Source of the DNA: Orbicella franksi
Lineage: Eukaryota
Direction of reading: 5' to 3'
Assembly (NCBI GenBank): GCA_964199315.1
Contig: OZ116708.1
Span: 21,390,001-21,454,000 of the forward strand
DNA: 64,000 nt
Position numbers and translations under genes: made by a program. Of the stretch, positions 1 to 64,000 are shown piece by piece; the stretch's first letter is position 1, and every line of letters begins with the position of its first letter. The notes below the pieces were generated by a model. The model was not told the origin of the DNA. It saw only the letters and a list, made by a program, of their open reading frames with translations, and made no database searches.

Positions 1-429
1 ATTTCTTCTAGATTTTAAACAAAGCAAACTGAATTAGATACGCGTCTTACTCTTCACTGATACGGGCTTTGTTTCCTGTGTTTTATAACTGGCGTTTAAT
101 GAATTGAGAAATATTTGTCAATAATATGTGATAATTCTGATTGTGCGTTTAGATGTTCAAGGAGCTGTTTTTGTTGTAAACTACTCAGTTTACATACCAC
201 AACACTACAGAGAAAGCAAATTATAGTGAGAAATTAGAAAATATCAACTACTAAGGTACTCTGGGAATAAAGTTGTATTATTCAAATTAGGTCAACGTTT
301 TTATTTTGATCTCGTTAGGCGGTGAAGACACTTCGATGGGAATATTTTTTAGAAGTTATAACTATTTTTTTCAATTTAGCAACTGGGAAAGATGCTCTTT
401 TGTCCAAAACCAATAACTCAAATTTTAAA

Positions 430-1720
430 CATCCCAACCATGTATTGGACTTAGAGGTTTATTTTTTGAGTGTACAAATGCTTAGTAAAGTTATTTTCCC
501 ATATCTCAATTGTTTTAACCTGTTTGAGACTAATGTAACTCAGTCAATTGGGCCAATGAACAGGGTTTATCATGCCCGACTACGCAACAGAAATTTGAAA
601 AAAGGGTTTCACTCTGAAAACGCCTCAAATCTTTTTCCGTCCAAACTATGCCACAAAAAGTTGAAAAAGCAACAACCAGCGGTCATTTTGGAGTTTTGTT
701 TGAGGTAAACTCGAGCAGGGAAATCTCAGGATTATGGTGCTGTCATCGTTTCCAGAAGCTCTCTTTTGAGAGGTTTATTTGTAAGTGCACAAATGTTTTT
801 CACCAATATTTTCCCGTATCTCAGTTTTCTTTACCAGTTTAAAAGTAATGCCGCTCAATCAATTAAGCCAATGAATTATGTTTATCGTGCCTGACTAATA
901 ACGCCACGTCCACTCTACACCAGTGAAATTTGAAAACGGGGTTCAGTTCTTTGTGAAAACGCATGAAATATTTTTCCGTCCACACTATGTCAGAAAATCT
1001 TGAAAAAGCAACAATCCCGGTCATTTTGGACTTGAGGAAAACTCGGCTAGACGGGGAAATCAAATAAAATCATGGCGCTGTCATCGCTCGAAAGCTTCTG
1101 TTTCAATTATCTTAACCAGTTTTCATCGTTCCGAAAAGTTCTGTTTTGAGAGGTTTATTTGTAAGGGTATGTTTTTCACCGATATTTTCCCATATCCCTC
1201 AATTGTTTTAACCTGTTTGAAACTAATGTAACACAGTCAATTAAGCCAATGAACAGTGTTTATCATGCCCGATTAATAACGCCTCGTCCACAGTACGCCA
1301 GAGAAATTTGCAAACGGCGTTTTCACTCTGAAAACGCATGAAATATTTTCCGTCCACACTACGCCGGAGAAATTTGAAAAAGCAACAATCACCGGTCATT
1401 CTGGACTTCTGTTTGAGGAAAACTCGGTCAGACGGCGAAATCACATGATTTGAGTCTCGTGCCCGACTAACAGCACCCCGTCAACACTACGCCGGAGAAA
1501 TTTGAAAACGGCATTTTCACTGAAAACGCATTAAATATTTTCCGTCCACACTACGCCGGAGAAACTTGAAAAAGCAACAATCACTGATCATTTTGGATTT
1601 GTGTTTGAGGAAACCTCGTGCAGGGAAAGCACATGATTGTCGTGCTGTCATCCTTTCGAAAAGCTCTGTTGTGAGATTTTAATTTGCAAGTGGACAAATG
1701 TTTTTCATTGATATTTTTCA
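430..1720. repeat. ~315-330 bp tandem repeat array (about 3.5-4 units), spacer type A
   Basis: Recurrent unit ...ctgttttgagaggtttatttgtaagt...tcaattaagccaatgaa...gtccacactacgccagagaaatttgaaaacgg...; the ccaatgaa marker recurs near 553, 866 and 1245; near-identical to 6580-7870. Confidence 0.85.
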
Positions 1721-2509
1721 TTGATATTAAGGAGCTTAGGCCTAAATGACTGATATATCTGCCAGTCATTAGACGAGATGTTGCCATAGAAACGGCCTTG
1801 ATCCAAAAACTCACAACCAAAAAATAAGCCTTATTTCAACAGTACCCATACTGGTAAATCTCTACGGGGAAATCTTGAAGAGAATTTAACTAAGTTTCCT
1901 GTTAGGGAGGGTGTTCGTAAATACTCTTGGGAGCCACCTTAAAACAACAATTCAATGCACGAGCAATTTGGCTGATATGTGGAGTTAATACTGCTTCTAA
2001 AACGTAGACAGAACTGGAAATCGTTATTTAAAACAAAAATAATTTACAATTTTCATAATCAGTTAGGTTATAAGCTCGAGATTTCTTCTAGATTTTAAAT
2101 AAAGCAAACTGAATCAGGTACGTGTCTTTCTCTTCACTGATACGGGCTTTGTCTTCTGTGTTTTATAACTGACGTTTAATGAAATGAGAAATATTCGTCA
2201 ATAATATGTGATAATTCTGATTGTGCGTTTAGATGTTAAAGGAACAGTTTTTGTTTTAAACTACTCAGTTTACATACCACAACACTACAGAGAAAGCAAT
2301 TTATAGTGAGAAATTAGGAAATATAAACTATTAAGAAACTCTGGGAATAAAGTTGTATTCTTTAAATTAAGTCAATGTTTTTATTTCGATCTCGTTACTT
2401 TAACATAAGTAATAATGAACCAATTGTCTCTTTCAACAATCGAAACGCTTCGTCGAAGTTATACTAATTTACAAGGCACCGGTTTTCAAGCTCTCTTCCA
2501 ATGTTCAGT

Positions 2510-3466
2510 TCAGTTCATAGCGGGTTCCACACGCTTCCATGGAGCTCGAAACACAAATTTTCTCATTTCTTTTTGGCGCAAACAATATATCAACGGATTC
2601 AGTAGCGAGTTTAATACGGCGCAAGTGCGAGCCAACGGCTCCCATACAACAAACACGGCGTCTAAGTTTAAATGTTTCTTCACTCCTACTAGTAATAAAA
2701 AGATTGTTAAGGCCATTGGAAGGAAACTTAGCAGTACAGCGCTTACTACAAACGCAGTGGTCTTGAGCGCTTTGTTCTCTTTAACAAACCTTTCCATTTC
2801 TTCTTGGGGCAACTGTTGGGTTTTGATCCTTCTTTCGTGGCGAAGTGATTCACGGTACAAAATAGCATAGGTTATGGTGATAAAAAGGATACAGAAGATC
2901 ATAGCTGAAGAAACTATTAAATTAAGCATAGTCCTTACAATGACGTTATTGGAAAAATATTTCATGCCTAGAGACATAAAAGAAAAGGCCCAAATAACGA
3001 TCGCTGCCACCTTAATTTTCCGTTTAGTGACAATGCATGGGTAGCTCATGGTAAATTTAACCGCTATTAGTCTCTCGGAAGTAATCAAAATCAGATGAAG
3101 CGACGAACAGACAGTCAAGACACGCAAAAAGAACTTGTGACAATCTTCAGCCATGCTACGTTCGATACCATTATAATTAAGGAGATAAAACGTTTTCTGT
3201 GCGATAAGCGATGGTTGTACTACTAGACCAGTTAGTGCGTCAGTTGCCGCTAAGCAGGCCAGCAGGATGTTAGGGTTGCTTTGGAGTCTTCGTCTTCTTT
3301 TTACGGCCATTATCACCAGCACATTAAACACAACTGTGAAGGGACAAGTGATGCCGTTAATGATGATAGTGATGATACTGACTTGTTGCGCGAGATTTGA
3401 TGTGTCGCCTTGTGCTGTCATCTCAGTGGCGTTTGTAAAATTTGATCCAGAGATGAGTTTGGCCAT
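2510..3466 (-). CDS. Intronless class A (rhodopsin-like) orphan GPCR, array copy 1, 318 aa
   Basis: 7 hydrophobic segments; TM2 LACLAATDALTGL, TM3 end ITSERL (DRY equivalent), TM7 NSLLNPLIY (NPxxY); N-glycosylation sequons NFT/NAT after MAKLISG (ATG at 3466); in-frame TAA upstream. Confidence 0.9.
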   Translation of the reverse strand: MAKLISGSNFTNATEMTAQGDTSNLAQQVSIITIIINGITCPFTVVFNVLVIMAVKRRRRLQSNPNILLACLAATDALTGLVVQPSLIAQKTFYLLNYNGIERSMAEDCHKFFLRVLTVCSSLHLILITSERLIAVKFTMSYPCIVTKRKIKVAAIVIWAFSFMSLGMKYFSNNVIVRTMLNLIVSSAMIFCILFITITYAILYRESLRHERRIKTQQLPQEEMERFVKENKALKTTAFVVSAVLLSFLPMALTIFLLLVGVKKHLNLDAVFVVWEPLARTCAVLNSLLNPLIYCLRQKEMRKFVFRAPWKRVEPAMN

Positions 3467-3839
3467 GTTTAGAAAGCGCAGCGAAGGTAAACTGACTTCT
3501 CGGATCACTCGAGCATTTTTATTTGTTGTTCCCTTGATTGATTCACCGCCACGTTAAGTGTAACATGTGTTTTTCTCTCACGGTTCCTATGTATTAGCCA
3601 AATTTATTAGTCGGCCTTAAATTCTCGGCCGATTACTGAATTATCATCATTATCAGCAGTTAAAGGTAATTTTCCGTTGTCTTGTAATTTTAGTTCCAGT
3701 GTAGTCCACTAATAAATGCCTGAGGCGGTTGAGCCACTTAGATGGGAACATTTTTAGAAGTTATAACTATTTTTTTCAATTTAGAAACTGGGAAAGATGC
3801 TCTTTTATCCAAAACCAAGAGCTGAAATTAACAGCCCAA

Positions 3840-5320
3840 CCACGTATTAGTCTGAGAGGTTTATTTTTGTGTGTACAAATGTTTAGTAAAGTTATTTTCC
3901 CATATCTCAATTGTTTTAACCTGTTTGAAACTAATGTAACTCAATCAATTGGGCCAATGAATAGTGCATGTTCATCACGCCCTACTATGCCAGAGAAATT
4001 TGAAAACATAGTGTCACTCTGAAAACGCCTCAAATGTTTTTCCGTCCACACTATACTAGAAAAATTCGAAAAAGCAACAATCCCGGTCATTTTGGACTTG
4101 ATGAAAACTCGGCTAGATGGAGAAATCAAATGATTATCGTGCTGTCATCGCTCGAAAAGTTCTGTTTTGAGAGGTTTATTTGTAAGTGTACAAATGTTTT
4201 TCTCTAATATTTTCCCATATCTCAATTATTTTAACCTGTCTGAAACTAGCGTAACTCGATCAATTAGGCCAATGAATTTTGTTTATCACGCCCGATTAAT
4301 AACGCCCTCTCCACACTACGCCAGAGAAGTTTGAAAAAGGCGTTTTCATTATGTAAACCACCCCGGTGAAATTTAAGAAAGCAACAACCAGCGGCCATTT
4401 TAGAGTTCTGTTTGAGGAAAACTCGAGCAGGAAAATCATATGATTATCGTGCTGTCATGGTTTCCAAAAGCTCTGTTTTGAGAGGTTTATTTCTAAGTGT
4501 CCAAATGTTTTTCACTAATATTTTCCCGTATCTCTATTGTTTTAACCTGTTTAAAAGTAACTCAATCAATTAAGCCAATGAATTATGTTTATCACGCCCG
4601 ACTAATAACGCCCCGTCAACACTACCCTAGAGAAGTCTCAAAAAGGCGTTTTTACTCTGAAAACGCATCAAATGTTTTTCGTCGGCACTACACCAGAAAA
4701 AATTTGAAAAGAGCAACAATCATTGATCATTTTGAGGAATCTTAGGCAGTGAAATCACTTGGTTATCGTATTTTCATCGTTTCGAAAAGCTCTGTTTTGA
4801 GAGTTTTATTTGTAAGTGTATGTTTTTCACCGATATTTTAACATATCTCAATTGTCTTAACCTGTGTGGGACTAATGTAACTCAATCAATTCGGCCAATG
4901 AGTTATGTTTATCATGCCCGACTAATAATACCACGTCTGCACAACGCCAGAGAGATTTGAAAACGGCGTCTTCACTCTGAACACACATCAAATGTTTTTC
5001 CGTCCACACTACGGCAGACAAATTTGAAAAAGCAACAATCACTGGTCATTTTGGATTCGTGTTTGAGGAAAAGCCGTGCAGGGAAAGTACATGATTATCG
5101 TGCAGTCACCCTTTCGAAAAGCTCTGTTTTGAGAGGTTTATTTTTAAGCGTACAAATGTTTTTCATTGATTTTTTCCCCATATTTCAATTGTTTTAACCT
5201 ATTTGTAACTAAAGTAACTCAATCAATTAAGCCAATGAATTATGTTTATCACGCCCGAGTAATAACGCCCCCTCCACACTACGCCAGAAAAATTTGAAAA
5301 CGGCGTTTTTATTCTGAAAT
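3840..5320. repeat. ~315-330 bp tandem repeat array (about 5 units), spacer type B
   Basis: Same unit; marker caatt(a/g)(a/g)gccaatga near 3950, 4265, 4570, 4890 and 5225. Confidence 0.85.
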
Positions 5321-5837
5321 TAGTAATCATATACAATTCCTATAAAATACTTTGTTTTTGTTAAAATCTGTCAGAGCTAATCTAATATATTTAGAAGAAC
5401 GACAAATTACAGAATATTAGGAAAACCGTCTGAATAACGTTGGCTTTTTATCAATTCAAAATGTCAGACAATATCATTTCCATGATGCGCCAAAGTATGG
5501 AAAAATTTCACCGAAGGAGAGCATAAATATTAAGGAGTTTAGGCCAAAGTGAGGAATATATCTGCCTGTTATTAGATGAGATGTTGCCATGGTAACAGCC
5601 TTAATCCAAAAATTGACAACCAAAAAATAAGCCTTATTTTAACAGTACTCATAGTGATACATCTCTACAGGGAAAACTGTAAGAACGGTTTTTGTTCTAA
5701 ACTACTCAGTTTACATATACCACAATACTATACAAAAAGCAAATTATAGTGAAAAATTAGAAAATATAAACCATTAAGGAACTTTGGGAATAAAAATGTA
5801 TTCTTTAAATTGGGTCAATATATTTATTTCGATCTCG

Positions 5838-6215
5838 TTACTTTAACATAAGTAATAATGAACCAATTGCCTCTTTCAAAAAGAACTTGTGACAAACTTC
5901 AGCCATGCTACGTTCGATACCATTATAATTAAGGAGATAAAACGTTTTCTGTGCGATAAGCGATGGCTGTACTACTAGACCAGTTAGTGCGTCAGTTGCT
6001 GCTAAGCAGGCCAGCAAGATGTTAGGGTTGCTTTGGAGTCTTCGTCTTCTTTTTACGGCCATTATCACCAGCACATTAAACAGAACTGTAAAGGGACAAG
6101 TGATGCCGTTAATGATGATAGTGATGATACTGACTTGTTGTGCGAGATTTAGTGTGTCGCCTTGTGCGGTCATCTCAGTAACATTTGTAAAATTTGATCC
6201 AGAAAGTTTGACCAT
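5838..6215 (-). pseudogene. GPCR array copy 2, truncated by ~690-bp internal deletion (TM3 to end of CDS lost)
   Basis: First ~113 aa nearly identical to copy 1; at 5877-5882 the TM3 codons join directly to 3' flank sequence (copy 1 positions 3125 and 2434, shared caa); ends FFLKEAIGSLLLMLK*. Confidence 0.9.
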
Positions 6216-6579
6216 GTTTAGAAAGCGCAGCGAAGGTAAACTGACTTCTCGGATCGCTCGAGCATTTTTATTTGTCGTTGTCTCGATTGATTCACCGCCA
6301 CGTTAAGTGTAACATGTGTTTTTCTCTCACGGTTCCTATGTATTAGCCAAATTTATTAGTCGGCTTAAATTCTCGGCTGATTACTCAATTATCATTATCA
6401 GTAATTTAAGGTAATTTTCTGTTGTCTTGTAATTTTAGTTCCAGTGCAGTCCACTAATAAATGCCTGAGGCGGTTAAGACACTTCGATGGGAATATTTTT
6501 TAGAAGTTATAACTATTTTTTTCAATTTAGCAACTGGGAAAGATGCTCTTTTATCCAAAACCAATAACTCAAATTTTAA

Positions 6580-7870
6580 ACATCCCAACCATGTACTAGA
6601 CTGAGAGGTTTATTTATGAGTGTACAAATGCTTAGTAAAGTTATTTTCCCATATCTCAATTGTTTTAACCTGTTTGAGACTAATGTAACTCAGTCAATTG
6701 CGCCAATGAACAGCGTTTATCATGCCCGACTATATGCAAAAGAAATTTGAAAAAGGGGTTTCACTCTGAAAACGCCTCAAATCTTTTTCCGTCCAAACTA
6801 TGCCACAAAAAGTTGAAAAAGCAACAACCAGCGGTCATTTTGGAGTTTTGTTTGAGGTAAACTCGAGCAGGGAAATCTCAGGATTATGGTGCTGTCATCG
6901 TTTCCAGAAGCTCTCTTTTGAGAGGTTTATTTGTAAGTGTACAAATGTTTTTCAGCAATATTTTCCTGGATCTCAGTTTTCTTTACCAGTTTAAAAGTAA
7001 TGCCGCTCAATCAATTAAGCCAATGAATTATGTTTATCGTGCCTGACTAATAACGCTCCGTCCACTCTACATCAGAGAAATCTGAAAACGGAGTTTCTTT
7101 GTGAAAACGCATGAAATATTTTTCCGTCCACACTATGTCAGAAAATCTTGAAAAAGCAACAATCCCGGTCATTTTGGACTTGAGAAAAACTCGGCTAGAC
7201 GGGGAAATCAAATGAAATCATGGCGCTGTCATCGCTCGAAGGTTTCTGTTTCAATTATTTTAACCTGTTTTCATCGTTCCGAAAAGTTCTGTTTTGAGAG
7301 GTTTATTTGTAAGGGTATGTTTTTCACCGATATTTTCCCAAATCCCTCAATTGTTTTAACCTGTTTGAAATTAATGTAACACAATCAATTAAGCCAATGA
7401 ACAGTGTTTATCATGCCCGATTAATAACGCCTCGTCCACAGTACGCCAGAGAAATTTGCAAACGGCGTTTTCACTCTGAAAACGCATGAAATATTTTCCG
7501 TCCACACTACGCCGGAGAAATTTGAAAAAGCAACAATCACCGGTCATTCTGGACTTCTGTTTGAGGAAAACTCGGTCAGACGGCGAAATCACATGATTTG
7601 AGTCTCGTGCCCGACTAACAGCACCCCGTCAACACTCCGCCAGAGAAATTTGAAAACGGCATTTTCACTGAAAACGCATTAAATATTTTCCGTCCACACT
7701 ACGCCGGAAAAGCTTGAAAAAGCAACAATCATTGGTCATTTTGGATTTGTGTTTGAGGAAACCTCGTGCAGGGAAAGCACATGATTGTCGTGCTGTCATC
7801 CTTTCGAAAAGCTCTGTTTTGAGATTTTAATTTGCAAGTGGACAAATGTTTTTCATTGATATTTTTCATT
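6580..7870. repeat. ~320 bp tandem repeat array, spacer type A (duplicate of 430-1720)
   Basis: 6470-8545 is a near-exact copy of 318-2395 (offset ~6150). Confidence 0.85.
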
Positions 7871-8658
7871 GATATTAAGGAGCTTAGGCCCAAATGACTG
7901 ATATATCTGCCAGTCATTAGACGAGATGTTGCCATAGTAACGGCCTTGATCTAAAAACTCACAACCAAAAAAATAAGCCTTATTTTAACAGTGCTCATAC
8001 TGGTAAATCTCTACAGGGAAATCTTTAAGAGAATTTAACTAAGTTTCCTGTTAGGGAGGGTGTTCGTAAATACTCTTGGGAGCCACCTTAAAACAACAAT
8101 TCAATGCACGAGCAATTTGGCCGAAATGTGGAGTTAATACTGCTTCTAAAACGTAGACAGAACTGGAAATCGTTATTTAAAACAAAAATAATTTACAATT
8201 TTGATAATCAGTTAGCTTATAAGCTCGAGAATTCTTCTAGATTTTAAATAAAGCAAACTGAATCAGGTACGTGTCTTTCTCTTCACTGATACGGGCTTTG
8301 TCTTCTGTGTTTTATAAATGACGTTTAATGAAATGAGAAATATTCGTCAATAATATGTGATAATTCTGATTGTGCGTTTAGATGTTCAAGGAACTGCTTT
8401 TGTTCTAAACTACTCAGTTTACATACCACAACACTACAGAGAAAGCAATTTATAGTGAGAAATTAGGAAATATAAACTATTAAGGAACTCTGAGAATAAA
8501 GTTGTATTCTTTGAATTAAGTCAATGTTTTTATTTCGATCTCGTTACTTTAACATAAGTAATAATGAACCAATTGTCTCTTTCAACAATCGAAACGCTTC
8601 GTCAAAGTTATTCTAATTTACAAGGCACCGGTTTTCAAGCTCTCTTCCAATGTTCAGT

Positions 8659-9753
8659 TCAGTTCATAGCGGGTTCCACACGCTTCCATGGAGCTCGAAA
8701 CACAAATTTTCTCATTTCTTTTTGGCGCAAACAATATATCAACGGATTCAGTAGCGAGTTTAATACGGCACAAGTGCGAGCCAACGGCTCCCATACAACA
8801 AACACGGCGTCTAAGTTTAAACGTTTCTTCACTCCTACTAGTATTAAAAAGATTGCTAAGGCCATTGGAAGGAAACTTAGCAGTACAGCGCTTACTACAA
8901 ACGCAGTGGTCTTGAGCGCTTTGTTCTCTTTAACAAACCTTTCCACTTCTTCTTGGGGCAACTGTTGGGTTTTGATCCTGCTTTCGTGGCGAAGTGATTC
9001 ACGGTACAAAATAGCATAGGTTATGGTGATAAAAAGGATACAGAAGGTCAGTGCTAAAGAAACTATTAAATTAAACGCAATTCTTACAATGACCTCATTG
9101 GAAACATATTTAATGCCTTGAGAGATAAAAGAAAAGGCCCAAAAAGTGATCACTGCTACGTTAATTTTCCGTTTAGTGACAATGTATGGGTAGCTCATGG
9201 TAAATTTAATTGCTATTAGTCTCTCGGAAGTGATCAATATCAGATGAAGCGACGAACAGACAATCAAGGTGTGCAAAAAAAACTTTTGACAAACTTCAGC
9301 CACGCTACGTTCGATACCATTATAATTAAGGAGATAAAACGTTTTCTGTGCGATAAGCGATGGCTGTACTACTAGACCAGTTAGTGCGTCAGTTGCCGCT
9401 AAGCAGGCCAGCAAGATGTTAGGGTTGCTTTGGAGTCTTCGTCTTCTTTTCACGGCCATTATCACCAGCACATTAAACAGAACTGTAAAGGGACAAGTGA
9501 TGCCGTTAATGATGATAGTGATGATACTGACTTGTTGTGCGAGATTTGATGTGTCGCCTTGTGCTGTCATCTCAGTAACATTTGTAAAATTTGATCCAGA
9601 AAGTTTGGCCGTGTTTAGAAAGCGCAGCGAAGGTAAACTGACTATTCGGATCGCTCGAGCATTTTTATTTGTTGTTGTCTCGATTGATTCACCGCCACGG
9701 TATGTGTCACATGTGTTTTTCTCTCGCGGTTCCCATCCATTAGCCGAATTCAT
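8659..9753 (-). CDS. Class A orphan GPCR, array copy 3 (364 aa from upstream ATG; start uncertain)
   Basis: Complete 7TM frame with ERL and NPLIY; the ATG used by copies 1, 2 and 5 is ACG here (9612), but the frame is open to an ATG at 9753. Confidence 0.85.
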   Translation of the reverse strand: MNSANGWEPREKNTCDTYRGGESIETTTNKNARAIRIVSLPSLRFLNTAKLSGSNFTNVTEMTAQGDTSNLAQQVSIITIIINGITCPFTVLFNVLVIMAVKRRRRLQSNPNILLACLAATDALTGLVVQPSLIAQKTFYLLNYNGIERSVAEVCQKFFLHTLIVCSSLHLILITSERLIAIKFTMSYPYIVTKRKINVAVITFWAFSFISQGIKYVSNEVIVRIAFNLIVSLALTFCILFITITYAILYRESLRHESRIKTQQLPQEEVERFVKENKALKTTAFVVSAVLLSFLPMALAIFLILVGVKKRLNLDAVFVVWEPLARTCAVLNSLLNPLIYCLRQKEMRKFVFRAPWKRVEPAMN

Positions 9754-9974
9754 TAGTCGGCCTTAAATTCTCGGCCGATTACTCAATTGTCATTATCAGG
9801 AATTAAAGTTCATTTGGGTTGTCTTGTTATTTTAGTTCCAGTCCAGCCCACTAATAAATGCCTGAGGCGGTTGAGACAGTTCGAAGGGAAAGTTTTTAGT
9901 AGTTATAACTATTTTTCAACTTGAAAACTTGAAAATATGCTCTTTTATGCAAAACCAAGAACCGAAATTAACAT

Positions 9975-10875
9975 CCCAACCATGTATTAGTCTGAGAGGT
10001 TTATTTGTGGGTGCACAAATGTTTAGTACAGTAATTTATTTCTTTAGTACAGTTATTTCCATATCTCAGTTGTTTTAACCTATTTGAAACTGATGTAACT
10101 CAATCAATTAAGCCAATGAATATTTTTTATAACGCCCGATTAATAAGGCCCCCTCCGCACTTCGCCACGGAAGTTTGAAAACGGAGTTTCACTCTGAAAA
10201 CGCATCAAATGTGTTTTCCGTGCACACTATGTCTGTGAAATGTGAAAAAAAAAAACAATCCCGGTCATTTTGGACTTGAGCAAAACTCGGGCAGAGAAAT
10301 CACACCATTATCGTGCTGTCGTCCTTTCCAAAAGTTCTGTTTTGAGAGGTTTATTTGTTAGTGCACAAATGTTTTTCACGAATATTTTCCCATATCTCAA
10401 TTATTTTAACTCGTTTGAAACTAGCGTAACTCAATCAATTAGGCCAATGAATTTTTGTTTATCACGCCCGACTAATAACGCCCCGTCCACACATATATTG
10501 CGCCAGAGAAGTTTGAAAACGGCGTTTTCACTCTGAACACACATCAAATGTTTTTCCGTCCACACTACGGCAGACAAATTTGAAAAAGCAACAATCACTG
10601 GTCATTTTGGATTCGTGTTTGAGGAAAAGCCGTGCAGGGAAAGTACATGATTATCGTGTAGTCACCCTTTCGAAAAGCTCTGTTTCGAGAGGTTTATTTT
10701 TAAGCGTACAAATGTTTTTCATTGATTTTTTCCCCATATTTCAATTGTTTTAACCTATTTGTAACTAAAGTAACTCAATCAATTAAGCCAATGAATTGTG
10801 TTTATCATGCCTGACTAATTACGTCACGTCCACAGTACGCCAGAAAAATTTGAAAACGGCGTTTTACTCTGAAAT
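9975..10875. repeat. ~325 bp tandem repeat array (about 3 units)
   Basis: Marker near 10110, 10440 and 10785; nearly identical to 12815-14000, which carries one extra unit. Confidence 0.8.
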
Positions 10876-11507
10876 TAGTAATCACATACAATTCCTATAA
10901 AATACCCTATTTCTGTTAAAATCCGTCAGAGCTAATCTAATATATTTAGAAGAACGACAAATTACAGAATATTGGAAAAACCGTCTAAACAACCTTTACT
11001 TTTTACCAATTCAAAACGTCAGGCAATATCATTTCCATGATGTGCCAAAGTATGGAAAAATTTCAGCGAAGGAAAGTATAAATATTAAGGAGTTTAGGCC
11101 AAAATGAGGAGTATATCTGCCTGTTATTAGATGAGATGTTGCCATGGTAACGGCCTTAATCCAAAAATTGAACACCAAAAAATAAGCCTTATTTTAACAG
11201 TACCCATACTGATAAATCTCTACAGGGAAAACTGTAAGAACGGTTTTTGTTCTAAACTTCTCAGTTTACATATACCACAATACTATACATAAAGCAAATT
11301 ATAGTGAAAAATTAAAAAATATAAACCATTAAGGAACTCTGGGAATAAAAATGTATTCTTTAAATTGAGTCAATATATTTATTTCGATCTCGTTACTTTA
11401 ACATAAGTAATAGTGAACCAATTGTCTCTTTCAAGAATCGAAACGCTTCGTCCAAGTTACGCTGATTTACAAGGCACCGGTTTTCAAGTTCTCTTGCAAT
11501 GCTCAAT

Positions 11508-12590
11508 TCAGTTCATAGCGGGTTCCATAGATTTGAATGGAACTCGAAACACAAATTTTCTCATTTCTTTTTGGCGCAAACAATATATCAACGGATTCAG
11601 TAGCGAGTTTAATACTGCGCAAGTGCGAGCCACCGGCACCGATACAACAAGCACAGCGTTCAAGTTTAAATGTCTCTTCACTCTTAATGCCAGTGAAAAG
11701 AAAGTTAAAGCCATTGGAAGGAAACTTAGCAGTACAGCGCTCACTACAAACGCAGTGGTCTTGAGCGCTTTGTTCTCTTTAACAAACCTTTCCATTTCTT
11801 CTTGGGGTAGCTGTTGGGTTTTGATCTTGCTTTCGTGGCGACGTGATTCACGGTACAAAACAGCATAGGTTGCCGTTATGAAAAAGATACAGAAAGTCAT
11901 TGCTGAAGAAACTATTAGATTAAATGTAATTCTTACAATGACCTAATTGGAAACGTATTTAATGCCTTGAGATATAAAAGAAAAGGCCCAAAAAATGATC
12001 ACTGCCACCTTAATTTTCCGTTTAGTGACAATGTATGGGTAGCTCATGGTAAATTTAACCGCTATTAGTCTCTCGCAAGTAATCAAAATCAGATGAAGCG
12101 ACGAACAGACACCCAAGACGCGTAAAAAAAATTTGTGACAATCTTCAGCCACGCTACGTTCGATACCATTATAAGACGTTTTCCATGCGATAAAGGATGG
12201 CTGTACTACTAGACCAGTTAGTGCGTCAGTTGCCGCTAAGCAGGCCAGCAAGATGTTAGGGTTGCTTTGGAGTCTTCGTCTTCTTTTCACGGCCATTATC
12301 ACCAGCACATTAAACAGAACTGTAAAGGGACAAGTGATGCCGTTAATGATGATAGTAATGATACTGACTTGTTGTGCGAGATTTGGTCTGTCGCCTTGTG
12401 CTGTCATCTCAGTGACGTTTGTAAAATTTGATCCAGAAAGTTTGGCCGTGTTTAGAAAGCGCAGCGAAGGTAAACTGACTTCTCGGATCGCTCGAGCATT
12501 TTTATTTGTTGTTGTCTCGATTGATTCACCGCCACGGTATGTGTCACATGTGTTTTTCTCTCGCGGTTCCCATCCATTAGCCGAATTCAT
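11508..12590 (-). pseudogene. GPCR array copy 4 with in-frame nonsense codon and 12-bp in-frame deletion
   Basis: ORFs 11943-12590 and 11508-11900 are in the same frame, separated by TAG at 11943-11945 where copy 3 has GAG; WKTSYNG versus QKTFYLLNYNG (4 aa shorter). Confidence 0.88.
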
Positions 12591-12814
12591 TAGTCGGCCT
12601 TAAATTCTCGGCCGATTACTCAATTGTCATTATCAGGAATTAAAGTTCATTTGGGTTGTCTTGTTATTTTAGTTCCAGTCCAGCCCACTAATAAATGCCT
12701 GAGGCGGTTGAGACAGTTCGAAGGGAAAGTTTTTAGTAGTTATAACTATTTTTTCAACTTGAAAACTTGAAAATATGCTCTTTTATGCAAAACCAGGAAC
12801 CGAAATTAACATCC

Positions 12815-14000
12815 CAACCATGTATTAGTCTGAGAGGTTTATTTGTGAGTGCACAAATGTTTAGTACAGTAATTTATTTCTTTAGTACAGTTATTTCCAT
12901 ATCTCAGTTGTTTTAACCTATTTAAAACTGATGTAACTCAATCAATTAATTAAGCCAATGAATATTTTTTATAACGCCCGACTAATAAGGCCCCATGCGC
13001 ACTTCGCCACGGAAGTTTGAAAACGAAGTTTCACTCTGAAAATGTATCAAATGTTTTTCCGTCCACACCATGTCTGTGAAATTTGAAAAAGAAACAATCC
13101 CGGTCATTTTGGACTTGAGCAAAACTCGGGCAAAGAAATCAGATCATTATCGTGCTGTCGTCGTTTCCAAAAGTTCTGTTTTGAGAGGTTTATTTGTTAG
13201 TGCACAAATGTTTTTCACGAATAGTTTCCCATATCTCAATTAATTTAACTCGTTTGAAACTAGCGTAACTCAATCAATTAGGCCAATGAATTTTGTTTAT
13301 CGTGCCCAACTAATAACGCCCCGTCAACACTACCCCAGAGAAGTTTGAAAACGGCGTTTTCACTCTGAAAACGCATCAAATGTTTTTCGTCCACACTACG
13401 CCAGAGATATTTGAAATAGGCAACAATCATTGATCATTTTTAGGAATCTTGGGCAGCGAAATCACATAGTTATCGTGTGGTCATCGGTTCGAAAAGCTAC
13501 GTTTTGAGAGTTCTATTTGTAAGTGTGTGTTTTTCACCAATATTTTCCCAGATCTCAATTGTCTTAACCTGTGTGGGACTAATGTAAGTCAATCAATTAA
13601 GCCAATGAATAATAATACCACGTCTACACAACGCCAGAGAGACTTGAAAACGGCGTTTTCACTCTGAACACACATCAAATGTTTTTCCGTCCACACTACG
13701 GCAGACAAATTTGAAAAAGCAACAATCACTGGTCATTTTGGATTCGTGTTTGAGGAAAAGCCGTGCAGGGAAAGTACATGATTATCGTGCAGTCACCCTT
13801 TCGAAAAGCTCTGTTTCGAGAGGTTTATTTTTAAGCGTACAAATGTTTTTCATTGATTTTTTCCCCATATTTCAATTGTTTTAACCTATTTGTAACTAAA
13901 GTAACTCAATCAATTAAGCCAATGAATTGTGTTTATCATGCCTGACTAATTACGCCACGTTCACAGTACGCCAGAAAAATTTGAAAACGGCGTTTTACTC
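12815..14000. repeat. ~325 bp tandem repeat array (about 4 units)
   Basis: Marker near 12950, 13275, 13595 and 13915. Confidence 0.8.
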
Positions 14001-14559
14001 TGAAATTAGTAATCACATACAATTCCTATAAAATACCCTATTTCTGTTAAAATCTGTCAGAGCTAATCTAATATATTTAGAAGAATGACAAATTACAGAA
14101 TATTGGAAAAACCGTCTAAACAACCTTTACTTTGTACCAATTCAAAACGTCAGGCAATATCATTTCCATGATGTGCCAAAGTATGGAAAAATTTCAGCGA
14201 AGGAAAGTATAAATATTAAGGAGTTTAGGCCAAAATGAGGAATATACCTGCCTGTTATTAGTGATACATCTCTACAGGGAAAACTGTAAGAACGGTTTTT
14301 GTTCTAAACTACTCAGTTTACATATACCACAATACTATACAAAAAGCAAATTATAGTGAAAAACTAGAAAATATAAACCATTAAGGAACTCTGACAATAA
14401 AAATGTATTCTTTAAATTGGGTCAATATATTTATTTAGATCTCGTTACTTTAACATAAGTAATAATAAACTAATCGTCTCTTTTAAGAATCGAAACGCTT
14501 CGTCCAAGTTACGCCGATTTACAAGGCACCGGTTTTCAAGTTCTCTTGCAATGCTCAGT

Positions 14560-15513
14560 TCAGTTCATAGCGTGTTCCTTAGGTTTACATGGAGTTCGAA
14601 ACACAAATTTTCTCATTTCTTTTTGGCGCAAACAATATATCAATGGATTCAGAAGCGAGTTTAATACGGCGCAAGTACGAGCCAACGGCACCGATACAAC
14701 AAGCACGGCGTTTAAGTTTAAATGTTTCTTCACTCCTACTGCTACTGAAAAGATAGTTAAAGCCATTGGAAGGAAACTTAGCAATACAGCGCTCACTACA
14801 AACGCAGTGGTCTTGAGCGCTTTGTTCTCGTTAACAAACCTTTCCACTTCTTCTTGGGGCAGCTGTTGGGTTTTGATCTTGCTTTCGTGGCGACGTGATT
14901 CACGGTACAAAACAGCATAGGTTGTGGTGATGAAAAAGATACAGAAGGTCATTGCTAAAGAAACTATTAAATGAAACGTAATTTTTATAATGACGTTACT
15001 GGAAACATATTTAATGCTTTGAGACATAAAAGAAAACGCCCAAAAACTGATCACTGCCACCTTAATTTTCCGTTTGGTGACAATGTATGGGTAGCTCATG
15101 GTAAATTTAATTGCTATTAGTCTCTCGCAAGTGATCAAAATCAGATGTAGCGACGAACAGACAGTCAAGGTACGCAAAAAGAACCTGTGACAATCTTCAG
15201 CTACGCTACTTTTGATACCACTATAGTTAAGCACATAAAAAGTTTTCCACACGATAAACGATGGCTGTACTACTAGACCAGTTAGTGCGTCAGTTGCCGC
15301 TAAGCAGGCGAGCAAGATGTTAGTGTTGCTTTGGAGTCTTCGTCTTCTTTTCACGGCCATTACCACCAACACGTTGAGTACAACCGTAAAAGGACAAGTA
15401 ATGCCGTTAATGATAATAGTAATGATACTAACTTCTTGTGCGACATTTGATTTGTCGCCTTGTGCGGTCATCTCAGTAATATTTGTAAAATTTGATCCAG
15501 AAAGTTTGGCCAT
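14560..15513 (-). CDS. Class A orphan GPCR, array copy 5, 317 aa
   Basis: Intact ORF MAKLSGSNFTNIT..., ITCERL, NSLLNPLIY; most divergent member of the array. Confidence 0.92.
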   Translation of the reverse strand: MAKLSGSNFTNITEMTAQGDKSNVAQEVSIITIIINGITCPFTVVLNVLVVMAVKRRRRLQSNTNILLACLAATDALTGLVVQPSFIVWKTFYVLNYSGIKSSVAEDCHRFFLRTLTVCSSLHLILITCERLIAIKFTMSYPYIVTKRKIKVAVISFWAFSFMSQSIKYVSSNVIIKITFHLIVSLAMTFCIFFITTTYAVLYRESRRHESKIKTQQLPQEEVERFVNENKALKTTAFVVSAVLLSFLPMALTIFSVAVGVKKHLNLNAVLVVSVPLARTCAVLNSLLNPLIYCLRQKEMRKFVFRTPCKPKEHAMN

Positions 15514-15889
15514 CTTTAGAAAGCGGGGCGAAGGTAAACTGACTTCTCAGATCGCTCGAGCATTTTTATTTGTTGTTGTCTGGATTGATTCACCGCCACG
15601 TAAAGTGTAACATGTGTTTTTCTCTCACCTTTCCCATGCATTAGCCAACCCCATCAATGGGCCTTTCATTCTCCGCCGATTACTCAATTATCATTACCAG
15701 CAATTAAAGATCATTTTCCGTTGTCTTATAATTTGAGTTCCAGTCCATGCCAGTTCACTGATAAATGCCTGAGGCGGCTGAAGCACTTTAGATGGGAAAA
15801 TGTTTTAGTAGTTACAACTATTTTTCAACTTAAAAACTGAGAAAGATGGTCTTTCATCGACAAAACCAAGAACCGAAATTAAATGACAT

Positions 15890-18295
15890 CTTAACCATGT
15901 GTTAGTCTAAGAAGTTTATTTATGAGTGTACAAATGTTTAGCACAGTTATTTCCCCATATCTCAATTGTTTTAAGCTGTTTGAAACTAATTTAACTCAAA
16001 CAATTAAGCCAATTAATAGTGTTTATCACCGCTCCCGACTAGTAACGCCCCGTCTACAATACGCCAGAGAAATTTGAAAACGGGGTTTCACTCTGAAAAC
16101 GCATGAAGTGTTTCTCCGTCCACGCTACGCCAGAAAAACTTGAAAAAGCAATAATCGCGGTCATTTTGGACTTGAGGAAAACTCGAGCAGGAAAGGCGAA
16201 TGATTATCGTGCTGTCATCGTTTCGGAAAAGCTCTGTTTTGAGAGTTTTTTAATGAAAGTGTAAAAGTGTTTATTACAGCTATTTTCCATATCTCAATTG
16301 TTTTACCCTGTTTGAAGCTAATGTAACTCAATCAATTAGGCCAATGAATAGTGTTTATCATGCCCGACTTAGAACGCCCCGTCCACATTACGCCAGAGAA
16401 ATTTGAAAACAGCGCTTTCACTCTGAAAACACATCAAATGTTTTCGGTCCACACTACACTGGAGAAATTTGAAAAAGCAACAATCCTCGGCCATTTTGCA
16501 CTTCTGTTTGAGGAATCATGATTATCGTGCTGTCATCCTTTCGTAAAGCTCTGTTTTGAGAGATTTATTTCAAGTGTACAAATGTTTATTCACCGATATT
16601 TTCCCATATCTCAATTGTTTTACCCTGTTTGAAACTAATGTAACTCAGTCAATTAGACCAATGAATAGTGTTCATCATGATCGACTAATAAGACCTGGTT
16701 CAAACTACGCCAGAGAAGTCTGAAAAACGCGTTTTCACTCTGAAAACGCATCAAATGTTTTTCGTCCACAATACACTGGAAAATTTTGAAAAAAAGCAAC
16801 AATCACTGGTCACTTTGGATTTGTGGTTGAGGAAATCTTGGGCAGTGAAATCGTATGGTTATCGTGTCATTGTCATTGTTTCAAAAGCGCTGTTTTGAGA
16901 GGTTTCTTTGCAGTGTACAAATGTTTCATTGATATTTTTCCGTCTCTCAATTGTTCCAACCTGAACTAATGTAACTCAATCAATTAGGCCAATGAATTAC
17001 GTTTATCATGCCCGACTAATAATGCCCCGTTCACACTACGCCAGAGAAGTTTCAAAACAGCGTTTTCACTCTGAAAAACGTATCAAATGTTTTCCGTCCA
17101 CCGGAGAAAGTTTTTAAAAACAACAATTCCCGGTCATTTCGGACTTCTGTTTGAGGAAAACTTGCGTTGGGAAATCAAATGGTTATCGTGTCCTCATTTC
17201 GAAAAGCTCTGTTTTCAAAAGTTTATTTGTACGTGTAGAAATGTTTATTTCAGTTATTTTCCCATATCTCAATTGTTTTTACCTGTTTGAAACTAATGCA
17301 ACTCAATCAATTTGGCCAATGGATAGTCGTTATCAAGCCGGCTAATAAGACCACGTTCACACTTCGCCAGCCAGAGAAGTTTGAAAACGGCGTTTTCACT
17401 CTGAAATAGCATCGAATGTTTTTCAGTTCACACTACGCCAGAAAAATTTGAAAAAAGCAAAATCATTTTGGACTTCTGTTGGAGGAAAACTCGCACAGCG
17501 AATTCAAATGTTTATCGTGCTGTCATCGTTTCGAAAAGTTCTGTTTTGAGAGGTTTATTTAATTTCTTAGTGTACAAATGTTTTTTCCCATATCTGAATT
17601 GTTTTGACCTGTTTGAAACTAATGTAACTCAGTCAATTAGGCCAATGAATAGTGTTTATCATGGCCGACTAATTAATAACGTCCTGTCCACACTATGCCA
17701 GAGAAATTAATTGAAAACAGCGTTTTTACTCTGAAAACGCATCAAATGTTTTCCCTTCACACTACGCCAGAGAAAGTTTTTCAAAACAACAACCCCCACG
17801 GTCATTTTGGACTTCTGTTTGAGGAAAACTCGTACCGTGCTGTTGCCGTTACGAAAAGCTCTGTTTTCAAAAGTTTATTTGTAATTTTCCCATATCTCAA
17901 TTGTTTTGACCTGTTTGAAACTAATGTAACTCAGTCAATTAGGCCAATCAACAGTGTTTATCATGCCCGACTAATAACGTCACGTTCTCACTACGCCAGA
18001 GAAGTCTGATAAAGGCGTTTTCGCTCTGATCGAAAACGTATCAAATGTTCTTCCGTTCACTACGCCGGAGAAATTTCAAAAAGCAACAATCCTTAGCCAT
18101 TCTGTTTGAGGAAAACACAGGCAGACGGGAAAATCACACTATTATCGTGCAGTCTTCGTTTCCAAAAGCTCTGTGTTGAGAGGTTTATTTCGTGTACAAA
18201 TGTTTTTCACTAAAATTTTCCCATATCCCTCAGTTGTTTTAACCTGTTTAAAACTATTGTAGTCACTCAATTAAGCCAGTGAATAGTGTATATTA
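15890..18295. repeat. ~325 bp tandem repeat array (about 8 diverged units)
   Basis: Marker near 16010, 16341, 16659, 16992, 17316, 17642, 17943 and 18276. Confidence 0.88.
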
Positions 18296-18927
18296 CGCTG
18301 CAGTAATGTGTTCTGCTTTCCCTTGCCACTTCAAAAAGTAATTTTAAATCCGTGTTAATACGTTATTACTTCTCATTACTTCTACATTTTCTACTTTAAT
18401 TTACATATGAATTAATCGTAATTCGGATAACTTATGCACCCACAGTATAAATAAGCATGCGATGCCTTAAAACTAGTACTCATATGCAATCGGGAAAACA
18501 GCATACAACAGGTCTGATTGGCGCAGAACACACATCGGTGGATGAATTTCCTTAGTTTATTTCTTAGTTTACTTTCTGAGCCGGGAGTAAAGTAGGTGGC
18601 CAAGTAGACAAACAACAAATTTTGACACTCGGTTTGTCAAACACTGTGTGATTGTAAAATTTGGCTCTTGCTCGTTGCCAGTTGCTGATCCAGTCGTCTG
18701 CCGTTGTCTCTCACGTTCGCAGCTCGATTCTAACACAAAGTGATACTCGCTGACTAAAACTCGAAGGAAATTTCTCTTGGCTTTTCCACAGTTATAGTGC
18801 GGAGATAACCTTAAACAAACTCATTATCAGTAAGAGTGAAGAAGCGTTACTGAAGAGAAGAGCATCTCATCAGGTTCTGGAAGCAAGGGAATCCTGGATA
18901 CAACCTTGAATGAGCCAGTGAACAAGA

Positions 18928-19890
18928 ATGGCGAACTTCCCCGTCAACGAAAACACCACAATCGAACTGAACGAAGCAAGCAAACCGTCAATCCCAACAG
19001 GAATAGCAGTATTTCTTTCAACCTTGAACATTTTGCTGTCCATCACTGCATCATTGGGCAATGCTTTGATCCTTGTTGCTCTTCATAAAGAGACTTCCCT
19101 TCATCCTCCAACGAAACTTCTGTTCCGGTGTCTGGCAATCACTGATCTTTCTGTTGGACTTATCATACACCCAATTACCGTCTTTTTTCATTCGTCTTCG
19201 GTAACAACATTAATAAACTGGAAAATCTTTTACTACATAGAAATGCTGCATAAGTTTTTAAGCTTTGTTTTGTGTCAAGTATCGATCTTAACGTCCGGCG
19301 CAATAAGCGTGGACAGACTCATAGCGCTGTTATCTGGACTAAGGTACAGACATGTTGTAACATTACCTCGAGTTCGTGCAGTTATCTCTTGCTTTTGGTT
19401 AATTGGTATATCGGTTGGATCAATATACCTTTGGAATGTTAGTGTAGCCTTTACTATAGCCACTGTCGATACACTATTTTCTCTCACAACCTCTGGCTTC
19501 TCCTATGGAAAGATTTTTCGCCAGCTTCGACATCAACTTCAAGTACACGCAGTCCCACAAGAACAAACTAACGGAGGACGAGCTCCTCTGAATATAGCAC
19601 GATACAAGAAGTCAGTTTCCAGCGCAATATGGGTGCAGCTGGCACTAGTTACGTGCTATACTCCGTTTTTCGTTGTAGTTATGTTCATGATATATGGTGG
19701 AATGTCTGGAGGCGAATTTCAAATTGCTTTCGAAATGACGGCAACTTTGTCCTACTTTAATTCGTCTCTTAACCCGATCCTTTACTGCTGGAAGATCAGA
19801 AGTGTACGAAAAGCAGCCAAGGACACGATCAAACAACTCAACTGCTCTAAATCAGCCCCAGTAAATGGTCCGCCGGATTGTATTCGGTGA
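18928..19890 (+). CDS. Intronless class A orphan GPCR (melanocortin/adenosine-receptor-like cnidarian type), 320 aa
   Basis: GNALIL (TM1), LAITDLSVG (TM2), ISVDRL (DRY equivalent), NSSLNPILY (NPxxY), N-terminal NTT sequon; distinct subfamily from the minus-strand array. Confidence 0.92.
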   Translation: MANFPVNENTTIELNEASKPSIPTGIAVFLSTLNILLSITASLGNALILVALHKETSLHPPTKLLFRCLAITDLSVGLIIHPITVFFHSSSVTTLINWKIFYYIEMLHKFLSFVLCQVSILTSGAISVDRLIALLSGLRYRHVVTLPRVRAVISCFWLIGISVGSIYLWNVSVAFTIATVDTLFSLTTSGFSYGKIFRQLRHQLQVHAVPQEQTNGGRAPLNIARYKKSVSSAIWVQLALVTCYTPFFVVVMFMIYGGMSGGEFQIAFEMTATLSYFNSSLNPILYCWKIRSVRKAAKDTIKQLNCSKSAPVNGPPDCIR

Positions 19891-20299
19891 AGAACGGATA
19901 TACTGAAGATTTGAATGTCAGGAACTGTGAGGAATACAGAAAGAATCTTGCCTTTCAGTGTGTTTTTGACAGTCATGTATGCAATGCCTAAAGCTCCCTT
20001 AAGGAGTGAGGAACAGTTTTTCCAGTTATGTAGCATTGGCAGAATCGCTGGAGTCTTTCACAGAAGTTAATCTTTACGATTTATTAGTTATGTTTGCGAT
20101 TTATTAGATCTATTAGTTTATTAGCTAACACAGTCCTGTATATTCAGCATTGAATTTGGACTTACACGATAAATAATATGATAATAAGCTCTTGATTATA
20201 AGCAATTTGTTCGAAACCTTTTGGATAATTCAGTACCTTACCCAAATGTTCTAAAAAGTGAGAAATTGCTTCAGTTGTTGAATCCTCTTTTGATTTTCT

Positions 20300-21002
20300 G
20301 TAACAAGTAGAATGAACTGCAAGTTATGCACTACATCCATAAGCTATGTAGCGCTTCAAGCTTTGTTTTGTGTCAAGTATCGGGCTCCACTCTCAGACCA
20401 ATAAGCGTGGATAGACCTATCTCGCTGTTATCTGGACTGAGGTACAGACAAGTGGTAACATTGCCACGGTTTCTTGCAGTTATCGTTTTCCCTTATTTGA
20501 TTGGTATAGAGTTGGATTGATATATGCCTTTAGAATTTTAGTATAGCGGTTAAAGTAGCCTTTATTCTAACAATGTTTTCTGTAGCAACCTCTGTCTTCT
20601 CCTACTCGACGATTCATGTTAATCTTCGACAACATAAACTTAAGGTGTCCCCATTAACACAAGGACAACCGAACGGAAGGCAAGCCCCTCTGAATATCGC
20701 TCGATACAAGAAGTCAGTCTTCAGCGCAATATGGGTGCAGGTGACATAACTTATTTGTTATATTCCGTTTTCCGTTGTGGTAATGCTCCCAGAATACGGC
20801 CAAACACCCGGAAGCCAAATTGAAGTTGCTCTCTACGTTAAAGTAACTTTGTTCTATGTTAATTCTTCTCTAAACCCGATTCTTTACTGTTGGAAGATCA
20901 GAAGCAGTGTACAACAAGCAGCCAAGGACACTATCAAACAATTGAACTGCTGTAAATCAGCCTGGATCTTGGGGTGTAGTGAAGAAGATTCGGTGAAGAA
21001 CG
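20300..21002 (+). pseudogene. 5'-truncated, decayed duplicate of the 18928-19890 GPCR (TM3 to 3' UTR)
   Basis: FVLCQVS...ISVDR..LLSGLRYR.VVTLPR and NSSLNPILYCWKIRS..QAAKDTIKQLNC.KSA match the neighbour; stops and frameshifts lie between; 3' UTR motif ttcggtgaagaacgga shared. Confidence 0.85.
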
Positions 21003-21219
21003 GAACTGGTTATAAGCAGTCTATTTTGTTAAATAGAGTATAAAGCACAGATATGGCATGTTGCATGTTAACCTTTTTGCTTAAACGTACCTATAGTACA
21101 AACCTTAGCTAAACGTATTCATGAACTTATTTTAATCTGTTGAATTGGTATCGATAAGACTCATCTTCGTCACCACAGTCCTCTTTTTTGCCATTCATCC
21201 AAGACTAAACGTAGCTATA

Positions 21220-21730
21220 AATCTAGAGCTAGAGGTCTTAGCTACACTAAGCTAAGAGAATTAGTTATTGAGGCCTTTAGAGGCATGCATTGTGCCAGAT
21301 ACATCGCGTATCGGAACGCACAGTGTTAGGTGTGGCGAGGGCTAAGGCAGCCGCTATTGTCGGTGTTCCGGTTCGTCTTTTTTTGCGTCACGGCCGCTGG
21401 TCTAGAGTTTCCGCCAAAGATGGCCATGTTAGAGATTCTCTTTCTTCAAGTTTGTCTGTTTCTAAGGCGTCAGACATTTAGTTTTTTCGTTTAATAGTAG
21501 GTGTTTTTGTTCTAGCTGGTCTTGCCCGGGAGACCGTCTGATTTGGGGTACAGCTGGCCTGGGGTTTTCCTCCTAAGAGCAAGTGGACGTACGGAGAGGT
21601 TTTTCACCCAGCTGTTGTTCCACTACCCAATTCAGTTAGCTTTTGCTAGTTTTGATGCGTGTACCGTTAGTTCGCATTTGTGGATTTTGCTGGCAGGAGT
21701 ATTTTTCCTTTTCATAGTGCAATAAACGAA
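21220..21730 (+). mobile_element. Remnant of tyrosine-recombinase element (DIRS/Ngaro-like): YR C-terminus plus 3' terminal sequence
   Basis: Joining frames gives LSYTKLRELVIEAFRG/IVPDTSRIGTHSVRCG/AKAAAIVGVPVRLFLRHGRWSRVSAKDGHVRDS, with the HxxR, HGRW and DGY-like (Y to H) motifs of YR domains. Confidence 0.75.
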
Positions 21731-24699
21731 CGTAAAAAGCAAATGACCGTTAGAAATCGTTGAAAACTATTTATATCGTTATTTTTAGAGGTCTGGAAGC
21801 TAAACTGGGAAAAATGATCTGCAGCAGTAATCTAACCTGTTTAGACATCCATGTCCAACATGAGAAGTAACCGTAAAGCAACGGCTTCTCGCTATTGACG
21901 TTGACATTTGGAGAAGGCTTTAATCTTGAAATATGAACCGAGTCTCCTTAATTCTATAATTAATGAAAGTCAGTTTTGCCAGACGCTTAAGTGTCAAAAT
22001 GACGGCCATTTTATGTTGTGACCCTTGGTTCTCACATGATCAACAATGGCTGATGGACCTGGTGAATGATCGCTTTTAGCGAGGGCCTTAAAATTTTTTG
22101 CTTTTTTGTCATGGAGTCTTAATTCGTTTTGTTTTGCCAACGTAAAATTCATTACATTCCCAGCAACTGGCTTTGTAGGTCTTAATAGATTACTTTGGAT
22201 CTCTGAGAGCGGGTCAGACGATCTTTGCTGACGATCTTTGTGACAGCCTCTGCTCACCGAGCAAGCACGAACGCATGCTCTGTATGTCTCTACTTGATCC
22301 GGGTTACATGGCGATCGAAGAAGTGACTTGCCCTCCGAGGTCCCCGGGGCAAGGTCGCTCTATCACCCTAACTCCTACCCTAACTAAATGTTTCCTTTTC
22401 ATAAACGGTTAACTGCCATTGAGAAAGAATTGCATGAAAAACGATAACTTCGCTCACCCTAGAGTGCGAAAAATTTTCTCCATCGAAACATTTTCATGCC
22501 TTGAGCCTGCACGTCAACTCACAGTCACGCGTGCACGTCACGTTATTAACATCGCTCGCATAATTGTACGTAATCTTTCTTGGGTCCCTCACGCAACTAT
22601 TTCCGCCATCCTAACACAGGATGTTTTGTCAGGGCGTCTCATTTTTACCGTAATTTCAGCTAAATTAATCGTGCAGTTGCGACAAAAAAACAACGTACTT
22701 TACGTATTGCATGAATTTTATTACCCGTTTTTCCCGATGTCACGCAATATCAAACATTTTTTCGTATTTTTCAAATAAACCAAAAAATAACCTCCATGGT
22801 TCAATTTATCATGACGAATTTATAAAATTCTACGAGGTTTCATTAGAATCCGTTGGAAACTCATAAAAATATAAGGGAGCCCAATCTCTTACAAAGAAAC
22901 GGCCGCCATTATGGCAAACGTTGCCCACTGGAGAACATTTCTTTGTCGCCTGAAAATTTGCGAGTTACGGGTACCATATTTTTATGGTTTTGCAACGGAT
23001 GCTAATGAAACTTCACATATTAACTAAATTCGGCATGATAAATCGAGCAGTGAGGTTTATTTTTTGTTTAAATGAAAAAAAAAAAATCGGAAAAGCGTGA
23101 CTTCAGTAAAACGATATTTAGCAGCACTTATATCAAGCGATTTTGAGTAAAGTCTGGGACACAAGTCACGGATTTGCGCAATTTCACGAGCTGAAACTGG
23201 CGCGAACATATTTGCTCAAGATTTACTCTAACAATAGAACCTTTGTTTGATGAAATTCCCAAGAATGATGATCTCTGGAGTCTCTAAAAGATCATTGAAG
23301 ATGTCAATCATTTACACTCCATCAAGATAAACTTGTGTCCAAAATGTGTAGATAAGAAAGACGACAAGGTTCAGCAAAACTCAAATTTGTTCTTGCACTT
23401 GGCACCCTGAGCAAACTAAACCTCACTAAATCACAACCAAAACCACGCTTCCTTTTTGAAAGGACCCTTTTAGAAGACTTTTGAGGCCGAGATAAACCTA
23501 ACTTTAGAATCGTGCTAAGGAACACACCAAAGTTGAGAGTTTATTTTGGTAACTTTTTCTTGACGGGACACTAAAAATATTGCTGGTAAAATGTTTCAAG
23601 GTGAGTCTTTGCAGTCCAATAATTACATGCTTTCCGCCGGAGATATTTGCACATGACGATGAACTTTATTGCTGGGAATGTATGATTCATTGTTTAAAAA
23701 GTTGAACATCTTTGGTCACGTACAAATTGATTCTTTGAAGATAGCATATCAGAATACCTTGAAAAAGTTTATATTTATTTCAGACTCAAAAAGTGAGAGA
23801 TCCTGTGCAGGGCCAGTGCTTAACTTGCAAGCTCTCACCCGCGCAAGGCAAACTCGTGAGAGGTCGTGCGAGAGGCCATACATTCGTTTTGACGCATGTT
23901 AGGACAGAGTGTTAAAAAAAAAAAAATTGTAAATGGATGCCTTTTTAACATCATTTAATATATAATCCTTTCTCTTTTTATGAAGCCATTTCTTTGTTTC
24001 TTAGGATTTATCGCATTGCATGTATTTTTTTTCAACGCTCTTTTGATTGTAGCTTCAAAAGGGTGTTTTGAATTGTATTTTTTTTGTAATACAAAGAACA
24101 ATACGACAACAAGAATAATTATAATAATAATATAAACTAAGAACAATCGGCCCCAGTTCTTAAATTATACTTTCGTTTCCGAATAAACAAAAAGAGTGGA
24201 TATGGACCATCAATCTAAGAATAGGTTTAAACGAAGCAAATGAAACTGCAACTAAGTGTTTTCATCTCAGCTTGCATGTTAAACAACACTGATCAAGCCC
24301 ATTTCTCCTAACCCTTGCTGACGTATTTCCTTCATTCGAGGCAGGCCGTATACTAAAATAAACAGGCAATGTTAATTGTTTTGAGTACCTACACCTCCTC
24401 ACGTTAATTTCGCGACGGCAAAATTTAGCCAATCTCAACTTTGGTCCAATGTTATTTAGCAATTTTGGAAAAATCGTCCAATTTGCTACATGAACTTGTC
24501 GCCAAATTTTATGCAAAACGTTGTTAAATGATTCAAATTGATGTACGTGACCAAACTTGTGCATAATTGACAAGTCAGTACTCCAAACGTCAAAATATAA
24601 TTTAATACGCACGTGCGCTTCAAACAGATTACATTAAAACACGGACGGTCGCAGGAAAGTTGGTTAGTTCTCGAGCGAGGGGTACGGTAATAAAACGCG

Positions 24700-38220: not shown

Positions 38221-41200
38221 TTAGTTCTTTTTCATTGAATTGAGGATTCTGAGGATTTCAATGAACAGGTTGATCATGTCCAGGTACAGGTTGATGGAAG
38301 CCAGGATGTACTCCTCGGGGGAGAGTTTGTGCATCAGCATGTGAGTGTCAAAGACAATGAAGGCCGAGAACAGCAGGGCACCAGCAATTGCATACAACAG
38401 CTCAAATGTCTCACTGTGGAAGAAAAACTGAAAGACAACAACAGAAAATAATGTACTGAAAATTAATTTTCCCATTTTGCTCTTTATGCTACTAACAGTG
38501 GATAAAGCTGGATTTAACACCATGAAACTCTTGTTCAGTGGCACAATAAAGCAATTTTTTCAATAATAAATTGTCAATTAATTAATTTTATTTAAAAAAA
38601 TAATTACTTGATTAATGAAATTTTCACATAATCTACCACATAATTCTTGAGGAATAAAATTAATTAGCCCCAGGCTACAACGTCAGGACTAACTAAGATG
38701 TACATACCCACAGTTAAACCCTGCTATTTCAAACTCTCAGGGGAAACAAAAAATAGTTCCAAATAGCGGGAGTTCAAAATAGCCGATAGTAAAATCACTA
38801 AGAGGCAAATTCAAGGGAAATGGTTTTAGTTCTAAATAACTGGGAATTTGAAACAACCAAGTTCAAATTAGCCACGTCAAACTGTATGTAGCTGAGTATG
38901 GTGGCCAAAACAAAACCTTCCATTAATCAACTTTGTCAATATTCTATGCTTAAAAAATTAATTACAAATAGATTAGCCCCTGGGTGATACTGAAACAACT
39001 ATCTTGTTTACTCTTGGCTTCTCAGTGAACTGAAGAGAACTTGAAGAATTTTAGATTTTAATTAATACCTGTAGTGTTGTTGACTCATGGACTAATACCC
39101 TTCACGAAATATCACGGGATAGTTCTATAAATTGTAGAAACTCAAACCAAGAGAAAATATTTTTGGTTTAATCAGTGTTTACCTGGAGAAACCCAGCTAA
39201 GATGAGGATCCACAGAAGGCTAAACAAGCTGTCAGAAAACAACACAAACACTGGTTACTCTTTGAATTCTCAAGAGATATCAGCAATTTAATGACATCTA
39301 CTGCATTCAAGGATGTGGAGGCGCAATGGCCTCATGTTTAGCGTGCTTATGTCCGGATCAAGCAGTCCAGGTTCGAGCCCTGGCCAGGGAAATTGTGTTG
39401 TGTTCTTGTGCGCACAAGACACTGCACTCACACAGTGCCTCTTTCCAGCCAGGTGTATAAATGGGTACCAGTGAATTTAATGCTGGGGGTAACCATGCAA
39501 TTGACTAGCAACCCATCCAGGGGGGAGTAGAAATATTCCTAGTCACCTGATGCTACAGAAATCGGAGATAAGCACTGGCCTAATGGGCCATATGGCTTGC
39601 ATGCAGACTTAACCTTTAACCTGTATAGCAAGGATACTATTGAAAAGACAATATGTATTGCTAAAGCCTTAAATCTGTACACCAAAATGACCTCAAAGTT
39701 CTATATGGAATAGCTCTAAATGTGATCTACATGTAGTTTAGTAGATACTTCAAGTCTAATTAATGAGCTTCATGGTTCATACAGTTTAATTATACTGAAG
39801 CAGTATTACATACTGTACACCTGAGTTCTGAACACTGGAAAGAGTAAACTTGCTGCGAGTCTACTTCTTCTTACTGTAGTGCACAAAATGAGTGAAGAAG
39901 TCTTCTCAAACTCATTAACAATTCATCAAGTTTAAACAAAGGAAGTCGTGACCATTACGATGTTTGCAAATCTGATCTTTATTAGCATAGATTTTTATGC
40001 TCTTATTTCTCTGTTTTCTCTTTAATTTTAGTTTTGATTGAGAAGATATATCAAACACTCAAGACAGTGTTTGGCCACATTTCCAAGCACCTTGAAGTTC
40101 GTCAAAAATACTCCACTGTGCGTCATATTTTCAACCCTCTTCTCAGTGTTTGGAAATGTGGTCAAACATTGTCTTTCATGTTCGATATATTACATGAAAG
40201 TACATGACTGATTTCTGAGCAACAATGGAAAAATGAACTTTGAGTCCTCAAGACTATCATTAGACAGAGTGAGAGAAGCACCCTTTTGCAAATGGCATTT
40301 TAGGAACAACACATACCCAGCTCCCCATGAACTGTAGTCCTTTTTGCTTTGCAGTGTGTACATTGTCAGCGCCATGGTGGTTGCCACAGTCAGCACAAAT
40401 GCTTCCAACACAAGTGCTTGGTCATAGAATGTCACTTTAACATAAAAAAATCAAATCAAATCTACAGTTCAACCCCTCCTAAATGGCCACCCCTAGGAAA
40501 ATGGATAGCAGCTGCCTAAAAGGAACTGGCTGCTTAATACAGCTGTAGCTCTACAGCTAAAAACAATAGAAAAGCCCTCATCGAGACTTTGATTACTGGC
40601 TGCCTAATAGGGGTGGCCATTTAATAGGTGGCCGCTTAATAGGGGTTGGACTGTGTATGCATTATTGATAAAATCACATTGTGCAGTGGAACCCAGTCTT
40701 ATGGCACTTGACCAGTCTTGAATTTACCAGTTTTACCACATAGAGATTAATTCATACACTAGCAACAGAAATGTACCAGGATTTATGGGACCAGCCCTGC
40801 TCTGCATTGACAGTCCTTACATCCTCCTTCAGTTTGGCAGTATTTTGTAACATTTAATAGGTAAACTAGTTTTTACGAAGTGAAGAACCAGTACTTACCC
40901 AATGTACCAACAGTGTATGCTTCTGTTAACGTCTGAAATGAGAAGTATGTTGAATTTATTTCATGTATCAAAATATCATGCAGAAGTTATGAAAGGGATC
41001 AACCCCAAGGCACATTACATAAAATACAGCAGGCAGGAAACCCCAATAGCCTGTATTTTACCAGCTTGGTTAGTGGTGCCAAGAATTATTAACTGTTAGA
41101 AAAAAAATTGAAACCCAACTAGGTTAAAAAAATCCAACTGAACTAGGGAGAAAAGCACTTTGACAGTGTGGTGGTGAATGCACCTTGTATGTCCACTCAA

Positions 41201-43393
41201 TACAAAGGTAAACATGACTAAAAGACTTTTTCTTTCCCTACGTACTGTAAATTATCAAGATTTCTGACATAAAAGTCACAGTTTTGTAACAGAACAAAGA
41301 GTTGCAGTGGCCTCATGGTTAGTGTGCTCGCCTCTGGAATGAGTGGTCTAGGTTCCAGCCTTGAGCGAAGAGGGCAAGACACTTTACTGTGACAGTGCTC
41401 CTCTCCACCCAGGTGTATAAATGGGTGCTTTGCGAACTTAATGCTGAGGGTAACCCTGTGATGGACTAGAATCCCATCCAAGGGGGAGTAGTAAAACTCC
41501 TAGTTGCTTCATGCTACTGAAATTGGGAGAAGCATTAGCCTAGTGGGCCACTTATTTCACATGTAAACTTTTATTTCACCTTGTTTTATAACAGAACACA
41601 ACAAAACTTCCCCAGGCAATAGGCTAGTCAAGTTTTCAAGCCCTGAAGACCCAAAAGAATTAGTCTGGACAAAGGTCTGACCATCAGACCCAGTACAGAC
41701 TTTGTGCTTGGTTATAAAATAGTTATACCATGAGAACTAGATACTTGACTGACAAGATTCAAACTGTGCAGAATTGCTCAGCTGTAAAAGATTGCATATC
41801 AAATGCTAATTATCTAGTACTTCATATGATTACCGAAAAATAATGAAACTCACAAAAGCCAACAGCAGGTACATATTTGTTGGGTGTTCCTTGCGTTTAA
41901 ACATCAGCCCAATCAACAGGCCAATAGAAAGAATGAAGGCCACCATCAAAAACTCTGGTCTACAAGAAAGATAAAGACTGTGTGGTAAACGAGGAAGTCC
42001 ATGTCAATCCCACAGACTGGAGTTTATATGGAGCTATTTATAACTATTTTTCATTCGCCGAATTCCCATCCCTTGGGTTAAATTGGCCACAAATACCCAG
42101 ACTTGGGTGATCAAATGCCCTTATCTCCTGGATATACCTGACAAAAAGGAGAAATGGCAAAGAAAGAGAACTTCACCTTCAATCACCTGTTTTGAACTCC
42201 CACTGTGTCCCAACAATAGCAAAGATAAGCATGATGTTTAAGGCAAAAGGTTAGAGCAAAATGAAACTTTTGCTGTCTGTCTTCAGCTGTTTGACTATGT
42301 GTGATTTTTTGTGTGATGCGTTTGCCATAAATTTGATGCTTGACCTCTCTAATAATTGTGAACATTTTGATACATCAACAAATTTTGACAAGCAAAATAT
42401 TTTGCCTTTGGATGTCTTCTAGCCTCACCACAATCTTGAGACAGCCCCACCATATTGTCCAAATCTACCTCCCCAATAACAAACATTGACTTTTAATTCT
42501 CTTTCCCTGTGGCACATCAACTAGTTGAACGCCCATAGCATGTCTGAAATGTACGTGTGTACATGTGTGTTGGGAGGGGCGGGGGGGGGGGGGGGAACGT
42601 GAAAGTTATGGTATGGTATTTGATCAATATTACCTTGCTTGTACAAAACCTTTGATGCTTTCTGTGTACATAAATATTCCCGCCACGATGATGGTAAGGG
42701 CAAGCTGGGCTGTGAGAATGCCATAAACCTTCCTTAGAAAACCTGCAATAGAACAAACAACCAAAACAAAAACAACTTAAATACATGTACCTTCCAAGAT
42801 ACTCTACACAAATATCATCTTTAATTTTAATAAAGTTCTAATGCAAGCCTGGACCTGTTTCTTTAGTTTCCAATTAAGTCTGCTCCATTTTTTCAGAAAT
42901 TTTTTTAAAATGCTTATTCACAAGCTTCAAAGGCGATGTAGTGAAAGATACATCATTTAATGATGTGCGTCCGAAAATAGAGTTTCCATTATTTATATTC
43001 AGGATTCGACATCAGATAATGTAACATTTACATTTTACACGTTACAAAACATTCGAAGATGTACAAATTCATTCCCTGACAGGACTTTTTAACCGTGTTC
43101 ATATGGTAGAGGATCTAAAACGAGCTTTTACGAAACAACTCAATGAAAGAAAGCCAATTTCTAAAGTTGCTTTCGATTTAAAACTTCCCTAGCAGAGAGT
43201 GACCATATTTCCTGATTAACGTATGTATGGGCTTTTGTGGTTTAGAATACAGAACGAATACTCCAAAATACAAACCAAGCCGAATCTTGATATTAGTCTG
43301 GGCAACCGTGACTCCATAAGTGAAATCGTCCTCCAAACTCGACAATTTTGACCCTCCAAACATAGCATTTGAATCCGTTTTGCCAGTCGCCAT
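38221..43393 (-). CDS. TMBIM4: Transmembrane BAX inhibitor motif-containing protein 4 (Lifeguard 4/GAAP), 245 aa
   Basis: Exons 43276-43393, 42634-42742, 41854-41959, 40899-40932, 40317-40434, 39183-39228, 38221-38427 (738 nt, phase-consistent); IRLGFLRKVYGIL, HKLSPEEYILASINLYLDMINLF signature. Confidence 0.95.
38711..38884. mobile_element. Short Tc1/mariner (Tigger-like) MITE
   Basis: cagttaaaccc...ctatttcaaac at left end, ttcaaattagc...aaactg-ta at right end. Confidence 0.5.
39317..39622 (+). mobile_element. tRNA-derived SINE
   Basis: A box-like tggcctcatgtttagc, B box ggttcgagccc, core ccaggtgtataaatgggtacc...gggtaacc..tg..at.gactagca.cccatcc; second copy at 41296-41575. Confidence 0.7.
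40465..40653. mobile_element. Tc1/mariner (Tigger-like) MITE
   Basis: ta-cagttcaacccctcctaaatggccacc ... ggtggccgcttaataggggttggactg. Confidence 0.6.
41296..41575 (+). mobile_element. tRNA-derived SINE, same family as 39317-39622
   Basis: gtggcctcatggttagtgtgc ... ctctccacccaggtgtataaatgggt ... gggtaaccctgtgatggactagaatcccatcc. Confidence 0.65.
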
Positions 43394-43687
43394 CTTGAAC
43401 GTCTGAAAATAAACCTCCGCAGCAAGAATTCACTGCGAAATAACGGAGCTATTGATTGGTTGGTTGAAGAGGAATAACCAATCGCCTCTCGCGTAAGAAA
43501 TTTCCTCAGTTACCCATTCCAAATATGGTGAGCTAAGTGCTTATCTCCGGCTGGAATTATGACGTCAATTCCAATGGCGCCATTTTTGTTGTCGGCGATT
43601 CAGGCAGCGTTTTGAATATTTTAATTTTTTCGCTACATTTCTTGCGGTAATCTCAACCGAAAAGCTGTTTCGATGCTCATTCAAACG
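43394..43687. promoter_or_regulatory. Bidirectional promoter region shared by TMBIM4 and PPP4R2
   Basis: Divergent ATGs 294 bp apart; ATTGG 43455-43459, CCAAT 43478-43482 and 43571-43575, perfect CRE TGACGTCA 43560-43567, YY1-like aatggcg. Confidence 0.65.
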
Positions 43688-46600
43688 ATGGAGAATAATG
43701 AGGAAATCCTTCAAGCGTTGCATGGTAAGTCTGACACACAAGATACGGCTTGTAAAAATAAAAATCCTGGCCGAATTTTCTAGACGAAGGTTTGTGATAT
43801 TCGTGTTGCTTTTGTTACAGAATTCGAGAACATGACGAATGCAGACAAAGTCCTTACACAAGAACTAGAGGATATGCTTTCCTACATTGCAAAGACTGGC
43901 AGGGTCTTGTAAGTACGGATCTGTCAAATATTCCATCATTTTGCGTGATGTCAAAAGTGTATACGCTTACCTTGGTTTAGATTTTCACTGATTAAGTTTA
44001 AAGGTCGGGTTTAAATTGATGGCGATCAAACTAATAAACTGAATTCGTTATCAACCCGGTAAATTTTAGGATATTTAAGCGCGATTATGCAACACAAACA
44101 GGGGTGTTTATTTACACGTGGTCAAGTCGCCAGCACTATAATTTTACTAAATCAATTTTGGTCATTTGAGAGTCATTTTCCTTCAATTAAACGCCGGCCA
44201 GCGGTTGTCATCGATGGATTGCGCAATAATTGTTACTAATTTTCATTTTGGGGATCAGGTGTCAGTAGGTACAAACATACTGTTGCTGAGACTTGCAGGG
44301 CCTTGTGTTTTTGCCATATATCACTAAGCAACATGAAGTGCCATACCTAGACTGTGCCATGTGTATATGATTGCACCATTTTCTCGCAAGTGCTTGCCTG
44401 AGAAATCTTTGCATTGCATTGTGTCGCTGGGCTGTCATCAATAAGAGTACAGACGGATAAAATTTTAATTTATGCAAGCTTTCAAGTTCAAATTTCAGCT
44501 GTCAAACTGTCAACTTTTTAACCAATGAGATTTTATGGACTTTTGTAAGTAGCCAATCAAAAAGCGAGAAAAGCTATTGACGATATTCGCATCATTTTGA
44601 ATAAAATTCACTTATCTTTGTTTATGGCAAGTTTATACGTCTTTTCCCCTCATTTATTCCTGGCATTTGACTAGCTTGGGGTCTTGTTATTGTAAAAAGC
44701 GAATTGACATCAGTTTTTTATGCGTGTGTCCTCTTGTTGATGATAAATTTCATCACAACATTGTCAATGTTTACTGCGGAACCACTCGCCTGTGGTTCGT
44801 TGTTCCACAGCCACTTTGACAATGTTATGCCGCAATTTATCATCAATAAGAGGACAGACATATACAATTTGTTGACTAGACCACAATCAGATTGATTTCA
44901 CATTCCTATTCCAGACTAGGCACCAAAAACCCCAATGCTATCCCAGACTAGCTATTTTCCATGCAGAAACTTTTCCCTTGAAAGTAGTTTCTGAATCATA
45001 TTGTAGGAGAAAAACTAGCAATAAGAAACAATGTTGAAACCTCTCCGAGATCATCTTCAAGTTCAAGAAACTTTATTACTATCGTATTCCAGTAAAATTT
45101 AATGTTACATGTAGCTAAACCAACCTCTTACAAAGTCACCTCCAAGTTTCAGTTCCTATTATAGAACCCCAAGTGAAGAGCCCTATTCTAGACTAAGTTA
45201 GTTTTATGCTGGCGACTTTTCCAGTCAATTATATCCTATTCTAGTCCAAAACTGTCTGATTTCTATACCCTATATCAGACCATACTGCCTGAAAACCATA
45301 CCCTTCACAGCGGCACATACCTAAATAGCTTATATAAGGGAGTACCCCCCCCCCCTCTCCCCCTACCTGCCACTCAGTGCTTGCACAACAGTGCTGTGTA
45401 ATCAGATAGTAGAATCAGACACTTTTTAAACATAGATGGTAAAGCTGGGCTGTGAGAGTCACTTAAACAAAGATAATAATCCATTATGGTGCTCTCTCGT
45501 GGTGTGAGCAAAGTCAACTTGTCTTAGTCATTTCAACTGGCAATGCTGTTAAAATGGATGGTTGCTCTCATGGATTTTCATGCATCATGGATTTATGATG
45601 TACCGGTAATGGGAATTTCAAAGAGCACTCAAGAAGCTGGAGTTGCTCTCAGCCATACTTTTCATTGAACAACTCTTACACTTCTTTCAAGCTCTTCAAA
45701 TGTCTTGCATGTGTAACGACTTGGTGATGCATGCTAAAGCATTAATTAATAGAATTTGTTAATTTATAATACGTGGTTTAAGGCAAATTTGCCCTAAATG
45801 GGACTTGTTCCCTTGACTGATTTATTGTCAGTGGTGTCTTCATGTGTGTGCAAGAGTCTTCTAAAACTGTACAAACCAGAGCAGAAGCTATTACTATAAA
45901 CACTACAGGGCAATTTTTTGTTATTACAAGTTACACAGTCAGGCATTTGATTGATTACTGGGTATTTGATTTTCAATTGATAGAACCCAGTCAAATGAAA
46001 GTAAGTCTGGGTTGGATCAAATTTTCTTTATTCCTGTTTCCTTAGGTTTCCTTGGGATTCATTAAAACCTGTGTTTCTGTTCAAACTTGACAAGGTAAGA
46101 CATGCAGTTATGATCATCAATTTGCAGTACCTTGATTCTCTGGGCTTACATCTCAGTATAGTTACCGGTAGTTAGAGCAGCGTTCGAGTGCTATGTTCTG
46201 AGCAGAGTCAACAAAGCATAGCCAATTTGGTTATTGTCGATTATGTCATTGTTTTTGTAGACACTAATACAATTTAGCATTCAATAATGATATTAGAAAG
46301 TAAAAAAAAATATATTTTCCTTTCAAGTGTATTGATTGTTTGTTCATGGGCCATGAGTGAATGTATGCAATGATAAGGGATTTAATCCCATACAACTGCC
46401 AGGATGTACATGTACTAGCTGAACAGGCATTTTTCTTAGCACGAAAACCATTTTCCTACTAGTCCAATTGAATTAATTAAAAATCCAAAATATTTAAAAC
46501 TTTCTATGATACGATCTCAAATTTTATGCAAAAAAACCTCCACTTTCCCAATTGAGGTTGACCAAACGCAAAACCTATTAGGCCCAGGCCATCAGACCCT

Positions 46601-49600
46601 ACTTTCTCTGCACGCTGCTCACAAATTTGCAATAGACCATTATGAGAGCCTAAATGTAATTAAGATCACAACCTTTGTTAAACTAACATAATCAGTAAAA
46701 TATTGCTGAACAAACTACAGCTCTTAAGAATTTTCCAGTACATGTATAGCTTTTGTTTCAGGGGCCATGTAGTTGAGTTTTAGTCACAGCATGTACTGCA
46801 CAGTGTATTATTAATAGCTTAAATTTATTTCTGTCAATAACAGAAATCACAGACTTTAAAGTTGAATTGTAGAAAATTTGATAAATTATGTGTACCTGTT
46901 GCCTACACTGTACATGTAACTCCTCAAGTCAGAGTGGTACATAAGACCTCCACATTTGTTCTCTATCGGCTTTGTCTTGCACTGCGGCATGCACAACCCT
47001 TACCCCTGGACTGCCACCAACTCTGGGCCTCTCCCTGTTCACTGTATGTCACCATGTTGTTTTTGGCTGACCTCTCTTTCTCTTTCCCTTGGGAGAGTGG
47101 AGCATTTCAGGGCTGTGATACGGCAATTGTCAGTTACTAGTCTGAAGATGTGTTCAAGGAATCTTGATGAGCTGTGGGTAAATGGTTTTGCACCAAGTAA
47201 TTTTGCTTGGACTTCCTGTTTCAAAATAACTAAGACTTCTTTGCAACCTTCACGTCTTTTACCAGGTCATGAGGGAATTTTTTGAGAGTAGCCCATCCAG
47301 GAATGCATCGTCCTCTGAGCCAACCGTTACAGCAGATTTTGAGGTCATGAGGCAAAGACTGTTGGACTGTCTGGATTCATTCACAAGGTTTAATGCAAAT
47401 CTACAACTATGTTTGTTGTGGTTCAATTCTTCCCTTGACACAATTTGGTAAAGTGTTCCTTTGTTTTGGTGTTTGGTAATACATGTACATTGTATACATT
47501 GCATGTATTATAATATAAATAAAACAAATGAAAATGCCGAATTTTACTAAGGGTAATATTGAACCACAACATATTTGTATGTGAAGGTGAATTAATCAAC
47601 ATGACACGAGCGTGGGACAAAGAAAAATTCTGAGTCCCCGACAGGAATCGAACCCATGACCTCCTGAACACCGGGTGGACGCTCTATCCACTGAGTTACG
47701 AGAACTCATGGAGAGCAAGGTCATTTAACTGAGTTCATATATGATATGAGTAGTGATAAGTTGATAAGTTATGAGTTATGAGTTCTCGTAGCTCAGTGGA
47801 TAGAGCGCCCACCCGGTGTTTGGGAGGTCATGGGTTCGATTCCTGTCGGGGACTCAGAATTTTTCTTTGTCCCACGCTCATGTCATGTTGATTAATTCAC
47901 CTTCACATTTCATTACCGAGCTTAAAATTCACCATCTTTATTAACATCACTTCTCATGATGAATTCGATAGCGTTGATCCTAGCAGTATGCAGGACACCT
48001 ATCATATATGAACTCAGTTAATTACCTTGCTCTCCATGAGTTCTCGTAACTCAGTGGATAGAGCGCCCACCCGGTGTTCGGGAGGTCATGGGTTCGATTC
48101 CTGTCGGGAACTCAGAATTTTTCTTTGTCCCATGCTCGTGTCATGTTGATTAATTCACCTTCACATTTCATTATCGAGCTTAAAATTCACCATCTTTATT
48201 AACTTATCACAACATATTTGTAAGTGATAATCAAGATGTGTAAATTCTAGAGCTCTGCAGATTTGGATGTCGTTGGTTTTTGTGTTGGAAATCTGGACAT
48301 ATGCAGCTGTACATGCACTCAATTTTTTTTTTTTTTCATCTAGGCTTACTATTATAATGTTTTCATGACACATGTAACTGGTCATGATGGATCATTAATA
48401 AATTATATGTATGTTAACTGTTATATCTTTATTTTATTTTTTTGTTATTATTATTACTTATTTTATGTATTATTTTTGTTCAGTGCACCATTCACCATTC
48501 AAAGACTTTGTGAGCTGATGATGGAACCACGAAAAAATTACAGCAACAGTGAAAAGTTTATGAGAGGAGTTGAAAAGGTGAGAGCCAGCTGAAATCCATG
48601 TTATTATTAGTGAAGAAATATATGTTATTTGCCAGTTAGGAGGTCTGTATAGTTAAAATCTGTGACCAAGGTCTGGGAAATGCTGCCCAAGGCTGTAGGC
48701 TAACGACAGCATTTTCAAGCCAGAGATCACAGATTTTCACGATACGGACTGACCGTAGCCAGCAAATAGCTTTTTGGTACAACTAGTCCCTGCAACTAGT
48801 CCTGTGAAGAGTTTACACAAAGGGACTTTGTCCCATGAACAGTTCACAGTTGAGGAACGAGGTACAGGGACTTGTCCTTAAAGCTGAAACAAGTTTAAAT
48901 TTGTGGGACTAGTTGCAGGGACCAAATTTTAGTCCCTGCGACTAGATTTTGCGGCAAAAATGGTTATTTCACACGATGGGACTTGTCCATGCGACTTGCA
49001 GGGACTATTCGCAGGGAGTAGTCCTGTCGTGTATGCTGACCTTTAATTTCTCAAACCACTTTAATTTACATAATTAATTGTTGACTTTTTCCACACACAC
49101 ATTGTGTGTGCATTGCCATGACCATGGGCAGGGATAGGAAAATCCAAACTGCACTAAAAACCAATCAGACTGCAGGATTCATTGCTATACCCTCTTGGAA
49201 ATAAATAAAATGTATTCTTTCAGCTGTGACACCAGATCTCACGAAATTGAGTTCAGACAAGAGTTCACAGATAAGTGTAAGACGAGAGCATTGAACAACT
49301 TTTCTTTGATTTTTAGAATGTTCTTGTGGTTAGTACTGTTGAGCTTGGCAGGGATGACATTACTACGTGAGTATTGTGCTAATCATTTAGCAATTTCTGT
49401 TTATTATTTCCATCCAGTGTCTCATGGCTACCTAAAGGGGAAGGGGCCAGGGTGCGACAAAAATGGTGTCCACTTACCCACTTGTCCCTTGGACAAGTAA
49501 ATCTTCCAAAAATGATGTCAAATAATGTGTGAAACCTTCGGCAGAAAACACTGCTCAGGTGAATGTGAAAAAAAAAATATGTGGCAACCCAATTATACGA

Positions 49601-52092
49601 GCTTGGAAGTACAACTTGAATTAACATGTAGGTGTGGACAAGTGGAGCAGCAATATACTGACACATGTAATGTCTTATACTGTGGGGATTACAGTTAGCA
49701 TGAGAAATTAGGGTAACTTCACTGATCAAAACATTATTTCTCAAGCTGTCTCAGGGTGCAATGAAAACAAATTTTAGGGCTTGCCTTTGGACAAGCTCTC
49801 ACTATGGTGTTTTTACCTAAAACTCATTCTCACTAGCCCCCAAAAAGTCCATTTGTTGCAGAACAAGCAGATAAGTGGAAGAGCAATACACGCCTGTTCA
49901 GGAGGCTAGTTCTTCTCTTGCAGAACTTCTGTACTTTGATTCCTCAAAAATTTTGTCAAGTTAAAATGAAGGTGGTATATGGGGTGACAGGACTTTTAAT
50001 GCGGGATGCAGAATAAAAACATTTTGGTAGGAGAGGGATTTGCTCATTTTGACAGGCAGGATGCAGGACAGTTTTAAAATTGACGGCGACATGCGGGATG
50101 AAAAACAGAAAATCACAGGATACGGATGTTACCTGGAGAACTGCAACTTTATCCAGGCGGGATCAAGATAGACATTCTGACTGGGGCGGGATGGCGGGAT
50201 CAAGGCAAAAATAGAGGTGGGATGCAGGATTGAAAAAAACCTTATTGTACTTTCCCTTTTCACCAGCTTTAACCTAACAAACAACATTGATGGACAACAC
50301 ATGTTGTCAAATGTACCAAATGGCCCAGTTACAAATGGAGTCATGACTTTAGCAGTGACTTCAGAAGGGGACTCAGTCACTGACCATGGCTTTGACGAAC
50401 GCCTGTCACCTCATGTCACGCCAGATAGTGTGACATCTAGTGTCACGCCAGACACAAATGGACCAACACCTTTAAACGCTTATGAAAATGGCCACGAAAC
50501 CCAAGAACATTACAACGGTAGCAGTTCAACTGCGATGGGAGCTGCTGCTGAAGAAAAATCCATGGCACCAGAAGAAGCCCCTCCACCAATACAAGAACTA
50601 AGTGAAGAAAAAACTGTTACAAATAAGGAAAATGAAACTACTCAAGGAGAGGAAGCACCTGAAAGTGAAAGTGCGGATGGTGTGCCTGTGGATAAGGAGG
50701 CAGAGGCTGGCATCCCTGCAGAAGAAAAACAAGCCACAGACTCAAGTCGAGAAGAAGCGAAACAACCGCCAGATTCTGACGAAGGTGAGTGGACACATTT
50801 CTTATGCATACATGACGCAGTACAGAGCCCTCCCTTGTAAGTGGACACATGTTTTATTCAAACATGATGCCATGCAAACATGCGAGACATTGTCAGCATT
50901 GTGTACTTGACACCTAGACTGCAATACAGTCGTTTTCGGACGTTTTCGGAAGGCGTGAAGCACCGTAAGCGCGATCCTCGCGTGTGAAGCGCGCGAGGAT
51001 CGCGTCTCTCTCCATTCTCCCTCGCCGTTTTTACACTCGCTCCAGACCTTTCGTTCGAATATTGACCGTCGCTCGCGTTCGCAAAAATACGACTGTTTTG
51101 CAGTCTACTTGACACCAAGCAGATGAAGGTTCCTCCTGTGAAATTTGTTCATCATCTGTACATGCATACTGTTTCATGGCATTGCAAATGGAGATTTCTT
51201 TGCAAATGCTTTTTTCCCTGATCAGCAACTGGTCGGTTTGAAATTTTTTGTACTACAGTAGAAGGCACCTCAGTGTTTCTATTTGCTGAGATAGAAAAAG
51301 CCATCTAACAGGCCTTATCACGGTTTTCGACGCCATCTTGACGGGTAGGCAAAGCAGACAGAAATTATAGTGTTTTTATGGGAACCCGATGGTAAATAAC
51401 GTTTGTTAAATTGAATTTGCACAACTTACGAATCGCAGCTTAACCAGGCTAGGTTTCAGATTGTATTCACTAAATTTGAAGGACGTAGCTGAGCTAGAAG
51501 ACGCACAGTTAACTTTAATTTCCCATACATTTGTCTGTAATTTCTTCCCGCGAACCGCGTCTACCCAGCCAAATATACAGACAAATGTATGGAAAATTAG
51601 AAAAATTAACTTGGTGAATACAATCTTCTACCTAGTATTTTAACTTTGTGATTCACAAATTGTGTAAAATTGAGTAAAAGTTTTCTGCCATCGGATTCCA
51701 ATACAAACACTGTAAGTTCTGACTGCTTGCCAACCCGTCAAGATGGCGTCAAAAACCGTGAATAGACCTATTGTTTTAGGACAACCCACTAATTGATCTA
51801 ACAAACAGCAAAAAAACAAAAAAGAGGATTATTTCAGAAACTACGACAGCTAGCAACACTCACTCAGAGCTACTTGAGTCAGAGTTATTTACTCCATGTT
51901 TGTGTAAGATATCTGTGTGGAGATAATAGATTAAGTATGGCATTTCATAGGAAAGAAAAGGGAAGTATGCAAATTTTCTTTTTTATTTCAGCTGCAGAAT
52001 CTGTTCAGCAGGAGACGACAGAGGAATCTAAGAACCACGAAGCAAGTGAAACAAGCAAAGAGCAAGCAGAAGAACCTATGGATGAAAACTAA
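43688..52092 (+). CDS. PPP4R2: Serine/threonine-protein phosphatase 4 regulatory subunit 2, 352 aa
   Basis: Exons 43688-43724, 43821-43908, 46046-46094, 47266-47387, 48484-48577, 49317-49366, 50267-50784, 51992-52092 (1059 nt, phase-consistent); [34 protein letters not shown] signature; acidic low-complexity tail. Confidence 0.93.
47580..48207. mobile_element. Composite tRNA-headed tandem repeat insertion (one inverted plus ~1.7 direct 258-bp units) with 12-15 bp flanking direct repeat
   Basis: A box tagctcagtgg and B box ggttcgattcc in 77-nt cloverleaf-like heads at 47780-47856 and 48038-48114 (+) and ~47631-47707 (-); cacaacatatttgta at 47565-47579 and 48208-48222. Confidence 0.8.
48778..49047. 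repeat. Interspersed repeat with internal gggactagt.gcaggga direct/inverted subrepeats (probable MITE remnant)
   Basis: Multiple ctagtccctgc / gcagggacta motifs in both orientations. Confidence 0.45.
50915..51107. mobile_element. Non-autonomous DNA transposon with TAG...CTA ends and 9-bp TSD (AcademH-like)
   Basis: cttgacacc-TAGACTGCAATACAGTCGT ... ACGACTGTTTTGCAGTCTA-cttgacacc. Confidence 0.8.
51307..51772. mobile_element. MITE with ~55-bp TIRs; partial related copy at ~35200-35420
   Basis: tcacggttttcgacgccatcttgacgggtaggcaa mirrored by ttgccaacccgtcaagatggcgtcaaaaaccgtga. Confidence 0.7.
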
Positions 52093-52593
52093 CGTTATCC
52101 TGTTGTAATATTCCAGTTTCTCCATAAACCGTTGGCTCGGCAAGTCGCTACGCTATTTTCATTGGTTTCCATCCGTTCCGAATACAAGAACACACAAGAA
52201 GAGATTGCCACTTTTTTTCAATTTTTCAAATCAAAGTGTTCAGAAAGTACATCGAAAGTGGAGCACTTGAGAATGTTCGGTTATTTATACTGTATTTTTT
52301 TGTTTTTCATTTCTTTTACATTTTCATTCGTTGTTTCAGTCGGGAGAGATGTTCTCGTACTCGTAAATCTTCGTAGCAGGCTCGGAAAAGTTACCGATTC
52401 TTACTATCCAATCAAAACAGCAAAAATATTGACGAGCTCACCGATAGTTGTTTCGTCATCATTTGCGTCACAAGACTACGTCACGTTGCTTAGCAAATGA
52501 CAAAAGCTGTGGTCTCTCCATGTAACTCGCATGACTACTCAACTGACATTTGATAATCTCACCTCGCTGTTTTTCTTTCCCCTCAAACATTAA

Positions 52594-52827
52594 AGGGGCT
52601 CAGTCACGGTTTGCGCATATTGAAAAGTTTAGTCTCAAGTTTTCAAATTCGTCGTTTGTAATCCGCGTCAATCTTCTCCATCCTTAGCCATCCTTGTACC
52701 TTTATGGTTTATCATTATCTCTTTGGTGTTTTTCTATCTTATTAAACTGTTATTTTCAGGTTTCCTACCATTTAAAGGTAATTTTGTGTGTGGCCAAAAT
52801 AACTCAAAATACCGTGACTGAGCACCT
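52594..52827. mobile_element. MITE with TTAA target site (Kolobok-like)
   Basis: TTAA-aggggctcagtcacggt ... accgtgactgagcacct-TTAA. Confidence 0.75.
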
Positions 52828-54333
52828 TTAACATCTTTTGTACATTACTTCTTTACTTTACTTTTGGAGTTGAATTCTCCTATAACTCTTCTTTACTCTT
52901 CTATGTTCATTATTCTTCTATTGTCAGCCCTCTTTTAGTAAGTAGGGAAAAAGTGTAGCCGGCCGCGCGTGTCGCACGCGCGAAGGTCAAACGCACTAGG
53001 AAAGATCTACATTAAAAAACGCGCGAGCAAAAAAAACCTGCTTTTTGCCTCGCAACTGAAATGTTTATACCCTTGAATTGCTGTTAGTCCTTTTTTACCT
53101 TGTCTGCCATTTACAGATGTGACTTTTAGTCCTCTTTACGTTGTATTGTTGCAATTTTTTTTACGTTTTCATGTGCTCTCTCATTTCTACTGATTAATTT
53201 TAAGAGAAGGTGACATTGGTCACTCATGGGACTAAAAATGTTTAATTGATGCAACCGTGAGCGAGGACGCTAAACTTTGTTTTAAGCCTCTTCAAAAAAA
53301 TTGTTCAGCAATTTTAGTCGGTAGATAAGTCACAAAAAAGTGGAAATTCTTTCCCCAAGAGTTTATCGACGTATGTATAGAAGTCGCAATAAAAGAATTA
53401 ATCAAGTCGGTCAATTGTCATGACTTGTCTTGTGTGTCAGTGACCTGTCAGGAGTGTCAATTTCGTTCCCAGAGCCCGTGCGTTCCGGCTGTACGAAACG
53501 AGAAAACCCCTAGCGGAGAGAGAGAATTAAGCCACGCCCACAAAACAGGATTTTAGTACCTAGCCTCTTGGGCCCATGGGGGTTCTTCTGGAAATGTTTG
53601 ATGGGCACCCTCGTCCACGCCGGAACCAGATAATCGTGATTCCGGCCTGGGTGGCTCAATTTGACCGGTCGGAACCCCAGAGACCGAAATTCGTTGTTTC
53701 ATTTTGAAAAACTGCTCTGTTCGACAGTATTGAACAAGGATGCGTTGGCCTACTTCTCTTCAGCAGATTTTACTTTAACCTGAGTATCAGGGCTTTGTTA
53801 AATTGCTTCCTCCTCCTACCCCGCGAGTAAGAAAAGTCTGCTACTCAGGCTGTGGGAGAATAGAAGGGAGCCTCGTTGCCGCGTTGGCAAGGCGTGACAT
53901 TGCTAGAACCCATTCCTACTGGGCAGTTAATAGATGTCGAAGTGAGTGTCGCCAAGTAACGCCATCTTAACTTTGCCAACTTGGGATTGAGTTCTTAGCT
54001 GTGGGAAGCTTGCAGGTTTGTTTTCTGTCACCGTTAACCTTCGTTTTCCGTCGCTAGTCAAGAAATCGCATCAGCTCGATCATATGCTCTTGAGTCAATC
54101 ACAGCAGTGCGAATCGAAGAATTTGCATGCATCGCTAGGCTAAGGGGAGTGTTTCACACTTTTTACGAGTCAGTTTAAATACTTAATTCAGATCTTCGTA
54201 GAGCTTCAATGTTGCTTTGCGTTGTGTTTACTCTGGAAAATTGAGGAAGATTGCTGGCGTCCATAATTCATTACGTATTAAGTACTTAAGCTTCGATACG
54301 AAGGGCTATGAGAAATTTTTATGTAAATTAAGC

Positions 54334-55159
54334 TCGGCAGGTATATTTTGCAGGGTGCAGGGTGCAGGGTGCAGGTTGAAATTTAATTATAACTGAAAAA
54401 CCGCTGGCACTAAAAATAATTAATAACCTACATACTCGTCAGGGGTTCTTACATAAAGTAGTTCGCCTCTTTCACGTAGTGAAAACACGCTGTTATTAAT
54501 ATTTAGGCCTTCTTTGGCAATCTTCTAACTTGTTACACCGTGTACAGAAACCAGAGACTTCGTACGCTTCCCAACATGTTTGTGATCGCACTTAGTTTGG
54601 GCGATGTTCTCATGTCCATCGAAAACACGATCGATCCGCTATAAGTACTTATCGATCGACACGCAGAGACTGGTGAAATCTCTTCAAAGCCATCTGGATG
54701 GCCGCTCCACAGATGTCTCCATCGATTCCAGATTTGGCTCGAGTCTTCCCTCAACAACAGAAGATTGCCATCACAAATGAAGCAAATAAATAAAGAAATG
54801 AAATAATATAAGATTTTAACCGACGGAATATACTAGCGCAAGCTCAGTGTGCTTTCATTTTGGTACTCACAGGGAAGAAACCAAATTCAGCAGATATTTC
54901 AGATGATATTTCAGATGTTTCTTCAAAAACAATAATTAATTGCAGGCTTAAAATCATTGAAATATACTCTCCTCCCATCGCTTCGGCCGGTTTGGCACTT
55001 AGGTGGAAGCTACCTTTCTGAGCGACTGTAAACAGCATCATGTAACAGTCACGGTAATTCTACCAACTGTACGTTCTTTCAAGTGCCAGCGGTTTTCCAG
55101 TTATAATTACATTTCAACCTGCAACCTGCAACCTGCACCCTGCAAAATATACCTGCCGA
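54334..55159. mobile_element. 826-bp non-autonomous DNA transposon with ~80-bp TIRs and 6-bp TSD
   Basis: ttaagc-TCGGCAGGTATATTTTGCAGGGTGCAGG... ...CCTGCACCCTGCAAAATATACCTGCCGA-ttaagc. Confidence 0.85.
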
Positions 55160-55785
55160 TTAAGCTTGCTGTTCAGCATATCAATCAGCATATAATCAGG
55201 TTATACTGTATGTAGCTGAACACTAAACACGCGGCTAATATGACCAGTTTGTTAACTTAAAAAACGTTCAAAGTAAACCAGATGTGACTTAGATCAAACT
55301 TCATAAGTTACGTGAGCAAAGTGCACTGTCTATTAGAAATTTGATCTTCGTAGCGCCAGTTTATTTGTCAGATCCACTTCAATCCATTTTAGCTCCACGA
55401 CAACAAAGACTAAACAATTTAAGTTTGGATGATTGCACTTAAGTGCAATACCAGTAACAAATATCAGTGTTGGAAAGAGGGGCTCCTAAGCCATAGAATT
55501 AATCAATAATAATGTTCTAATAATTTATCTTTTATGTTACTTTGGGCACTTCCAGAAAATATCCATACTCCCCCCCCCCCCCCCCCCCCTACAGAAGGGA
55601 TTGGGGAAGGGGATTCTGTAAGACCAAATAATTTAAAGAAATATATGAAGCTTTTAAATTATTAGAATTTCCAGAGGGGAAGGGGGGTCTTAAATAAAAT
55701 CCCTTCTGTGGGGGGGTATGGCTATTTTCTGGAACTACACATTTCTGATACATTACTAATATATACATTTGTTCTATCTACAGAA

Positions 55786-58700
55786 ATGGGTGGAAATCAA
55801 TCTAATTTACCCCCTCGACCGCTGGGTTTTGAATATTTTTGTATAGCCCTCCGTACGACAGATAGGATGCGAGTCGTACTTGGTACAGATCATGAGATTA
55901 GCATTATTCGCCAGGCTATCGTAGAATCATGGCCTAAGGGTATACAGGAAGAAGAATTCAAAATGAATGGGGTACATCAATTCAAGCTTAAAGGGAATCC
56001 ATTTTCCGTGGCTTCTTCGTCAACTGATGCGGCAGATTCCAGGAAATTGGGAGGGAATGTCCTGCATAGGCTTTACCGAGATGGATGGAGGCTCCAGGTT
56101 GCTGGAGACTTCACGCAGACAACGGATCTTACTACCTGGATCTTCAAGAAAGACCCAAATGCTGTATGTCCATCTGTGCCGTTTCTTATCGTGGGCCTTA
56201 GCAGCTGGGACAGTTTGATGGTACTCAATGGACCAATGGAGCTCCATCAGGTCATTAAAGATGCAGTAGAGAAGTCATGGCCAAGTGGAATACAAAAATG
56301 GACATATGAAAATGATGTTTTGAAGGTCAAGATGAAAGGCAATCCTTGGCATACGAATGGAGAAGACACAGTGCATGCGAGAGTGATACTGCATACACTT
56401 GTGAGTGAGCTACTCATTCGAGGGTGGAAGTTGTATGGAAATTCCAACCTTAGAAGCAGTGCTAACACCCTTTTTTTCGAACGTGACACAAACATCTCAC
56501 CTGGGATGCAGCCCTCTCCAGTGTACTGCACAATAAGCTTCAACAGCGAGGACCTGCTCCGGTTGATTGGCTTTCCAGAGGGCATGGTATCTGCTGTCCG
56601 AAACACCATCCAGACCTTCTGGGCAAGAGGTATCCAAGGAGAATCACGCTATGCTGAGAGTTGGCAGTTCAAGCTACGTGGAACCCCATGGTGGGCATCA
56701 GGTACCGAGGCAGTGGACTCAAGATTTCTGGTACTGAAGCTGATAGAAGCTATCCAAGCATACGGTTGGAGTGTGGTCACTGCTATTGATTGCTCAAGGA
56801 AAGATTCTGATAAAAGCAGTCTACTGTTCACACAGTCCCAACCAAGACAGTCTCCATTCTTTTGCATAAGCTTGAATGAGTCTGACAAATTGCGGCTGAT
56901 AAATGCACCAGACAATATCACACAGGTAAGTGGTAATGATTACATTGAAATTTCCATGTCAGTTCTTAATTCCAAAATTAACAGAAAACTATCTGAGAAG
57001 ACATAATATTTGTGCTTTGAAAGGAATGCTATTTTGAGATAACTTTTGTTTACTAGCACTTTGAACCTAACTTGTCTAGCGATTACCTTTTTGGCTGTTA
57101 TCAGTCATAATAAATATATTTATTATGTGCAGCATTTGCCAACAAACCTTGAAAAAAAGAAACCAACAAAGGGTCAAAATCTACCAATTGCAACCCACAC
57201 GACATGGCTTTTTGAACCCATCAATCAGAAGTTAACTACTCTTTCTTGAGAGGTTGACACTAGTGAAACATGAAAATATCAAAACATTAAATAGCTTAGA
57301 AAAACAACATTACATTTATATCATAATACAAATGTATGTGCACTAGGTGGAATTTTTTGCCCAATAGCCCTGCAAAAGTTTCTGAGAGGGAAATTTGACA
57401 AAATCTATGACATCAGAGGGTAAGCTTGCATTGTTACCCATGAACATTGGCCAATGACCGCTGTTTTCACACTGATCTAAAAAACTGTCTGTCCATGTGA
57501 CAGATCATTTCAATCAGTGACTGGTGCTAAAGGGAAACAGTTGTCAAATGATTTTATTCCCTGAGAATTTGTAATGTTTCCCAGTTTCTCTTGGGACCAG
57601 TCACTACAGAGTGTGTTCTGTTTCTGTTCTGTTCTGTTTGTTTATTTTGCCTTTTTGCTTAATGTACAGTATTTATAAATATTTTAATGCGAGGTAAGGT
57701 GACCTTTAGAAACCATCAGGCTTTTAGTTGAGGCCGCCTCGTACATAACTTACAATACAGTTACATAAGTAATGCAACAGTGTGCAGCTTTGCCAGTTCA
57801 GTAATTATTTTACTAAAAACTCTAGCAGTTTTTGCTTAAAATTGGGGAAACTTTGTGTAAATGTTCTCCACAATACCATGTACAGTAAGCTTAATATCTG
57901 GCTTTCATTCACTCATGAAATTATACAGATTTTGCTACCACTATTTTTGTGTCCAATCCTTCCACCCCCCCCCCCCCCAAAAAAAAAAATGTGGTGTCAG
58001 GTGTGAATGCACTCGTAAAATATTTTATGACTCTACTATTTCCGACTTAGTGTACCAATCCCTCTATTACAACATTAAACACTTGATAGCTGGTCCTGAG
58101 AGAAACAGCTTAAACAAAATTGCTGTAAATGTCTTTGTTGCGATATACATGTATGAAACAAATCACTGAAAAAAAGAGTTTGTGTGTAGTGGAAGTTATG
58201 GTCAACATTCACAGGTAACAGACTGCATTGTTATATAGCTGGCGTTTTTCCCGCCACAGCGCACCCATTTATTGGCTAGTTCATGGTCATATGACATCTA
58301 ACAATGACACTGTTACCTGCCAAAATTAATGCCATGAGCGGGCAACATTGTGAAAACTGTGACCTCAAAATTAATGGGAAACAGTTAACTGTTACCGGCG
58401 AAATGTTGACCACTGTTGCACATCATTTGTCAATAGAGTGCTTATAAAAACTTGTTTTCCACCAGTTTGACCCATTTGTTTTGCTATATAACAAATCACT
58501 TAATGACTGGTCCCTTGGGGAACAGTGAATTTTGTTTCCCAAGAATCTCAATGTTTCCCGAGATGAAGTTGAGAGAGACATTGAGATTCTCAGGAAACAA
58601 AATTCACTGTTCTCCTCAGGACAGGTCAAGAAGTGTTAACTGTTACCCTGTGACATCATGGATTTTGCAATGTTGCTTGCTCAGAGACAGCAAAAAAGAG

Positions 58701-59922
58701 TTTTATTGTACAGTTATGCATGTCATATTACCTCAAAGAAACAACTGAAAGCACATGCTATTGGAGAAAACATTCCTGCTATAATAACAATTTTAAAAAG
58801 ATGATTCCCAGTCCATACTGTGCAGTCTCAGCACCCTAATGTTTATAAGTCTCACTCGATGGAATGGGAATCAATGTTACTCATTATGAACAACATACCT
58901 CATCTTTGAGGCCTTTCAAATTCTTTTCCAACAGCTTCATTGATTTTTACAGATGCAAAGTTATTTCATCAAATTATATGAGAAAGAACAAAGCATCAGG
59001 CTTTGCATCCATAATGGCGGTTGACATGAAACTTTGAATTTATTTCATGTAAGTAGTGGCAAAATGTTACATTTTGTGATGTCTCAAATGACGCAAAACA
59101 AAAACTTAAATATGTAAACGAACTCTCGATAGTGCACAGTACTAACAGGAAATCGTCTTTAATGCGCTATTCAGTAACACGCAGACTCTAAAATTCAAAG
59201 CTCGCCGGCTCCTCCCAGTTTCCAACTACTGCCAAGCTCTGTTTCATTGTCTGAACTGTGCTTAAGGATTTGATTACCGTGTGCTTGGCACTAGTCAGAA
59301 GCTGGGAGGAACCACCAAACATTTGATTGACGGTAACAAAAAACGCATTTGTTGGTTGAGCTTTGAATTTTGGAGTCTGCATGTCCTTGAAAGGTGCAGT
59401 AAATATGACTCAGTTCTTTTGTCTTGTGATATTCAGATTTGCCGAGAAGTCATTCAATCCCAGTATGTCCTTGGTGTGCAAAGAGAACAGCTTTACGGCA
59501 CAAGTTATGAGTTCAAATTTAATGGCTACCCCTGGAGTTGTGGAATTAATGGTCATGATGGACTCCATGGCAGAAACATGATATGTCATTTGATTGCCAC
59601 CCTGGCCAGAAATAACTGGAGGCTGGTCATGGCAGCAGATGTATCTGCCAAGTATATTCACCAGGACAAAGGTGAAGACTATCCACTGGACGTGGACAGT
59701 ATTTTCTTCACATATGATCCAATGGCAGCTCAAGCGACAGCACCACCCTATGCCCAGCCTCCATCTTACGGGCTGCTTCCACAAGGTCAACCTCCACCAC
59801 CATTTGTTCCTGCACCGTATGCTCCTGCACCATACCCTTCAGCACCGTACGCTCCTGCACCCTCCACTGAACCCCCACCATTTGCTCCTCCAGCCTATGG
59901 GATGTATCCTCCTCCTCAGTGA
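55786..59922 (+). CDS. Uncharacterised 541-aa protein: N-myristoylation consensus, four ~110-120 aa internal repeats, Pro/Tyr-rich PPxY tail
   Basis: Coding exons 55786-56925 (donor acacag|gtaagt) and 59437-59922 (acceptor attcag|ATT), phase 0; the join LRLINAPDNITQ|ICREVIQSQY completes repeat 4; acceptor at 55783 implies an upstream UTR exon; AATAAA at 60054. Confidence 0.85.
58250..58690. repeat. Interspersed repeat ending in ~140-bp imperfect hairpin; related decayed copy at ~57330-57610
   Basis: gactggtcccttggggaacagtgaattttgtttcccaagaatctcaatgttt ... acattgagattctcaggaaacaaaattcactgttctc. Confidence 0.6.
59159..59402. mobile_element. Palindromic MITE, same family as 27577-27860, one arm internally deleted
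   Basis: ctctaaaattcaaagctc ... aaaacgcatttgttggttgagctttgaattttggagtctgcatg..aaaggtgcagtaa. Confidence 0.7.
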
Positions 59923-62438
59923 AGAGGGCTGAGAACAGCACCTGGCCCAAAAGGGCCTTGTATGTACATGTATTATTAAAACAAGGTCCCAAGTGTGTAC
60001 ACACCTAACCAAAGATGGTCCATAGTATACATATGTCTAATAAGGACCTTGTAAATAAAAACTGTATTTATTTAATAATTGAAAATTTCGTATAGGGGAA
60101 CTGTTTACAATATTATTTGGATCATTATCATATTAGTACTTCAGTCCCTGAACGAGCTAGAAAAGTATCAGTTCTAATCAGGGCATGGCGCAATTGAATG
60201 TGCCACAAATTTTGAGCATGTGTGATCCCTAAGGGATCAGGAAATATATAAACTTCAAAATTTCATACAAAATGTTCGGGTACAGCCTTTTTTTGACACC
60301 CAGAAATTTTGCAGTTCTCAAAGTCAATCTTGATTTTGCACCCAGAGTTAGGATTTCACCAATTATTAGGCTTCACAAGCACTGTAATTGTTTGGAGTCA
60401 ATTTGTATCTAGCACGATGCATCAAATTCATATCTATGCATAGGTTTATGCTACTGAGGCAAAGTGTACACGGAATGCAGTCATAGAGATTCCCCTGCAC
60501 ATTGTAGACCAAATATGCAAACGAAACATGGTGTAAGAATGGTATACAATTTTTGCTTTGAATGAACAGATCTTAGATAGGGTAAATGGGCTATATATGA
60601 GGTAGTGTTTACATGTGAAAACTCATGCTGGTGTGAGTTCTGTAGCAATATATGACTAGGTGACTTCATAATGTGTACCTGTTTTCTTCATTTCACATCC
60701 AACCCTGTTGGGGAGAGGAGTTACTCTACAAAGTTCCACACTGGGAAGCTCAGCTCAAGATCCAACCTCTCACCCTTTTGTATACCATTTTGACAGTAAA
60801 GGTACCCCTTTCGAATACCTTCAATTGAAAAAAGGTACCCCTTCACATACGTTCATAACTGGCATGTATTTTGAATATATTGCCAAAAAAGGAAAACTGC
60901 TTGTTATTTTCATGTGGTGTTTAATAAGTGAAATGATACAGCCATGGGGTGCGTCTGGTCACAGTATTTTATTTGAAGGCCCTTTAAAATACATGCAACT
61001 AAATGAAATATTTTAATTAGAGGCCTTTAATTAAAATACATGTAACTAACTGACAGATTTCCCTACCCTTTCATGTACCTCAACTTGCAAAATCCCTACC
61101 CTTTTACCAAAGCTAGACAAAGGTACCCCTTTCGGTTTGAGCCTCCCATATAGGTCATTATGAGGAGCACCCCCATGGGAATCTGACATGGTTTATGTGA
61201 CAACATCTTGAGGTGAGTAATTCCAGAAACAACACCTGCAAATATTAAAATTTAAAGTCTACCAAAAGACTGACTTTCCTTCAAGGGGGGATTCCCATAT
61301 GAAAAGGTCAGGGGTGCTTGTCAGAAAATTTGAATTTAACCCCCGAGGGAGATCAATCTGGGTGTGGCTCAAGATTTAATTGATCCCTGTAAAATAGCAT
61401 GTACCACTTCAAAGGGACATGAAGTTTTTTTGTTTTTTTTTAGCTTTTTCTTCCAGTGTAACCCTGATACCCTAGGGCATGAACCTTGACACCACTTCGT
61501 CCTGAACACCCTAAGTGAAACCAAAACCCTGATTTACACCCCTGAGGGAGGGGAGCAGCATTCTCGACCTTTCCAAATGGGAATAGTCACCCCCCCCCCC
61601 CACCCTTCCGAGGCTGATTTCATCCTGAAAACAAGGGGTCATTTGTTGTTTCGACATGTTACTGATGCTAGATTTTGTATGGGAATAAAAATTTAAAGCG
61701 GGTACTGTGACTGAATGAACATGACTCAGCACGACTCAAAAGGGTGTGACACGTGCTGATATCAGCTAAACAAAAACAGAGCCATAAGAGGAGGGAGCTC
61801 AGGGTGGACTCCCATATAGAGGGGCGTGAAGGTGTAAAATGGGAATTGAGATTTGCCCGTTTTGGGGCTGGGAAAATGGGATTTACTGCACTGGGACAGG
61901 GATTCAACTACTGGGTATGGGATGAACAATTTCGGGTGAGGGATTTTTATTTTTAGCGCTCTCTGACCCTAGTTTTTGACACCACTGCTTAATTGAGCCT
62001 ATTCTTTTACATAAAGAATTAAAATTCTACATCATTAGACTTCAGTAGGCACAAAATCATGACATTTTTCGTTTCCGCGTTCTAGCTACCAGGCTCTACA
62101 TGGTTTTATTGTTAAGTTCTGTCTGTTTTCCTGGTCAGCGGTTTGTTGTTGATGGAATGATATGCGCATCTTTGCACGTGGCGGGAAAGATAAAAATGGC
62201 GTCCAATTCGCGGACTATTGATAATCAAAATCAAGTATATCAACGCAAAAAATGCTGTAATGCGCACAGAAAATAGTAAACTTATGTCTTGGAAATGGTG
62301 GCATGTTAATTGGTGCATCCAACGCTACAAAGAGTATTTACTCGATCACAACTGATTTTGACGGAGACGGGAGTAGGTGTCCTCGGAGCATTGAATGTTA
62401 TGTGCAGCTATGCAGGCAGTTGAACAAATGTTAGTTCT

Positions 62439-63556
62439 TTGGCACCCTCAGGGGATGAACTTGCTGTTTGTGCGGATGGTGTTCTTCATGTCTTTGTTCA
62501 ATCACAAGGTGTCAAACTAACCAACAGACCGTTGACAGGGATTGCAGAGTTCCTTGGGAAGTTACAAGTCCTGGTAAAGGCTTTTAACATTCATTCCAGA
62601 AAACGCACAGTTAGAGAACCACAGAAGTCGGTTAAAGAAGCAATTGCTATGGTGGATGAGGTGCTGGAGTACGTGAAGTATTGCTCTCGGAAGGCAAGAG
62701 AGCTACAGTCCTTGGCAAAAGAAACCACTGATGTGCCAGAGGGTAATTTATCAAACAAGCGTTCGTAGTCATTGGAACTGGTGGCACGCTCGCTTCGCAA
62801 GGTAGAGAACAACATCAAAGATCTGTCTTCATATCCAGGTTTCGAGGTGAACTTGAATTTAAAATCACTCCTGACGTTAAATGTTGAGAACCAACATGCA
62901 GTCACTCATTTTATGAAGGAAACAGTTACTCTCGAGAATACGCACAGATTTTTGGTTCATCAGTTGAAGAAGGAGTAAAGAGAGTGACACCATGGTCTTC
63001 ACATTATTACACACATCCTAACTCATACTACCCTGTTGAACTTTCTGTTACTGGCCAGTTAGTCCTTGTTGAAATTCCCAAACCGGTCGGAGAAAGATTG
63101 TCCAGAAATGATGAAGCAGAGATGGGAGTGTGGGCAAAACGATACGGCAAGTGTGTAAGGCAGCGAAATGTACGAAAAGACAACACCATGGACAGAGCTG
63201 GGACACTGCCTCTGAATTTGTATGAAACACAGACACTGCTTAATCCATTAGATTTGCAGTTTGTACTTCCTCGTGCGCAAAGTTCAGTGCCGGGGAAAGT
63301 GCAGAACGTCCAGAAGGTGAGTCTGATGAACAGCCTGCTTCTCACATGCACTTATCAACGTGAGGACTACAGCAGCAGCGAAAGGGGAGACAGTGAGTCT
63401 GACGAGGATTGTGAAGATGATACAAGTGGTTTCAATATGGTTATGCCATCAAGGGCTGGAAGACAAAGACTGATCACTAGAAGAATGAGAGATTTTCCTC
63501 AGTCCAGCTGGAGGTATGTGTGTATCCAAACGAGGTCAGTCTGCGCTTTTGATTAA
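62439..63556 (+). pseudogene. Degenerate ORF of unknown family (probably transposon-associated)
   Basis: ORFs 62439-62768 and 62772-62978 share a frame across one TAG; a frameshift near 62935 links to EYAQIFGSSVEEGVKRVTPWSSHYYTHPNSYYPV... of ORF 62984-63556; no splice structure; acidic tail. Confidence 0.55.
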
Positions 63557-64000
63557 TTATACACATTAGGCTGCAAACAATCACTGGCAATGGGATTTTA
63601 GATTTGGTAACTAGGATTTGGATCAAATTTAAGCTGAGAACTGGCATTTGGCAAAAATTTGGGCTGGGAACTGGGATTTGGTACCCCCCTTCATGACCCT
63701 CCATATAAAATAGGATGGGGGTGCTTGTGGTACCTTTTAGAGGTTAACAAGGCTTGATATGATTTAAGTAAACTCTACCCCCCCCCCCCCTCCCCCTGCA
63801 CCTTATTTCCAATAGTGCATTTTAACGAAAAACATAAAGGAGGCCATTTGAATTCACAATTTATCCGTTATGTGAATAAATGACATACTTGAATTAAGTG
63901 TTAATTTGAGTGGCAGCGCATTCTGCAGTTAAACCGAAATGTGTAATAATATGAAATATCGTGGGAGATTACATGGTATACAACTCGCAGGCGTTGCGTG

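Follow-up and report, generated by a model that had tools for sequence, protein, structure and literature searches.

What the gene at positions 55786-59922 of this window encodes, how its repeated domains assemble and what the protein might do are the questions addressed here. The window is a 64,000-nt stretch of the coral Orbicella franksi (contig OZ116708.1, positions 21,390,001 to 21,454,000). An earlier note, made from the letters alone, had described the product as an orphan protein with four GFRP/KCTD-like repeats, a possible lipid anchor and a WW-binding tail.

An expressed two-exon gene

The gene lies on the + strand and consists of the following parts (window positions):
55786..56925 (+): coding exon 1, from the ATG at 55786 to the donor CAG/GTAAGT
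56926..59436 (+): intron of 2511 nt, phase 0, GT..AG, with inverted-repeat (MITE-like) elements inside
59437..59922 (+): coding exon 2, acceptor ttcag/ATT
59920..59922 (+): stop codon TGA

The spliced product has 541 aa (~60 kDa). The two-exon gene is expressed, and the coordinates and splicing proposed in the earlier note were exact: an RNA contig (run X5, record 13, 1928 nt) makes the same exon 1-exon 2 joint, skipping the 2511 nt between GT..AG ends. Twenty runs from 8 studies contained the gene, 12 of them RNA runs; almost no reads from the raw-read RNA runs X23 and X24 fell on it, and run X1 had no contig covering the coding sequence. A second gene with the domain in the same genome encodes a four-repeat paralog and is split near the same profile position.

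Four repeats with a Q4D6Q6-like fold

The body of the protein is occupied by four homologous domains:
55822..56157 (+): repeat domain 1 (aa 13-124), delimited by HMM (domain 13-124); BLASTP against the other repeats E 5e-13 to 2e-15
56167..56490 (+): repeat domain 2 (aa 128-235), from BLASTP and HMM
56512..56841 (+): repeat domain 3 (aa 243-352), the domain chosen for modelling (AlphaFold2 model, PDB matches)
56848..56925 (+): repeat domain 4, part 1 (aa 355-380; strands β1-β2), up to the end of exon 1, from BLASTP and HMM
59437..59724 (+): repeat domain 4, part 2 (aa 381-476), with the insert SAKYIHQDKGEDYPLDVDS, from BLASTP and the family consensus

These ~110-aa repeats matched one another in pairwise BLASTP with E values of 1e-12 to 1e-20 and 23-36% identity, far above chance, so that their proposed homology stands; the motif read from them beforehand (D-x-LR, W-x2-GIQ, FKL-x-G-x-PW, GW and a terminal F) agrees with the family consensus. 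Repeat 4 has in addition a specific conserved insert before its last strand, with the consensus SADVSxK...YPxDVHSW.

AlphaFold2 modelled repeat domain 3 with a pLDDT of 94 and a pTM of 0.86, in a ββαββαββ (E-E-H-E-E-H-E-E) topology. The best match of this model among solved structures was the Trypanosoma cruzi protein Q4D6Q6 (VIA Z 12.5, rmsd 2.7, 98 of 110 residues aligned; Foldseek E 2.8e-6, TM 0.70), and the trypanosome protein mt-SAF24 matched with a Z of 9.1. GFRP (6z80_L, Z 6.2, rmsd 2.7, 72 residues aligned; 1jg5_A, Foldseek probability 0.99), KCTD16 H1 (Z 6.0), KCTD1 CTD (5.9) and KCTD12 H1 (5.8) were within the top seven of 48,161 PDB representatives, with 10-12% identity for the KCTD matches and Z values (~6) that support only a shared arrangement, that is, fold-level likeness. 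The GFRP/KCTD-like fold anticipated in the earlier note was therefore right in kind, but the closest solved structure is Q4D6Q6, which is a tetramer and not a pentamer. Q4D6Q6 and its Trypanosoma brucei relative Q586B2 have been described as ββαββαββ propeller-like homotetramers (PMC10899635).

Profile searches pointed to the same protein. The more diverse family profile, A3, had 6xyb_A as its top match among 177,635 PDB sequences, with a modest E value (0.0048, 20.4 bits) and an alignment in register over positions 23-109; profile A1 matched 6XYB with E 0.3, and sequence identity to Q4D6Q6 is only ~15%. GFRP was absent from both profile-to-PDB searches at E up to 10, and sequence similarity to GFRP/ACT is nil. 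The suggestion that the protein lies outside characterised Pfam families held up: no Pfam family matched, and the scan gave no hit to GFRP (PF06399) at E up to 1, nor to BTB or DUF4177. Single-sequence Pfam and PDB matches to DUF1737 (E 0.2) and a ribosomal protein (E 0.98) were discarded as noise. We hold the structural and family assignment with high confidence.

A large family across eukaryotes

The label of orphan proved wrong, as a search with the family profile yields 1,827 clusters (50% identity) from cnidarians, nematodes, a copepod, fungi, Perkinsus and a diplonemid; the occurrence in fungi and scattered invertebrates suggested in the earlier note agrees with this distribution. The family corresponds to no Pfam family and no reviewed UniProt entry, and the literature searched contained nothing on it. 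Pfam scans of ten longer relatives detected no additional domains, and the UniRef name 'Pkinase_fungal' of a Toxocara protein was not reproduced in the Pfam scan. In a ciliate protein, the four-domain body is fused to a PARP catalytic domain.

Among cnidarians, nematodes and a copepod, each of the repeats 1 to 4 is orthologous to the repeat at the same position. Because of this orthology within animals and the presence of the family in several supergroups, the sequence comparisons favour an old ancestry with losses over HGT. Of the two explanations offered beforehand, patchy retention is the one favoured, and HGT is not needed.

A predicted single-chain ring

Most family members have four or two repeats, five members have five and one protein has 8. 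Since repeat 4 is split by the intron, the four-domain body was modelled on an Oculina homolog, 82% identical over exon 1, instead of on the window's own chain; this model was rigid (pLDDT 95, pTM 0.94). An AFDB Swiss-Prot search with it gave no reviewed UniProt match, RBM43, MurA and nucleolin being spurious multi-domain matches (TM 0.10-0.17). For the fungal two-repeat protein P0096, a symmetric head-to-tail dimer was predicted with a score of 0.85, against 0.00 for the best of 3 controls; runs agreed in at least 92% of contacts, with a partner pLDDT of at least 87. Of the solved structures used for comparison, 21 of 30 homodimers and 0 of 23 single chains attained the mark set for dimers. 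In the predicted fungal dimer, residues 242-247, the equivalent of the repeat-4 insert, contact domain 1 of the other copy.

The propeller-like homotetramer of Q4D6Q6 would explain why four repeats are fused: as the closest solved structure is a tetramer and not a pentamer, four domains would make a complete ring and not an odd number. Judging from the predicted fungal dimer and the solved tetramer, the four fused domains most likely form a ring in one chain. The diverged ββαββαββ domains would pack head to tail, each helix α2 lying on the sheet of the next domain, in a closed, pseudo-fourfold ring equivalent to a single-chain version of the Q4D6Q6/Q586B2 assembly. As the four domains are not alike and each keeps its position across animals, such a ring may present one asymmetric binding surface and not four or five equal ones.

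An open ring with four of five places filled, by analogy with the pentameric GFRP, KCTD and mt-SAF24, in which the free place would take a fifth subunit or a same-fold client domain, is very improbable. The more distant solved relatives are indeed pentamers and five family members carry five repeats, but the closest solved relative is a tetramer, and for the two-repeat relative a symmetric closure of a four-domain ring is predicted. Moreover, the coral genome has no single-domain copy; its only two genes with the domain encode four repeats each, leaving no free fifth subunit, so that the fifth-subunit idea is unsupported.

A putative lipid anchor at the N-terminus

The ring would be preceded by a short tether:
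55786..55821 (+): start codon and first 12 residues (MGGNQSNLPPRP), a predicted N-myristoylation signal (Gly2, Ser6) and the first 12 of a ~15-residue flexible tether

The myristoylation consensus noticed at this end was confirmed at the level of pattern: MGGNQSN fits the PROSITE motif M-G-{EDRKHPFYW}-x-x-[STAGCN]-{P}. Several observations place Gly2 at the true N-terminus. The RNA contig is collinear with the genome for 69 nt 5' of the ATG and contains no in-frame ATG there, and a genomic in-frame stop lies upstream at 55663-55665. A coral homolog with 74% identity has transcripts that carry a stop codon in frame, 57 nt upstream. No upstream coding exon is seen in the RNA contig, as the earlier note's anchor demanded. 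A candidate splice acceptor directly 5' of the ATG (ctacag/AAATG) is unused in the sole RNA contig spanning the site. The 541-aa protein has no transmembrane segment (maximum KD19 1.36), and residues 1-10 of the Oculina model are coil with a pLDDT of 70.

Among 159 four-repeat relatives with a short N-terminus, 114 start with MG and 106 fit the myristoylation pattern, counts to which many closely related corals contribute and which lack phylogenetic independence. MG starts recur across lineages, from corals to a diplonemid. A Cys at position 5 in hydrozoan and nematode members also speaks for an anchor. Two Oculina paralogs begin with MGE, which disfavours myristoylation in them. The consensus and its conservation suggest that the 541-aa protein is probably lipid-anchored. 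Membrane binding by myristate alone is weak.

A proline-rich tail with PPxY motifs

The chain ends in a tail rich in proline:
59725..59919 (+): proline-rich tail (aa 477-541), 25 of 65 residues Pro (38%)
59758-59769 (+): PPSY (aa 488-491)
59887-59898 (+): PPAY (aa 531-534)

Both motifs are thus where they had been reported. PPxY motifs are established ligands of the WW domains of NEDD4-family E3 ligases. Across the family, PPxY occurs in 35 of 69 tails, a set again including many closely related, non-independent corals, compared with 8.1 +/- 2.2 in shuffled tails (maximum 14 in 200 shuffles). Tail motifs are present in anthozoans, Hydractinia, Xenia, Steinernema and Lepeophtheirus, and two-repeat proteins of a chytrid, Mortierella and Exidia have a PPxY at their N-terminus; some members, namely those of Rhopilema, Lacrimia and Perkinsus, have none.

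These motifs might instead be by-products of a Pro/Tyr-rich low-complexity tail. In that case the protein would be no ligase adaptor; it would either resemble Q586B2, being associated with vesicles or released unconventionally, or simply serve as a substrate for ubiquitination. The tail is fast-evolving and repetitive, its repeats differ among coral genera, and PPxY is missing in some lineages. Compared with the genome, the RNA contig has 3 non-synonymous changes among 8 differences in the tail and none among 8 in the domain body, where all 8 are synonymous. In addition, Q586B2 is found on endosomal vesicles and is released without classical secretion (PMC10899635). We nonetheless consider this explanation unlikely: PPxY is about four times commoner than composition predicts, three fungal phyla have it again at the other end of the protein, and in the RNA contig the codon for the PPSY tyrosine shows only a synonymous difference. 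Engagement of WW domains by the coral tail is, on balance, reasonably probable.

Proposed function

The reading that best accommodates these features, and to which we give slightly better than even chances, is that of a membrane-tethered single-chain pseudo-tetramer that recruits Nedd4-type ligases. In this model, the protein would be cytosolic, with Met1 removed and Gly2 N-myristoylated, and the myristoyl group would tether it reversibly to the cytosolic face of a membrane through the ~15-residue flexible linker. The disordered proline-rich tail would offer two PPxY motifs for the docking of Nedd4-family HECT ubiquitin ligases by their WW domains, and the adaptor could couple a client bound by the ring to ubiquitination and endosomal or ESCRT sorting. 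The adaptor role itself is advanced tentatively, at somewhat less than even chances.

GFRP senses phenylalanine and BH4, and the CTD ring of KCTD1 contains an ion channel. Like these, or like ACT domains, the coral ring might be a sensor that binds a metabolite or an ion where its domains meet and controls a partner enzyme by allostery, the tail then being secondary. GFRP and several aspartokinase ACT regulatory domains match the domain 3 model (Z 5-6), the highly conserved motifs WxxGIQ and GxPW are outside the interfaces and could line a pocket, and the ciliate PARP fusion suggests a regulatory or recognition module. Binding of ligands or ions by the GFRP and KCTD1 rings (PMC7618933) is also in line with this idea. 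However, the coral protein has no conserved ligand site in common with GFRP or ACT, to which sequence similarity is nil, and the conserved lipid anchor and PY motifs are left unexplained, which makes the sensor function improbable as the main role. It is compatible with the adaptor model and does not exclude it.

Resemblance to the KCTD proteins could also indicate that the protein scaffolds a signalling partner such as G-beta-gamma at the plasma membrane, buffering or desensitising signalling there in the manner of KCTD12/16 H1. KCTD8/12/16 H1 are among the best structural matches outside kinetoplastids, KCTD12 H1 has been solved with G-beta-gamma (6m8s), and a myristoyl anchor would place the coral protein where G proteins act. 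We regard this as highly unlikely, though, since the likeness does not go beyond the fold (Z ~6, 10-12% identity), a BTB domain is missing, H1 binds G-beta-gamma 5:5 through a pentamer geometry that this protein lacks, and the two-repeat members of chytrid, Mortierella and basidiomycete fungi, together with protist members, argue for a more general cellular role.

If the PY-tail reading is true, corals, nematodes, crustaceans and early-diverging fungi would possess a Nedd4/Rsp5 adaptor of a new structural type, with no member found among reviewed UniProt entries. With little expectation that it will prove right, we also raise a broader proposal: Q4D6Q6/Q586B2 may be the single-domain branch of an ancient multi-supergroup family that builds the same ring as 4x1, 2x2, 1x4 or 8 domains, with an ancestral role as a lipid-anchored Nedd4/Rsp5-recruiting adaptor driving endosomal sorting or ESCRT-type budding. 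This would account as well for how Q586B2, which has no signal peptide, reaches vesicles and the medium.

Irrespective of function, the analysis assigns a fold and a probable mode of assembly to a large unnamed family and points to features open to experiment, namely Gly2, the two PY tyrosines and the putative ring-closing insert. Members with two, four and eight repeats, possibly joined by single-domain ones, form a natural series that may illustrate how homo-oligomeric rings become single asymmetric chains.

Comparison with known systems

The closest known proteins, Q4D6Q6 of T. cruzi (PDB 6XYB/6XYD) and the T. brucei virulence factor Q586B2, have the same ββαββαββ topology as the coral domain. 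They are single-domain homotetramers of ~115-119 aa without lipid anchor or PY tail, whereas the coral protein carries four diverged domains in one 541-aa chain in place of the four units of the Q4D6Q6 ring. Q586B2 is vesicle-associated, and the coral protein is predicted to be membrane-tethered. The two trypanosomatid proteins were reported as restricted to kinetoplastids (PMC10899635), while the coral family spans several eukaryotic supergroups and would link to other eukaryotes a virulence factor described without relatives outside that group.

With GFRP, the coral protein would have in common the general α/β fold and the head-to-tail ring packing. GFRP is, however, an 84-aa homopentamer, in contrast with four domains per chain here; the coral protein has no Pfam or sequence match to it, and nothing suggests that it binds GTP cyclohydrolase I as GFRP does. 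The KCTD CTDs (KCTD8/12/16 H1, KCTD1) and mt-SAF24 (6SGA chains FQ-FU) also belong to this fold class, in the form of oligomeric rings that serve as protein-binding platforms. Their pentamers are driven by an N-terminal BTB or other domain, which the coral protein, with domain 1 starting at residue 13, does not have, and typical KCTD members are linked to ubiquitin ligases via BTB-Cul3, whereas the coral link would be PPxY-HECT.

A membrane-targeting element, a folded body and disordered PPxY motifs are combined in NDFIP1/2, ARRDC1, the yeast ARTs and myristoylated retroviral Gag with PPxY late domains. The coral protein has no arrestin domain, transmembrane helix or Gag domain, and by functional analogy, drawn from general knowledge, it may follow a similar logic with an unrelated fold.

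Gene structure, expression and surrounding repeats

The gene consists of two exons joined in phase 0, which together encode 541 residues. It is listed here with repeat elements next to and inside it and with four further ORFs of the window:

55786-56925, + strand: exon 1, from its ATG at 55786, 380 open codons, consensus donor CAG/GTAAGT
59437-59922, + strand: exon 2, acceptor ttcag/ATT, open frame, TGA at 59920-59922
55543-55741: MITE-like element of ~200 bp, ending 45 nt upstream of the start codon
58497-58635 and 59153-59408: inverted-repeat elements in the intron (near-perfect hairpin, nested inverted repeats)
2510-3508, 8659-9753 and 14560-15513, - strand: intronless ORFs
18928-19890, + strand: intronless ORF

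The exon 1-exon 2 joint is real and was seen in RNA: a contig of 1,928 nt from RNA run X5 covers 55717-56922 and resumes at 59434-60050, omitting 2,511 nt with GT..AG ends, a cut movable by 3 nt to 56925/59437. Of 20 runs, from 8 studies, that contain the exon, 12 are RNA runs. Sixteen codons differ between the X5 contig and the window; all eight differences in the domain body are synonymous, whereas three of the eight in the tail are not, so purifying selection is strong on the body and more relaxed on the tail.

Within repeat 4, the intron follows the second strand. The genome has just one further copy, a paralog with 65% identity on the minus strand (G000:C3:18782523-18791476, loci L002 and L004). 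It starts with MGGSQSN and is also divided in repeat 4, at about the same profile position, by an intron of ~7.5 kb. A TAG lies inside the profile match to the second exon of this paralog and may be an exon edge or a defect.

The upstream element is bounded by terminal inverted repeats of 32 nt (84% complementary) and contains an internal poly-C tract and, in its right arm, a 13-codon upstream ORF (ATG 55718). RNA contigs stack on it at depth 100-500 and include variants with an internal deletion (55572 to 55712/55717), which marks the element as a transcribed repeat with multiple copies. The intron hairpin has 61-nt arms (82% complementary) and a 17-nt loop, and reads of unrelated transcripts terminate on 58497-58635 (loose ends at 58497 and 58544); both intron elements look like further MITE copies. 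The four intronless ORFs (317-364 aa) occupy the first third of the window.

N-terminus and predicted lipid anchor

An earlier note, made from the sequence alone, took MGGNQS as the N-terminus, and several observations agree. For 69 nt 5' of the ATG, a stretch without any in-frame ATG, the X5 contig follows the genomic sequence without a break; further upstream, at 55663-55665, the genomic sequence contains an in-frame TAG; and a coral homolog with 74% identity (L005, L006), which also starts with MGGNQS, has spliced transcripts with an in-frame stop 57 nt before that start. An acceptor-like ctacag right before the ATG was unused as a splice site in the X5 contig.

MGGNQSN matches the N-myristoylation pattern, and no hydrophobic segment was found in the 541-aa protein. 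Of 159 relatives with four repeats and a short N-terminus, 114 start with MG and 106 match the pattern, counts inflated by the abundance of corals; despite this, MG starts recur in several supergroups (jellyfish MGANQSN, Hydractinia MGSGCSS, nematode MGSKCST, diplonemid MGGKLSF, and also Perkinsus). The Hydractinia start includes a Cys for a predicted second lipid. Two nematode proteins, P0099 (Toxocara canis) and P0132 (Steinernema hermaphroditum), have internal pattern matches just before domain 1 (MGANVST and MGTPVSY, respectively); their annotated N-termini are probably too long.

Four repeats and a probable ring

The four-repeat protein that the earlier note had described is confirmed, with these repeats:

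aa 13-124: repeat 1
aa 128-235: repeat 2
aa 243-352: repeat 3
aa 355-476: repeat 4

In pairwise BLASTP the repeats match with E 1e-12 to 1e-20 and 23-36% identity, and the motif string originally read from them is the family consensus. An AlphaFold2 model from an alignment of 78 single repeats headed by repeat 3 (A1) had a pLDDT of 94 and ββαββαββ topology. Its best match in an exhaustive comparison with 48,161 PDB representatives was the Trypanosoma cruzi protein Q4D6Q6 (Z 12.5; 98 residues at rmsd 2.7), followed by a T. brucei mitoribosome assemblosome chain (Z 9.1) and, at Z 5.8-6.2, an aspartokinase ACT region, GFRP, KCTD16 H1, KCTD1 CTD and KCTD12 H1; Foldseek ranked them identically. Chains FQ-FU of the assemblosome presumably correspond to the mt-SAF24 pentamer reported in PMC13759221. 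The GFRP/KCTD matches therefore bear out the fold proposed in the earlier note. The likeness is one of shared arrangement, not of family membership, because it reaches only Z ~6 and Pfam gives neither a GFRP nor a BTB match. These same matches frame two alternative, less likely functions, a ligand sensor of the GFRP/ACT kind and a G-beta-gamma-type scaffold like KCTD12 H1.

A more diverse profile (A3, 132 repeats with <33% mutual identity) searched against the whole PDB had 6xyb_A (Q4D6Q6) as its top match (E 0.0048, with everything between helix 1 and the final strand aligned in register), against E 0.3 for the less diverse A1. Given this match and the Z of 12.5, the coral repeat and Q4D6Q6 are probably remotely homologous. 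Q4D6Q6 and its T. brucei homolog Q586B2 share the ββαββαββ topology and form a propeller-like homotetramer in the crystal, of 55 kDa by gel filtration (PMC10899635). KCTD1 CTD and GFRP have a common fold and a common pentameric assembly (PMC7618933), and the earlier note had named a homo-pentamer as the usual assembly of the fold; the closest relative is instead a natural tetramer.

Four fused repeats would then make up a full ring within a single chain, a view supported by two models and by repeat numbers. The four-domain part of the homolog from the coral Oculina (82% identical over exon 1) was modelled as a single rigid body (pLDDT 95, pTM 0.94). For the two-repeat protein of the fungus Exidia, a symmetric dimer was predicted with a score of 0.85 (best of three controls, 0.00; among solved structures, 21 of 30 homodimers and 0 of 23 single chains reached the mark), with run agreement of at least 92% of contacts and partner pLDDT of at least 87. 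In this predicted dimer, domain 2 of each copy places its helix α2 and its pre-terminal insert on the domain 1 sheet of the other, closing a four-domain ring. Family members have 4 (171 proteins), 2 (45), 3 (31, many of which may be fragments), 5 (5) or 8 (1) repeats. By extension, the protein studied here would close its own ring. An open ring awaiting a fifth unit is an unlikely alternative; this genome has no single-domain copy able to serve as one.

A large and probably old family

Although described as an orphan, the protein belongs to a large unnamed family: the single-repeat profile matched 1,827 clusters at E <=0.001 among 1.84 billion representatives. Members occur in cnidarians (stony corals, Xenia, Hydractinia, a jellyfish), nematodes (Toxocara, Romanomermis, Steinernema), a crustacean (salmon louse), fungi (Rhizophlyctis, Mortierella, Exidia, Pleurotus) and protists (Perkinsus, with eight repeats, and the diplonemid Lacrimia). 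Named members have no Pfam family, and no reviewed UniProt model matched the four-domain model. The Q586B2 family was stated to be without relatives outside Bodonidae and Trypanosomatidae (Nature Communications, PMC10899635). The four-domain model also matched two ESM Atlas clusters, one with flatworms as its commonest phylum and one of ciliates (Ciliophora, 879 aa, 55 proteins) whose members join the whole four-domain body (query TM 0.78, 465 residues) to a PARP catalytic domain, a possible clue to the ring as a recognition or regulatory module.

Within animals, repeats 1-4 each score best against the same position in cnidarian proteins, which places the four-repeat form before the cnidarian-bilaterian split as judged from sequence; the protist proteins already end in a repeat of the repeat-4 type. 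Such a pattern is consistent with an ancient origin followed by many losses; horizontal transfer, which the earlier note had offered beside patchy retention, is not needed. The MG-starting four-repeat protein of Lacrimia lanifica (P0109) is a transcriptome sequence and possibly a contaminant. Diplonemids are the sister group of kinetoplastids, whose Q4D6Q6-type proteins are single-domain and form four paralog groups, so this member raises the question of fission versus fusion within Euglenozoa.

The proline-rich tail and a proposed function

PPxY motifs bind WW domains of Nedd4/Rsp5 ligases. The tail (aa 477-541, 38% proline) contains the PPSY and PPAY already noticed, and PPxY occurs in 35 of the 69 family tails that are 25 residues or longer, compared with 8.1 +/- 2.2 in composition-preserving shuffles (maximum 14 in 200). 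All anthozoan tails examined have it, as do those of Hydractinia, Xenia, Steinernema and the salmon louse, and in two-repeat fungal proteins it is instead N-terminal (Exidia PPIY, Rhizophlyctis PPPY, Mortierella PPPY twice). That the motif accompanies the domain while switching ends is good evidence for its functional relevance. The PY motifs might nevertheless recruit no ligase; Rhopilema, Lacrimia and Perkinsus lack them.

We infer for the coral protein that, most likely, a myristoyl tether would keep a rigid, asymmetric four-domain ring at the membrane, the ring would bind a client and the PY tail would recruit a HECT ligase. The original interpretation is supported, with a tetrameric closest relative and a large family as its corrections. 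Q586B2 is vesicular, endosome-associated and released non-classically (PMC10899635), which fits the membrane theme but proves nothing for the coral protein. Q4D6Q6 and Q586B2 are homotetramers of separate chains, whereas the coral protein has its four domains fused in one. The ring-forming GFRP/KCTD-CTD/Q4D6Q6-type domain is known, and what is new is its fourfold fusion with a predicted lipid anchor and a PY tail. NDFIP, ARRDC1 and Gag late domains work by the same logic, to which that of the coral protein would be analogous, with a different fold.
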